NCBI GenBank assembly: GCA_963662545.2
Contig: CAXXLL010000003.1
Coordinates: 2,910,395 to 2,974,394 of the forward strand
Direction: 5' to 3'
Length of the DNA: 64,000 nucleotides
Source: Gammaproteobacteria bacterium
GTDB taxonomy: Bacteria; Pseudomonadota; Gammaproteobacteria; Ga0077536
The position numbers and the translations under genes were made by a program. Of this stretch, positions 1 to 64,000 are shown piece by piece; positions within the stretch are counted from its first letter, which is position 1; each line of letters opens with the position of its first letter. The notes under the pieces are model-generated. The model had not been told where the DNA came from and did not search any database. It saw only the letters and a program-made list of their open reading frames with translations.

Positions 1-2
1 CT

Positions 3-62
3 TGAAGCACCAGGGGGGAGCCTCCAACGGCGTCGGCGAATTTCCTAAGTACCTATGGGTCT
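3..62. repeat. 60-bp direct repeat, copy 1 (copy 2 at 1131-1190)
   Basis: Ungapped alignment with 1131-1190 gives 48/60 identity by manual count; the terminal TAAGTACCTATGGGTCT is identical. Confidence 0.85.
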
Positions 63-272
63 GAGCCTCACACTTTTCGCGCTACGTGCGAGCGGTGCAC
101 ACCGCCCTGCCAAAGCCGCTCAACCCCGCTCCGGTTCGCGGGTCGCCTTGACGCCTCGAACCGTGTTGTTTGGGCTCGCGTTGCACTTGTACGTAGCAGT
201 AATGTTGCGAGTGCCCTATCGCAAGATGTGTCCCGGTTGCGGCGTCACCTGCCCACCACCACTCGAATGCGG

Positions 273-509
273 TAGCTACCCGTGGTTGTCAAGTTTCGAG
301 ATAGCGATGCGATCGCAGGTGCGCTCCTCGTCGTCCGCAACCGCCATCTCGGCCTTTTCCGCATCGTCTGCGACCGCCACTTTGGCAGCCGGCTCAGGCG
401 TCGGCCTCTCGATCGCGGCGGTTATAGCGGTCTACGGCGCAACCTGGTCATCGCCACAGGCGCTGATGAGCATGCCCGCCAGGCAAAGCAATACTCCACG
501 GCATGACAG
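273..509 (-). pseudogene. Degenerate tandem paralog of the small lipoprotein at 563-709
   Basis: Minus strand reads ..CRGVLLCLAGMLISACGDDQVAP*TAITAA..VADDEE, matching MLYRVVLLCLLGMLIGACDRDQ..ADDEE; same GGGAGGA RBS context; in-frame TAG at 432-434; no ATG start. Confidence 0.7.
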
Positions 510-562
510 GGCGTCCTCCCAGGCCGTGGGTGCAAGCGCCGGTGAGGTCAGGTGACTACCGG

Positions 563-709
563 TTAATCCTCTTCCTCGTCGTCCGCGGCAACCGGCTCTG
601 CTGGGGTCTCGGTCGCGGCGGGTGCGGTGGTCTGTGTCTCGGCCTGGTCTCTGTCACAGGCGCCGATGAGCATCCCCAATAGACAAAGCAGTACTACGCG
701 ATAGAGCAT
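563..709 (-). CDS. Small lipoprotein (48 aa), acidic low-complexity tail
   Basis: ATG at 709 with GGGAGG RBS; hydrophobic signal ending in lipobox LIGAC. Confidence 0.65.
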   Translation of the reverse strand: MLYRVVLLCLLGMLIGACDRDQAETQTTAPAATETPAEPVAADDEEED

Positions 710-825
710 GATGGCTTCCTCCCAGGTTGGTCCAAGTGTAAGGGCTGATGATGTCAGATGATTGCGGGTTAAGCATAACAGCGAAATCGTCTCGACCGAT
801 GTTTTTCGAAGGGCGTGTTGCCGCC

Positions 826-1069
826 ACCAACGCGATTGAGAGTCTGCACAGCCAGGTGAAAGAGCATTCGAAACAAGAGCCACTTCGCCAATGGTGAAGC
901 TGCTACCAAGCTGATCTGCTGGCATTGCGCTACATCACCGCGAAGTGGAAGAATCCACCGGTCGCTTGGCGCAAGGCGAAGGCGCAGTTCGCGATCCAAT
1001 TTGGAGAACGATTTACCCTGTACGATTGATCAACCCAACTGGCTCATACACAAAATTCCTGACACCACC
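826..1069 (+). mobile_element. IS256-family transposase 3' remnant with right end
   Basis: Frameshifted TNAIESLHSQV..ATKLI..ITAKWKNPPVAWRKAKAQFAIQFGERF*, followed by IS256-like end CATACACAAAATTCCTGACACC. Confidence 0.8.
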
Positions 1070-1130
1070 AATGCGTAGTAATTACCGTGGTCGCGCAGGT
1101 GAGGAGTTTCGTTCATGGGACCCGTCGGCC

Positions 1131-1190
1131 TGAAGCGATAGGGGGGATCTCCCAACGCCGTCGGCGTTTGGCTTAAGTACCTATGGGTCT
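1131..1190. repeat. 60-bp direct repeat, copy 2, with palindromic core AACGCCG-T-CGGCGTT
   Basis: Aligns with 3-62; followed by hairpin GGCGTCAAGG..CCCTGACGCC (~1222-1248). Confidence 0.85.
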
Positions 1191-1395
1191 CGTTGTCTCA
1201 CTTGTTGGGGCCTGCGCGCGAGGCGTCAAGGTCTGACACCCTGACGCCGCCGTACTGTGCAGGGCTCCGGTTGGTTAGCGTACGGGCATGACAACCTTCA
1301 CTTGACGGGCGGGGTAATCCATGGATATTCGGTGGCCTTCAACGCACGCGAATATGCTGTGACAGAAAAGATCAAACCATAACGCCTCGAATAGT

Positions 1396-1599
1396 ATGAC
1401 CTTGAGAGTCCTCATCCCATTACTGCTGTCACTCTGCATCGGTACAGCCCATTCGGAGACCCTCATCGGGCATCCTCGCGTAGTGGATGCAGATACGCTG
1501 GCGTTCGACAAAGGGCGGGTTCGGATCGAGGGTATTGACGCGCCGGAAGCGAAACAAACATGCAGGGACGCCGCCGGCAAGGAATATCTGTGCGGGGAG
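1396..1599 (+). pseudogene. Secreted thermonuclease (SNase family), truncated by IS6
   Basis: Signal peptide, then VVDADTL..RVRIEGIDAPEAKQTC..GKEYLCG; IS6 end GGTTCTGTCAG starts at 1600. Confidence 0.85.
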
Positions 1600-1886
1600 G
1601 GTTCTGTCAGGTTGGCGCCGGATCGCGGACAATTAACGCATGACAGAAGCTCCTAATTATCGCGGATATCGATTTCCGCCTGAAATCATCGCGCGGTCGG
1701 TGTGGTTGTACCCTCGTTTTACGCTCAGCTTTCGCGATATCGAAGACCTTTTAGCCGAGCGCGGCGTGACGGTTTCGTATGAAACTATCCGCCAGTGGTG
1801 TCTGACGTTTGGACCCGATTACGCTCGCCGAATTAGGCAACATCAGGGGCCTTGCGGCGACTGTTGGTTTCTCGATAAGGTCGTCG
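1600..1886 (+). mobile_element. IS6-family 5' fragment (distinct subtype)
   Basis: YRGYRFPPEII..LSFRDIEDLLAERGVTVSYETIRQW; interrupted at 1887. Confidence 0.85.
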
Positions 1887-3082
1887 TGTCGCTGGCGAAT
1901 TAATCGTCACGCCGCCGCCGGTAGCTGATAGAGGCCCCCGCAGTAGCTTTCCCATCGGTAGTTATTGAGGCGAACGAGCCGATTTTTCGTTGCGACCGTG
2001 AGCGCATACGGTGTAGCACCACTCAACACTCGGTGAACGCGCATGCGATTGTAATATTCCTGAAAATCACGAAGCTTCTGTTGCAGATCACGGGCGTTCC
2101 AGAACGGTACGAAATCGAGGAATTCGCGCCGGACGGTGCCGGCCAGTCTCTCAATGAACGGATGAGATAAAGGGACGTAGGGGACAGTCTTAATCTCGGT
2201 TACTTCCAGAACCCGAAGGTTCGTCTTCCAGCGATGGAATTCGAACAACGGATCGTTGTCACTGCTGAGATAGCGGGGTAGGACTCCTGATCCAGCAGTC
2301 GCCTCGTTGAACATGCAGCAGACCGCGGATCCATCGACCACCCCTGCGTGAATGGCGAAGCCAATAATCCGCCGAGTGAACTGGTCCATCACCACCATCA
2401 CCCAATGGGTCTTGAGGATCAGCGATTCGCATCGAAACAGGTCGACGCTCCAGAGGCTGTCTTTTATGTGCCCGAGGAACGTCAGCCAACTCGGGCCACC
2501 AGAGCGAGGCCCAGGATGGTGTTGCTTGGCCAGTACGCGGCGCACCACATCCTTATCAATCACGACGCCGAAGATAAACGAAATCTGCTCGGCGATCCGC
2601 CGGCAGCCAAAGCGTGGATTGTTTCGTTTCATCTCAACGATGGCAGCAATCAGCTCGGGGGAAGGTCCTTTCGGACCCGGCTTTCCACGGTGTTTAGGCG
2701 TAAACAGCAATCGATATTTGCGCTTCACGAGGGCTCGATGAAAGCCGATGATGGTAGACGGTTTCAGCACGACAGCCGTGCGTACGAGCCGGGCCGGGCG
2801 CATGAAGCAAGCACACAGTCCAGCTATGAATCGGTCCATGGGGCGCAGGTTCGGCGCTCGCCCGCGCGGGCGATTAAGAACCAGTAGTTGATATTTGACC
2901 AGGAGCGATTCTGCGACCACAGATCGGACGCCGCCAGGCCCCAGCAATTTGGCGACCGTCACAATGAAGTGGATAAATAGGAAAACCCCGTCTCGCATCC
3001 CACTATCGTATCCAGCAGGGCGATACTGACAAGACTAGGAAATTGCACGCTTTCTGTTCAGAATTGGAATTCGCCACCCACA
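1887..3082 (-). mobile_element. IS481-like element with rve (DDE) integrase-core transposase, CDS 1907-2998
   Basis: TGT..ACA termini with imperfect IR (TGTCGCTGGCGAATT / TGTGGGTGGCGAATT); DDE motifs WSVDLF, SDNDP, IERLAGTVRREFLD. Confidence 0.8.
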
Positions 3083-3378
3083 GGTCGAGGATCGTCAGAT
3101 TTGCGGTCAGTGGCTCAATAATAGAGCAGAAAACTCACACCAACCGTTCCGGCGACGGGAAGGAGCGATGGCCAGGTTCAGGGACATCAAGACCCTCCAG
3201 AAGTTTGCTGCCGCCCGCGCCTCGATCCACAATCATTTCAATCAGGAACGTCATCTTTATAACCGCGAAACCTTCAAACTCAATCGCTCCGCCGCCTTGG
3301 CCGAGTGGCGTCAACTTGCAGCCTGAGCGTCCTCGGTTGTTGGCTCTAATGCTCCGATCAAGTTAGTCTGACAATGCC
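3083..3378 (+). mobile_element. IS6 3' fragment with right IR
   Basis: NNRAENSHQPFRRRE..AEWRQLAA*; ends TCTGACAATGCC. Confidence 0.9.
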
Positions 3379-3535
3379 TCTCATGGTGCTCCCCGTGATC
3401 GAGGCCAGGGATTTCCAGATAGCGTTCCGGCGCCGCCGCGGCGCGTTCGCGCCCCACGCGGTTCTCCCCCGCTGGTATCCCGATTTTCCATCATGCATCG
3501 TCGTCGCATTCGTAGAGCCAGATGACATCGTCCAT
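3379..3535 (-). pseudogene. Possible UPF0158-like fragment
   Basis: Minus strand MDDVIWLYECDDDA*..PERYLEIPGLDHGEHHE, cut by the IS6 end. Confidence 0.35.
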
Positions 3536-3644
3536 ACGACAGTCGGGTGGTACCTCAGTTTGAAATCTCGCCTGTAATCGTACGACCTTAAATTCCGATC
3601 TGATTTCCTATATGCTTGCCGGTAAGCAATCGGAGGGCGTTTGT

Positions 3645-3857
3645 GTGACGGAAGAAAAGAAACGTAACCGCAAAAGCTTTGATGCACTCAAGAGTCAAGA
3701 TTTCACTATACGCGATGAAAATGGTCTTGTTGGACATCTTCGGGTCAAACCTAACGGAATTGCATGGAAAGCAAAAAACCAACGTACATATAACCAAATT
3801 TCGATTGAGCAGTTTGCCGAATTTGCCACTCGAGAAGGACGCACGGTAAAGAGTTGA
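3645..3857 (+). CDS. Small hypothetical protein (70 aa)
   Basis: GTG start with GGAGG RBS; lower GC than flanks. Confidence 0.6.
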   Translation: MTEEKKRNRKSFDALKSQDFTIRDENGLVGHLRVKPNGIAWKAKNQRTYNQISIEQFAEFATREGRTVKS

Positions 3858-3875
3858 TGCCCAAAGGACCCCAAG

Positions 3876-4418
3876 GGCATTGTCAGACTAACTTGCTCGG
3901 AGCAGTAGAGCCAACAATCGAGGACTCTCAGGCTACAAGTTGACGCCACTCGGCCAAGGCGGCGGAGCGATTGAGTTTGAAGGTTTCGCGGTTATAAAGA
4001 TGACGTTCCTGATTGAAATGATTGTGGATCGAGGCGTGGGCGGCAGCACATTTCTGCACGGTCTTGATGTCCCTGAACCTGGCCATCGCTCCTTCCCGTC
4101 GCCGGAACGGTTGGTGTGAGTTTTCGGCTCGATTGTTGAGCCACTGACCGCAAATCTGAGCGGCGGCATTACCGATCACATTCATCGCAGCCCGGTATGA
4201 TTTGAGCCGGTCCGTCACGATCACCTTTGGCCGGCCGTAGCGCTTCATTGCGCGTTTCAGAAACCTCAGTGCAGCCTTGCAATCCCGCTGTTTCGTGGCA
4301 AAAACTTCGAGTACCTCCCCTTCGTGATCGACAACGCGCCATAGATAATGTATCTCGCCGTTGACCCGGACAAACACCTCATCAAGATGCCAGCGCCAGT
4401 TCGAATAGGATCCATGAT
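3876..4418 (-). mobile_element. IS6 element, 5'-truncated by the adjacent IS6
   Basis: IR GGCATTGTCAGA at 3876; transposase ORF 3928-4377. Confidence 0.9.
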
Positions 4419-5223
4419 GGCATTGTCAGACTAACTGGGTCGGACCGGTAGAACCTGCAATCGAGGCCTTTTAGGCTGTAAGTTGACACCACTCAGCCAG
4501 GGCAGCGGCTCGGGCTTGTTTGAAAATAGCGCGGCGGTTGAGGTGGCGTTGGTGGTTGAAATGGTTATAGATCGAGGCATGGACGGCGGCGAATTTCTGT
4601 AGGGTCTTGATGTCTCTGAAGCGCGCCATTGCCCCTTCCCGCCTTCGAAAGAGCTGATGTGAGTGTTCTGCCCGGTTGTTCAGCCAACGCCTGGTCTCTT
4701 GGCAACCTTCGTTGCCGATCACCTTCATCGCAGCACGGTATGACTGTAGCCTGTCCGTGACGATCGAAGCCGGCCGGCCATAACGCTTCATCGTACGCTT
4801 CAGGAACTCAAGCGCAGCCTTGCGGTCCCGCCGTTTCGTCACAAAAACCTCAAGGACTTCGCCTTCATGGTCAACGGCACGCCATAGGTAATGTGTCTTT
4901 CCGTTGATGCGGACAAACACTTCATCAAGGTGCCAGCGCCAGTTCGAATAGGATCCATGATGAATGCGGCGTGTCCGGATCTCGGCTGCAAACAGTGGAC
5001 CAAAGCGGTTCCACCAATACCGCACGGTCTCATAGCAGATGTCGATGCCGCGCTCGAACAGGATGTCTTCGACTTGGCGCAACGACAGCGGATAACGGAT
5101 GTATAGCATCACCGCGAGGCGGATTACCTCGGGCGAACTGTTGAAATAACGGAAAGGATTGTGCATCACCGGAGGCTACGAGGTCTTATTTTTCAGCTCA
5201 AGCCGATTTACTCTGACAATGCC
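4419..5223 (-). mobile_element. Complete IS6 element, transposase 4471-5169
   Basis: Both IRs (GGCATTGTCAGA / TCTGACAATGCC); 232-aa DDE transposase [17 protein letters not shown]. Confidence 0.95.
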
Positions 5224-5504
5224 TTCTGGACATACCCGCGATGCTTTCCTTTTGTTTTCAGGTAGAAAATGATCGCGGTCAGGTTGCCCTGTTCAATAGC
5301 CTGCAGGAGCTTGTCCTCGGTCAGATCGACCGTGCTATCGGCGATTTCCGCGTCAATCGCCTGCAGTTTCGGATGGCGGTTGATGTATCGCGTGATCGTA
5401 CTCCGATCGCAGCCCAATAGCTCAGCCGCCGCCGTCTTAATGCCGGCAGTCTGGCGCAACGCGTCCGCAACGCGCCTCACTGTGAATCGTGGTTTGCCAG
5501 CCAT
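5224..5504 (-). pseudogene. Phage terminase-small-subunit-like HTH protein, 3' end cut by IS6
   Basis: Fis-like HTH (AAELLGCDRSTITRYI) then EDKLLQAIEQGNLTAIIFYLKTKGKHRGY, a motif typical of phage DNA-packaging small subunits. Confidence 0.6.
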
Positions 5505-5838
5505 TCTTTTAGGGCGTGAATTATGCGGCAGAATGCCGCCTCGTTTTGCCGCCGGCGTACGCCCTAATTCGGGCGGACTGTCGAACAATTACTAAACCGC
5601 TTCACGCCACGATATGTTGTGTCTTCACCTCGGTGTTCCCCGTCATGACCTGTAGGACAGATCGAGGTGATTGAGTAAGGGAGTGTTTCTGACCCGTCGT
5701 GGAAATTGTTAGTCGGCGCGCGGATTCTACGCCAATCGGCACGCTAACCAATTGATAGAGCTTGATGGCGAGAGGTTGAAGTTCAGTGCCCAGCAACAGG
5801 TATCATTTCTCGCGGCCACACAGGGAGATCGTCACAAC

Positions 5839-5970
5839 ATGAATAACGGCGATTTGAACTGGATCACGAGCCACATCTGGAGCATTGCTGATGACGTTCT
5901 CCGCGACCTGTATGTGCGCGATAAATATCGCGACGCCATCCTTCCAATGAGAATTATTGGACTTGCTTGA
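5839..5970 (+). pseudogene. hsdM: Type I restriction-modification HsdM N-terminal remnant
   Basis: MNNGDLNWITSHIWSIADDVLRDLYVRDKYRDAILPM matches the HsdM N-terminus and stops after ~40 codons. Confidence 0.75.
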
Positions 5971-6192
5971 CAGCCTAAGCGATATTGCTGAGGTGCACGT
6001 CTGACTCTACCGCGCCCATGAGGCGGCCCCAGACCGCAAAATCGATACCTATAACAACAATACTTCTCCGAGCATGGCTCTGTATCGCATAAGAATTCTT
6101 CATTGGCGGTGATACCAGATGCACCCCACATAGATCGGCCAGTCAGGCAGCAGATTGGCGAAGGGTTGATACCACCGCGTCGACTCGAGGAA

Positions 6193-7170
6193 ATGAACGT
6201 GTATGTAGCCTCAAAGGTCCGGCATTTGGGTTCATGGTTCGCTTTGGGAGCCGTGCTCGCCGTTGCGGCCAGTGTCCCAGAAAATACAGCCGCGCAAGAG
6301 GTGAAGAAGTCGGGATCGGGAATATGTCATTGTCCGGGCGGGCAGTTCTACGATCGCACAACCAACTACACGCCATTCGAAAGCATTGATGCATGCCTCG
6401 CCAGTGGCGGGCGCGAGCCGCAGCGCGGCCAAGGCACTTGCTCCTCGGTGCCTGCCACCGATTCCCCTGACACGAGTACTGGCACCGACAACGCCTCCAC
6501 GGACGTGGTAAAGAAGTCCCAATCGGGCATTTGCCACTGTCCAGGCGGGCAGTTTTATGGCCGCACAACCAATTTCACCGCGTTCAATACCATTGGCGCC
6601 TGCCTCGAAAATGGGGGGCGCGAACCGCAGCGCGGCCAGGGCACTTGCTCGACCGAACCGACCAACGAGCCCACCGCCATGCTCATTCCGGGCAGCTATG
6701 ACCGCAATATTTTCGGAGGATGGAGCGACGATGACGGCGACTGCCAAAACACCCGGCACGAGCGGCTCATCGACCGTTCGCTCGATGTTGTCGAGCTCTC
6801 CGACGACGGCTGCCTGGCGGTCTCCGGACGCTGGAACGATCCCTACACGGGCAACACGTACGCCGCCGCGCACGAACTGGACATCGATCATGTGGTTCCG
6901 CTGTTCTATGCTTGGGAACGTGGGGCTCGTCTCTGGGAGTCGGAAAAGCAGCGACGATTTGCGAATGACCCTGCAAACCTCTTGCCCGTTGGCACGACGG
7001 TCAACCGCTCGAAGGGAACCGCTGGACCGCTGGAATGGCTACCGCCTGCTGAGGAGTTTGGCTGCGAATACCTGCTGCGTTTCTCCCGTGTGATTGAACG
7101 GTACGACTTGACACTTCCCCTTGACGAAGTAGACGCCTTAGAGTTGCTAGCTGCCGAAAAGTGCGATTGA
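6193..7170 (+). CDS. Secreted HNH endonuclease (DUF1524-like) with two N-terminal Cys-rich repeats; start uncertain
   Basis: Signal-like segment; two VKKSxSGICHCPGGQFYxRTTN..ACLxxGGREPQRGQGTCS repeats; DIDHVVP..NLLPV..NRSKG HNH motifs. Confidence 0.8.
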   Translation: MNVYVASKVRHLGSWFALGAVLAVAASVPENTAAQEVKKSGSGICHCPGGQFYDRTTNYTPFESIDACLASGGREPQRGQGTCSSVPATDSPDTSTGTDNASTDVVKKSQSGICHCPGGQFYGRTTNFTAFNTIGACLENGGREPQRGQGTCSTEPTNEPTAMLIPGSYDRNIFGGWSDDDGDCQNTRHERLIDRSLDVVELSDDGCLAVSGRWNDPYTGNTYAAAHELDIDHVVPLFYAWERGARLWESEKQRRFANDPANLLPVGTTVNRSKGTAGPLEWLPPAEEFGCEYLLRFSRVIERYDLTLPLDEVDALELLAAEKCD

Positions 7171-7303
7171 TGGGTCCCAAGTGACGCCAGACACCGAGAG
7201 TAGCCCGCACGCTGGTCTCTGCGAGAGACCTCGTTTCATCGCAACAGCGACTTGGCAGTGACGCACCGGCACACTCACCACTTTTTTCGTGATCTCCTTC
7301 ATC

Positions 7304-8108
7304 GGCATTGTCAGACGAACTCGATCTGACCAGTAGAGCCAACAATCGAGGTCTCTCAGGCTGCAAGTTGACGCCACTCGGCCAAAGCGGCGGAGCGATT
7401 GAGTTTGAAGGTTTCGCGGTTATAAAGATGACGTTCCTGGTTGAAATGATTGTGGATGGAGGCGTGGGCGGCAGCAAACTTCTGGAGGGTCTTGATGTCT
7501 CTGAACCTGGCCATCGCTCCTGCTCGTCGGCGGAACGGTTGGTGTGAGTTTTCTGCTCTATTGTTGAGCCACTGACCGCAAATCTGACGACCCTCGACCC
7601 CAATGACTTTCATCGCGGCACCGTAGGAACCTAGGCAGTCGGTCACGATTGCTTCTGGCCCGCCGTAGCGCTTCATTGTACGCTTGAGGAACTTCAGTGC
7701 AGCCCTGCGATCCCGGCGCTTTGTGGCGAAGACTTCAAGCACCTCACCTTCGTGATCGACGGCGCGCCAGAGGTAGTGCATCTCTCCGTTGATCCGTATG
7801 AATACTTCGTCCAGATGCCATCGCCACTGCGAGTATGACCGATGATAAATGCGCCGCTTCCTGATCTCTGCGGCGAACATTGGCCCAAACCGGTTCCACC
7901 ACAAACGCACCGTCTCGTGACAAATATCGATGCCACGTTCGAACAGAATGTCTTCAACTTGGCGCAACGACAGCGGATAGCGGATGTACATCATCACCGC
8001 GAGGCGAATGACCTCGGGCGATGTCTTGAAGTACTTGAAAGGATTTTTCATTCGGAGACCCTAGACGGCATACTCCCTACACTCAACGCTGTTTCCTCTG
8101 ACAATGCC
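7304..8108 (-). mobile_element. Complete IS6 element, transposase 7356-8051
   Basis: Both IRs; intact 231-aa ORF. Confidence 0.95.
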
Positions 8109-8458
8109 CGACGGACTAAGCGACGACACCAGGACCAGAACGATAACCAACCAGTAGTGTCGTATGAGCGATTCGCTAAGACCGTGCATGGATTGCATGG
8201 TCTGGAACCCGAAGAGAGGGGGCCACAGAAAATTCGGTCACATTCGTGCGCGGTTTCCCTCAACTGGGTCTCCAACCAGACAGATCGGGGATGCCTGCAG
8301 CGAGCATCCTCGACCCTCGTCATTTCGGCCAGTAGCGGGAAGCGGCTTGTTAGTCTTCTTCGCCGATAGCAATCATCCCAAGGTCTTACATAAAGGACCA
8401 ACGAAGCCCGTCAATATTTCTCCTGGCCTCTCGTCAAGAATTCCTACGATTTGGCAGT

Positions 8459-9775
8459 TCACTTTGACTTAACTGCGTTGTCTCTGTTTGCTGTTATGGT
8501 TTTCTCGTTCATCAAATCAAAAATACAAAATTGTTGGACGTACCATTTGTCATCATCTGTTGGCATCCCGATCTCATCTTCCATATTCTCTCTAAACGCC
8601 ATCATCCCGAACTCTCCTTGAACTTCACCCCTAAGTGTTTTCCCATTCATCCTGACGACGGCGTCCGCACGTGCCACCGTTCCTTGCCGAACAGAGAGTA
8701 TCTCAAACGCCGTGAGTGCGACGAACTCCGTATCATTCCGCAATTGTCCTGCCAATTGGTTGATCGGGGTTTGTGTTTTGTTCAGCGCACGTTTTGCCAT
8801 TCCCCCAAAGTTGCGATCTTTCCAGCTAAGCAGAAATTTAAAAAATGCAAACTCGGGAGTGTTCTCGCCAAGATTTTCGTCAAATGGCCCAAAGGTTTCC
8901 GCAGGCGTAAACGCCTCCATTACGCGTTTATCAGCTTCTGCTTTACGGACCTGGGTTGCTAAATCTTTGAAGTTAAAATTGGCTTTCTCCTTGTGCGCAC
9001 GCATGCGATCTTCTTCACTGGATTTATCGTAAGCCCAATCCACTAGTGAGATCATCAAAAGCCAGGCTTTCATGCACACGGTACGATTTGCGTAGCCTAA
9101 TGATTGACCGTGTAAGATGCCGTTGCGGAGAGGTAGCGTTAGCTCGTCGTCGGACGATTTTCGTACCCCTTTGGTCACCAACTTAACGAGAGACGACAAC
9201 GAGTTGACATGGCCTGTGATTGAGTCAAATGCTGTGAGATCAGCATCTTTTGCAAACGGGCTTTTCCCCATGACATCCGAAGAAAATCCGTCACATGCTA
9301 TTAGAATCAGCGGAACCGCAGACATATACCTTTCTTCGAGGGTAAGTTTGAGCGCCTCACGAAGCTGTTCCCATCTATTCAACGCTTTGTTGAATTTCTT
9401 GGCGCGATTAATCGCAAACAAATTGATTGTATCTTCCTCAAACCATAAAACGATTTCGTTTTCCGCTTCTAGTTCCTTACCCGCCTCATAGAGTTCTAGG
9501 GCCCTTCGCATTGTATTCGCCGACATCGAGCTGGTGGCGATCCATCCTTTCTCGGCAAATGCATCGTTGAATCGGTCCGGAATTGTCAATATATCGGATT
9601 GTTCAAGGGTGTCTGCTGAAGTTTTATAAATACTGTCTAGCCTTTCATTTTTTATTCCTAATTTCCGGAGTAACCCGGAGATAATTTTTGCCAGACGGAT
9701 TACGGGTAAAAAATCTGACAACTCTTTCGCCGATGGATTGTCGGCGATACGTGGATTTTTTATCTCGTCGTTCAT
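8459..9775 (-). CDS. Hypothetical protein (~438 aa) with HEPN-like RxxxxH motif
   Basis: Long low-GC ORF; LRNGILHG preceded by helical ..YMSAVPLILIACDG segment. Confidence 0.7.
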   Translation of the reverse strand: MNDEIKNPRIADNPSAKELSDFLPVIRLAKIISGLLRKLGIKNERLDSIYKTSADTLEQSDILTIPDRFNDAFAEKGWIATSSMSANTMRRALELYEAGKELEAENEIVLWFEEDTINLFAINRAKKFNKALNRWEQLREALKLTLEERYMSAVPLILIACDGFSSDVMGKSPFAKDADLTAFDSITGHVNSLSSLVKLVTKGVRKSSDDELTLPLRNGILHGQSLGYANRTVCMKAWLLMISLVDWAYDKSSEEDRMRAHKEKANFNFKDLATQVRKAEADKRVMEAFTPAETFGPFDENLGENTPEFAFFKFLLSWKDRNFGGMAKRALNKTQTPINQLAGQLRNDTEFVALTAFEILSVRQGTVARADAVVRMNGKTLRGEVQGEFGMMAFRENMEDEIGMPTDDDKWYVQQFCIFDLMNEKTITANRDNAVKSK

Positions 9776-9809
9776 TTCATATTTCCTATAGCCTGCCCTT
9801 AAACGCCCC

Positions 9810-10350
9810 TCACTTATCACGAGAGACCCGCAAGTTGATCATCATGGTTGTGATTTCACTCAAGCGCTCGGCGCTCGTCAGCTGGCGTCTTGTTCTCAAG
9901 CGATGAGTGCGGCCTGACGTTGTTGTAATCATAGCGGCCGAGCTTTTGGCATCCGGCCCGTGCGTTCTACCTCTTCCCCAGAAAGGCTGGTGTCGGCCAC
10001 CAGGCCACGGTTCTCGCGGGCGCAGTCGTCGTTGACCATAAAGGTGTGGAAATCGGACGAAGCGCCGAACCTGTCCGACAAACGGATATTGGGCCGTAGC
10101 GGCACTATTATCAGTGCGCACGTGCCGCGCGCGTACTTGCGTCCCCGTCATCGCCGCACAGAAATGCCTTCTTGTGTAGCCGGCAGAGCTTTTTGTGGTT
10201 TATCGTCATTTCCTGTTATTAAAGCATCACACCGATCTGCCGACACCCAAACCGGTGGCGCTGACCTGCAATCTTTCGCATCTCCATTGCTGATCTCTCT
10301 CAGCACGATTCGGACCCTTCTTCGCTTTTTGCGCGGCGCGGCCATTCGTT
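9810..10350 (-). mobile_element. Highly degenerate IS3-family (IS407-like) orfB remnant
   Basis: Broken frames reading RFGCRQIG, NHKKLCRL, VNDDCARE..VADTSLSG, DYNNVRPHSSLENKTP. Confidence 0.7.
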
Positions 10351-11162
10351 GGCATTGTCAGACTAACTTGATCGGACCAGTAGAGCCAACAATCGAGGTC
10401 TCTCAGGCTGCAAGTTGACGCCACTCGGCCAAAGCGGCGGAGCGATTGAGTTTGAAGTTCTCGCGATTGTAAAGATGACGTTCCTGGTTGAAATGATTGT
10501 GGATGGAGGCGTGGACGGCAGCAAACTTCTGGAGAGTCTTGATGTCTCTGAACCTAGCCATCGCTCCTTGCTGCTGCTCGTCGGCGGAACGGTTGGTGTG
10601 AGTTTTCGGCTCGATTGTTGCGCCACTGACCGCAAATCTGACGATCCTCGACCCCAATGACTTTCATCGTAGCACCGTAGGAACGTCGTCGGTCGGCCAC
10701 GATTGTTCTTGGCCCGCCGTAGCGCTTCATTGCACGCTTCAGGAACTTCAGTGCAGCCCTGCGATCCCGACGCTTTGTGGCGAAGACTTCAAGCACCTCA
10801 CCTTCGTGATCGACGGCGCGCCAGAGGTAATGCATCTCTCCGTTGATCCGTACGAACACCTCATCAAGATGCCAACGCCAGTTCGACCAGTCGCGCCGGT
10901 CTACGCGCCGCCTTCTGATCTCGCCAGCGAACACCGGAGCAAACCGATCCCACCAGTACCGCAGCGTCTCGTGGCAGATGTCGATGCCACGTTCGAACAG
11001 AATGTCTTCAACTTGGCGCAACGACAGCGGATAGCGGATGTACAACATCACCGCGAGGCGAATGCCCTCGGGAGAACTGTTGAAATAACGGAAGGGATTC
11101 CACATCGCTTGAGGCTACGGAACTCCCCTTCCCGGCTCAAGCCGATTTACTCTGATAATGCC
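10351..11162 (-). mobile_element. IS6 element, frameshifted transposase
   Basis: Both IRs; ORF split at a short insertion near 10560-10580. Confidence 0.9.
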
Positions 11163-11406
11163 CTGGGCGATGCCTTCTCGTCGGCACAGCTCGGCGATGC
11201 TGTCTTCGCCACGTAAACCGTCAAGCACTATGCGAATTTTCTCTTCCGCATTGTATTGCTTACGCGGCTTGCGTTTGATGTCCTTAATGATGTGTTCTGA
11301 CGACGATGACCGTCCTGCCGGTTTCTGTCTCATCTCAACTCCTCAGCTTGGATGAACAAAAACACACTCTTAATCCACAACTAAATCTGTTCCATAAGCG
11401 CTGACA
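11163..11406 (-). mobile_element. IS3-family left end and orfA fragment
   Basis: TGTCAG terminus at 11406; RKQYNAEEKIRIVLDGLRGEDSIAELCRREGI. Confidence 0.8.
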
Positions 11407-11497
11407 TCAGACACGCGTAAGCCTACGATCCACTGACCACTGGCGGGCAAGCGTCGGCGACTGGCACCGCACACCGCTTGTGACCGCGCTTCGTGGA

Positions 11498-11845
11498 TCA
11501 GCCGCGGGAAGAGAGTGCAAGCCGGCTTCCCGCATCGCCGATATCCGGCCCGCCGAGCCACTCGTCGAGCTTCGACCAGCGCCGCCGCCCCGAGACATTG
11601 CGCACGGCGATGGCCACCGCCTTTTTCTGTCCGACCAGCACCACCAGCCGTTTGCCGCGCGTCACGCCGGTGTAGAGCAGGTTCCGCTGCAGCATCACGT
11701 AGTGCTGCGTTAGGACAGGAATGACGACGGCGGGATATTCCGAACCCTGGCTCTTGTGGATGGTCACAGCGTAGGCCGGCATCAGCGTGTCGAGCTCGCC
11801 GAAACCATAGGCGACGCCGCGCCCGTCGAAACGCGCAGTCAGCTG
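11498..11845 (-). pseudogene. recD2: RecD2-like helicase C-terminal fragment
   Basis: [30 protein letters not shown]; 5' part removed at the IS6 end 11846. Confidence 0.85.
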
Positions 11846-12649
11846 GACATTGTCAGAGTAAATGGGCTTGAGCTGAAAAGTAAGGCCTCGTAGCCTCTGG
11901 TGATGCACAATCCTTTCCGTTATTTCAACAGTTCGCCCGAAGTGATCCGCTTCGCGGTGATGTTGTATGTCCGATACCCTTTGTCGCTGAGACAGGTCGA
12001 AGATCTCCTGTTCGAGCGCGGCATCGAGATCTGCTATGAGACCGTGCGGTATGGGTGGAACCGCTTTGGTCCGCTGTTTGCCGGGAGATCCGGAAACACC
12101 GCGTTCATCATGGATCCTATTCGAACTGGCGCTGGCACCTTGATGAAGTGTTTGTCCGCATCAACGGCAAGACACATTACCTATGGCGTGCCGTTGACCA
12201 TGAAGGCGAAGTCCTTGAGGTTTTTGTGACGAAACGGCGGGACCGCAAGGCTGCGCTTGAGTTCCTGAAGCGCACGATGAAGCGTTATGGCCGGCCGGCT
12301 TCGATCGTCACGGATAGGCTACCGTCATATCGTGCTGCGATGAAGGTGCTCGGCAACGAAGGTTGCCAAGAGACCGGGCGTTGGCTGAACAACCGGGCAG
12401 AAAACTCACATCAGCCCTTTCGAAGGCGGGAAGGGGCAATGGCGCGCTTCAGAGACATCAAGACCCTACAGAAATTCGCCGCCGTCCATGCCTCGATCTA
12501 TAACCATTTCAACCACCAACGCCACCTCAACCGCCGCGCTATTTTCAAACAAGCCCGAGTCGCTGCCCTGGCTGAGTGGTGTCAACTTGCAGCTTAAAAG
12601 GCCTCGATTGCAGGTTCTACCGGTCCGACCCAGTTAGTCTGACAATGCC
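11846..12649 (+). mobile_element. IS6 element, frameshifted, variant left IR GACATTGTCAGA
   Basis: ORFs 11900-12229 and 12055-12597; right IR ends 12649. Confidence 0.9.
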
Positions 12650-13837
12650 CCATTGGGGCCGACAGATCACTGCTCTTGGCCATAGGTGCAAGCTGATCCA
12701 GCCGCTCTATGTCAAGCCATTTTCGAAGCGGCAGAAGAATGACAGTAACGATGCGGCTGCGATTATCGAGGCTGCACAGCGCCCCACCATGCGGTTCGTA
12801 GCGGTGAAGTCGGAGCAAGCGCAGGCGGATTCTATGCTGTTCCGCACTCGCGCGCTGCTTGTCCGGCAGCGTACGCAGTCGCTCAATTCACTTCGGGGCC
12901 AGCTTGCGGAATTCGGCGTGGTCGCGGCACGAGGTGTGGCGGGTGTCGCGGTGATGCGGATTGAGTTGGCAGAAGTGAAAGAGTCCTTCCTGAACAGGTC
13001 GTGTCTCTGGCCGAACTGCTGCTCGAGCAGGTTACCGCTCTCGGTGAGCAGATCGCCGGTCTTGAGAAGAAGATCCGTTCTCGGACTCGGGCATGCGAGG
13101 ACATGAAGCGGCTGATGACGGTCCCCGGTATCGGACCGGTCTGTGCGATGGCGGTGCATGCCTTTGCGCCGCCGATGGAGAGCTTTGGCTGCGGGCACGA
13201 CTTCGCGGCCTGGGTCGGGCTGACGCCACGGCCGCACTCGACCGCCGGCAAGCAACGGCTCGGCCGGATCACCAAGATGGGACAGCGCGACCTTCGTCAG
13301 TTGTTCGTCCTGGGCGCAACGTCGGTGCTCCGGCATAAGCGCAAGCGCGAGGAGCTGGAGGATCCCTGGTTGCGGAGGATGATCGCAGAAAAGCCGCCGA
13401 AGCTGGTCGCGGTCGCGCTAGCCAACAAGATGGCGCGCATCATCTGGGCGCTGTCGGTCAGTCAGGAAACCTACCGGGCGCCGGTCACCGCTGTTGCGGA
13501 ATAGCTGCCTGGCAGAGGAAGGACCTGTTTGGAATTGGAACACCGGGCTTCGCGAACACGCTCTTGAGAACGTGATGCGCGGACAACCCAGGTTGGTGCG
13601 GTAGGGACGAAAGACAACATAGGGGCAAAAGGTCAGAGAGACGGGGTCGGAAAAACCAGCGTTGCACGCTGGGCTGTCAAGCATACCGCTGAAGCGATTT
13701 GGATCCGATCCACGAACACCCTATGGGCCCGCGGCGCAGGCATGCCGCACTTGAGAGGCCGGACATACGACAGTACCTGACCGCATGTCACGAGTTGTTC
13801 AAATTCCTGCTTGCACTGCAGGGGGCGTCCACATACG
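12650..13837 (+). mobile_element. IS110-family (IS1111-type) element, 5'-truncated, transposase frameshifted (ends 13504)
   Basis: KRQKNDSNDAAAI, VPGIGPV, FAAWVGLTP..STAGKQRLGRITKMG, VALANKMARIIWA; ~330-bp 3' non-coding end finishing GCGTCCACATA-CG. Confidence 0.9.
13620..13790 (+). ncRNA. Putative IS1111 bridge/seekRNA (boundaries approximate)
   Basis: Stem GGGTCGGA / TCCGATCC encloses segments matching the insertion site; ACATACG at 13763-13769 matches the element end. Confidence 0.65.
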
Positions 13838-14214
13838 TGCAATGAAGCACTACGGTCGGCCAAGAATCACCGTGACGGACCGCCTACGTTCCTACGTTGC
13901 CGCGATGAAAGTCATTGGGGTCGAGGATCGTCAGCGTTGCGGTCAGTGGCTCAACAATAGAGCCGAAAATTCACACCCACCGTTCCGCCGACGAGAAGAC
14001 GCGATGGCCAGGTTCAGAGACATCAAGACCCTGCAGAAGTTTGCTGCCGCCCACGCCTCCATCCACAATCATTTCAACCAGGAACGTCATCTTTACAATC
14101 GCGAGAACTTCAAACTCAATCGCTCCGCCGCTTTGGCCGAGTGGCGTCAACTTGCAGCCTGAGAGATCTCGATTGTTGGTTCTACTGGTCAGATCAAGTT
14201 AGTCTGACAATGTC
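13838..14214 (+). mobile_element. 3' half of the IS6 interrupted by the IS1111 element
   Basis: Resumes ..AMKHYGRPR..EWRQLAA*; right IR variant TCTGACAATGTC. Confidence 0.9.
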
Positions 14215-14221
14215 TCGGGGA

Positions 14222-15026
14222 GGCATTGTCAGAGTAAATCGGCTTGAGCGGGGAAGGGGAGTTCCGTAGCCTCAAGCGATGCGAAATCCCTGCCGTTATT
14301 TCAACAGTTCTCCCGAGGTCATTCGCCTCGCGGTGATGTTGTATATCCGCTATCCGCTGTCGTTGCGCCAGGTCGAAGACATTCTGTTCGAACGTGGCAT
14401 CGACATTTGTTATGAGACGGTGCGGTACGGGTGGAACCGCTTTGGTCCCCTGTTTTCAGCCGAGGTCCGGAAACGCCGCATTCATCATGGATCCTATTCG
14501 AACTGGCGCTGGCATCTTGATGAGGTGTTCGTACGGATCAACGGCGAGATACGTTATCTATGGCGCGCTGTCGATCACGAAGGGGAGGTACTCGAAGTTT
14601 TTGCCACGAAACAGCGGGATCGCAAGGCTGCACTGAGGTTTCTGAAGCGTACGATGAAGCGCTACGGCCGGCCAAAGGTGATCGTGACGGACCGGCTCAA
14701 ATCATACCGAGCTGCGATGAATGTGATCGGCAATGCCGCCGCTCAGACTTGCGGTCAGTGGCTCAACAATAGAGCAGAAAACTCACACCAACCGTTCCGC
14801 CGACGGGAAGGAGCAATGGCCAGGTTCAGGGACATCAAGACCCTGCAGAAGTTTGCTGCCGCCCACGCCTCGATCCACAATCATTTCAATCAGGAACGTC
14901 ATCTTTATAACCGCGAGTACTTCAAACTCAATCGCTCCGCCGCTTTGGCCGAGTGGCGCCAGCTTGCAGCCTGAGCGTCTTCGATTGTTGGCTCTACTGC
15001 TCCGATCAAGTTAGTCTGACAATGCC
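14222..15026 (+). mobile_element. Complete IS6 element, transposase 14279-14974
   Basis: Both IRs; intact ORF. Confidence 0.95.
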
Positions 15027-15090
15027 CAAATGAGGGATTGTTCTTCCAAGTCTAAACCACCAATAATCGTCTCCCTGCGAGGGCATAAAC

Positions 15091-17136
15091 ATGTATAGAA
15101 CCTTAGGTGTGGTGCTGGCGGCGCTGGCTTTTCTCAACTCGGTGGCCGCAGAACAACTGGAAAGCCAAATAGCAGCCCCTGTATTAGATGAGCAGGCAAA
15201 AAAAATAGAAGACGTACAAGACGTACGCTCCGAGCAAGCTGTCACCCAAGCACTGCAGATTCATCTGGGTCCAATGCCTCAGCCAGAAGATGAGGACGAC
15301 GGCTCTCAGAACAACCACAGAATCGGCCACCATCGCAGCGTTCCAAGTGAGTTTGCAGGAGAGCTCTCGGCACGTCTGAATTGGGCTGTCAATGAGGATG
15401 GCCAGTACACTGCCGCAGTCACGCTCGCTGCCGATGGCGCTGCCTCCATGCGAGTGCAGGTGGAGGTCAATTTGCCGGTAGGCGGGTCACTACAGGTCTT
15501 TGATGGAGAGGGGCAAGCTCGGGGGCCGGCATACACTCGGGCTGACCTGGACGCGCCAACATGGCTACCAAGCGCCGAAGGAGATACGCTGACCGTGCAA
15601 ATTACACTGCCTTCCGAGGTAGCTGTCGAGGCCCTGTCCTTCATTATCAATCAGGTTGCACACCGGTATAAGGAGGTCGTGCCGCAATCCTTCCATTTGG
15701 ACTGCTCGAACCATCAGAACGCTAGCTGCGCAAGCGACGAGAATATCCTGGATTACAGACGCGCTACTGCGCGGATTGCTTTCGAAAAAGCAGGGGGGAC
15801 TTATGTATGCTCGGGAACGCTGCTCAATGTGAGCAAAACTGAGGAGCTCGAACCGTATTTCCTGACAGCCTATCACTGCATCTCCAACGCATCGGTGGCA
15901 AGCACTATCGAAGCGCAATGGTTCTACCATTATGCGGAGTGCTCCTCCACGTCCATCAGCAGCAGCCACACGACGACCTTCGGAGGCGCTGACTGGCTGG
16001 CGGGGAGCGGTGAACAGGATTCCTCCCTGTTGCGCTTTCGGCGTCGCCTTCCAAGCGGCCTGTTTTACGGTGGGTGGTCTTCCCGGGAAGTTCCTCTGCG
16101 CTCGCGGGTGTTCTCGGTGCACCACCCAGGTGGTGACCCAGCTCACTACGCTACCGGGCGCTTCATCGGCCTTGCAGATACCAGCCTGGAAGGCCTAGAC
16201 CAGATCCTGCGCGATGCCCTAAGTGTGAATTGGGAGCTTGGCGTCACAGAGCCCGGCAGCAGCGGCGGTGGGCTGTTTCACGATCGGTACTTGGTGGGCG
16301 TGAATGCCGGCTGGGATGAGATCTGCGTTCGTGGAGAGGCCACATTCGGGTCGTTTCGTGACTTCTACCCACAAATCAAACGCTGGCTGTCTCCAGATAC
16401 ACGGCCAATTCAAATCTCCCATCTGCCCCTCTTGTCCCCGGCATTCTGGTACCCCGCCGTGCGTGGCATCGTTCGGGTCGTCAATTCATCAGAAGAACCT
16501 GGCTACGTCACGGTCCATGCCATCGACGATGCCGGCACCCGCTTCGATCCATTTGAAATTGAGCTTGGCCCAATGCAAGCCTCGCAATTCAGCTCGGCGA
16601 CCTTGGAAGATTCCATTGGAGAGGGAGAAGGCTTCTGGCGCCTCGAGCTCAGCACCAACCTGGACATACGTGCACAGGCATTCATGCGCTTCGTAGATAA
16701 CAACCTGGCACCCATGCACGACGTGATTCCGATATATAGCCAAACGGAAGGTTACTACTGGTACCACGCCAACAAGTTTTTCCCCGCCAAGCATGCTACG
16801 CATGTAAGCTGGTTGCGATTGATCAACCCCACTGCAAGTTCGCTCAGAATCCTTGTGGTGTCAGCCCCGGACCGGGGCGGCGATTATTCGAGCTTCGCCC
16901 GGGGGCGGTCTGTCTGGATAAGGCTGAGGCCCCATGAATCGCGATGGCTGTCCTCCGAGAACTTCGAGAAAGGGACCCCAGGGCTAGGAGGCCGTCTGGG
17001 AGCACTCACACAAGGCCACCATCTTTTCATTCGTTCAACCAAGCCCCTATGGGCCATGAACCTGATGCGCAACCCAACCGGGCGGTTCTTCAATATTTCT
17101 ACGGCGCAAATATCCACTATGGAAGAAACGGAGTAG
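15091..17136 (+). CDS. Secreted trypsin-fold (lysyl-endopeptidase-like) serine protease with C-terminal unnamed module
   Basis: Signal peptide; CSGTLL, LTAYHC (His), EQDSSLL (Asp), GSSGGG (Ser); paralog of 40079-42526. Confidence 0.85.
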   Translation: MYRTLGVVLAALAFLNSVAAEQLESQIAAPVLDEQAKKIEDVQDVRSEQAVTQALQIHLGPMPQPEDEDDGSQNNHRIGHHRSVPSEFAGELSARLNWAVNEDGQYTAAVTLAADGAASMRVQVEVNLPVGGSLQVFDGEGQARGPAYTRADLDAPTWLPSAEGDTLTVQITLPSEVAVEALSFIINQVAHRYKEVVPQSFHLDCSNHQNASCASDENILDYRRATARIAFEKAGGTYVCSGTLLNVSKTEELEPYFLTAYHCISNASVASTIEAQWFYHYAECSSTSISSSHTTTFGGADWLAGSGEQDSSLLRFRRRLPSGLFYGGWSSREVPLRSRVFSVHHPGGDPAHYATGRFIGLADTSLEGLDQILRDALSVNWELGVTEPGSSGGGLFHDRYLVGVNAGWDEICVRGEATFGSFRDFYPQIKRWLSPDTRPIQISHLPLLSPAFWYPAVRGIVRVVNSSEEPGYVTVHAIDDAGTRFDPFEIELGPMQASQFSSATLEDSIGEGEGFWRLELSTNLDIRAQAFMRFVDNNLAPMHDVIPIYSQTEGYYWYHANKFFPAKHATHVSWLRLINPTASSLRILVVSAPDRGGDYSSFARGRSVWIRLRPHESRWLSSENFEKGTPGLGGRLGALTQGHHLFIRSTKPLWAMNLMRNPTGRFFNISTAQISTMEETE

Positions 17137-17221
17137 GGTTGATCTTCGGACGAGGACGGGGCGTGTTCATCTATAGGAAAATCAAAAACCGGTTTCTGGC
17201 ATCTCGATGAGGTGTTTGTCC

Positions 17222-18040
17222 GGCATTGTCAGAGTAAATCGTCTTGAGCCACCCATTGATGTCTTCTACGCTGTAGGAATGCGAAATCCCTGCCGTTATT
17301 TCAACAGTTCTCCCGAGGTCATTCGCCTTGCGGTGATGTTGTATATCCGCTATCCGCTTTCGTTGCGCCAGGTCGAAGACATTCTGTTCGAACGTGGCAT
17401 CGACATTTGTTATGAGACGGTGCGTTACTGGTGGAACCGCTTTGGTCCCCTGTTTTCAGCCGAGGTCCGGAAACGCCGAGGTCCGGAAACGCCGCATTCA
17501 TCATGGATCCTATTCGAACTGGCGCTGGCATCTTGATGAGGTGTTCGTACGGATCAACGGAGAGATGCACTACCTCTGGCGCGCCGTCGATCACGAAGGT
17601 GAGGTGCTTGAAGTCTTCGCCACAAAGCGCCGGGATCGCAGAGCTGCGCTTGAGTTCCTGAAGCGTACAATGAAGCGCTACGGCCGGCCAAGAGTCATCG
17701 TGACCGACCGCCTACGTTCCTACGGTGCCGCGATGAAAGTCATTGGTCGAGGATCGTCAGATTTGCGGTCAGTGGCGCAACAATCGAGCCGAAAACTCAC
17801 ACCAACCGTTCCGCCGACGAGAAGGAGCGATGGCCAGGTTCAGAGACATCAAGACCCTGCAGAAGTTTGCTGCCGCCCACGCCTCCATCCACAATCATTT
17901 CAACCAGGAACGTCATCTTTACAATCGCGAAACCTTCAAACTCAATCGCTCCGCCGCTTTGGCCGGGTGGCGTCAACTTGCAGCCTGAGCGTCCTCGATT
18001 GTTGGCTCTACTGGTCAGATCAAGTTAGTCTGACAATGCC
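17222..18040 (+). mobile_element. IS6 element with internal tandem duplication and frameshifts
   Basis: Both IRs; CCGAGGTCCGGAAACG duplicated near 17460-17492. Confidence 0.9.
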
Positions 18041-18047
18041 CTTGGCA

Positions 18048-21000
18048 TCACCCGAGTTCTGTCGCCTGCGGCTTCAAAACTGCCTTGCGTCGCTTTCGTA
18101 CTTCATTGTGTCGATCGTTTATTTCCTCCCTGAATGCTCGCAGAATTCGAATATCGTCACGGATCTCGTTTGGAGAGGGCCGATTCACTGATAATGTCTG
18201 TGATTTATCATGTCCAGTCATCCACTCAGAGCATTTTGACATTCCCTCATCAATCCTCTTGCAGTCTTCGTCCCGGATTTCGACCCGCACCAATTGCTGG
18301 GTCCTCACGTCAATGTCATGACGCCGAACCGTGTCATTCAGAAGATCCTGCTCAATGAATGCTTCCCAAGTTTCGCGCAACAGGCCGTAGACGGATGCAG
18401 CTTCTTTATTGTATTTCACATCATCCTTTCCACGGTACTGGCTGATTTCGTTCACCGTACTGTCTAGCACGGGCAGTCTATCTTTGACCGGCATTGCTTC
18501 CCACGGTAGTGCTCCCATGCATCGGCCAGGCGTTCCGCCAAATCGTTTGACAGTCTGAACGGTGAGAGGAATTCCGGCGCAATGCTTCCTAATTTCTACA
18601 AGGAAGGCGATGTTGTGCGTGAACACAATCACCTGCCGGCGCTTGGCCTCGTCGACAAGTCGCCGGGCGACATGGCGGCTATATTGGTGGTCCAACGAAG
18701 AGACCGGATCATCGAAAACAATTGCCGATTGCACTGGTGCCCCGCCAAGCTCTGCCATGAAACCCGCTATTGCGACCACACTAAGTTCGCCCTCGCTCAG
18801 GATGTCGGATGGCTTGGCTCGTCTGGCCGCATTCAAAGTTAACTGGTGGCGAGCACCGCCTTCTCTGCCGGTGATGTTCACGGCCAAAGGCAAGTGATCT
18901 GCGCACAGTCCTTTGAGTTCATTCGCTAAATCACGTTGCAACTGCGGTGATAATCCAGCGCTGATTATCTCTTTACTTTTTTCCGATATCGATCGTGTGT
19001 TGAGTCCGTGAATTATTTGGTCGTATCTGAACTCGTCCTTCTTTTGATCAACATATGTGCGGATCTCTTTCTCTATATGGTTAAGGATTTTTCGAGACGC
19101 CAGTTCGTCGCAAGACCTCGCCATTGCCTTTAGTGCTTCAGGATCAGCATCCTTCTTCACATTGGCGCTTGCATTTTCCAACTTCGTCCTTAGGTCAGCG
19201 AGTGTCTTATTGTTATCAGGGAAGTCGTTCCCCGGTGTGAGTTCCTCATCACCCGGTTCGACACCTTTGAGTCGGTTCCTCTCCTTTTCCAGGAGTTCCA
19301 GAGTATGCTCGACTGCCTTACGTTCCTCGGTACTTAGCTCGTCTAAGACATTGCCATAGTCGCCTGATTTTGGAATTTTGAGAGCGATGGTCTCGTCGGT
19401 GATCTTTCTTAGCTTGTTTTGCGCCGATTGATAAGTCTGCTCGGATTTGTCCTCCATAAAGTTCCGAAACCGCTGTAAGCGATTGTGGGCTTCCTCCACT
19501 AGCTCTTGTTGGCATAGAACGCAAAGCTTGCCTGGGCCTAATGCTGGAAACCCCGAGTCTTGGTAGGCGACTTTAGACGAGTACTCCTTCGCCGCCTCAT
19601 ACAATAATCTCCATTCGTTCGAGGTCCCGCTAGGCAGAGGCTCATATTGGAGACTTGCCTGAGCGGCTATCTTCACGGCTTTTTCGGCGGCCTTAATCTC
19701 AACAAGCTGAGAGTTGATTTTCGATACGACATCCTTCGAAAGTCCAATAATCGCTGTAGCGATTGCGTCGGCGAGCTCACCAGTTCGCTTTGCGGTGGAC
19801 TCAAGCCTTCGTGCTTCTTTGATTAGTTTGGCTGTGTCTGATTGAGCGATTCTGGCAGTGAATTCTGTCAGCTTCGCCTCGTGAGATTCCGTCCATTTTG
19901 TTGCACTATCAATTTCCGCTGGCTTGGTGTTTCTATTGAGGTTTTTGAGAAAGACTTCAGCATCGGTTCCCGCCACAACATCGGTGCCTGTTGGCTCCAT
20001 TGGTGTCGGCTTTTCGGCCTGGAGACGTACCTTTACGTACTTGACTAAATAGGTGTTCCAAAAACTCGATCAAATAAAAAGAACTCAGGTGACATTCAGA
20101 GATCAGAGGTTGTATCGAGCAATCTACGTTCCCGAAAGAGGTCACCTGAGTATGGATAGTTTAGTGTCATTGACGCGCTCACAGAAACGTCGCTTTAAGC
20201 GGTTGATTCAACGCAGCGATAACGGGCGGGTGGTTCGCCGCGCTCAAGTCCTGTTGCAGTTAGCTTCAGGCGTCTCACCGACGGCCGTGTCACGCAGTTT
20301 GTCGGTCGCGCGTTCAACGGTTTATCGATGGGTCACGCAATTCCAGACCGCGGGTGAAGCCTTTCTCGAGGCGTGCGGCTCGGGCCGGCGGGCGTATACG
20401 GTGGATGACACCCTGTTGGAGACGCTCGCCGAGTTAGTTGAGCAGCCGCCCAGTGATTATGGCTACCTGCGCAGTACGTGGACGAGCGAGATGCTGGCCG
20501 AGACGCTGAATTCGTTGCTGTCACGGCCCATTCACGCCTCTACGGTACGTCGCTGGCTAGTTAATTTGGGATTCGGCTGGCGTCGTGCTCGTCCGACCTT
20601 ACATCTGCGCGACCCACGGGCAGCCACGCGCCTGAAAGCCATTCATCGTGCGTTGTCTCGAGCCCCATCGGGGCATGAAGTGTTTTACGCCGATGAGGTC
20701 GATATCGACCTCAATCCCAAAATCGGTTTCCTTTGGTCTACTCAAGGTTGTCAACGTGCCATCCCCACGCCTGGGCAAAACCGGAAACGCTATCTGGCGG
20801 GCGCGCTGCACGCACGAACCGGTCGCGTTGCGTATGTCGAGGGCACACGGAAAAACAGCGACCTATTCCTTTGCCTGCTCGACCACCTGCGGCAAACTTA
20901 CCGCGCCGCGCGTCGAATTATCTTGATCGTGGATAACTACATCATCCACAAATGTCGCTTGGCACACGTCTGGCTAAAGCACAATCCGAAATTCCGATTG

Positions 21001-21822
21001 CTGTTCCAGCCGGCCTATCAGCCCTGGGTCAATGACATTGAGAAACTCTGGAAACAGTTGCACGACAATGTCACCCGGAATCATCGTTACTCGACCATCG
21101 ACCGTCTGATGGACGCAGTACGTGCCTTCATGCGTGCGGCAAGTCCATTCCCGGGAAACTGCCCGAGTGTCGCAAGATTTGGATCACCTATTTAGTCCAA
21201 CTAAGCCGTCGAATGCCTCACACCCGTAGGGGATGTAAGTCGCCTCGTTATTTTCGTCGACAATTAGCCGGGCGCATTTGGAGTCGAAGAAGGCGATGCT
21301 CGCAAGCCGCTCATCGGAATCTCCTCCGTCTGTCCACGGTAATTCGATGTCCTTTGTTGCGCCTTCGGCAATCTTTATAGTCGCGGTTGCGGGGCCTTCT
21401 TCGTCGCTATCAAAGATGTTTGGAAGGATCGATTCTTTCGTGTCACGCGCGCGGCAGGCTCTTTTCAAAACTCTCGCGTAACTCGATTTGCCGCTGCCGT
21501 TTTCGCCGTAAATGACGGTGATTCCTTGATGACCAAAGGGTATCGTAGAGTCGTTCTCAACAGCATTTACGTGCTGGATTTCAGAGATTCTTTGCAGTGC
21601 AATTGGCTGAAGCGTAGCTCCTGTACCTGAGAATGCGCCAATTTTAGGCAGCACAGGCTCGATGCACCCAGCCTGAATCCCAGCCGCCACTTTAACCATT
21701 TGATAAATCTCATCGCGGTCGTCATTGGTAAGCTCGCCCTGTTCCAACAGGCGACGGACTGCGTCCGCCTGCCAATGCGGAAGGTCTTTCGCCCACTTGA
21801 TGATGTCTTCGATAGCTGACAT
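18048..21822 (-). pseudogene. Rad50/RloC-like ABC ATPase (~875 aa) split by IS630
   Basis: Walker A GENGSGKS in the 5' part; CVLCQQ zinc hook, LSEGE signature and IVFDDPVSSLDH in the 3' part; removing 1147 bp restores the frame (GLVGLVKYVKVR). Confidence 0.85.
20048..21192 (+). mobile_element. IS630-family element (1145 bp), TA duplication at a CTAG site
   Basis: IR AATAGGTGTTCCAAA / TTTGGATCACCTATT; YADE, VDNY, IEKLW DDE motifs. Confidence 0.95.
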
Positions 21823-22062
21823 TGGTGCACTTTGTGGCTACATTTGGATGTGGAACCTTACTCGCATTTCTGGCGTTTTCCAGCAAGGCAAGCAGGCTCT
21901 AGATACAGCATCCCTCGTTGCAGTTTGCCCGCCTTACCGACCCGGGCCAACGGTAGATCAGCATTGAAGGAGTAAGTGGCGCGGGCTATGGGCAGTGTCC
22001 GTCATCAAAACATTTGAGAAAGTTGAGGCTATTTTCTAACGGTGGATTTGGCTCATCTTGGG

Positions 22063-22359
22063 AAGAAAGGCGCGGCCGCTTCGGAACGGGCCGAGGCCGA
22101 AAAGGAGAAATCGCCCCGCAAGGCCGTTTCGATCGTCGCCAAGGCGATCGAGGACTCGGACGACGACGGCTGGGTGAACCTTGCCAATGTGGGCAGCCAC
22201 ATCCTCGGCGCGGCGCCCGACTTCGACCCCGGGACCTACGGCTGTCCAAACCTCGGCACGCTGGTCACCAAGTCTGGCGGGTTAGAGGTGCGGAAGGAAC
22301 CCAGCAAGCCGGTGTTTGTCCGACGCAAGGCGGCGGCACGGGATCAGGCGTCCGCATGA
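22063..22359 (+). pseudogene. OST-HTH/LOTUS domain, probably the C-terminus of a truncated NYN-domain protein
   Basis: DDDGWVNLANVGSHI..PDFDPGTYGCPNLGTLV; no convincing start. Confidence 0.7.
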
Positions 22360-23762
22360 CTTCGGAGCAATTCGCGGCTGACGAATGGATCGACCGCCTC
22401 GCGGGCGCGCTTCCCGGCCTGGCCGAAGCGCAGGAACCTTTCTTGCGGGAATATTGGGAGCGGAATCCGCGTGTGCACGACGTGTTCGGCGGGCGAGACG
22501 GCACTCCGCCGGAATTCCCGCTCGGTGATCTGTGCGACCTCTACGCTATGGCGCGGCACAGCCACATCTTCAGCGGAGAGAAGTATTATGCGCCGCTCTG
22601 TAAGGTGCTGGACCCGGTGCGGCACATTCTGATTTCGCATCCCACGCTGGCGCGGGTCGTGGGCCCGCTCATCGGCCGGGACAACTTCTGGATGCAGATC
22701 CTCGATACCGGCGCCTCGACCTCCCCGACAAACATTATCGCGGGACTGATGGCGCGTGCCGCGGAGTTGTCCGGCGACCGTTTCCAGACGGCGGTAGGCG
22801 AACTGAACGCGTTTCTCGCTCCTGTTGGGGAAGAAGGGTCGGCCGGCGTTCTGGGTGGGTTGGATATCGCATACGATGCGGTGCTGTTCTACGGTCTTAC
22901 CCTGAGGGAAAGGATCGACGTCACAGACGGCATGGTGTTGCTTCCTTTCGAGCAGGTGCGGGCGTTCGTCGACGAGAACCAAGTGGAGGAACTCGCCGCG
23001 CCGGGCGCCGGATTCCACGGCTGGCGGTCGGTCGGGGCGGCGGTCAGACCGTTCCGATGGAGGCCGACGCTCCGCCGGACGGGCTACGAAGGGGAGCCTG
23101 AGCTCGGACCGCCGGGGCCGTTCTTCCGGGAGGCGCGGACCCTTCTGGATCTGCTTGCCGTGGCGCACGCGACTCCTGTGCTGCCTGTTGCGAGCTTGGC
23201 TCATTGCATAGACTGGTCTGCCGGACGGCTCCTCGGATGGACGGACCATCACGGTAGCTTCTACCCGGGCCGCTCGGCGCACGGCTTCGACGGGTTCGAC
23301 GAGTCTCCGGAGCTGGCGCGGGAGGCGCTCGCGGAAGCGAAGGAAGCCTTTGAAAACCGAAAGAGCGAGCGCTTCGGCAACATGGCGCCGATCGTCGCAC
23401 GGCTTGCCGAGGCGCTTGCGCGGAACGGAAGATTCGAGGGCGAAGTCAGGATCGTGGAAGTCGCGACCGCCCTGGAGCGCATGTACGACCTGCCTGAGGG
23501 AAAAATTGCCCACACGTTGCGGAACAGGGTATCCCAGTATCTCGAATCCGACGCCGCAAGCCGGGAAAGGGTCAAGGAGAGCGTCAAGGAGTTTTACGAC
23601 GCACGGTCGGATATCGTGCACAGCCGGGCGGACAAGGTGTCTGCGCAGGGAAACCATGCGGTTTTCGCCAAGGGCTTCGACGTCGCCAAGCGGTCGCTGT
23701 TCAAACTCCTGCGCGAGGAGCCGCCAGATGATTGGAACGCTTTGGTGGTCGCCGGAAGCTGA
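22356..23762 (+). CDS. Protein with C-terminal HEPN (ApeA-like) domain
   Basis: ATGA overlap with the upstream ORF; ATALERMY..LRNRVSQYL..FYDARSDIVH (RxxxxH). Confidence 0.75.
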   Translation: MTSEQFAADEWIDRLAGALPGLAEAQEPFLREYWERNPRVHDVFGGRDGTPPEFPLGDLCDLYAMARHSHIFSGEKYYAPLCKVLDPVRHILISHPTLARVVGPLIGRDNFWMQILDTGASTSPTNIIAGLMARAAELSGDRFQTAVGELNAFLAPVGEEGSAGVLGGLDIAYDAVLFYGLTLRERIDVTDGMVLLPFEQVRAFVDENQVEELAAPGAGFHGWRSVGAAVRPFRWRPTLRRTGYEGEPELGPPGPFFREARTLLDLLAVAHATPVLPVASLAHCIDWSAGRLLGWTDHHGSFYPGRSAHGFDGFDESPELAREALAEAKEAFENRKSERFGNMAPIVARLAEALARNGRFEGEVRIVEVATALERMYDLPEGKIAHTLRNRVSQYLESDAASRERVKESVKEFYDARSDIVHSRADKVSAQGNHAVFAKGFDVAKRSLFKLLREEPPDDWNALVVAGS

Positions 23763-23917
23763 CAGGCCGGGCGCAAGGGCCATGGCGGTATCGCTACGGG
23801 CGCGTGGGGTGTGCTCCCGTGCGTGACGGGGCGAAGACGGAGTCGGTGGGCAAGCGGTCGAGGTTTCTGACGATGGGCGGTTGACATGTCCGTCGTCGGG
23901 AAACTGGAAACAAAGAG

Positions 23918-26900
23918 TTATTGCGCATCCGCCAGCGATACCACGTTCGTTCCGGATCCCAGTACGTCTATCGCAACGTCAATCAGGTGTGGATGATGAG
24001 TGTAGAACAACACCTGAGTCCGCTCGGCCAACCTTCCGAGAGCCTCGAAACCGGCTGCCGATCGCTCCGGATCGAAGTTGATGAACAAATCATCCGCCAC
24101 GAACGGCAGTGCTGTGGCTCGGTCCAGATAGTCCTCTACCGCCGCGAGCCTGAGGGCCAGGAAGAGCTGGTCTTCCGTTCCGGTGCTGAGGCCGGGTATT
24201 GCCACTACCTCACCGTCTGGCCGAATGCCGGTCAGCTGCATGTTATCGCGTTCATCGTACCCTATGGCCAGTTGCTCGAAGGAATTCCGCGTCAATAGTC
24301 GGAACAATTCGCTGGCGCGCCGCAGCAGCGGTCCTTGCTTTTCTTTTCGGTAACGATCGATCACCCAACGCAGAAGCAAACCGGATGCGCGCACGCGCAC
24401 ATAGCTTTCCGCTGCGTCCTTCATGGCGGCCAACGCTTCTTCCCGGTCAGCAGCCGCTTTAGCTGCAGAATCGTCGCCAACGATTGCCTCAAACGCCTTC
24501 CTTGCCTCGGTGCGCGCCTCCACCGCCTGCTCCAACTGGTTGCGCAATACCTTCAGCTCGCCTTCGGCGGCTTCCTCACGGGCGTGAGTTTCGTCGATAT
24601 CGGTATCCCGGCATTCCTCTTCCAGAACATCGATGCCCAACCCGTCTCCCTGCTGACCCAGCGTCTGCATGACACTCGCCAACTCTCGATTCATCGCCCT
24701 CGACTGATCCGATCGCCTGATTGCCGCGCGCAGGTCGTCAACGTCATTGGCGCCGGCCGTTTCCTTGATCAGTTGTACGACCATCCTGCTCTCCCTTCGG
24801 CCTTCCTCTAACTCATCGATTTGTTTCTGCCGGGCGGCCAACGATTCAGTCAATTCCTTGTGCTGTCTCTGTAGTTCCAGTGCCCGATCCCGTCGGTGGG
24901 CCAACGCCAGAACGGCAGTATCGGCGTCCTCGTCCACTAGGTCCGGAGCCAGTTCCGGTAGAACGTCCGCCACACCCAGCTCGTATGCCGTAATGTCCTG
25001 TTCGATAGCGCCAATGCGCTGCTCTCGGATATCCCTGGCTGTCGCCGAACGCTCCCTCATTTGCTCGATCACATTGATCTGCGCGCTCACCGCTGTCGGC
25101 CCGTCTTCCTCGTGAAGGCCTAGGTCGCCGATGGCCGCAGCCCATTCCGTTCGCCAAGTCTGCCGGTTTGCTTGGGCTTCTTGCGATTTGCCTTGCCACC
25201 GCGACAGATCGATCTCCGCCTCTTGCACGGCTTCCCGCATTTCATTGATCCGTTCCGCTTTCGCTTCCTGTTCCCGACGGAATCCTTCGGCCCTCTCGAC
25301 CATCACCCGCAACGTGTCTGCCCTTGTTTCTTCGGTATCCCAGCCCAGCGAATTCAGTTCGCCTTGGACCAGCGCAATCGCCCTCGTCTCCTCGCTTTTG
25401 TAATCAGTGAGTCGGCGTTGCGCCTCACGCCGACGCCGAATCAGCGTCGAGATATCATTGCGCGTATTAAGCCATGCCAGCATGGCATCGGGCGATGGAA
25501 CTTCGATCGGCACATCTTTCCAAATAGACCGCCAAGCCTGGCCCAGTTGCTTCCCTTCGCTCATCAGAGCAGCGTTCTTCGCTTCCAGCTGCTCAATCAA
25601 GGTTTCCTGCTCGGCGATGTTGCGCGCCAACACGGCCAGTTCGCCCGCTGCCTGGGCGTTATCGAATCGCCGGTCGGCTACGCCGTCGGCCTGTCCGACG
25701 GCAGCCTCAAACGATGCGGGTAGATCGTCCAACATGTCCGCATGGGCCTGCGCTTCTTCTTCCGGTATCTCTCGACTCTGGACATAACGGACCTTGACCA
25801 ACTCCCAAAGGATGTCCCGTTCAGCGCGAGCCTCTTCTAACGCCCTTGGCGCTATGGCGCCTTCATCGTTCACTCGCCGTTCATACGCCTTCCGGTCCCG
25901 GTCCAAAGCGTTGCGCGCATCGGCCAATCGCTGAGTCAGGTCGCGTCGGCGTTCACGCCAGTCGCGGGCTTCATCGCGTTGGGTGACGACGGTGTCTTGC
26001 GGCGGTACCGCCAACGCTTCAATGTCGGCACCATCCGGCAAGGAGGGATTCAGAGCCTGCATCATCCGCTCAATCTGTTCGGTCTCCTTATCAACTTGAC
26101 CTCGTGCCTCGCGGATTCGGACCGCCACGTCGCCGCTGTCGTGAACGGCACTTAATACGGCTTTCAGTTTGGACACATCGGATGCTTGGCCCATCTCGTT
26201 CAGAAGTGCTCTCTTCTGTTCCAACGCAACCCGTGCTTCTTCGAGTGCCGTATGGGTGGAATGAATCACCGCCGCAATTTCTTTGTCTTGCACCAGCAAA
26301 AGCTGGACCCGCTCAATCTTGCTCCTGGACGGTACCCGTTCAATCAGCTCACCCGGATCCATGACGTGCCAGCCGATCTCGGTGGCGAATTTAGAAAGCT
26401 CGCTTAGCTCACGTTCATATTCATTGCGCCTCTTGGGCAGGTCATTTCTGCCCCTACGGACACCGATGCGTTGCTCATTGAGTTGTGTGATGTCGCCCGT
26501 GCGCCTGACCAGCGCATCGTCGAAGGCCAGCCCTTCCAGATCCCGACGCGTCTGTTCGACATCGGATGTAAGAAGCTCGAGCTTTGCCCTGGTCTCGGCT
26601 TCCCGGCTCTCGGCTGAGGCAAGTTGCGCGCCGGCGTCCTCGGCCAATGCGACAACGTCACCCACCGCGGCGATGTCATGTTCCAGTTCACCTCGGTGCC
26701 GGATCGCCGCATACACGCGGCGTATACGGGCGAGTTTCTTCAACTCGACAGATGTTGCCTCGCACTCATTGCGCCGCAGCTCGTGCGCTTTCTCCGCGTT
26801 CCTGAGCGCCTTGCGCGCCGCCCGCCAAGCATTGGCGGACAGGGAATGATTGCGCTGCCTTGATTTGGCATCTTCCAACCGGGATTCCGCCTGATAATAC

Positions 26901-27448
26901 AGGCGTTGCGCCGATCTGTGGGGGCTCCAAAGCCCATCAGCCTCCTCCTCCAGTCGTTTCAACTGATTCCGAAGACCGGTTAAACCGGTGCCGGCCGAAA
27001 ACAACATCTGACCCACATCGTCTTTGGCCTCGGCGATCAGCTTTCCGCCTTCCGCCAGCCTGTCGTGGCTGAGGTTGAACATTCGCTCGAAGTAATCCCG
27101 ATGCATTCCTCCAAGGAACGGTGCCAGCGATCCTTCACCGCCGGGCAACGGAGTTCCGTCGGGACCCAGGATTATGTCCCTTCGGCCCTTGCGCCGCTGA
27201 AACTCCAAGCGATCGTCACCACTCTCGAGGATCGCGCCGATGAGCATGGAGGCGTAGCTGTGCCGAAAATCGTAAGGCGTGCGTTCCGGGATACCGAACA
27301 GCAGGTCTTCGATGGCCGTCAGTGATGTTGTTTTGCCGGCTTCGTTGGGACCGAACACAATGTGCAAATCACGCTCACCCTGCGGCAACTCGATGGATTT
27401 GTCCGTGAACCGGCCGTAGCGCATGAGGTCGAGGCGGGCTAGACGCAC
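23918..27448 (-). CDS. YhaN-like (AAA_27, SbcC/Rad50-type) ATPase
   Basis: GPNEAGKTT, long coiled coil, LSTGTEDQLFLALRLA, VADDLFINFD, FYTHH. Confidence 0.9.
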   Translation of the reverse strand: MRLARLDLMRYGRFTDKSIELPQGERDLHIVFGPNEAGKTTSLTAIEDLLFGIPERTPYDFRHSYASMLIGAILESGDDRLEFQRRKGRRDIILGPDGTPLPGGEGSLAPFLGGMHRDYFERMFNLSHDRLAEGGKLIAEAKDDVGQMLFSAGTGLTGLRNQLKRLEEEADGLWSPHRSAQRLYYQAESRLEDAKSRQRNHSLSANAWRAARKALRNAEKAHELRRNECEATSVELKKLARIRRVYAAIRHRGELEHDIAAVGDVVALAEDAGAQLASAESREAETRAKLELLTSDVEQTRRDLEGLAFDDALVRRTGDITQLNEQRIGVRRGRNDLPKRRNEYERELSELSKFATEIGWHVMDPGELIERVPSRSKIERVQLLLVQDKEIAAVIHSTHTALEEARVALEQKRALLNEMGQASDVSKLKAVLSAVHDSGDVAVRIREARGQVDKETEQIERMMQALNPSLPDGADIEALAVPPQDTVVTQRDEARDWRERRRDLTQRLADARNALDRDRKAYERRVNDEGAIAPRALEEARAERDILWELVKVRYVQSREIPEEEAQAHADMLDDLPASFEAAVGQADGVADRRFDNAQAAGELAVLARNIAEQETLIEQLEAKNAALMSEGKQLGQAWRSIWKDVPIEVPSPDAMLAWLNTRNDISTLIRRRREAQRRLTDYKSEETRAIALVQGELNSLGWDTEETRADTLRVMVERAEGFRREQEAKAERINEMREAVQEAEIDLSRWQGKSQEAQANRQTWRTEWAAAIGDLGLHEEDGPTAVSAQINVIEQMRERSATARDIREQRIGAIEQDITAYELGVADVLPELAPDLVDEDADTAVLALAHRRDRALELQRQHKELTESLAARQKQIDELEEGRRESRMVVQLIKETAGANDVDDLRAAIRRSDQSRAMNRELASVMQTLGQQGDGLGIDVLEEECRDTDIDETHAREEAAEGELKVLRNQLEQAVEARTEARKAFEAIVGDDSAAKAAADREEALAAMKDAAESYVRVRASGLLLRWVIDRYRKEKQGPLLRRASELFRLLTRNSFEQLAIGYDERDNMQLTGIRPDGEVVAIPGLSTGTEDQLFLALRLAAVEDYLDRATALPFVADDLFINFDPERSAAGFEALGRLAERTQVLFYTHHPHLIDVAIDVLGSGTNVVSLADAQ

Positions 27449-27451
27449 GGC

Positions 27452-28729
27452 TCAACTGCCACCGACGGTCAAGCGAGCGTTGAGGTAGGGTGTGACACGC
27501 TCTACGAGGCCGGCAAAGTCTCCCGCAGCGGCGGCCAGAAAGACCTCGTCCTCGGATGTGTCCCTCAACTCGTGCGGCAAGCGGCGGATCAACTCGCCGA
27601 TATCCCGCTGCAACTCCGTAAGCAATTCGCTGTCGGATCCGGCCTCTCCGAGCATGTACTGAAGGTCGCCGAAGGTATCCGCCCACGCGGCCGACTCTGT
27701 GCTATCCGCTACCGGCGACGTCCACACCGTGACCCGCTCCGTCCAGGCGACATCCTCGCCCAGACCTAGTGCCGCGGAACGCGCTTCGGCCGTCAGTTCT
27801 TGGGCGCTTGCTATCAGCTGATTGTGAAGCGGTGTCTGGCCCTGCAGCAGGATCCGGGCTGCCAGCAACCGCCCATCGGCTTCATGCGCCTCTTGCGCCA
27901 GAGCGTCACGCATCAGATTAATGACGTCACCCATATTGCCTGCCGCAGTCACGTCTACGTCCATAACCGACCAACGGACCACATCCAGTTCGAGCGGAGC
28001 GAAAGCGACAACTTCACCTTCTTCGACTGTGACGAGAAAGGCGCCTTTGGGTCCTGTCTCACGGACATGACGTCCTTGAAGATTGCCAGGAAACACGATA
28101 TGGGGACGCTCATTGAGCACACGTTTTTGGTGTACATGGCCAAGCGCCCAATAGTCGTATCCCTTCGCCAACAGTTCCGGCACGCTGCACGGCGCATAGT
28201 TGGCGTGTTCTCCCATCCCGCCCAGTGCTGTGTGTAGAACCCCGATGTTGAACGCACCCGCGATCGGCTTGGGGTAGTCCGGCACCAGATTGTCGGTCAC
28301 AGCCCTCTCACGGAAGCTTTGACCATGCAGCGCCACGTTCAGCTCTTCGATTTGGAATGTTTCCGCTTTCCGCGTACCGAAAACGCTGACATTTCCCGGA
28401 AGCGCGAGCGGCTTGGTGATCTGGCTTTCCGCATCGTGATTGCCATGCAAAAGGTAGACGGGAATCCGCGCCTGATTGAGCCGCCCCATCTGCTCGGCAA
28501 AGAACAGTCCGGTCTTGTAGTCCCGCCAAGTTCCGTCATAGAGATCACCGGCGATTACGAGAAAATTGACCTCGTCCTCGATCGCCCGTTCGACCAATGC
28601 CTCAAAGGCGGCGCGTGGGGCCGACCGGATACGCTCGGCGACCCTGCCTTCCGCGCCGGCCAGCCCGATCAGAGGACTGTCGAGATGAATATCGGCGGCA
28701 TGCAAGAATTGGAATACGCTCGATACCAT
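27452..28729 (-). CDS. YhaO-like (SbcD/Mre11) DNA repair exonuclease
   Basis: ADIHLD, AGDLYD, GNHD, ALGHVH metallophosphoesterase motifs; in an operon with the ATPase. Confidence 0.92.
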   Translation of the reverse strand: MVSSVFQFLHAADIHLDSPLIGLAGAEGRVAERIRSAPRAAFEALVERAIEDEVNFLVIAGDLYDGTWRDYKTGLFFAEQMGRLNQARIPVYLLHGNHDAESQITKPLALPGNVSVFGTRKAETFQIEELNVALHGQSFRERAVTDNLVPDYPKPIAGAFNIGVLHTALGGMGEHANYAPCSVPELLAKGYDYWALGHVHQKRVLNERPHIVFPGNLQGRHVRETGPKGAFLVTVEEGEVVAFAPLELDVVRWSVMDVDVTAAGNMGDVINLMRDALAQEAHEADGRLLAARILLQGQTPLHNQLIASAQELTAEARSAALGLGEDVAWTERVTVWTSPVADSTESAAWADTFGDLQYMLGEAGSDSELLTELQRDIGELIRRLPHELRDTSEDEVFLAAAAGDFAGLVERVTPYLNARLTVGGS

Positions 28730-28907
28730 TGTCTCTCCTCGTTCCGTAGCAATTCACCTAAGACGCAAATTCGTTTGCTTACTTGGCCGCGTCCAGATTC
28801 TGATCGATGCTGTCGCCGGTTCGAGTGGTATAAGCTTAACCCGCATCCGTCACCGATTCCCCATTTGTAAATCCTAGAGAGAAACTGGACCGCGGAATCC
28901 GCTGGAT

Positions 28908-29358
28908 GGCATTGTCAGAGTAAATCGGCTTGAGCGGGGAAGGGGAGTTCCGTAGCCTCAAGCGATGCGAAATCCCCTCCGTTACTTCAACAGTTCTCCC
29001 GAGGTCATTCGCCTCGCGGTGATGTTGCACATCCGCTATCCGCTTTCGTTGCGCCAAGTTGAAGACATTCTGTTCGAACGTGGCATCGACATTTGTTATG
29101 AGACGGTGCGGTACGGGGGAAACTGGTTGGCTTCGCTGTTTACAGCCGAGATCCAAAAATAGTGCGTTCATCATCGATCCCATGTGAGTTTGCGCTGGCA
29201 TCGTGATGAGGTGTTTGCCCGCATCAAGGGGAAGACGGCGGGATCGCAAGGCTGCACTAAAGTTTCTGAAACGCGCTATGAAGCGTTATGGGGGGCCGAC
29301 TTCCAAAACCCTGAAAGACATGTTCCTTTCACTCAATGTCGTTTCCTCTGACAATGCC
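28908..29358. mobile_element. Deleted IS6 hybrid made of two different left ends facing each other
   Basis: 28908 end matches the left end of the 14222 copy; 29358 end matches the left end of the 7304-8108 copy. Confidence 0.75.
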
Positions 29359-29360
29359 CC

Positions 29361-29780
29361 TTGGTGAATGACCGCGTGCCGATCAAGCATGGAAGACCGG
29401 GGATCATTCGACGCTGGAAGTTCCGGGCGCTGGCGCTGCTGTGGCTGCCGGCGGGGCTGGTGGCGGTCGCGGCCGGCAGGTTCGCCGGGGACGGTGGATC
29501 AGCGGCGGAGCTGGCCATGAGGCTGCTGATGGTGCCGATGATGGTAGTGTCGCTGGTTCCGGTCGCGCCGTGCGGACTGCCGCTTGCGCTCGGATGCCGC
29601 CGGTTGTGGCGGTTGGGTTATCGGCGCACAGCCTGGACGGTGGGGATTGGGCTCGGCGCCGCCACGGTGGTGGCGTCGCTGGTCGCGGGACTGCTCGGTC
29701 CGGTCGCGATCGCGGTCTATGCGGCGGTGCTCAGCGTGCCTGTGTGGATCGCGTGGTACTGGCTCGTGCGGCGGGGATGA
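29361..29780 (+). CDS. Membrane protein, ~4 TM helices, possibly 5'-truncated
   Basis: Hydrophobic ORF abutting the IS6 end. Confidence 0.55.
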   Translation: MVNDRVPIKHGRPGIIRRWKFRALALLWLPAGLVAVAAGRFAGDGGSAAELAMRLLMVPMMVVSLVPVAPCGLPLALGCRRLWRLGYRRTAWTVGIGLGAATVVASLVAGLLGPVAIAVYAAVLSVPVWIAWYWLVRRG

Positions 29781-29926
29781 AGGGGTCGGTCGGCTAGCCG
29801 GCTACGCAGCATGTGAGTGGGATAGAAGGGGAGAGGTGAGGCATGACAGTGGGGCAATGCCGACGGGAATCTCGGGGAGCGTAGGTAGATATTCGAATCA
29901 AACCTGTGACGTTTTGTGCGTGATAC

Positions 29927-30105
29927 TTCTCTGATCGCCCATCTCAATTCCCTGTTCGTGGGCAGCAGGGAATTTCCGGCTAACCCTCTGGAATCCTAAG
30001 CGTTTTTGCATGGCAAGCGGCCCGATCATCGCCAGATTTGGATAATTTTCCTGTTTTCCCCTGTTATAGCAGGGAATTGCCTGCAGAGACGGGTTCGCAC
30101 CAGAC
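29927..30105. repeat. Cluster of TTCCCTGTT-like / CAGGGAATT inverted motifs ending in GAGACGGGTTCGCACCAGAC
   Basis: Motifs at ~29927, 29946, 29966 (inverted), 30047, 30057, 30070 (inverted). Confidence 0.6.
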
Positions 30106-31354
30106 TGGAGTTGCCCCGTTTCCGTGGACGGTATAGCGCTTGGGTTTCAAGCAGCCTGTTGATAATTATTTTCATAGTTTAGCGGTGATTGCTGACCGAG
30201 GGATGAGTGACGACGGTGCGGGTTGTACCAGCCTTCGATGAACTCGAAGATCGCCATCTTCGCTTCGGCCTGCGTCTTGAAACTGTGGCGGTCGATGAGT
30301 TCGCATTCGAGCGTCGCGAAGAAGCTCTCGGCCATCGCGTTATCGTAGCAATCGCCGACCGATCCCATCGACGGTTGTACACCCATTAACCGGCAGCGCT
30401 TGCCGAAGGCGAACGAAGTGTACTGACAGCCCTGGTCACTGTGATGGATCACATTCTTCGGTCGACGCTGCCATAGCGCCATATTGAGCGCCTCGAGCAC
30501 GAGCTCAGTGCGCAGATGCGTCGCCATCGACCAGCCTACGACGCGCCGACTGAATGCATCGACGACAACCGCCAGATACACGAACCCCGCCCACGTCGGC
30601 ACGTAGGTCACGTCAGCAACCCACAGTGCGTCCGGCCGCGAAGCCACGAAGTGACGCTCGACCAGATCCGGCGCCGGGTGGGCATCGTGATCGCGGCGTG
30701 TCGTGCGCGTCCTTTTGCGTCGACTCACCCCGGCCAAACCCAATTCACGCAGCAGCCTGGCGACGCGCTTGCGACCCACGTGCGCCCCCTCATCCGCGAG
30801 CTCGGCGTGAATACGCGGTGCCCCATAGGTGCCTCGACTCCAGCTGTGGATGGCCTGGATACGTGCCTTGAGTTGCGCGTCGCGCTTCGACCGCGCTGAG
30901 GGTTCACGTGTCCGACACGCGTAGTAGCCACTCGGGGAGACACCGAGTAGCCGGCACATCGGCGCGATCCGGTAGGTGGCCTGATTCACTTTCATGAACT
31001 CGAAGATTTCCTCGAATCGGTCTCCCGAGCGAACCAGGCCGTGGCTTTTGAAAGGATCTCCCGTTCCTCACGTAGCCGCCGATTCTCCCGACGCAGACGC
31101 CGCAGTTCTTCGCGTTCGACGGTGGTCAGACCGTCGTTGCGGCGACCTTCATCACGGTCGGCCTGCGCGACCCAGTTGCGTACGGTCTGTGCGGTCGGCT
31201 CAAACTCGCGTGCCAGGTCTTCCGGGCTGCGGCCCGCCCGTACCAGTTCGATCATCTGTTGCCGGAAGGCCGGTGGATAGGCAGTTCGTGTTTTGGGCAT
31301 CGTGGAATCCTCCTTCTAAAAGGGTCAGGTATCCACGAAAGCGGGTCAACTCCA
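30106..31354 (-). mobile_element. Complete IS3-family element (orfA 30992-31300, orfB 30147-30995)
   Basis: TGGAGTTG..CAACTCCA IRs; WVADVTY, HSDQGCQY, ESFFATLECE. Confidence 0.95.
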
Positions 31355-33514
31355 GACAGAGCCCGGTAAAGGCCGCAAGCAGCGCCGTAATCTGCGGCAG
31401 ATGTACGGTGACCTGGTCGCATTGGGTTACCGGGGCTCCTACGATCGGGTAGCTGCTTTTGCGCGAGACTGGCGTCGCCGGCAACGGGAAGTGGCCCGGA
31501 TTGCTGGCGGTGGTACGTTCGTAGCGTTGGTATTTGCGCCGGGCGAGGCGTTCCAATTCGACTGGAGCGAGGATTGGGCTGTGATCGGCGGCGAGCGTAT
31601 GAAGCTCAAGGTCGCGCACTTCAAGTTGGCCCATAGTCGGGCGTTTGTCCTGCGCGCCTACCGACAGGAAACCCACGAGATGTTGTTCGATGCGCACAAT
31701 CATGCGCTGCCGGTCTTGGGCGGAGTACCGGCCCGGGGCTTGTACGACAACATGAAGACTGCGGTCGATAAGATTGGCCGCGGCAAAGCGCGAACGGTCA
31801 ACGCGCGCTTCATCGCCATGGCCAGTCATTACCTGTTCGAGCCGACGTTCTGCAATCCGGCGTCGGGCTGGGAGAAGGGCCAGGTCGAGAAGAACGGACA
31901 GGATGCACGGCGTCGGGTGTGGCAGGACGTGCCGGCGTTTGCGCGTCTGGCGGCGCTGAATGACTGGCTAGAACAACGTTGTGTGGCGCTGTGGCACGCG
32001 ATAAAACACCCCGAGCAGAAAGATCGCACGAGAGCCGAGGTGTGGGCTGACGAGCAGCCCCACTTGATGCTGCTGCCGCCACCCTTCGACGGCTTTGTCG
32101 AACACACCAAGCGCGTTTCACCGACCTGCCTGCTTGCGTTCGAGCGTGACCGCTACAGCGTGCCGTCGCCGTTCGCTAATCGGCCGGTCACTCTGCGTGT
32201 TTACGCTGATCGGCTGATCGTGGTGGCTGAAGGCGAGGTCATCGCCGAGCATGCGCGGTTGATGGCGCAGAGCCACGACCGCCCAGGCCGCACGGTGTAC
32301 GACTGGCGGCATTATCTCGCCATCGTACAGCGCAAGCCCGGTGCCCTACGCAACGGTGCACCGTTTGCCGAGTTGCCGGAAGCCTTCAAACGCCGGCAGT
32401 CGATTGTGGTTAAGCGGCCCGGTGGTGATCGCGAGATGGCCGAGGTCCTGGCTTTGGTATTGCATCATGACGAGCAAGCGGTGTTGTGCGCGGTCGAACT
32501 TGCGCTCGACGCCGAGGGCGTCTCCAAGCAACACGTTCTGAACGTATTAGCGCGTCTGCTCGAGCCGGCATTACCTGCGCCAATCGATACCCCAGGGCAC
32601 CTGGCGTTAGAAGCTGAGCCAGTCGCCAACGTTAGCCGTTACGACGGTTTACGGGAGGTGGACCATGCATCCTGAGGCGATGATTGCGACACTCAAATCG
32701 CTCAAGCTGTTCGGCATGGCACAAGCCATCGACGATCTTGCCCAACAAAGTTCACCGGCCTGGCAAGGTGCTGAGTCGGTCCTCGACAGCCTGCTCAAAG
32801 CCGAGGTGGCCGAACGCGAGGTGCGCTCGATTAACTACCAAACCAAGGTTGCGCGCTTCCCCGTCCATCGTGACCTGGTTGGCTTTGAGTTCCACGCGAG
32901 CACGGTCAACGAGGCCCTGGTGAGGTCGCTGCATCGCGGCGACTTCATTGATGATGCGCACAACGTCGTGCTAATCGGCGGACCGGGAACGGGTAAAACC
33001 CATCTCGCTACAGCCATCGGCTTACAGGCGATTGTGCACCAACATCGACGCGTTCGCTTCTTCTCGACTATCGAGCTGGTTAACCTACTGGAGCAGGAGA
33101 AAGCCCGTGGCAAGCCGGGACAAATGGCTCATCGGCTGGTCCACACCGATCTGGTTGTGCTCGACGAACTCGGCTCTCTACCGTTCAGCCAGGCCGGTGG
33201 TGCGCTGCTGTTCCACTTATTGAGTAAGCTCTATGAGCGCACCAGCATCCTAATCACGACCAACCTGAGCTTCGCCGAGTGGGCCAATGTGTTCGGTGAT
33301 CCCAAGATGACGACGGCGTTACTCGACCGGCTGACTCATCACTGCCACATCGTTGAAACCGGCAACGATAGCTACCGCTTCAAACACAGCTCGACGAAGA
33401 AAACCAAGGAGACAAAAACTAGAAAATCCAAGAACACTTGAGCCATACTCTGGCTCTTCCAGGTGGGTCACTTTTAAATGCAAAACCTGGGTCAGTTTTA
33501 GGTGCAACTCAACA
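31355..33514 (+). mobile_element. IS21-family element, 5'-truncated by IS3
   Basis: Matches 37869-40028; translations differ by one residue; right end ..CAACTCAACA. Confidence 0.95.
32665..33441 (+). CDS. istB: IS21 helper ATPase IstB
   Basis: [22 protein letters not shown]. Confidence 0.95.
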
Positions 33515-33539
33515 GTCAAGTATATAAACGCCTATCTAA

Positions 33540-35015
33540 ATGATGCAGAAGTTGATGGGTTGCTTGCTCCCGCTTGCCTTGGCCGTGGTGTTATCCGTAG
33601 CGGTCCACGGCGGGCATCGGGATAACTCTGATTGGGCGGAAACGTATAGCGCCTTCAATACAGTGCATGTGCCTTTTCTACTGGCGCCAATAGCCCAAGA
33701 CCCTGGGGGCGGCATACTCCGAATCATCAATCATTCTGACAAGAACGGATTTGCCCGCATTACGGGGATTGACGATGAGGGACGGCGCCATGGGGAGGGC
33801 GATTGGTATATGACCCCTAAGGGCGCGCTAATCATAAACGCTGCGGAGCTTGAGGAGGGCAGGCGCGGCTATACGAAAACACACTACAAGGGTCTCGGCA
33901 ACGGCGTGGGCCATTGGCGCCTGGAAATACGATCCCAAATGGACCTGGAGGTGCTGAGTTACACGCCGGGGGAGGTGGGTATTGCCTCAAGCACACACAG
34001 CGTGGCCCCTGAAACCATGCCGCTTGAATACCGCGTGCCGATATTCAATGGCGGCACCTGGCGCTCCCAGCTACGCATAAGCAACCTGGGCATGGATGAT
34101 GCGGCCGTTGCGACTATCACCGCTATAGATGATGAGGGTGAACCCGCCCCTGGTGGGGAGGTAGAGATCACGATCCCGCCTGAGGCCACCTGCACGGTGA
34201 GTTCCGCCCAGCTAGAATCAGGCGATGGGATCGCGTGCGATGCTACGGGCTGGTTGGGAAATGGGGCGGGCAAGTGGCACTTGCTTATCTCGGCTGGTAG
34301 CCCTATTCAGATACTTAATCTGTTTTTGAGCCCAACGGGCCAAATCGTCAACCTGTCAGACTCGCCGCGCCACGGCAGGCCCTATAGCTTGCCCGGCAGG
34401 CCACGGAAATGCACCGATGAACGCGAGCTGGCGCAAGGATACGCACCGGTCCCGCGGGAGTGGGATGGCACACCTGTGATCATCGATGTTGCCGATAATT
34501 TTCCCGATTATGTGAGCCGGGAAGAACAGCAGGCTTACCTCCTGGATCCGATGGCCAGAACGGCCGATCTGATTGAGCGGCAGATTGGCTACCGTGTGAT
34601 TGAGGCTGGAGAAATAATTGCGGTGCCGACACATATCGACCCGGATGGCCCCAACCTGATCCAGGAGATCTCCGAACTCCGCCGGCCCGGCCACGCACTC
34701 ATAGCTTACTGGGGCGGATACGAAGGGTTGGCTGCCTGGGTACACAGGAGCCTCGTCATTTACGGAACAGATGTCGCGGCCCGATGGAAGAATCCAGACT
34801 ATGCTTCAACCCCGCGCAATAATGAGGCTGTTATTCATGAGGTCTTCCACGCCCTGGGATTCAAGCACCCGCCGCCCTCTGAAGGCCACGATAACCCTAA
34901 CGGGGTACATATGTTCCGGGGGCCACTAGACACACCGTGGGCGGTTGGATCCAGAAAGTACTATCCGTCATGGATAGATATAGACGCCTTAAGGTGCATT
35001 TACCCGTCCCAGTAG
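33540..35015 (+). CDS. Secreted protein: unnamed module plus C-terminal zincin metallopeptidase
   Basis: Signal peptide; LRIINHSD..WRLEI module; IHEVFHALGFKH (HExxHxxGxxH); paralog of 42666-44126. Confidence 0.8.
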   Translation: MMQKLMGCLLPLALAVVLSVAVHGGHRDNSDWAETYSAFNTVHVPFLLAPIAQDPGGGILRIINHSDKNGFARITGIDDEGRRHGEGDWYMTPKGALIINAAELEEGRRGYTKTHYKGLGNGVGHWRLEIRSQMDLEVLSYTPGEVGIASSTHSVAPETMPLEYRVPIFNGGTWRSQLRISNLGMDDAAVATITAIDDEGEPAPGGEVEITIPPEATCTVSSAQLESGDGIACDATGWLGNGAGKWHLLISAGSPIQILNLFLSPTGQIVNLSDSPRHGRPYSLPGRPRKCTDERELAQGYAPVPREWDGTPVIIDVADNFPDYVSREEQQAYLLDPMARTADLIERQIGYRVIEAGEIIAVPTHIDPDGPNLIQEISELRRPGHALIAYWGGYEGLAAWVHRSLVIYGTDVAARWKNPDYASTPRNNEAVIHEVFHALGFKHPPPSEGHDNPNGVHMFRGPLDTPWAVGSRKYYPSWIDIDALRCIYPSQ

Positions 35016-35250
35016 GGGTTGCGGTTGCCCCCTCCGGGGCTGGCGATCAAACGCCCAATTTCAAGCTAGCCCGCTACAGCTGTTTAGCAAGTTAAGTATG
35101 TAAGGCCCATTTTAAAGCGAGTATTTTTGATATGCGTGAATTCCTCCGAAGACACGAAATTAACACCGAACAACTTGCGCTGACAGTCAGAGCAGCCGGC
35201 GCCTCACAGCAACCACAAGCTGCTGTCTGATGTTATTGGGAGAAGCTGCC

Positions 35251-35922
35251 GTGCCCACTGTTTCGCTCCTGCCAGGGGAGGCGTCCTGGCGGTCCCGGAA
35301 GGTGCGGTACTACGCGGGTGATTAGAGTTCGATCCAAACTGTCTTGCCGGAATTCGATTTGGTGCCGTTCACCGCCGGTCAGGATCACCCGGCAAATCCG
35401 TTTTTACAAACGGTCATGCGGAAACCCCTATCAGCAGCAGAGTGCCCCATCCCGATCGGTGTCGTCTCCCATACCTATTCACTCGCCTCGCACCGCGAGG
35501 TCGCGGCACTGTGCCGCAAAGGGCTCATCGACGCCGGGGTAGAACCGGGTGATCTACGCTATGAGGTCGGATTGTCGGAGCTTGGCGAATGGATGAATTT
35601 TCGCATTTATTTATCTGAAACATACAGTTTCACCGACAGCTACGGAACTAAACTCGATCTGACGCTTGAATGTTTCAACTCTGTCGATGGGTCGTCGCGG
35701 CTTGTGATCCTGTTAGGCTGGTTCCGCATGGTCTGTTCGAATGGCTTAGTCATCGGCGAGACCAAGATCGAAATCAAGGAACGTCACGGGCAAAGCCTGA
35801 GTCTCACGACAATACCCGAGCGCATTCGACCGGCCCTCGAAGCTGTTGAAGCTGACCGCGCCAAGATGAATAGGTGGCAAGCTGAAAAAGTTTCAATCGA
35901 AGACATCGCGATGTGGGCGTAA
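35251..35922 (+). pseudogene. DUF932-family protein, internal stop and 3' truncation
   Basis: NSVDGSS..FRMVCSNGL; in-frame TAG upstream of 35344; cut by an IS3-like end at ~35919. Confidence 0.7.
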
Positions 35923-36060
35923 GCTTCCCCGTCAAGTAGACAGTTCTAAGCTAGAGTTCCCGGCGAGTCGTTGGCGGAACACCGAGGGCGGGATCTGGCC
36001 GAGCGACTCGTGGGGACGATGCTCGTGGTAGGTGCGGAGCCAACGCTCGATACACTCGTC
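35919..36060. mobile_element. IS3-like terminal remnant
   Basis: GTAAGCTTCCCCGTCAAGTAGACAGTTCTAAG end-like sequence. Confidence 0.5.
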
Positions 36061-36227
36061 ACAGGCGCTTGTCATTTAATCGCCGTCAATACGTCATTTC
36101 CTTTAATCAAGCAGCGTTCGTTGTCGCCTTCGAGAGACTTCATAACTAAATAGCCTATCTATACTGTCTATGCACACACGAAGTGCGGCACAAGTGCGAA
36201 CGATAAGAAGCACAGGATTCGAACTAC

Positions 36228-36331
36228 GCGCCAAAGCGCACCAAATGCTCGAGATTAGGAGATTTAGAAAACGAGCAGATGCGTCAATATTAGAGATCTC
36301 CTAATGGTCGCGATTTGGTGAGCTCTGGCGC
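36228..36331. repeat. Long imperfect inverted repeat (36-bp arms)
   Basis: GCGCCAAAGCGCACCAAAT..ATTAGGAGAT versus ATCTCCTAAT..ATTTGGTGAGCTCTGGCGC. Confidence 0.75.
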
Positions 36332-36515
36332 TATTGATGAGAGAACAGCTCGCCCTATAAGCGCGATCAGCGAAACGATCTCAATTAACTTACTTCTTCA
36401 CGCGTGCTTGTTTTATATCTATCTGACGCCGGACAGACGGAATCCTCAGGTCTTCCATATTTTGAGCACCTTCTGTCCGAAAGGTTCGGACGACGTACAA
36501 TCCCCTTTAAGTGTA

Positions 36516-36543
36516 TTGACACCAACTGTATAACTTTTAAGCT
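36516..36543 (+). promoter_or_regulatory. Candidate sigma70 promoter of the beta-barrel gene
   Basis: TTGACA-16 bp-TAAGCT, then GGGAG RBS and ATG at 36560. Confidence 0.55.
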
Positions 36544-36559
36544 AAACGGGAGTTGAAAC

Positions 36560-37519
36560 ATGAACAAATATTTCTCATCTACCTCGGTGGCGTGGGTGCT
36601 CATTGCATGGATGGCGGGGTCAGTGCAAGCGGGGGGATTGTATGTCAGCGGCGAGTTGGGAATGAACTTCGGCAAGTCGCTGGATACGGACGGGCACGAC
36701 ACCGACCGGGCCAGTGTGTGTGATGAGTACATCAATTCCATGTTCGCGACGGTCACACAAACGCCAGGGTACGAGGACTACAACTGCACGGGTCCGAATC
36801 GTGGCTCAGACAGCGTTTGGGAAAATGATTTTGGATCCGCAGAAGGCGTTTTGTTCGGCACGGCACTTGGCTACTATATCGGCGGCTCCCGTTTCCGGGT
36901 CGAGGTGGAATACTTCTACCGCAACACCGGCTATGACAAGGCCTCCGAGATCACCGTTGGTGGCGGCCAGGTTCTAAGTAAGGTCGTTCAGGAAATCGTG
37001 AGGGCGGAAGAGCGCGTTGGCGACCTGGATTCGCACAACGTGTTTGCCAACCTGTACATGGACTTCGCCAACAGCAGCCGTTTCACGCCGTATGTCGGAT
37101 TCGGCGTGGGCGCTGGGTTCACTGGGCTGGAATACAACGGCGTATTCGCGCGCGACTTGGAGCCGGCAAGGATTACAACCGGGAATGCTCCCGAGGGTGG
37201 CCAGGCGCTGCCCAACGCAGTCCAAATTCAAGCGAACCTTGCCGGTACGACCACCACAGAAAGCGAGGAACTCCGTGATACGCTATTCGGCTACCAAGTG
37301 ATAGTGGGCGTGGACTACGCACTCACCGAATCGCTGCTGCTGGGAGTCAAGGCTCGCTGGGTCAACTTTGATTCCTTCAGCGACAAGGATGAATGGGATC
37401 AATTGCGCAGTCACCCGTCCAACCTTCGCACAGACGGAGGCGAGACGGTAGTGTACGACATCAGTTCAGACGACCTTGAGATGTTTGGCGTCAGCTTGAA
37501 CCTCAAATACCAGTTCTAG
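36560..37519 (+). CDS. Outer-membrane beta-barrel protein (opacity/OmpA-like 8-strand) with large loops
   Basis: Signal peptide; FRVEVEY, FTPYVGFGVG, GYQVIVGVDY strands; terminal LKYQF. Confidence 0.85.
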   Translation: MNKYFSSTSVAWVLIAWMAGSVQAGGLYVSGELGMNFGKSLDTDGHDTDRASVCDEYINSMFATVTQTPGYEDYNCTGPNRGSDSVWENDFGSAEGVLFGTALGYYIGGSRFRVEVEYFYRNTGYDKASEITVGGGQVLSKVVQEIVRAEERVGDLDSHNVFANLYMDFANSSRFTPYVGFGVGAGFTGLEYNGVFARDLEPARITTGNAPEGGQALPNAVQIQANLAGTTTTESEELRDTLFGYQVIVGVDYALTESLLLGVKARWVNFDSFSDKDEWDQLRSHPSNLRTDGGETVVYDISSDDLEMFGVSLNLKYQF

Positions 37520-37662
37520 GACGAAAACGACTTAACCGGGAACTTTCTGCTTACGCTGTTGATTTGCACTGAAAACTGACCCACCTGAGGCCGATATTTG
37601 CATCGAAATTTGACCCACGACTAGACACTGACCTGCCCGATATCCGGGCAGGAGACAAAGGA

Positions 37663-39189
37663 GTGATCGACGTGGCGTTATTGAGTGTGATCCGAAGGTG
37701 GCGGTTACGGGACGGACTCCCGGTCCGCGAGATCTGCAGACGAAGCGGATTGTCGCGGAACACCATCCGTAAATATCTGCAGAACAAAGTCGTTGAGCCG
37801 AAGTAGGCAACGCCGAAACGAGCCAGCAAGCTTGATGCGTTTGAGAACAAGCTCGGACGTTGGCTGGAGACAGAGCCCGGTAAAGGCCGCAAGCAGCGCC
37901 GTAATCTGCGGCAGATGTACGGTGACCTGGTCGCATTGGGTTACCGGGGCTCCTACGATCGGGTAGCTGCTTTTGCGCGAGACTGGCGTCGCCGGCAACG
38001 GGAAGTGGCCCGGATTGCTGGCGGTGGTACGTTCGTAGCGTTGGTATTTGCGCCGGGCGAGGCGTTCCAATTCGACTGGAGCGAGGATTGGGCTGTGATC
38101 GGCGGCGAGCGTATGAAGCTCAAGGTCGCGCACTTCAAGTTGGCCCATAGTCGGGCGTTTGTCCTGCGCGCCTACCGACAGGAAACCCACGAGATGTTGT
38201 TCGATGCGCACAATCATGCGCTGCCGGTCTTGGGCGGAGTACCGGCCCGGGGCTTGTACGACAACATGAAGACTGCGGTCGATAAGATTGGCCGCGGCAA
38301 AGCGCGAACGGTCAACGCGCGCTTCATCGCCATGGCCAGTCATTACCTGTTCGAGCCGACGTTCTGCAATCCGGCGTCGGGCTGGGAGAAGGGCCAGGTC
38401 GAGAAGAACGGACAGGATGCACGGCGTCGGGTGTGGCAGGACGTGCCGGCGTTTGCGCGTCTGGCGGCGCTGAATGACTGGCTAGAACAACGTTGTGTGG
38501 CGCTGTGGCACGCGATAAAACACCCCGAGCAGAAAGATCGCACGAGAGCCGAGGTGTGGGCTGACGAGCAGCCCCACTTGATGCTGCTGCCGCCACCCTT
38601 CGACGGCTTTGTCGAACACACCAAGCGCGTTTCACCGACCTGCCTGCTTGCGTTCGAGCGTGACCGCTACAGCGTGCCGTCGCCGTTCGCTAATCGGCCG
38701 GTCAGTCTGCGTGTTTACGCTGATCGGCTGATCGTGGTGGCTGAAGGCGAGGTCATCGCCGAGCATGCGCGGTTGATGGCGCAGAGCCACGACCGCCCAG
38801 GCCGCACGGTGTACGACTGGCGGCATTATCTCGCCATCGTACAGCGCAAGCCCGGTGCCCTACGCAACGGTGCACCGTTTGCCGAGTTGCCGGAAGCCTT
38901 CAAACGCCGGCAGTCGATTGTGGTTAAGCGGCCCGGTGGTGATCGCGAGATGGCCGAGGTCCTGGCTTTGGTATTGCATCATGACGAGCAAGCGGTGTTG
39001 TGCGCGGTCGAACTTGCGCTCGACGCCGAGGGCGTCTCCAAGCAACACGTTCTGAACGTATTAGCGCGTCTGCTCGAGCCGGCATTACCTGCGCCAATCG
39101 ATACCCCAGGGCACCTGGCGTTAGAAGCTGAGCCAGTCGCCAACGTTAGCCGTTACGACGGTTTACGGGAGGTGGACCATGCATCCTGA
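37663..39189 (+). pseudogene. istA: IS21 transposase IstA with nonsense codon at 37804-37806
   Basis: GTG ATC GAC start with GGAG RBS, HTH, then AAG TAG; FQFDW, YDNMKT, EKGQVE downstream. Confidence 0.85.
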
Positions 39190-39955
39190 GGCGATGATTG
39201 CGACACTCAAATCGCTCAAGCTGTTCGGCATGGCACAAGCCATCGACGATCTTGCCCAACAAAGTTCACCGGCCTGGCAAGGTGCTGAGTCGGTCCTCGA
39301 CAGCCTGCTCAAAGCCGAGGTGGCCGAACGCGAGGTGCGCTCGATTAACTACCAAACCAAGGTTGCGCGCTTCCCCGTCCATCGTGACCTGGTTGGCTTT
39401 GAGTTCCACGCGAGCACGGTCAACGAGGCCCTGGTGAGGTCGCTGCATCGCGGCGACTTCATTGATGATGCGCACAACGTCGTGCTAATCGGCGGACCGG
39501 GAACGGGTAAAACCCATCTCGCTACAGCCATCGGCTTACAGGCGATTGTGCACCAACATCGACGCGTTCGCTTCTTCTCGACTATCGAGCTGGTTAACCT
39601 ACTGGAGCAGGAGAAAGCCCGTGGCAAGCCGGGACAAATGGCTCATCGGCTGGTCCACACCGATCTGGTTGTGCTCGACGAACTCGGCTCTCTACCGTTC
39701 AGCCAGGCCGGTGGTGCGCTGCTGTTCCACTTATTGAGTAAGCTCTATGAGCGCACCAGCATCCTAATCACGACCAACCTGAGCTTCGCCGAGTGGGCCA
39801 ATGTGTTCGGTGATCCCAAGATGACGACGGCGTTACTCGACCGGCTGACTCATCACTGCCACATCGTTGAAACCGGCAACGATAGCTACCGCTTCAAACA
39901 CAGCTCGACGAAGAAAACCAAGGAGACAAAAACTAGAAAATCCAAGAACACTTGA
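39179..39955 (+). CDS. istB: IS21 helper ATPase IstB
   Basis: Same translation as 32665-33441. Confidence 0.95.
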
Positions 39956-40078
39956 GCCATACTCTGGCTCTTCCAGGTGGGTCACTTTTAAATGCAAAAC
40001 CTGGGTCAGTTTTAGGTGCAACTCAACAACGGGCGGACCAATTCAGCGGGGGAAGGTCAAATCAACCCCTTGGTTACA

Positions 40079-42526
40079 TCAATTAGACGGAATCACGACT
40101 CTGAGCGGAGGCGTTGCGGCGCTGAGAACGCCTCGCTCATTTTCCCCACGCAGCCAGTAGAAGTACGTTCGACCATTAACTACGTCTTGATCGTCGTGGC
40201 TGCTAAATACCGTGGAGTCGATTTGAGATGCCACTGAAAACCTGTTCGAGTCGCCTCGATATACACGGTAGAGGTCATGGTCCCTCGGGTTCCAATCCCA
40301 CTGCAGGCGAACTTTGTAGCTGCCTCTGCATCGGTCGAATGTACCGCCGCCACATGGCGCGACTGCAGCGGTAAACCCGGTTGGCCTTGGTACTTCCGTT
40401 TCTGGTGTATCAGGCGGTGGCACGGGGTCTGGTGCCGGGTCTGGAGGAGGCGCAGCTCCTTGACCACGGTCTGGTATTTGTGCTGTGGAAATGTTGAAGA
40501 ATCGTCCGGTTGGATTGCGCATCAGGTTCATGGCCCACAGGGGTTGGGATGAACGGATGAATAGGTGGTGACCTTGTGTGAGCGCTCCCAAGCGGCCTCG
40601 AAGTCCGGACACCCCTTCTTCCAAATCGTCTGATGACAGCCATACCGATGCATGGGGCCTCAGATTTATCCAAACAGACCGGTTTTCATGAAAATATGAA
40701 TAATCCCCGCCACGGTCAGGCGCCGATACCATGTCGACCCTGAGTGTTCTGGCGGTCGGGTTGATCAACCGCAGCCAGCTTACATGCGTTGCGTGCTTGG
40801 CAGGGAAGAACTTGTTGGCGTGATACCAGTAGCCGTCGTCGTTCTTGTTATACAGAGGAATGACGTCATGCATGGGCGCCAGGTTGTTGTCTACGAAGCG
40901 CATGAAAGCCTGTGCGCGTATATCCAGGATGGAGCTTAGTTCCAGGCGCCAGAAGCCTTCTCCGGTTCCGACGATATCTTCCAAGTCCGCTGAGCTGAAT
41001 TGCGATGCCTCCCGCGGGCCGAGTTGGATATCAGTCGAGTCGAAGCGGGTGCCGGTGTCGTCAATGGCATGGACCGTGACGGTGCCATGGTTGTCTGTCG
41101 AATTTACGATCCGGACGATGCCACGGGTGCCGGGATACCAAGATGCTGGGGTCAGAAGGGGTAGATGTGTGAGACGCGTTGGTTGTTGGACGGCTTCCGG
41201 GCTCATCCAGCGCTCGATTTGCGGATAGAAGTCACGGAATGAGCCGGCGACGCTACCGCCACTATCACACAGGGCATCATATGCTGCAGAATGTATACCG
41301 ACCAGATATTCACCAGCGTGCAAACCAGCTCCGCTGCTGCCTTTCCCAGTAACGCCTGTGAGCCAATCTACCCGCAGGGCGTCTCGCAAAAATCCAGGAT
41401 TTTCGCCTATTGTGCGGCCTGTCCAATAGCGATCGAAGATCCCTGACGTGTAGTACGCGGGGTCTCCGTCAGCATGATGCACAGCGAATATAGTCGCAGT
41501 TCGATTAAACCCCTCGGGGGACCAACCGGTGGACCATCCGGAATAAATCAAACCTCCCGGCAACCGATGCCTGAAGCGCAACAGAGCAGCATCTTGCTCA
41601 GAGCTTCCGGCAAGCCAATCGGCACCTCCAAAGGTGGTTGTGTGGCGTCTGTCGATGGCTGTAGAGCCGCATCTCTCACGGTGATAGAACCATCCGGCTT
41701 CGATAGTGCTTGCCACTGATGCGTTTGAGACACAGTGGTTGGCAGTCAAGAGATACGGCGGTAAAGGATCTTGCTCGTTCAGCCGCTCGGAAGCCAACAG
41801 GGTCCCAGAGCAAATATAGGTGCCTAAGGCGTCCTCGAAGTAGATTATCGCTGTCGCGTTTGCAACATCACTAATGCTCTGCGAGTTTGTGCAGGCAACG
41901 TCTTCAAGTTCGCAGTGAAATGTTTGCTGGGCGGGCGATTCAAATCGATGAGCAACCTGTATGATAGTGAAAGACAGGGCTTCGACAGCTATCTCGGATG
42001 GTAGTGTGATCTCCATGGTCAGCGTGTCCCCTACGGCGCTCGGTAGCCATGTTGGCGTATCTAGATCTACCCGAGTGTATGCAGGACCACGAGCTTGCCC
42101 CTCTCCATCAAAGACCTGTATAGACCCTCCTGCTGGTAAATCGACCTCCACCTGCGCTCGTATGGAAACAGCTCCTTCGGCATCGAGCGTCACCGCCGCA
42201 ATATGCTGCCCGTCTTCATTGACAGTCCAACTTAGGCGCGTGGCGATATCACCAGTAAAGTCGCTTGGTACATTCCTATGGACGCCAATGAGGTGGCCCT
42301 CGGGCTTAGATCGCTCTTGAGTTTCCTCCGTCTCGGTTTCCTGAGGCAACGGGCCCAAATAGATCTTCAGTGCATGGCTGGCAGCCTGTTCGGAGTGCAT
42401 ATCTTCTGCCGCTTGTAGCTCTGGCATAGGGGGCGCCGTTTGGCTTTTCAATTGTCGCGCGGACGCAGAAGATAGAACGGCTAACGCCGTAATGATCAAA
42501 AGCAGGAATTTCATTCGCAGAAGCAT
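40079..42526 (-). CDS. Secreted trypsin-fold protease + unnamed module + Pro-rich linker + FN3-like domain
   Basis: LTANHC, EQDAALL, GSSGAG; C-terminal PTGFTA..VRLQWDW..YRVYR..YFYWLRG. Confidence 0.85.
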   Translation of the reverse strand: MLLRMKFLLLIITALAVLSSASARQLKSQTAPPMPELQAAEDMHSEQAASHALKIYLGPLPQETETEETQERSKPEGHLIGVHRNVPSDFTGDIATRLSWTVNEDGQHIAAVTLDAEGAVSIRAQVEVDLPAGGSIQVFDGEGQARGPAYTRVDLDTPTWLPSAVGDTLTMEITLPSEIAVEALSFTIIQVAHRFESPAQQTFHCELEDVACTNSQSISDVANATAIIYFEDALGTYICSGTLLASERLNEQDPLPPYLLTANHCVSNASVASTIEAGWFYHRERCGSTAIDRRHTTTFGGADWLAGSSEQDAALLRFRHRLPGGLIYSGWSTGWSPEGFNRTATIFAVHHADGDPAYYTSGIFDRYWTGRTIGENPGFLRDALRVDWLTGVTGKGSSGAGLHAGEYLVGIHSAAYDALCDSGGSVAGSFRDFYPQIERWMSPEAVQQPTRLTHLPLLTPASWYPGTRGIVRIVNSTDNHGTVTVHAIDDTGTRFDSTDIQLGPREASQFSSADLEDIVGTGEGFWRLELSSILDIRAQAFMRFVDNNLAPMHDVIPLYNKNDDGYWYHANKFFPAKHATHVSWLRLINPTARTLRVDMVSAPDRGGDYSYFHENRSVWINLRPHASVWLSSDDLEEGVSGLRGRLGALTQGHHLFIRSSQPLWAMNLMRNPTGRFFNISTAQIPDRGQGAAPPPDPAPDPVPPPDTPETEVPRPTGFTAAVAPCGGGTFDRCRGSYKVRLQWDWNPRDHDLYRVYRGDSNRFSVASQIDSTVFSSHDDQDVVNGRTYFYWLRGENERGVLSAATPPLRVVIPSN

Positions 42527-42606
42527 ACTTCTATAAACCCATTTGCAGTGTGTTTGGCGTCAGCACAAGTTGGACAGATGAAAAATTCATGTCGCTCATG
42601 AGAAAT

Positions 42607-42652
42607 CTCCTTCTCGTGGGTTTTAAGCCCCGCCTGACCCAATCAGGCGGGG
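42607..42652 (-). repeat. Conserved intergenic hairpin module, copy A
   Basis: CCCCGCCTGA-5 nt-TCAGGCGGGG then AAAACCCAC and an RBS; same as 45621-45667. Confidence 0.8.
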
Positions 42653-42665
42653 TGATTTATAGATT

Positions 42666-44126
42666 TCAAGGCAGCGGGAAGATGCACCGCAGCAAGTCAA
42701 TGTCCTCCCGCGCCGCGTAGTGCACCGTCGAGCTGGCTCTCCATGGGGCGTGCAGCGGTCCCCAATGCATACGCACGGCCTCGCCCTTCGTGTTCGAATC
42801 GTCTTCCGGATGCTGGAAACCCAGGATGTGAAAGATCTCATGGACGAGCACCTCGCCGTAGCGACCATTGGCGGAATTTATCCCGTTGCAGCACGAATCC
42901 TCATTCGTCCACCACGGACCCGCGACCCGCTTGTTATAGGTGATGGTGCCGCAACACATATGCGCGCTCCTGGGCGAGCCCAATTCGCTGCCTCCCCAAG
43001 GGGCAGAGTAGTCGTCCATGAAGAACACGAGGATCTGCCCGCGCTCTCGCGGCAGGAGCTTGTTGGTGGGGCCATCGTTTTTCCAGTAGTACGTGAAGTT
43101 CTGATCGAAGCCTGGCGCCGCGCCCGCCGCCACATCAATGATCTCGCCCATTTCCACGACACGGTAGCCGAGTTGCTGCTCGATGTGCCGGGCGAGCTCG
43201 TCAACCGGGCGCAGGAGTTCCCACAAATCGTCGTCGGTCACGAAATCAGGGAAGTTCCTGATCATGTTCACCCGGATCGGCGTGCCGTCCCACTCGCCGA
43301 CGACGGGCGGGGCAGCCTTGAGCGCGAGTTCCCGCTCGTTGGTGCACACGCGATGCTCGTCGTAGGCGGCGTAGTAGTCGTGTTTCACCGTCGAGGTCGA
43401 AAAGTTGCTTAAGCTCGCGTCCGGGTTCTTCATGAAGTGCATCACATGGGCCGGGCGGCTGGTGTCGATGTTCAGCCGCCATTTGCGCGCACCGTCGCTC
43501 AGCAGCCCTGAGAAATAACATTCGCTCGTGTCCGGGAAGCTGCCGGACTCAAGCTGCAGGGCGCTGACGGTGCAGGACGCGCGCGGCGGGATCCCGAAAC
43601 GGACGTCCCCCGACGCAAGCTCGCCTTCGCCGTCGGTGGCGGTGATGATCCCCGACATCCGGGCGCCTGACGAATTGACCATGTGCAGCATGCTGCGATA
43701 CGAGGGGTTGAAAGTTGGCACCTGATAGCGCCGAGGCTCGTAGGGTTCGACTGCGTCGTGCACGGCATGCACAGAGCCGTCGGCGGTGCGGATATAGGCC
43801 AAGGGTTCAATCTCGAGATCGGTTAGGAGATGAAGCTGCCAGGGGGCTTGGCCGAGGTCTAAGTTACTGAGCAAGTCCGACGACAGGTTGACGGCCTTCA
43901 ATGCCTCAAGAGTTACGACCGCGGGGCCAAACCGCTCGCCCGTCGCATCGTAGCCCAGGATCGTGACGTGGCCGTCCCGATCCGAGTGATTGATGATCCT
44001 CAATAAGCCTTCACGGTCATCGGTCGAGGCGGCCATGAACGGAAAGATGTGTTCGAAACGCTGCGCATGCGCCGGTGGAAACGAAACAAAGACAAGCAAA
44101 CACACGCCGAACAAAAGTGCCTTCAT
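42666..44126 (-). CDS. Secreted protein: unnamed module plus zincin metallopeptidase
   Basis: MKALLFG signal peptide; LRIINHSD; VHEIFHILGFQH. Confidence 0.82.
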   Translation of the reverse strand: MKALLFGVCLLVFVSFPPAHAQRFEHIFPFMAASTDDREGLLRIINHSDRDGHVTILGYDATGERFGPAVVTLEALKAVNLSSDLLSNLDLGQAPWQLHLLTDLEIEPLAYIRTADGSVHAVHDAVEPYEPRRYQVPTFNPSYRSMLHMVNSSGARMSGIITATDGEGELASGDVRFGIPPRASCTVSALQLESGSFPDTSECYFSGLLSDGARKWRLNIDTSRPAHVMHFMKNPDASLSNFSTSTVKHDYYAAYDEHRVCTNERELALKAAPPVVGEWDGTPIRVNMIRNFPDFVTDDDLWELLRPVDELARHIEQQLGYRVVEMGEIIDVAAGAAPGFDQNFTYYWKNDGPTNKLLPRERGQILVFFMDDYSAPWGGSELGSPRSAHMCCGTITYNKRVAGPWWTNEDSCCNGINSANGRYGEVLVHEIFHILGFQHPEDDSNTKGEAVRMHWGPLHAPWRASSTVHYAAREDIDLLRCIFPLP

Positions 44127-44171
44127 GAAACTTCCCCCTGTTGTTGCAAAGTTCGGCGCCCCTAAAGGAGT

Positions 44172-44242
44172 GCCGGGCCATTGCAATCACGCACAGGTTA
44201 TGTGGAGACCCTGCCTATTCACCTGGGCGCAGGGAGCTACCC
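44172..44242 (-). promoter_or_regulatory. Conserved upstream leader, copy A
   Basis: Minus strand GGGTAGCTCCC..GAATA..CAATGGCCCGGC, also at 46543-46612. Confidence 0.65.
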
Positions 44243-44254
44243 CGAGCCGGACTA

Positions 44255-45399
44255 AATAGGTGATCCAAATCTTGCGACACTCGGGCAGTTTCCCGGGAAT
44301 GGACTTGCCGCACGCATGAAGGCACGTACTGCGTCCATCAGACGGTCGATGGTCGAGTAACGATGATTCCGGGTGACATTGTCGTGCAACTGTTTCCAGA
44401 GTTTCTCAATGTCATTGACCCAGGGCTGATAGGCCGGCTGGAACAGCAATCGGAATTTCGGATTGTGCTTTAGCCAGACGTGTGCCAAGCGACATTTGTG
44501 GATGATGTAGTTATCCACGATCAAGATAATTCGACGCGCGGCGCGGTAAGTTTGCCGCAGGTGGTCGAGCAGGCAAAGGAATAGGTCGCTGTTTTTCCGT
44601 GTGCCCTCGACATACGCAACGCGACCGGTTCGTGCGTGCAGCGCGCCCGCCAGATAGCGTTTCCGGTTTTGCCCAGGCGTGGGGATGGCACGTTGACAAC
44701 CTTGAGTAGACCAAAGGAAACCGATTTTGGGATTGAGGTCGATATCGACCTCATCGGCGTAAAACACTTCATGCCCCGATGGGGCTCGAGACAACGCACG
44801 ATGAATGGCTTTCAGGCGCGTGGCTGCCCGTGGGTCGCGCAGATGTAAGGTCGGACGAGCACGACGCCAGCCGAATCCCAAATTAACTAGCCAGCGACGT
44901 ACCGTAGAGGCGTGAATGGGCCGTGACAGCAACGAATTCAGCGTCTCGGCCAGCATCTCGCTCGTCCACGTACTGCGCAGGTAGCCATAATCACTGGGCG
45001 GCTGCTCAACTAACTCGGCGAGCGTCTCCAACAGGGTGTCATCCACCGTATACGCCCGCCGGCCCGAGCCGCACGCCTCGAGAAAGGCTTCACCCGCGGT
45101 CTGGAATTGCGTGACCCATCGATAAACCGTTGAACGCGCGACCGACAAACTGCGTGACACGGCCGTCGGTGAGACGCCTGAAGCTAACTGCAACAGGACT
45201 TGAGCGCGGCGAACCACCCGCCCGTTATCGCTGCGTTGAATCAACCGCTTAAAGCGACGTTTCTGTGAGCGCGTCAATGACACTAAACTATCCATACTCA
45301 GGTGACCTCTTTCGGGAACGTAGATTGCTCGATACAACCTCTGATCTCTGAATGTCACCTGAGTTCTTTTTATTTGATCGAGTTTTTGGAACACCTATT
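44255..45399 (-). mobile_element. IS630-family element, second copy
   Basis: 1145 bp, same translation as 20048-21192; TA duplication in CTAG. Confidence 0.95.
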
Positions 45400-45620
45400 T
45401 AGGTATCGTTAAATCACTAAAGCTTCGCGTCGGAAGTTGTTCAGATAATGCGCGGTAAGTAAGATCTTCTCAACCCTAAGTAAAACTAGAAGGGCAGGTT
45501 AGCTTCGCGCCAGCTGGCCGACTCTATTCGCTGTCGCCTGACTTTTTCTTGTCGGAATCAGGCCAGCCGTCAGCGGGACGCCTCTTCTTTAGAGCCTTGC
45601 CAACCGCTTTCTTCCAGAGT

Positions 45621-45667
45621 CCTCCTCGTTGTGGGTCTTTGCCCCGCCTGACCCACTCAGGCGGGGC
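45621..45667 (-). repeat. Conserved intergenic hairpin module, copy B
   Basis: GCCCCGCCTGA-GTGGG-TCAGGCGGGGC then AAAGACCCAC and GAGGAGG. Confidence 0.8.
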
Positions 45668-45679
45668 GACTTATTTCAT

Positions 45680-46501
45680 TCAGCTTGATGGGATCCTGAT
45701 ACGTATCGGGGGAGTTGGAGGACTCTGTCTGCCGTGCCGGTCTTCTCCGCGCAGTCAATAGTAGTACGACCGCCCATCCTCCACGGTTTGGTCCTCGTAG
45801 CTGTCGAAAGTCGTGCTCCAGATCCGTGAGGATCCGGCAAATCTGTTGCTGGTGTGACGATAAAGGAGGTACCGGTCATGGCTGAACCAATCCCAACTAA
45901 GACGAACCTTGTAGGTCCCGCTACAATTCTCGAATTGTGCGCCGGTACAGCGTGTTGCCACCGCGGAGAGCCCCGTTGGCGCAGGCAGCGAACCGCCAGG
46001 CGCGGAGGGATCGGGATCCTCGGGTATGCCAGGACTGCCAGGATCGATCGGTGGCGCGCCCGGCCCGGGCGCTGCCGCGACGCGGACGGCCTGACTCGCC
46101 ATCGGGACCAGTCGTCCGGCCAGGTAGGAGAACGCCTGCACATCAACCGGGTCCGAGCTGCGCACCACGCACGCCGTGCGGTGCCGGGCGTCTCTCTCGG
46201 ATAGCCCGGCATCGACCAATGCGGTCTCGAGGTCTATCTTGCGGCCCGAGCTATCGGTTTTGCCCGGCCAGTAGTTGAACAGCCCCGGCTCGACGTCGAC
46301 CGTCCACGTCACTGCCTCGAAGTAGCCATGGCACCGGAAGGCGACGACGCAATCTTCCTCACCTTCGTCCTTGTCGCAGAAAATGTGGACGTAGCTTTGC
46401 GGGGGAGCAAGTCCGATGGGGGTAGCGATTTTCGGAGACGCGGACTCTTGCGCCCACGCAGAATGCGCCGGTAAAGCCAGCACCGCTAAGGCTTTCTTCA
46501 T
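45680..46501 (-). pseudogene. Secreted protein with divergent module + Pro-rich linker + FN3-like domain; TGA at a conserved Trp
   Basis: SYYY*LRGEDRHGRQSPPTPPIRIRIPSS* versus paralog TYFYWLRGENERGVLSAATPPLRVVIPSN*. Confidence 0.8.
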
Positions 46502-46542
46502 GGTGAGTTCTCCTGTGTATCGGGACCTTCCCGGCAGAGGGC

Positions 46543-46612
46543 GCCGGGCCATTGTGACAACCCACGTGATCGCGGAAAGTCCCGCTTATTCGCCCAGCAC
46601 CGGGAGCTACCC
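46543..46612 (-). promoter_or_regulatory. Conserved upstream leader, copy B
   Basis: See 44172-44242. Confidence 0.65.
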
Positions 46613-47013
46613 AGCGCTGCATTGAACAGCTGTTGTGTTCAGCGGGTGGCCCGACAGGGCGGACCACATGAGTTGTCACGGTGGGCGGTGTGCTATAGCG
46701 ACGTTGAGATCGTCAATCGTATATAGGTGTTGACGAATAAACGACAACGGCTATGGGTGCTTAGTGGTCACTTTGTCAACGTTGACGCAAAAGGTTGGCA
46801 GCCGCGAGTGTGTCAACCGGCTTTGAAGGTCGCTTCTTCATGCTGAGCAATATTGCCCTCGTTTTCCGCTGGAGGTGGGCCCAACGAGGCAACTGGACCG
46901 CAGGTGCGACGCTGTTTGTTACGGTCTTGGTGACTCTTTGCGTTTCAGCGGTTGGCAGTTGGAACAGGTCTTGTGCGCCGTTTGTTTGCCTTGGCTCAGG
47001 CGCCTGAACGCGG

Positions 47014-47550
47014 TCAGTCGGACTCGACCTCGACGAGCTCATAGGCATCCGGGTGATTCCGGGCCATGCGCCGTGCCTTGTCTATGTCGGCGAGCGGCTG
47101 GATGTCACCGGGGCCGTGCCATATGAGGCCGGTCCCATACAATCCATCAGCGTACCAGGACCGCCGACCAAGGTAGCGGATCGCCACCGCAGGCTGGGTC
47201 GACACCGGCTCGGCAGGGGCCGTCGCCGGCACACCGTTGACTGCACCGCACACCGGACAGTGCCTGGACTTCGAGGCCACCACGCGATACATCCACGGGC
47301 CCTGGTAGCCGCGACGCCGTTTCTCGATGTCTCCGGTTTGCTGTAACCATCGGCGCGCCCGGTTCAGCGCGGCACGGCTCACGCCGGTCTTCGAACGCGC
47401 CAACTCAATCGCGCGCGCCGACACCCAGCCGGCGGCGTCCAAGCAGCTGCCCGCCTCCAAGTGCGACAGCAGCCACGCACTCGCGCGTTCAAGTGCGGTG
47501 CGCGTGCCTCCCTGATTCGACAAGGCCCTCATTTCGGTGTACTTCATCAA
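47014..47550 (-). CDS. Hypothetical protein (wHTH-like N-terminus, CPVC motif, phage-like C-terminus)
   Basis: AGGAG RBS; downstream of the helicase-like gene. Confidence 0.6.
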   Translation of the reverse strand: MMKYTEMRALSNQGGTRTALERASAWLLSHLEAGSCLDAAGWVSARAIELARSKTGVSRAALNRARRWLQQTGDIEKRRRGYQGPWMYRVVASKSRHCPVCGAVNGVPATAPAEPVSTQPAVAIRYLGRRSWYADGLYGTGLIWHGPGDIQPLADIDKARRMARNHPDAYELVEVESD

Positions 47551-47626
47551 TGGTGCTCCTATGATGTTCGTTCAGGCATGGGTGCACGTGTCTCTCCACC
47601 CGCGCGCGCAGAAATGCGGGCGAAAT

Positions 47627-49342
47627 TCAGCATCCTGCTTCGGGTGAGCCGGATAGCCAAATCAAACGCTGGCCGCTTTTCTGCCATTCAACCGTTATCC
47701 CGATCTGCCGCAGCGCCGGGGTGAGGCGGTCCAGGCGTTGGCTCAACCATTGCGCATTGCCGGGCCACCCCCGGGTCTTCGCCACACTCTCACCGACGCG
47801 TCGGGTTAGTTCACGGTACAGCTGGGTCGCTGTCCCTTCCCAGACCTGACCCCGCCTCTTTCGCATCAGGTCGCAGATCGCACCGGCGACCGGGCTGGCC
47901 TCAATCACCGTCGTAACGGCACCCTCACGATTACGTTCATACGCATGCAGGAACGCGCCCTCGGCGAACACGCCGGGCTCGCAAGCCACGACCCACTTGG
48001 CGAAGTCCGCCATCCGCGGCAGCGCTTCGATCTGCACCGTCGCAAGCCGAGCCAGCCCCACGACCATCGCGTCGAGCAGCGCACCAAGGATCTGTGGTCG
48101 CACACGCTCAAAGTCGGCCCACAATTCGGACTCGGGCTTACGCTCTGTTTTCTGGATGGCCTTGAGCGTCAGGACCAGTGCCCGGTCTGCCAAATCACCC
48201 CGCGTCACGACTGCATCGATACTGTTCAAGATCACGGGGCGTGCCGCGCTGATCACGCTCTCCTCGTCGTCGGTGTACAACTTGCGCGCCGCGAACCCGG
48301 CCCCCGTCGAGAGCCGGCACAGCGCATCCGACAGCCACGCAGGAACCGTGCTCAGGTTGTCGAACGCGAGCACGTGCGCGTTCCAGGCGGCGATGAACAG
48401 TTCGTGTTCATTGCGCGGCGGTGCGCGGAGCGCCGCCTCATGCGGGTCGACGAGGGCACGCAGCATCTGCGCGCACGTGCTCTTGGCCGACCCTTGCTCA
48501 CCCGTCAGCACCAGCACCGGATACGGGCCGGTCGGGCGGAGTGCCGCCAAGAGGCAGGCTACGGCGAGGTTGAAGTCATCCTCGCTGGCCAGATTAAGAA
48601 ACCCTCGGAGGGCTTCGATCTGCCCACCGCGTTCGGGCTCGGGCAGTGCGCGCATATGTCGCCTGCGGACGAATCGCACCGCCGGACGATCAACGCAGCG
48701 CCACCCGGTGGCGTCGATCTCGATGGCCTGCCAGGCGGCATTGCAGAGGTCGAGATACAGCCGGCCGGCCTCGGAGCCAACACGACGATAGACCTTGCGC
48801 GTCGGTCCTCGAAACTGTGCCTGCGCCGCGATCGTGCCAATCGCCGTTTGCAACGCCTCGTTGGTCGGCGCGCCGCCGTCAGATGCTTCGAAGTATTGCG
48901 CCCGAAGCCACGCGTTGAAGCCGTACGAATCTACCGGCCACGTTTCATGGTGCCCGTCGTGTTCAAACTCGGCGAACGCCTCCTCCCCGTGGTGAAACAG
49001 AGTGCAGTCGCGCTCGGCCAGGTCGACCAGCCGACTGGCTTGCGTTATGCGCTTCTTATGGCCCAGCTCGGCCGGGCGGGTCTGGCGGTCAAGCTCCGTG
49101 ACCGGCACACCGAGAGCCTTGAGCAGTTGCCGCAGTCGCGCCCAAGTGGGGGAGTCCCCGGCGCGTAGTTTCTTGAGACACTCGATGGCCGTAGCCTCGA
49201 AAGGCGCGCCTGGGTCCAGCCTCGAACGTTTGACGAGCGCCACCCAGTCTTCAGGCAACCGGTCGAGCATCGCGAGCATCGCGGCCTCGCGTTGCGCGTC
49301 AGCGATGCTCAGCGTGTCGACATCCTTTCTCGACCCGCTCAT
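47627..49342 (-). CDS. P-loop NTPase / replicative helicase of an integrative element
   Basis: GEQGSAKST Walker A, AFDNLS, RKLYTD; ATGA-coupled to the primase. Confidence 0.75.
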   Translation of the reverse strand: MSGSRKDVDTLSIADAQREAAMLAMLDRLPEDWVALVKRSRLDPGAPFEATAIECLKKLRAGDSPTWARLRQLLKALGVPVTELDRQTRPAELGHKKRITQASRLVDLAERDCTLFHHGEEAFAEFEHDGHHETWPVDSYGFNAWLRAQYFEASDGGAPTNEALQTAIGTIAAQAQFRGPTRKVYRRVGSEAGRLYLDLCNAAWQAIEIDATGWRCVDRPAVRFVRRRHMRALPEPERGGQIEALRGFLNLASEDDFNLAVACLLAALRPTGPYPVLVLTGEQGSAKSTCAQMLRALVDPHEAALRAPPRNEHELFIAAWNAHVLAFDNLSTVPAWLSDALCRLSTGAGFAARKLYTDDEESVISAARPVILNSIDAVVTRGDLADRALVLTLKAIQKTERKPESELWADFERVRPQILGALLDAMVVGLARLATVQIEALPRMADFAKWVVACEPGVFAEGAFLHAYERNREGAVTTVIEASPVAGAICDLMRKRRGQVWEGTATQLYRELTRRVGESVAKTRGWPGNAQWLSQRLDRLTPALRQIGITVEWQKSGQRLIWLSGSPEAGC

Positions 49343-50280
49343 CGACCATCCCTCCTGTCGGCGAAGTCACCGCCGGCACGGGGCGCCACGATCGTGACGC
49401 GCCGCCCCTCGGCCTCCAGCCGCTCGGCGAGCGCTGCCGCCGCTTCGAGTCCGGGCGCATCGCGATCGGCGGCAATGATCACTTCGCGGACGGCCTCGGG
49501 CACGACCAGCGCACACAGCCCAGCGGTCCCGAGCGCGGCCCAGCCGGGCAGGTCGAACCGCTGCATGGCCGCTGCGGCCGACTCGATGCCCTCGCCGACG
49601 AGCAGCACCCCGTCCGCCGGCTCGGCAAGTCGGACCGCGCCGCCCGTGAGCCGCCCGAGACTCGCGCGAACCGGCTGGACCGGGGCCTTGTCCGGGCCCT
49701 CCAGGTAGGTGCGCTGGATCCCGAGAAATCGCCCTCCACAGTCCTGCACGCACGCCACCAGACAGGGGAGAAACGAATAGGGCGCGCGCGGATGTCGAAG
49801 TCGCGGGTGGAATCGCAGCGCCGGCGCGTCGGCCACCGCCACACCGCGCCTGTGCAGATAGGCTTCGGCGAGCGAACCTCTCAACGGAAGGGCTTCCTTC
49901 CAGATTGCGCGCGCGCAAGCTCGCTTGCCGCTCGTCTCTTGGGCATCAGTGCCATGCGTCGTGACGGTTCGTGGGCGGCGCTCCCGTATGGGAACGGTCT
50001 GTTCGGACAGAAAACCGTGTGCGCAAAGCCAAGCCCACGCTTCGTGCCGAGCGCCACCGCGTTCACGCCCTATGAGGTCGAGCACACCGCCGCCCGTGCC
50101 TGCCTCATGGTCGCGAAACCAGCCGGCGTACGGGCCCGCGATGTGCACCACTAGGCTGCCCCGGTGCCCGTAGCGCAACTCGCGTTCACTCGAGAGTGCC
50201 GCGTTCGGCTCGCCCAGCAAGGCGACCGCGACATCGCCCATCACCGCAACCCAGTCTGTCACCGCGACCGGACCGGTCAT
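49339..50280 (-). CDS. Toprim-domain primase
   Basis: AEAYLHRRG, GIQRTYL, VGEGIESA, IAADRD. Confidence 0.85.
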   Translation of the reverse strand: MTGPVAVTDWVAVMGDVAVALLGEPNAALSSERELRYGHRGSLVVHIAGPYAGWFRDHEAGTGGGVLDLIGRERGGARHEAWAWLCAHGFLSEQTVPIRERRPRTVTTHGTDAQETSGKRACARAIWKEALPLRGSLAEAYLHRRGVAVADAPALRFHPRLRHPRAPYSFLPCLVACVQDCGGRFLGIQRTYLEGPDKAPVQPVRASLGRLTGGAVRLAEPADGVLLVGEGIESAAAAMQRFDLPGWAALGTAGLCALVVPEAVREVIIAADRDAPGLEAAAALAERLEAEGRRVTIVAPRAGGDFADRRDGR

Positions 50281-50579
50281 GTGCTCACCCCGCCGTCTGA
50301 CCAGCAGCGGCCCCCTCGCGGCGTCCCCCCATCCTCGGCGGTTCGGATCGTCGGTTCGACCACGCGCGCGTCCAGCCACGCATTGAGATCGGCGCCCAAA
50401 TACAGAATGCGGTGGCCGAACTTGGTGTAGCGCGGCCCGCGGCCTTGCCAGCGCCACGTCGCCAGCGTGCCGCGCGAGGCGATCACGGACAGGGCCGCGT
50501 CGCCCGGCCGATAGTAGCGGCCATCCTCGAAGCGTGCGTTCGGCGCGCTTTCGGATCGATTGACGTTGTGTTCATCCAC
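50277..50579 (-). CDS. AlpA/excisionase-like HTH protein
   Basis: TLATWRWQGRGPRYTKFGHRILYLGADLNAWL; GTG start with AGGGGA RBS. Confidence 0.8.
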   Translation of the reverse strand: MDEHNVNRSESAPNARFEDGRYYRPGDAALSVIASRGTLATWRWQGRGPRYTKFGHRILYLGADLNAWLDARVVEPTIRTAEDGGTPRGGRCWSDGGVST

Positions 50580-50991
50580 GGCGGTTCCCCTGCTGTCATG
50601 ATGAAACGCGCAGCATGGAAGACATCCAACATGAATTGTTGGGCACAACTTTTTCCGGCATGGTGCCCCACTATGGCGGGACTCGGTCGCGCGTCGGAAA
50701 GCCGACGGGATTGGTGTTTCCGGATGCACCGATAGAGTCTCTTGCAGTGGGCGTTACGCTCCTCGCCGGTGTGCGCCCCGTGTATGGGACACGTTCCGGT
50801 GGTTGAACGGAGGATCGAGGGTCTTCAGCACGCCCTGCTCACTGCCCGTGTGTCAGGCGGACTCACCGCAGAGTGCAACCGCGGCTGGAAGGCGGCCCTT
50901 GATCTGCTCGGAGACTCGTGATGGTCGCCCGGAGCCGTCTGGTTACATTGGCCGAGCAGCTTTTTGCCGGGCGCGGGAAGGCTTGCAACCG

Positions 50992-51061
50992 TGCGTCCAT
51001 ATTGCGCCCATCATCGACACCGTTTGGAGCGCTTAGGGCGTAATGGACGCAATGGGCGCAA
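50992..51061. repeat. Four copies of TGCG(T/C)CCAT, two direct and two inverted
   Basis: 50992, 51003, 51043 (inverted), 51052 (inverted). Confidence 0.75.
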
Positions 51062-51402
51062 TTGAACACCCACTTCCGGGTGCGGCTGAGCGTCGGGGGC
51101 GCCGCCACCGGCCATCCGGTTCCCAGCGTCTCCGGCGCTTTGTCAACTTGACTGGTAAGCCCGCTTTCATCGAAGAATTCGGCAGACCCGCACGTAGACG
51201 GCCTAGGGCGATTCGGGTATTGCAAGACGGATCGAAGGGAGGTCCACCGCCAGGGTGATAGCAAAGGGGACTCCCAACGGCGGGACGCGGTCACCCCGCC
51301 TCAGCGCCGGGCGTTGTCCGTCGAAAGGCCTGCGATGGAATCGCCCTCGGGGGCCCGTGGTGGAGCGTAGTACTCGGCCTCGCGCGTGTTCAGCCTAGCG
51401 AT

Positions 51403-52389
51403 TCAGGCGGCGCTATCCAACTGTACTCGGGCCGTTTCAAGCGCCTTGCGTTTCAAGCCATATCCGCGCCCGAACCACACCCGTTCCAAACGCGCATCTG
51501 CGGTCACTTCACGGGTGCGGCGGTAGTCTTCATCCCGAACGACCGCGTTGTAGAGCGCCCACAGCGTCTCGCGTGTCGCGGACGGCGTGACGGCTTCGTC
51601 GCCAAGGATCTGCTTCACGCGTGCCCACCGCTCAGGTTCCAGACCTTGGGTCTTCTGCCGGCGAGTCCTCGGAAACAGCGTCTCTAGATAACCGTCTACC
51701 GCTGCGGGCGCCACACTGCACTCTGCCATGCAAGCGAACAGGGATCCGGCCTCAGCAAATACCGCATCGGAGAGACGCTTCAATGCTTGCGCCTGGGTTT
51801 TTTTCAGATTGTGGCGAATCTTTCGGGTATGACGGACGGACACGACCCCCGTCCCGCCCGCCTGTGCGAGGCTCAGCGTATTTTGGCAGACGACTCGGAC
51901 CGGCGTGAACCGCACGGTGACGGCGCTCGACCCGTCATGGGAGTTGGACAGCAACAGGAAGCGATCGACAGGGTCGTCCCCATGGATGACCATTTGTTCC
52001 GACAGCCGCGCCAGCGCCCAAACCCGCTCGCCGTTGCCCAACGCGCCCGCTGTGTGGAACTCGGCCCAGCCATTGTCAATGAAGGGTTCGAAGAATGTGA
52101 ACGCATCCACATTCTGGAGCGACTCGTAATCCTTGCCGACGATGGCGAGCGCGACCGCCTCGGTCTCGTCACCCACCGGGTCACGCAGCACGATGTACCG
52201 GTCATAGACTTTCCTGCCTGCATCGAGCAGCCGAGCGCCGGGGGCGGGCTGCTTTCGAACGCGCCAGTCCAAATTGGCCGCGCACATCATCTGCTCCGCT
52301 GTTATGTGTGATTCAACCGCCGTGCCGAGACGGTGCCACGGTGTCTCGCCCACGAACGCCATGCCGCCCTGGAAAAGGTCATGTCCCAT
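51403..52389 (-). CDS. DUF932-family phage/plasmid protein
   Basis: ETPWHRLG, NSHDGS, TPVRVVCQNTL, TLWALYNAV. Confidence 0.85.
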   Translation of the reverse strand: MGHDLFQGGMAFVGETPWHRLGTAVESHITAEQMMCAANLDWRVRKQPAPGARLLDAGRKVYDRYIVLRDPVGDETEAVALAIVGKDYESLQNVDAFTFFEPFIDNGWAEFHTAGALGNGERVWALARLSEQMVIHGDDPVDRFLLLSNSHDGSSAVTVRFTPVRVVCQNTLSLAQAGGTGVVSVRHTRKIRHNLKKTQAQALKRLSDAVFAEAGSLFACMAECSVAPAAVDGYLETLFPRTRRQKTQGLEPERWARVKQILGDEAVTPSATRETLWALYNAVVRDEDYRRTREVTADARLERVWFGRGYGLKRKALETARVQLDSAA

Positions 52390-52413
52390 CGTGCTGCTCC
52401 TTGGGGTCGCCTC

Positions 52414-53190
52414 TCAGCGCCTGGTTTCCGTGTGTGGCCGCCGCTTCCAAACCGATTCGACCCCCGTGTACGACAAGAAGAGTCCCCTCGCCGTCGCGAC
52501 CGCGTCGCATGCTGATTCTTCCTTTGGACCCCACAGGTGGCGCGTCGGGTTCATGCCAAGGCCCACCAAATTGTCGAGCACTTTGAGAATATGCACGTCG
52601 CGAACCTCATTTTTGCGCGGATCGTACCGACCACTCGGGCGGTTCAGGCGCCCGCTCTCCAGCCGTTCGAAGATCTCGGTGGCGAGTGGATGATCCGGTA
52701 CCCGCCTTGCGCTTTCTTCGAGCGCCTCCTGCACCCAAAATCGATCCCACTTCCGCTCGCTTTCGTCTTGCCAGACTTCAAGCCATTTCTGGACGTGCTC
52801 TTCTATCAGCACCTGCCGCCCATCCTCCTCCTCCACACAGTCTAAGACGAGCCCAAAGGTGGCCCAAGCCTCAGGGTCTTCAGGGTCGGGCCAGGGATAC
52901 AGCTGCACGAGATCCACGGCCTCTTGATAGGATGGGGACAGACCCTCCTCTCTCAGGCGCTCTTGGAGCCTTGCCAGTTCCAACCGGTACTCGATAAGCT
53001 TCCTTCGATGTTTGCCCGGATTTGTGTCCGGGCCGTAGAGGGATTGAACATCCGCCGCCAGCGGGGCCTGCCCACACGCCGAGCAGACGCCGACCTCCAC
53101 GCTCATCGGCGGGTTCCTCGGTGCCGTCACTGGCAAACCGCACTGCGGGCACCGTTCGGTCGGCTCGGACGGGGTCTCCGTTTCACTCAT
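52414..53190 (-). CDS. Hypothetical protein with N-terminal Zn-ribbon
   Basis: CPQC..CSAC; GGAGG RBS; directly after the integrase. Confidence 0.65.
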   Translation of the reverse strand: MSETETPSEPTERCPQCGLPVTAPRNPPMSVEVGVCSACGQAPLAADVQSLYGPDTNPGKHRRKLIEYRLELARLQERLREEGLSPSYQEAVDLVQLYPWPDPEDPEAWATFGLVLDCVEEEDGRQVLIEEHVQKWLEVWQDESERKWDRFWVQEALEESARRVPDHPLATEIFERLESGRLNRPSGRYDPRKNEVRDVHILKVLDNLVGLGMNPTRHLWGPKEESACDAVATARGLFLSYTGVESVWKRRPHTETRR

Positions 53191-53221
53191 CGAATGGTCC
53201 TCCGTCGTGCATCGGGCGCCA

Positions 53222-54385
53222 TCATAAGCCCCGCAACTGCGCGTCGATGGCCGCACCGATGTGCTCCTGGGCCTCGTGAACCGCCGCGCCGGCATGACGG
53301 ATGTAGCGGTCCGCCATCGCCGTGGTCTTGTGCCCGAGCAGGTCGCGCAGCACATGGGTGCCGACCCCAGCGCGCGCTGCACTCGTCATGACCGTGCGGC
53401 GCAGGTCGTGCAGGCACACGTCCCGCAGGCCGGCCTCGCGCGTCAGGGTTGCGAAGGCGGCGTGGACCGTCTGATACGAGATGGCCGTGTCGCGCCCAGT
53501 GGTGAACACATAGCCGTTGATGCGCGGCAGGTCCGCAAGCAGTTCCAGCGCCGCCGCGGGCAGGCCGTGCACGCGCCGCCCAGTCTTCGTGTGGGGCAGC
53601 ATCACGGCTTTGTGTTCAGTGTCTAAGTGCTCCCAGCGCATCGCCAGCACCTCGCCAATGCGCAGACCCGTCAGGGCCGCCAACCGGATCGCCGCCACGG
53701 CCGCGGGCTTGTCCTTCTCCGCGCGTGCCAGCGCCGCACCGAGTGCCGTCATCTCCGACGGCGTGAGCACCCGGTCGCGTGCTTCCTCACGCGCCCGCTC
53801 GATACCCCGGGTGGGGTTCGTGTGCTGCGGGCGCAACTCCCAATCTTCGAACAGCCGGAACAGCCGGCTCGTGAACGCCAGCACGCGGTTGCGCTGTACC
53901 GGGGCGGCCGTCGCGAGCGGCGCCACCATGCGCTCGATGTCGTGGCGCGTGATGTCGGCGATCCGCTGCCGGCCGAGGGCAGGCTGCAGATGACGGGCGG
54001 CTTGTCGGCGATAGCCGTCCACCGTGCCCTGAGCCATGCGGCCCGCTGCCAGCCGCGTCGGCACATATTCGGCGAAGAACCGCTCCAATCCCTCGTTCAC
54101 CGTGGGTGACGCACGCGCCTCGCGCCGCCGCGTCAGCAGATCGCTCTCGCCGGCGCGGATCCGCACCCGCTCGGCACCGGCGCGCTTGCGAACTTCCTCC
54201 AGGGATATCTCGGCCGTTCGCGCCAGCACCACACGATGACGGCGGCCGTTGATTCGATAGTCGAGCACATAGGCTTTGGTGCCCTTCGGCGTGATGCGGA
54301 CGCCTAAGCCCTTCACCTGCTGGTCCCACAGGATGCGGGTCTTAGTCTCGGGTCGGGCATTCCGGATCTTAAGTTCGCTCAGCAT
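53222..54385 (-). CDS. Tyrosine recombinase/integrase with arm-binding domain
   Basis: WDQQVKGLGVRIT..YRING; TGLRIGE, HDLRRT, LLGH..RY; ATG at 54385 with AGGAGG. Confidence 0.92.
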   Translation of the reverse strand: MLSELKIRNARPETKTRILWDQQVKGLGVRITPKGTKAYVLDYRINGRRHRVVLARTAEISLEEVRKRAGAERVRIRAGESDLLTRRREARASPTVNEGLERFFAEYVPTRLAAGRMAQGTVDGYRRQAARHLQPALGRQRIADITRHDIERMVAPLATAAPVQRNRVLAFTSRLFRLFEDWELRPQHTNPTRGIERAREEARDRVLTPSEMTALGAALARAEKDKPAAVAAIRLAALTGLRIGEVLAMRWEHLDTEHKAVMLPHTKTGRRVHGLPAAALELLADLPRINGYVFTTGRDTAISYQTVHAAFATLTREAGLRDVCLHDLRRTVMTSAARAGVGTHVLRDLLGHKTTAMADRYIRHAGAAVHEAQEHIGAAIDAQLRGL

Positions 54386-54517
54386 GGCGTCCTCCTGGTT
54401 GAGGGGTGACACCGTCTATTTACATCACCACTATGTCACCCCAGCGCCAAGATACCCGTCGAACGCCCTTGATGCAAGTGGAGGCAAATAGATTTAATCT
54501 ATCTAATAATTAACCGG

Positions 54518-55027
54518 TTATTGAACCAGATGGATTGAGATAGATGACGGGAAATGTTTATATAACTGATTCTCAATCTTCTCGAGATCTTCACTTGAAA
54601 GACGTTCGGTCGCAAGTTCGAACAGCTCGGTGTCGGTGGGCGTCATATGCTCTCGATGCAGCGCAACATAGGCTGTGGCTTCTTTCAAAAGGCGGTCCCG
54701 CGGGATCATGTGCCCGGAACAGGCACCGTCTAACAACGCGTAGACTTCATCGACCAGAAGAGAATGACGATCGTGCCTGCGTTTCATTTCCCCAACCTGG
54801 GGTTTCAAGTCGTCTTCGAGTTCGGCCAGATATTCGAACAACGTGTCGACAAACGGGTAGTGGATCGCGGTGGGATAGTGGCAAAAATACCGTGCGATTT
54901 CCCGCAGCAGGTGATAGTCCGGATCGCGTGCGGGATCACGCAGTATGTCCAGTTGTTCATCGAGCAAGTCGATCATCCGCGCGATATAGGCGCGTTCGAG
55001 CGCAATCGTGTCGAGAATATTAGCCAA
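54518..55027 (-). CDS. Hemerythrin-like domain protein
   Basis: HYPTAIHYPF..RRHD..LHREHM pattern; TTG start with AGGAGG. Confidence 0.65.
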   Translation of the reverse strand: MANILDTIALERAYIARMIDLLDEQLDILRDPARDPDYHLLREIARYFCHYPTAIHYPFVDTLFEYLAELEDDLKPQVGEMKRRHDRHSLLVDEVYALLDGACSGHMIPRDRLLKEATAYVALHREHMTPTDTELFELATERLSSEDLEKIENQLYKHFPSSISIHLVQ

Positions 55028-55276
55028 GTTGCACCTCCTAGGCCTTCCGATTAGTGAGCGATGTCCACCAGCCTCCACAGCCTTCCCTCAAGTATAGTCA
55101 ATCCGGCCGGTAGCTTAACTTGTTGATTTATCGGGCCGGTTCTGAGGTCTCGTTGAAATAACCCAACTGTCGAATCGCTAATGCTGCGCTGGGAGCGTCT
55201 GCGGCTTTTCTCCCGCGCTATCGACGGAGACCACTCACCTACCGAACCCATTGGACGACGGAGTCTCCTTGCATTC

Positions 55277-55867
55277 TCACGCTATCTTCAAGCCCAGTTC
55301 GACAAGATGATCCTCCAGGAAATCGACGCGATCGTTGCCCCAGAAGATCTGGTCGCCCACCACGAAACTCGGCACGCCGATGACGCCGAGCGATAAGGCT
55401 TCGGCCCAGTTGTCCTGTAGCCGCAGCTCATAATCGCGCGAGTCAATGGCGGCCTTGACCCGCTTGGTATCCAGACCGATCGCGCCAGCGACTTTTTCGA
55501 GAACCTCGACTTGACCGATGTCCTGCCCTTCGGCCCACTCCGCCCACATAACCGTGACCACGTAGTCTTCGAGCTTGCCGGCGTCTTCGGCGGCGAAGGA
55601 GACGAGTCCGGCGGGGGTCGGATCCGTCGTGATCGGCGGTGGTGTGAAGGGGATGTCGAGGTGCTTGCACCAGCGCGCGACGTCCTGGCGTGTGAGCGGC
55701 ACCTTGACCTTGGCGCGCTCCGGTGCCGAGCGTCCGTCCCAGCCTCCCAGTGATCGCCATTCGATCTCGATATCATAGGCTCGAAGCCGCTCGAACAGAG
55801 AACGAGAGGCGAGATAGCAGTAAGGGCTGCGGAAGTTGAAGAAGACCTTGAGTTGGGTGCGGTTCAT
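55277..55867 (-). CDS. 2-hydroxychromene-2-carboxylate isomerase / DsbA family
   Basis: FNFRSPYCYL..GVPSFVVGDQIFWGNDR. Confidence 0.85.
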   Translation of the reverse strand: MNRTQLKVFFNFRSPYCYLASRSLFERLRAYDIEIEWRSLGGWDGRSAPERAKVKVPLTRQDVARWCKHLDIPFTPPPITTDPTPAGLVSFAAEDAGKLEDYVVTVMWAEWAEGQDIGQVEVLEKVAGAIGLDTKRVKAAIDSRDYELRLQDNWAEALSLGVIGVPSFVVGDQIFWGNDRVDFLEDHLVELGLKIA

Positions 55868-56161
55868 TGTGGTATGGCCTTTCGATTTCGTGTGATCTTG
55901 TAGCGCTATTTTATATTCGATAATCCCGATGATAGGGCGTCTTAATTGGGGCGCAGGAAACATTCGCCGGCCAGCACGACAGGATTCGTGATTGCCGGGC
56001 GCGCCTTGGACCACGCATCGTCGGTTTCGGGGCGTCGCGGATATACTGGCGCCTACGTGAAGCGGAAACTGGGGGACGCGGGTGGAACGCGACTATTCTG
56101 CATGGCTACGGCGGGCTCCAAGGGCTCGCGCTCGAAAGCGAATGCTCGAAGTGGTGACTCG

Positions 56162-57796
56162 ATGAAGCGGGCAGGGGCTTTAACGAAGGCGCAGACCACC
56201 GGTGGCCGCCTGGTCGTCGACGCCCTGCTAATGCACGACGTCGACACGTTATTCTGTGTCCCCGGTGAAAGCTATCTGCCGGTACTCGATGCGCTGTACG
56301 ACGAGACGGATCGCGTGCGCCTCGTCTCCTGCCGCCACGAAAGCGGCGCGGCCATGATGGCCGCCGCGCAAGCGCAGCTCACAGGGAGGCCCGGCGCGTG
56401 TTTCGTTACGCGGGGACCCGGCGCGACGAATGCTTCGATCGCCTTGCATATCGCGCGTCAGGCGTCGATACCAATGGTGCTCGGCGTCGGTCAGGTGGCA
56501 CGCGGCGATCTCGGCCGCGATGCCTTTCAGGAAATCGATTTCGAAGCGTTCTTCACACCGCTGGTGAAGCACGTGGAGCAGGTCAACCGTGCGGAAGCCA
56601 TTCCGGGTGCGTTTGCCCGCGCTTTTCACCAGGCGCAGAGCGGCCGACCCGGTCCAGTCGTGCTCGTGTTTCCGGAAGACGTCCTCGGCGAGGAGGTCGC
56701 AGCGGCGACCGAAATGCCGCAACCCTTGGTGCGCCATGGACTCACCCAAACGGAACTCCACGATATAGAAAACCGTTTGAACGGCGCCGAGCGGCCCCTC
56801 ATCATCCTTGGCGGCGGCGCCGTCGACGACGCCGTCATTCAGAAAATCGAACGATTTGCGCGCCGCAATGCGTTGCCCGTCTGTGTGTCTTTTCGCCGCC
56901 AGGATCATTTCGACAACACGCATCCGTCGTACGTCGGCTATCTTGGTCTCAGTACGCATGCCGATCTGTGGGACTTTGCCGAACAGTCCGATTGCTTGCT
57001 CGTACTGGGCGCCCGTCTCGACGCACCGACGACGCGCGGCTATACCGCATTCAGGAACGGCATATCCCGAGTGCTCATACAGATCTATCCAAACCGCGCC
57101 GAACTCGGGCTCAACTACGATACCGATTTGAGCCTGTGCGCCGATGTCGCGGCCGCCGCCGCAGCGCTTAGCTCGATCGAACTCGATGACAGGGAAAACC
57201 GTAAAGCCTGGTGTAAACGCCTGCGCGCGGCATACGTGACCGCGTCGAAGCCGCCTTCGAATGATGCGCGGCTCGATCCTGGCCGGGTCATGTCGAGCCT
57301 CAACGCGCGCCTGCCGGACGATGCTATCGTCACGCTCGACGCGGGAAATTTCACGCTGTGGCCGCAACGCTACCGCGAGTATCGCCGTCCGGGCCGTCTG
57401 CTCGCGCCGATCAACGGCGCGATGGGCTATGGGGTGCCGGCGGCCATTGGCGCGTCGCTGGCATTTCCCGGCCGCAGGGTGGTGGGTTTCGTCGGCGACG
57501 GCGGTATGCTGATGACGGGGATGGAACTTGCGACGGCCGCCAAATACGGTGCGACGCCGCTTCTGCTCGTATTTAATAACAGTAAATACGGCACGATCGA
57601 AGCGCATCAGGACCGCTGCTATCCCGGGCGGCGCATCGGCAACGATCTTGTGAATCCCGATTTCGCGGCGTTCGCGCAATCTTTCGGCCTTTTCGGCGCG
57701 CGGGTCGAGGCCAATGATGGTTTCGACGATACTCTGGATAAGGCGATGGCGGCGGGGACCGCGGCGGTGATCGAACTCGTGCTCGAGCAGGAATAG
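56162..57796 (+). CDS. Thiamine-diphosphate enzyme (acetolactate synthase-like)
   Basis: VPGESY, RHESGA, TRGPGATN, GDGG..NN ThDP motif. Confidence 0.9.
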   Translation: MKRAGALTKAQTTGGRLVVDALLMHDVDTLFCVPGESYLPVLDALYDETDRVRLVSCRHESGAAMMAAAQAQLTGRPGACFVTRGPGATNASIALHIARQASIPMVLGVGQVARGDLGRDAFQEIDFEAFFTPLVKHVEQVNRAEAIPGAFARAFHQAQSGRPGPVVLVFPEDVLGEEVAAATEMPQPLVRHGLTQTELHDIENRLNGAERPLIILGGGAVDDAVIQKIERFARRNALPVCVSFRRQDHFDNTHPSYVGYLGLSTHADLWDFAEQSDCLLVLGARLDAPTTRGYTAFRNGISRVLIQIYPNRAELGLNYDTDLSLCADVAAAAAALSSIELDDRENRKAWCKRLRAAYVTASKPPSNDARLDPGRVMSSLNARLPDDAIVTLDAGNFTLWPQRYREYRRPGRLLAPINGAMGYGVPAAIGASLAFPGRRVVGFVGDGGMLMTGMELATAAKYGATPLLLVFNNSKYGTIEAHQDRCYPGRRIGNDLVNPDFAAFAQSFGLFGARVEANDGFDDTLDKAMAAGTAAVIELVLEQE

Positions 57797-57896
57797 GTTC
57801 TAGTCTTCGAGCGGCTCCGATCGATTGCGAACAGAATAGTTCGCCAATTGCACGAGGGCGGTCGCGGCCCTTAAAAAGTTGTTGAATAAGCAGGTG

Positions 57897-58295
57897 ATGA
57901 AAAAAATGATCGAAACGCTGAGTTCCGCCAACCTTCCGGCGCCCCGTTTCCGCTACAGTCCACTGGTCAAGGCAGGGCCGAATTATCAGACCGCGGGCAT
58001 GATCGCGCTCGACAAGACCTCGGGCCAGCTCGAACCCGGCGGCGCGGGGCCACAGACCGTCAAGATCCTGGAGAACCTTGTAGCCGCTCTACCGGATTTT
58101 GGTCTGTCCTTGGACGATATGGTGTCGGCGCGTATTTTCACCACTGAATTCGACAACTTCCCGGCGATCAACGCGGCGTGGGATTCTGTGTTCACGGCCG
58201 AAGGCCACCTGCCGACGAGAACGGCGGTGGGCGTGACCGCATTACCGCTCCACGCCGCGGTGGAAATGGAATTCACCTTCTACAAGGAAAGCTGA
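57897..58295 (+). CDS. RidA/YjgF family protein
   Basis: FRYSP..PTRTAVGVTALPLHAAVEME; start uncertain. Confidence 0.85.
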   Translation: MKKMIETLSSANLPAPRFRYSPLVKAGPNYQTAGMIALDKTSGQLEPGGAGPQTVKILENLVAALPDFGLSLDDMVSARIFTTEFDNFPAINAAWDSVFTAEGHLPTRTAVGVTALPLHAAVEMEFTFYKES

Positions 58296-58482
58296 ACGCT
58301 GCGACGCTTACTCCGTCGCTCGTGACATCAGCAACACGAAAGCGATCGTTGGTGCCGCGCCGCAAAAGACGAGAATTGAACGATCCGTCGTTCCTCAACT
58401 GCCGTGGCTCTTAATCTGCTCGAATCGGCGGAATTCGCCGGCGAACCGACGTTTCGCCGCGATTCAGTAGTGGAGAAATACG

Positions 58483-59736
58483 TTAGCCAAGGATTGTTTT
58501 CAGCACGAAGTAGAAGACCACGGCGAGGAAAGCACCGGCCGGGAGCGTGACGATCCACGAAATGAAGATCGTGCGCACGATCCGGAGGTTGATCGCAGCG
58601 ATTCCCCGCGCGAACCCCACCCCGAGAACGGCACCGACGAGCGTATGCGTAGTTGAGATGGGCAGGCCGATACTGGAAGCGAGCACCACGGTACTGGCTG
58701 CGCCGAGTTCGACGGCGAACCCATGGCTCGGGGTGAGCGCGGTTATTCCCGAACCTATGGTTGCCATCACCTTCTGTCCGAACATGGCGAGACCGGCCAC
58801 GATTCCGACCGCTCCGATCAATAAAATCCACAACGGGAGACCAGATTGCTGGGCGACGTCACCGCCGCTTTGGACCACGCCCACGATGGCCGCGACCGGA
58901 CCGATAGCATTGGCGACGTCGTTGGATCCGTGCGCGAACGCCATCGCGCACGCGGTGGTCATCATCAGCACCGCGAACACCTTCTCCACATTCGCAAAGT
59001 GAAACTCGCGGTCGGCGGCGGGATCAAGGTGAATGCGACCTACTATAAGCGCGCCAATCCCCATGGCGAGCAGTCCGAAAAGCGCGGCTAGGCCGTAACT
59101 CGCTCCGGTCGAAATGGACAGGCCGACGTGTTTGAACCCTTTGAGCAGGGTCACCAACGCAATGATGAACCCGACCAGGAAGATATAAAAGGGCACGTAT
59201 CGCTTGGCGTTGCGAAACGGGTCGTCGGTATCCAGTATCAAATGCCGCACGGTCGCGAATAACGCAAGGGAAATCGTGCCCGCCAGGATTGGCGACACCA
59301 CCCAGCTCATGACGATGTACCCCACCTTCCCCCACTCGACCGCCTCGACGCCGATAGCGGCGATCGCGAAGCCCACGATGGCGCCGACGATGGAGTGGGT
59401 TGTCGACACGGGCCAGCCGAAATAGGACGCAACCAGAAGCCAGGTCCCGGCGGCGAGAAGCGAGGCGAGCATGCCGTAGACGAGCAGATCGGGGGTCCCC
59501 GACAATAGTCCCACGTCGATGATCCCCTTGCGGATGGTGGCCGTGACCTCGCCGCCGGCCAGCACCGCGCCGCTAAACTCGAACACCGCCGCGATGATAA
59601 CCGCCTGTCTGACGGTCAGGGCGCCCGCGCCAACGGAGGTTCCCATGGCATTGGCGACGTCGTTGGCCCCAATACCAAAGGCCATGAACAGGCCGAACAG
59701 ACCCGCCAACACGAGATAGAGGATCTCGTGTTCCAC
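58483..59736 (-). CDS. pit: Inorganic phosphate transporter, PiT family
   Basis: GANDVANAMGT, PVSTTH, GSNDVAN, PISTTH. Confidence 0.93.
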   Translation of the reverse strand: MEHEILYLVLAGLFGLFMAFGIGANDVANAMGTSVGAGALTVRQAVIIAAVFEFSGAVLAGGEVTATIRKGIIDVGLLSGTPDLLVYGMLASLLAAGTWLLVASYFGWPVSTTHSIVGAIVGFAIAAIGVEAVEWGKVGYIVMSWVVSPILAGTISLALFATVRHLILDTDDPFRNAKRYVPFYIFLVGFIIALVTLLKGFKHVGLSISTGASYGLAALFGLLAMGIGALIVGRIHLDPAADREFHFANVEKVFAVLMMTTACAMAFAHGSNDVANAIGPVAAIVGVVQSGGDVAQQSGLPLWILLIGAVGIVAGLAMFGQKVMATIGSGITALTPSHGFAVELGAASTVVLASSIGLPISTTHTLVGAVLGVGFARGIAAINLRIVRTIFISWIVTLPAGAFLAVVFYFVLKTILG

Positions 59737-59743
59737 TTACGGA

Positions 59744-60424
59744 CTATTTGGCGAGCATTAGTTGCAGGCGACTGCCGACGCGCTGCGCGCGGTCCCCGAG
59801 GTCACCTGTCCAATCGATGAGTCGGTAGAGGAACATCACATCGATGGGGGGGAGATTGCGTTCTATCGCGAACAGGGCTGTGCGAATTTCGACCTGTATC
59901 ACGTCGGTATCCTTTTCGATCCGGTCCAGCTCGGTAATCAGTGCCTGTACGAGCGTTACCTCCGAACCTCTGAAACCGGTTTCCACCAGTTCATCGAGCT
60001 CGTTGATGGCTTTTTGCGCCTGCGTGCAGGCGTCGATACTCCGCTTCACGAAATCCAGGTACCGCGGTCCGAACTCGTCGGGCAGCGACATCTTGCGACC
60101 GCGAATCAGACCCGCGATGTCCTTGGCGCAATTGGCGATCTTATCCTGCATCGTGAGCACTTCCAGGAGGTCCCGCCGCTCAACGGGGAGAAACAGTGTG
60201 CGCGGCAGATTCAGTCTCAGATCGCGCTTAAGATCGTCCGCCTCGTTCTCGAGCTTCGCGATCTTCTCTTGCGCCGCGTCGATGCCATTTTCGTCGCGAG
60301 CGATCACGGCCTCGAACAGTGGCAACAGCTCTTGTGCGCATTCAATCACTTTCGCCATGTGTCGCTGAAGCGGGCGGACCGGTGAGGTACCGAACAGCTT
60401 GAGGATCGGGTTGTAACGAGCCAT
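59744..60424 (-). CDS. DUF47 / TIGR00153 phosphate-transport regulator
   Basis: LENEADDLKR..MQDKIAN..IEKDTD; upstream of pit. Confidence 0.88.
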   Translation of the reverse strand: MARYNPILKLFGTSPVRPLQRHMAKVIECAQELLPLFEAVIARDENGIDAAQEKIAKLENEADDLKRDLRLNLPRTLFLPVERRDLLEVLTMQDKIANCAKDIAGLIRGRKMSLPDEFGPRYLDFVKRSIDACTQAQKAINELDELVETGFRGSEVTLVQALITELDRIEKDTDVIQVEIRTALFAIERNLPPIDVMFLYRLIDWTGDLGDRAQRVGSRLQLMLAK

Positions 60425-60723
60425 AACGGGATTCTTTCCAGTAGTTGTCTAGTCGTTGCGATCTGAACGGATGTCCACCCTAGCGATGGTGGGGTATCAG
60501 CAAAAGGACGCCAGCGCACCCTGGTATCCGGTCCGCTTCAGCGAAAATACGCACCCTTTTCGAAGTCTGCAGATCTATGTATTTCGGTCCTGAGAGTATA
60601 GCAATGCAAGGATCTCGATAGCCACCCAGCCCGCCTATTGGATGAAGACCAAGTGCCGGCGTGCATGGACCAACCGGTGTCGGCGAAATATCGTAAGCTG
60701 AATGTCGACGCCCTGGCAGCCGA

Positions 60724-62226
60724 ATGAACGGCATAATTCGGCGTCCCCAACCTGAGGAAAATACGGTGAGTCTCGATTACCCGCCTGGCGAATTGCGCGT
60801 GCTGCTCAAGCAAGCTGCCGAGATTGCGGCCAAGTTATATGACGACGTCAATACCAGACCACCGTTCCATACGAGGTCCCCTTCCGCTGTCCGGCGAACG
60901 TTCGACGAACCGCTGCCGCGGCACAAGGCCGATATGGAACAGCTGCTCAAGCGAGTTGCGGCGGATGTCTATGGTGCAGCGACCCTGAATGTAAGCCCGC
61001 ATTTCTTCGCCTACGTATTGTCCGGCGGCACACACGCCGGCATCATCGCGGAGTTGCTGGGAGCGGCGCTGAACCAGACGGCAGCAAAGTGGCATCTGGG
61101 CGCGTCGGCCACCGAGATTGAACGGGTGGTGATCCGGTGGATAGCGGAATTCATCGGTTATCCAGCGGACGCGGGCGGCACGCTCGTCAGCGGCGGCAGT
61201 ATGGCCAACCTCACCGCACTCGCCGCGGCCCGCGCGCGTCGCGCGCCCTTCGACGTTCGCGTGAAGGGGGCGGCGGCCGGCCCGCCGTTGACCGTGTACG
61301 TCTCGGCGGCCGGACACTCTTGCCTGGACAAAGCGGTGGACATGCTGGGTCTGGGCACCGAGCAGTTGCGCAAGGTTCCGGTCGGCGAGGATGACACCAT
61401 CGACCTCGATTCACTGACCCGGATACTGACGGCGGATCGCGCCGCGGGAAAGCATCCGATCTGCGTCGTCGGCAACGGCGGCACGGTCAATTCGGGTGCG
61501 GTCGATTCCCTGGATGCGCTGGCCGATCTCTGCGAGCGCGAGGCCCTTTGGTTCCACGTAGATGCTGCCTATGGCGGACCGGCGGCGGCGACGCCGAGCG
61601 CGGGTCACCTTTTCCGAGGACTCGAGCGGGCCGATTCAGTGGCGCTCGACCCGCACAAATGGCTGTACGTCCCGCTGGACGTAGGCTGCATCCTCGTGCG
61701 TGAAGCCGAAGCACTCACGGCGACGTTCGGCGTGGACGCGCCCTACCTGCAACAACCCGGCGACGGCGAAGAACGCTTTGACCTGATGGATTCGACCTTC
61801 CAGTTGACCCGCAGCTTCCGTGCCCTGAAGACGTGGATGACGTTCAAGGCCTACGGCGCGGACGCCCTGCGCGATGCGATCGAAGACAATATTACCGTCA
61901 TGAAGTACCTTGCGAGCCTGATCGAGACGGCTGACGATTTCGAATTGATGGCGTCGCCGGGATTGTCGGTCGTGTGTTTTCGATACCGGCCGGACGGGGA
62001 TGAAGTCAGCGAGCAGTCACTCGATGAACTGAACCGGGAATTGCTTGCACGCACTGAAACAGACGCGCGAATCTTCGTCGCCGGAACCATGGTGCGGGGT
62101 CGTTTTGCTGTACGCGCTTGCTGCGTCAATCACCGCACCGAAGCGTGCCACGTGGAGCACCTCCTCGAGGTACTGCGCGAACTCGGAGAAACTGCGGTCA
62201 ATACGGCTAGATTTGCATTAAGATAG
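60724..62226 (+). CDS. PLP-dependent group II amino-acid decarboxylase
   Basis: SGGSMAN, HVDAAYGG, DPHKW; start may be GTG 60766. Confidence 0.9.
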   Translation: MNGIIRRPQPEENTVSLDYPPGELRVLLKQAAEIAAKLYDDVNTRPPFHTRSPSAVRRTFDEPLPRHKADMEQLLKRVAADVYGAATLNVSPHFFAYVLSGGTHAGIIAELLGAALNQTAAKWHLGASATEIERVVIRWIAEFIGYPADAGGTLVSGGSMANLTALAAARARRAPFDVRVKGAAAGPPLTVYVSAAGHSCLDKAVDMLGLGTEQLRKVPVGEDDTIDLDSLTRILTADRAAGKHPICVVGNGGTVNSGAVDSLDALADLCEREALWFHVDAAYGGPAAATPSAGHLFRGLERADSVALDPHKWLYVPLDVGCILVREAEALTATFGVDAPYLQQPGDGEERFDLMDSTFQLTRSFRALKTWMTFKAYGADALRDAIEDNITVMKYLASLIETADDFELMASPGLSVVCFRYRPDGDEVSEQSLDELNRELLARTETDARIFVAGTMVRGRFAVRACCVNHRTEACHVEHLLEVLRELGETAVNTARFALR

Positions 62227-62293
62227 GATGGATGTCGGCCTCCTGGAGGCCACGATGGCGTCCAGGCATCGACATGCTGGTTGGAGGTGCATC

Positions 62294-63601
62294 ATGCAGA
62301 AAATTTCACTGGCTTTAGTTTTCTTCTTCGTACTGACGTGTCTGGCGCCCGTGACCATTCTGGCCGATGCCTTCGAAGATTCTTTCTATCCGTATCGGGA
62401 CGGGGTGCCGACGTTTCCCGGGCTCGAACCGGGCATGGTGATCAACGAGACAAACGTCGATGAGTTCGAGGACGTCCTCGACAGCGCGATGTTCCGCTTT
62501 ATCAAGAAAGGATGGTACGACATCGACGTCATCGAGACCGTACCCTTTCCATTGCACCCGAATTACATCGAGGCGAGCCGCGCCAACATCGGCAATATCG
62601 GCTTTGACGAGCACGGCAGGCTGACCGGCTACACGGCGGGCCGCGCCTTTCCAGAGGAACCGAATCCAGACGACCCAGAAGCGGGCCTCAAGCTGGTGTG
62701 GAATTACCAGTATGGCTTCAACGCCGGCGACAGCGAGACCATTCATCCGTTCTGGTGGACCTATCGGAACATCAAGACAGGAAAATCCGAAAGAGTGCTG
62801 AAATTTGAATGGCATTTCATGAACTGGATGCACCGGGTGGTGTTCGACCCCAAACCGGCGTTCGGTACCAATACCGCTGGCATTTACCGTTCGGGTTACA
62901 GCCGCGTGCTGGCTCCGTTTGACCTGAAGAACACGCAGCTTCTGATCCACCGCTACAAGGACGACCTGCGGCGCGACGACGCCTGGCTTTATCTGGGATT
63001 TCAACGCCGCGTCCGTCGCCTGGCGACGGGCCAGCGGACCGACGCCTTTCTCGGCACCGACATCATGATCGAGGATTTCGAGGGTTATAACGGCCGCATC
63101 TCGGACTATAACTGGGAATACGGCGGCACCAGGAATTTGCTCGCGCCTTTTTACAAGCACAGCGAGATCGAACTCGAACCCGAGGCGCCCAACACGCCGG
63201 ACGGCTTCAAATTTGCGAAGAACAAGGGCGCTGGCAATTGCTTTCCGGACGTGCCCTGGCAGCTGCGTAAGATGCACGTTCTAATCGGCCGCCCGAAGGA
63301 CGACAACCATCCCTTGTCACATCGCGATATTTATCTCGATGCCGAAACGATGGTAATGCCCATGCTCCACATCTGGGATAAGAAAGGCCAGTTCTGGAAG
63401 TACCAGTACATCAGCAAGAGCCATTCGGACTTCCATCATCCGCTGAACAAGGGCGCCGGTGTGCCCGTGGAAACCATGGCGGGTCTCGTCGACGAGCAGT
63501 CAGAGCACTGCACCTCGCTGCAGTTTCGCAGCATCATCAATTCCGAGCAGAATCAGCCGCCGGTATTCTCGGTGCAAAACATGCGCAAACAAGGGAAATA
63601 A
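62294..63601 (+). CDS. DUF1329-family periplasmic protein
   Basis: Signal peptide; DDAWLY..QRRVRRL..DFEGYNG. Confidence 0.8.
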   Translation: MQKISLALVFFFVLTCLAPVTILADAFEDSFYPYRDGVPTFPGLEPGMVINETNVDEFEDVLDSAMFRFIKKGWYDIDVIETVPFPLHPNYIEASRANIGNIGFDEHGRLTGYTAGRAFPEEPNPDDPEAGLKLVWNYQYGFNAGDSETIHPFWWTYRNIKTGKSERVLKFEWHFMNWMHRVVFDPKPAFGTNTAGIYRSGYSRVLAPFDLKNTQLLIHRYKDDLRRDDAWLYLGFQRRVRRLATGQRTDAFLGTDIMIEDFEGYNGRISDYNWEYGGTRNLLAPFYKHSEIELEPEAPNTPDGFKFAKNKGAGNCFPDVPWQLRKMHVLIGRPKDDNHPLSHRDIYLDAETMVMPMLHIWDKKGQFWKYQYISKSHSDFHHPLNKGAGVPVETMAGLVDEQSEHCTSLQFRSIINSEQNQPPVFSVQNMRKQGK

Positions 63602-63629
63602 TAAATTCAAAAGCCGGCACGCTTCACCT

Positions 63630-64000
63630 TCATTTTACGGCGCCGGCCGCGCGTAAGTTTGCAATCTCGGCGTCGGAGCGGCCGAGCTCGGCGAGTATTT
63701 GATCGGTATGCTGCCCCAACATCGGTGATAGAAAACGGATTTCGGAAGGTGTGCGCCCAAACCTGGCAGGTGGGTTCGGTAGCCGTAGCGTGCCGCCGTG
63801 CTCGTGCTCCATCTCCCTGATCGAGTTACGGTGGCGAATCTGTGGATCGTCTGCCACTTCGTCCAAGGCATTGACCTTCGCAAAGGGGACTTCTTCTGCG
63901 TCTAATCGCCGGCAAATTTCGTCCGTTCGCCATTTGCTCAGTTCAGTGTCCAGAATATTACCGAGTTCGTCGATGTTTTTTAGCCGTGACGCCAGCGTCG
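63630..64000 (-). CDS. CaiB/BaiF CoA-transferase, C-terminal part (runs off the window)
   Basis: DPQIRHR..SPMLGQHTDQILAELG. Confidence 0.85.
   Translation of the reverse strand, partial: TLASRLKNIDELGNILDTELSKWRTDEICRRLDAEEVPFAKVNALDEVADDPQIRHRNSIREMEHEHGGTLRLPNPPARFGRTPSEIRFLSPMLGQHTDQILAELGRSDAEIANLRAAGAVK

Follow-up and report, generated by a model that had tools for sequence, protein, structure and literature searches.

In 2024, IS110/IS1111 elements were shown to choose their targets by RNA guidance (PMC11187229, PMC11208160). Within the IS1111 family, a seekRNA was demonstrated experimentally for ISEc11, ISKpn4, ISPst6 and ISPa11 (Siddiquee et al. 2024, PMC11187229), and the criteria of the family described there are subterminal repeats of 11–13 bp and terminal extensions of 7 bp on the left and 3 bp on the right. 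As far as described in the same paper, the complement of the top strand lies 5' of the complement of the bottom strand in the IS1111 seekRNA and the two overlap at the insertion point. IS621 of the IS110 group (Durrant et al. 2024, PMC11208160) is described as having one guide pair for the target and another for the donor, both arranged around a 2-nt core, with a natural target one base off the loop-encoded sequence and with partly matching off-target sites also used. In the literature searched, no report of an IS1111/IS110 element that targets IS6 or any other transposase gene was found; such cases may be listed among the supplementary targets of PMC11187229 and PMC11208160.

The locus described here lies in a window of 64,000 nucleotides (the whole stretch of DNA that was analysed) from a gammaproteobacterial genome, in which an IS1111-family remnant (12650–13837, + strand) adjoins the 3' part of an IS6 (Table 1). 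Common to the lineage of this remnant and to ISEc11, ISKpn4, ISPst6 and ISPa11 are a DEDD transposase of ~340 aa, 12-nt repeats, 7/3-nt extensions, a downstream non-coding region, the guide order and natural reprogramming among close relatives, a likeness judged from published descriptions. Unlike those elements, for which PMC11187229 describes a short linear site, attC or REP as targets, the lineage studied here has the IS6 transposase coding sequence as its target, at two sites. IS1111 elements that home to conserved sequences of other mobile elements likewise gain a multi-copy, mobile landing site, but in the cases described they use non-coding recombination or end sequences, whereas here transposase-gene codons are used and the target is inactivated through its gene. 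With IS621, the lineage has in common the two guide pairs, the one-base deviation of the target and the use of partly matching off-target sites. IS621 differs in that its RNA is encoded in the left end, with a simple internal loop for the donor nucleotides, whereas the present RNA is encoded in the right end and has them in a multiloop, as described for many IS1111 orthologues (PMC11208160). The separate donor-binding region that serves as a criterion of bridge RNAs was found in the segment ACATACG, its left-end partner being a candidate. The window very probably holds the remnant of a seekRNA/bridge-RNA-guided IS1111, the guides of which specified the IS6 site and the lineage of which lives on other insertion sequences. 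The mechanism is already known and the target class is new.

Table 1. Features of the IS1111 remnant and of the neighbouring IS6 elements (positions in the window).
Feature	Position	Strand	Description
Uninterrupted 15-nt target	10728..10742	-	CTGAAG-CG-TGCAATG (CTGAAGCGTGCAATG), inside the IS6 at 10357-11162
IS6-family element	11848..12649	+	Truncates the IS1111 remnant, which it borders with its right inverted repeat (end ...TGACAATGCC)
Transposase pseudogene	12651..13504	+	About the first 60 of 343 codons gone; frameshift at 12986
C-terminal transposase ORF	13001-13504	+	Carries GLTPRPHSTAG
3' non-coding region	13505..13837	+	Conserved putative seekRNA/bridge-RNA module at ~13623-13837
Outer helix (predicted)	13631..13782	+	GGTCA 13631-13635 / TGACC 13778-13782; target-binding stem-loop and donor-binding multiloop lie inside it
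Target-binding stem-loop (predicted)	13642..13714	+	Helix CGGGGTCGGA 13642-13651 / TCCGATCCACG 13704-13714; inner CCAG 13656-13659 / TTGG 13699-13702
Putative right target guide	13660..13670	+	CGTTGCACGCT; complements the top strand of core + right target (CG+TGCAATG) and 2 nt beyond
Putative left target guide	13689..13696	+	CTGAAGCG; equals left target + core in top-strand sense, hence bottom-strand pairing
Candidate left-end donor guide	13717..13727	+	..CCAT.. in relatives, where it complements the left end ATGG; assignment presumptive
Putative donor guide segment	13761..13777	+	ACATACG 13763-13769 equals right-end extension + core
Right subterminal inverted repeat, extension and core	13821..13837	+	GGGGGCGTCCAC 13821-13832, then 3-nt ATA, core CG 13836-13837
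Right end of element	13825-13837	+	GCGTCCACATACG, CG at 13836-13837
3' part of target IS6	13838..14208	+	Mid-transposase gene to right inverted repeat

The remnant corresponds to positions 271–1455 of a 1455-bp full-length relative from genome G081, with 89.9% DNA identity over 1185 columns and one gap. The first 270 bp of the copy are missing, with the IS6 end at 12649 as the cut point, and the alignment to the full-length relative revealed a 1-bp deletion at 12986 which shifts the transposase frame. In run X1, the extra G is present in a relative of ~90% identity (depth 140/150). The IS1111-type identity proposed in the first-pass annotation is supported by PF02371, a partial match to PF01548, the right end and the downstream non-coding region, and all coordinates and motifs given there proved exact when re-read in the sequence. 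PF02371 scored 77.7 bits on the window ORF, in which GLTPRPHSTAG fits the GL-P----S/T-G motif of PMC11187229 (TA variant allowed), and PF01548 matched the window fragment at profile positions 69–152 of 155 only (39 bits), the 5' codons being deleted. In the full-length relative, the transposase has 343 aa and matched NF033542, 'IS110 family RNA-guided transposase', with 313.6 bits over positions 1–338. The left repeat of that relative matches the right repeat at 12/12 positions (the left end of the window copy itself is lost), and its extensions are CGATGGG on the left (7 nt, core counted) and ATA on the right (3 nt). The non-coding stretch between the transposase stop, ending at 13504, and the end of the element at 13837 is 333 nt long.

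In the whole genome, only one further piece of the element was detected, 215 bp in length, and a full copy was not found. A cognate transposase was also absent from the genome, the remaining IS110-family transposases being ~24% identical. The window copy is a dead relic because its 5' 270 bp are missing, its frame is shifted and neither a full copy nor a cognate transposase is present in the genome, and for the same reasons the designation 'RNA-guided parasite', as a description of current activity, is not supported for this copy. The IS6 upstream of it (11848–12649) is 77% identical to the intact IS6 at 14200–15020 (BLAST) and matches NF033587 on 11900–12226; this IS6 likewise has a disrupted transposase frame, split into ORFs 11900–12229 and 12055–12597. 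The region 12623–12912 was bridged by 0-difference contigs in runs X1 and X3, which may derive from the source sample. Among the contigs listed, none with 0 differences bridged 13837/13838, and uncovered stretches are uninformative. RNA library X19 also yielded a matching contig, such a contig giving no indication of transcription.

The DNA beyond 13837 had been assigned to an IS6 transposase, which was borne out by the match to NF033587 profile positions 120–201 in 13838–14208 and by BLAST, placing the IS1111/IS6 join at position 449 of an 821-bp IS6. This part is 85% identical to the reference IS6 and 90.7% identical to the sister copy. The left junctions are lost in both copies of the genome and the left target was taken from sister IS6 copies. 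The target CTGAAG-CG-TGCAATG encodes L-K-R-A-M in the middle of the IS6 transposase gene and occurs uninterrupted, as an exact 15-mer, at one place only in the genome (10728–10742). The earlier claim that only one other IS6 keeps a perfect site was upheld genome-wide, as among 19 IS6 pieces spanning the site the 15-mer is exact in one, has one difference in two, two differences in eight and more in the other eight. A scan of the 5.58 Mb genome revealed the IS6 site as the sole site with ≤1 mismatch to the guide-predicted target, and no perfect match to the guide-predicted 15-mer was present anywhere in the genome. The second remnant occupies the identical site of an IS6 only 82% identical. The two remnants are identical at 208/215 positions and the adjoining IS6 DNA at only 312/381, which suggests that the element entered the same site of a second, diverged IS6 independently.

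The right guide of the window copy forms eight Watson–Crick pairs and one G.T wobble over nine positions with its target. The 10/11 match reported for it in the first-pass annotation stands, except that the counted mismatch is this wobble. For the left guide, the match to the sister IS6 site (10735–10742) is 8/8. The top-strand complement (13660–13670) is located 5' of the bottom-strand complement (13689–13696), and the two overlap on AGCG. In the second remnant, the right guide has two wobbles and one mismatch; both remnants read CCCT in the candidate left-end donor guide.

The proposed structure left 91.5% of alignment cells paired in 13 aligned relatives, versus ≤47% when slid; it was written by hand, and the RNAalifold consensus missed the donor-side helices. 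In the predicted outer helix, four of five pairs are invariant, the fifth is unpaired in 2/13 sequences and none co-varies. The target-loop helix, cited earlier as the stem GGGTCGGA (13644–13651) / TCCGATCC (13704–13711), displays compensatory changes in 3/10 pairs. The fold of the single sequence was no better than shuffles (z = -1.12; 33/200 shuffles folded equally well). Helix 128–132/141–145 (alignment columns) was 63% paired because the alignment slips by one column between groups, a slip that also bars column-wise scoring of the small target-loop hairpin. The hairpin at 13656–13672, raised earlier as a caveat, is real in the window copy but not conserved in relatives. No Rfam family covers this 3' RNA; the sole match, below threshold, was to a eukaryotic lncRNA family (E = 1.6) and was regarded as chance.

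In the relatives, the left-guide slot fits the actual left flank at 8/8 positions in L005, L006 and L081. The right-guide slot pairs with the right flank of the same copy with 9+0, 9+0, 8+1, 8+1, 8+1 and 7+2 Watson–Crick and wobble pairs, respectively. With wobble counted, 9/9 pairs were found in 7/13 cognate versus 2/148 non-cognate pairs, the control (best offset, wobble allowed) being weak below 9/9, with a non-cognate score of 7 in 71/148 pairs. Among the 13 aligned relatives, the donor segment changes together with the right end in 12 (CATACG, CACACG, CACATG, TAGACG and CAGATG), L091b having one mismatch. The ends of L007 (Rhizobium CB3171) are odd and do not fit its guides, and this element was scored as a miss. 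The guides of L109 and L113 (TATGAGACG and TACGAGACG) differ exactly as their targets do (CAT versus CAC codon), and the right-guide variants correspond to the IS6 site-A alleles TGCAATG, CGCAATG and CGCGATG. A single RNA scaffold, 88–100% identical, carries eight guide sets, of which seven come from genome copies and the eighth from run contigs.

It is extremely improbable that the segments of the non-coding region that match the flanks are target-derived sequence or chance similarity rather than guides. Such an origin would be in keeping with a left target deduced from sister copies, with the unremarkable single-sequence fold and with the frequent non-cognate right-guide scores of 7 when wobble and the best offset are allowed. 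Against it, both guide matches occurred jointly in 9/50,000 mononucleotide shuffles (an exact 8-mer of left target + core and a ≥8/9 complement to core + right target, anywhere in the 331-nt non-coding region), the same alignment slots fit differing flanks in L005, L006, L077-L081, L078, L109 and L113, and the architecture is that described as experimentally shown for IS1111 seekRNAs (PMC11187229). The co-variation of the slots with flanks or ends in homologues supports the first-pass assignment of the two target segments as target guides and of ACATACG as a donor guide.

Among the ten classified insertion sites of the lineage in four genomes, six were located in IS6, at two sites, and the remaining four in IS21, IS1182 and IS1380 transposase genes; the left flank of L093 was not classified. 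Site A lies between NF033587 profile positions 115 and 120 of 202, with a third junction identified in genome G082 (L080/L082), and site B lies near position 43, with the insertions L097, L109 and L113 identified as IS6 by NF033587. Relative to IS6, the site-A copies are all in sense and the site-B copies all in antisense orientation. Joined together, the two flanks of L079 restore the empty site CAGATGCGCGCCGTG, which is present at G081:C1:255864.

In genome G081, five full-length copies share the left guide of the window element and are inserted in IS21 (three), IS1182 (one) and IS1380 (one) with two mismatches each. These are the nearest full-length copies in sequence to the window element. 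The three IS21 insertions have identical 30-nt flanks and are not necessarily three independent events. The variant guide of G081 has an 11/11 right-side match to an IS21 and an IS1182 site. A scan of G081 for the guide-predicted target gave 87 sites with ≤2 mismatches versus 58 for the reversed control; no perfect target site was detected, and the four 1-mismatch sites were all empty. Of the IS6 specialisation claimed in the first-pass annotation, the targeting itself is supported by the six of ten sites and by guides that track the alleles, whereas an exclusive specialisation is not supported in view of the five G081 copies in IS21, IS1182 and IS1380.

These copies also bear on the possibility that the guides are real but evolved towards a sequence other than IS6, such as a perfect CTGAAGCGTGCAACG of some former host, with the copies in transposase genes as survivors and the others purged. 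The two mismatches of the nearest relatives, the lack of a perfect match to the predicted 15-mer in the window's genome and the half-match insertion documented for IS621 (as far as described in 10.64898/2026.08.31.748434) would fit such a history. It is nevertheless unlikely, as the sole difference between guide and IS6 is a G.T wobble (the natural target of IS621 is likewise described as one base off its loop, PMC11208160), the IS6 junctions comprise three independent site-A and three site-B cases across four genomes, the guide changes follow the IS6 allelic changes at both sites, and survival bias alone would not predict 14–15/15 matches to IS6. The enrichment in transposase genes could still partly reflect survival of harmless insertions.

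As each insertion into IS6 interrupts the transposase gene (at 115–120 of 202 for site A and at ~43 for site B), the element might be regarded as a brake on IS6, acting for the host or for itself through transposase-gene knockout. This is very improbable, as the genome has two disrupted IS6 copies versus 19 pieces spanning the site intact, which also speaks against the earlier suggestion that the element limits IS6 spread; moreover, G082 has kept at least 145 IS6 matches and IS6 ends truncate IS1111 copies in turn (12649 in the window; L073).

In the preferred reading, that of an RNA-guided IS1111 specified for the IS6 site, the element would have been of the DEDD recombinase type, its site being chosen by the seekRNA/bridge RNA encoded after the transposase gene. 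Segment 13660–13668(–13670) would pair with the top strand over the core and right target, and 13689–13696 with the bottom strand over the left target and core; both guides would jointly specify CTGAAG-CG-TGCAATG, with the donor segment 13763–13769 matching the element's own right end and core. Entry into the IS6 site would have proceeded by RNA-guided recombination at the CG core and, independently, in the same way into the second, diverged IS6 of the genome. Afterwards, the IS6 end (12649) would have removed the first 270 bp and the 1-bp deletion would have broken the frame. Sister guide sets would aim at two conserved sites of the IS6 transposase gene, following the IS6 alleles, and insertion would also take place at half-matching sites of the IS21, IS1182 and IS1380 transposase genes. 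The likely benefit is a landing site that is present in many copies, harmless and horizontally mobile. Tentatively, and with the chances somewhat short of even, the lineage may be seen as a parasite of insertion sequences, with guides tuned to two IS6 coding motifs and mutating in step with the alleles, guide drift opening new IS hosts and IS6 ends cutting the copies back in a continuing retargeting contest. The alleles found in step with the guides are, for site A, TGCAATG, CGCAATG and CGCGATG and, for site B, CAT versus CAC.

The transposase coding sequence of another IS is added in this way to the known target classes, i.e., REP sequences, attC sites and transposon ends. Natural guide targets and retargeting of IS110/IS1111 elements are still little charted, and the present natural series has targets readable from real junctions, showing wobble use, half-matching off-targets and allele-following guide changes. 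Nested IS6/IS1111 debris may be annotated by a rule drawn from this series, which also offers natural mismatch-tolerance data for the engineering of bridge recombinases.

Among the genomes searched, the lineage was present in four only. In the order of the window's genome, which is the same as its family (81 genomes including G000), no real copies were detected elsewhere, only two matches of 36–49 bp to the transposase gene, and a class sample gave 0/399 other genomes at E ≤ 1e-30, one genome being unscored. In the plasmid collection, 403 records matched the transposase region, none at 80% coverage, and 71 records matched the non-coding region, all 60–80% identical, a close relative being absent. 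A pattern scan of genome contigs returned 69 stretches, approximately the chance level estimated for a 17-base pattern, and the scaffold was present in only three. A scan of metagenome contigs revealed six loci, the readable right flanks of which were unlike transposase genes in our own translation, with no IS6 among them; all six were more distant relatives with other guides.

Two reading-frame pieces of the IS1111 remnant matched PF01548 (profile positions 69-152 only) and PF02371 (77.7 bits). Alignment with the L020/L079 element of 1455 bp, a full-length relative in a different genome (G081), covered positions 271-1455 of the latter with 89.9% identity and revealed a single 1-bp deletion at window position 12986, which shifts the transposase frame. 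The 343-aa protein of the G081 relative scored 313.6 bits with NF033542 ('IS110 family RNA-guided transposase'). The missing 270 bp stop exactly at the end of an IS6 right inverted repeat (12649), and 333 nt of non-coding DNA follow the transposase stop codon (13504).

Features of the IS1111 remnant and the adjoining IS6 sequence (window positions)
Feature	Position	Strand	Evidence
IS1111-family element remnant	12650-13837	+	PF01548 and PF02371 matches; alignment to full-length relative
Right end: subterminal repeat GGGGGCGTCCAC, then ATA, then CG	13821-13837	+	close of the 333-nt non-coding region
3' part of IS6 transposase gene and its right end	from 13838		NF033587 profile 120-201; BLAST join at IS6 position 449

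The guide-like matches to IS6 reported for the non-coding region in the first-pass annotation were confirmed, and all its coordinates and motifs were exact on re-check, including the uninterrupted site CTGAAGCGTGCAATG on the minus strand (10728-10742). This copy, described as the sole perfect sister site, carried the exact 15-mer as the only one of 19 site-spanning IS6 pieces of the genome, and it was the only place in 5.58 Mb with no more than one mismatch from the guide-predicted target. When the non-coding region was shuffled 50,000 times, both target matches arose together in 9 cases.

Relatives were gathered from plasmids (L005 from Rhizobium and L006 from Chelativorans) and three metagenome-assembled genomes (G081, G082 and G086), and among them the RNA scaffold was conserved and two slots were variable. 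The slot aligned with the proposed left guide (13689-13696) corresponded to each relative's own left flank plus core, with 8/8 matches in L005 (CGTGAGCG), L006 (CGAGATTG) and L081, and 6/8 in L077, L079 and L078. The right guide was likewise upheld, the slot aligned with 13660-13668 being complementary to the core and 7 nt of the own right flank. Scored as Watson-Crick plus wobble pairs out of 9 at the best offset, it reached 8+1 in the window, L006, L078 and L109, 9+0 in L077 and L079, 7+2 in L005, 7+0 in L081 and 6+2 in L002, the second remnant of the window's genome; under identical scoring 2 of 148 non-cognate pairs reached 9. The right segment had been proposed as 11 nt long (13660-13670), and the 2 nt beyond these 9 may be real. 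They pair with the window target (AG); in the G081 variant they differ and pair instead with TG at the IS21 and IS1182 sites, and in L078 they form one of two pairs. In 12 of the 13 relatives aligned, the segment holding ACATACG, the proposed donor guide, tracked the right end.

In a proposed structure, written by hand on the alignment of the relatives, the target stem-loop and the donor multiloop both lie within an outer helix; 91.5% of cells were paired, and sliding the structure gave no more than 47%. Three pairs of the helix closing the target loop were compensatory, and the other helices are only predicted because they are invariant. At 13720-13723, in a candidate donor guide for the element's left end, both remnants carry CCCT, where each of the 11 other relatives aligned has CCAT, the complement of ATGG in the left end. 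The left end now missing may have been different, or else this donor guide was already degraded in the common ancestor of the two remnants. In G081 (L091/L101, contig C4, about 1630372-1630790), the right end of one IS1111 relative is immediately followed by another complete seekRNA-like module, which has a right end of its own and different guides (alignment A2, rows L091a and L091b); the arrangement resembles a tandem or solo RNA module.

The 215-bp remnant L002 is joined to the identical position in another IS6, whose best relative in the genome was 82.7% identical. The IS1111 parts of the two remnants were identical at 208/215 positions and the adjoining IS6 parts at only 312/381, so the remnants represent separate insertions, each into a different, diverged IS6 element. 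Among copies with a readable junction and no less than 82% identity to the reference, 10 distinct sites were classified, with L080 and L082 counted as one site as duplicates of one event and the unclassified junction L093 left out. Three were IS6 site A (L-K-R-A-M codons, sense; window, L002 and L080/L082 in G082) and three IS6 site B (H-E-T-V-R codons, antisense; L097 in G081, L109 and L113 in G086). Thus, IS6 as the target of the lineage held for 6 of 10 sites, but the remaining four lay in transposase genes of IS21 (three G081 copies at one site; L078 in G082), IS1182 (L077) and IS1380 (L081). Being half genes, most flank fragments scored under the curated NCBIfam cut-off. All host genomes are IS6-rich, with 27 BLAST pieces in the window's genome and 36, at least 145 and 27 IS6 protein matches in G081, G082 and G086, respectively.

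At the left junction of L080/L082, between IS6 site A and the IS1111 left end, CTGAAG-TG-ATGGAG was found, with TG in place of the expected core CG. The window itself holds an IS6 pile-up of several sequence types: within about 26 kb (3095-29230) lie eleven BLAST pieces, 77-100% identical to the 14200-15020 copy, some intact and others truncated or abutting.

Comparison of slots with adjoining targets indicates that the guides track IS6 alleles. L109 carries the guide TATGAGACG next to a CAT-codon target, and L113 the guide TACGAGACG next to a CAC-codon target. For site A, the right guide of the window copy specifies TGCAA(C)G and that of G082 CGCAATG, and contigs from sequencing run X1 and RNA library X19 had four substitutions (13661, 13663, 13666 and 13670) making the right slot complementary to CG+CGCGATG. 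The observed site-A alleles include TGCAATG, CGCAATG and CGCGATG.

The five full-length G081 copies, which retained the left guide CTGAAGCG and carried a right guide for CGCCGTG, occupied IS21, IS1182 and IS1380 with two mismatches at each site. A genome scan found no perfect guide-predicted site in G081; four one-mismatch sites were empty and all occupied sites were two-mismatch. Mismatch counting alone fails to predict site use in this genome. Half-match insertion is among the observations reported for IS621 (10.64898/2026.08.31.748434) and would explain the two-mismatch sites. The more distant L006 lay in an IS630 transposase gene (NF033545). Seven copies of G081 and G086 (L090, L116, L122, L124, L128, L130 and L132), about 76% identical and with one guide set, matched the left guide with the left flank at 5-8/8 and had the right flank at background; by translation they sit in ordinary genes, which looks like half-site insertion. 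The readable right flanks of metagenome relatives, when translated, were not transposase-like, and none lay in IS6. The full-length L005 (NZ_CP149875.1) is located downstream of an annotated effector gene of the XopAG/AvrGf1 family, at a distance of a few hundred bases, and its target CGTGAGCG|TCCGGTGAGCGG holds a short direct repeat, GTGAGCG.

IS4321/IS5075 (at Tn21 ends) and the IS1111-attC group are known to target other mobile elements. The window lineage similarly aims at another mobile element, but unlike them at codons of another IS's transposase gene. This target class, with two sites in one gene, appears new, as does a small natural series of retargeted guides; a full-text literature search found no report of IS1111 targeting transposase-gene codons, though an earlier listing is possible. 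Features described for IS1111 seekRNAs in PMC11187229 include the top-strand complement first, RNA downstream, 12-nt subterminal repeats and 7/3-nt extensions, all of which the lineage shares, and its donor nucleotides in the multiloop fit the IS1111 bridge RNAs as described in PMC11208160. Judged by sequence, the element is an IS1111-family member and works like one.

In published IS110/IS1111 work, the RNA binds the recombinase and pairs with both strands of target and donor around a 2-nt core, and the element inserts as a circle, causing no duplication. The window copy probably entered its IS6 site by this route, and IS6 would then have taken away the IS1111 5' part via insertion or IS6-mediated deletion; DNA left of the truncating IS6 is not IS1111. 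The benefit may be a harmless, abundant landing site travelling with plasmids.

Sequence comparison established the relic status, the repeated IS6 junctions, the covarying guide slots and the family membership. The first-pass reading is thereby partly supported; exclusive specialisation on IS6 did not stand, and any role in restraining IS6, suggested as limiting its spread, is unsupported. The window copy is a relic, and no full copy of the element was found in its genome, where other IS110-family transposases comprised two identical 337-aa genes (protein about 24% identical to that of the lineage) and two weaker matches. Run X1 contained a relative of ~90% identity without the frameshift (depth 140/150). 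Contigs of runs X1 and X3, which may derive from the source sample, spanned the IS6/IS1111 left junction with zero differences. In G082 (4.7 Mb, at least 145 IS6 transposase matches), an IS6 inverted repeat truncates the IS1111 fragment L073 (about 4690) within its RNA module, much as the window copy is cut at 12649; IS6 and IS1111 disrupt each other.
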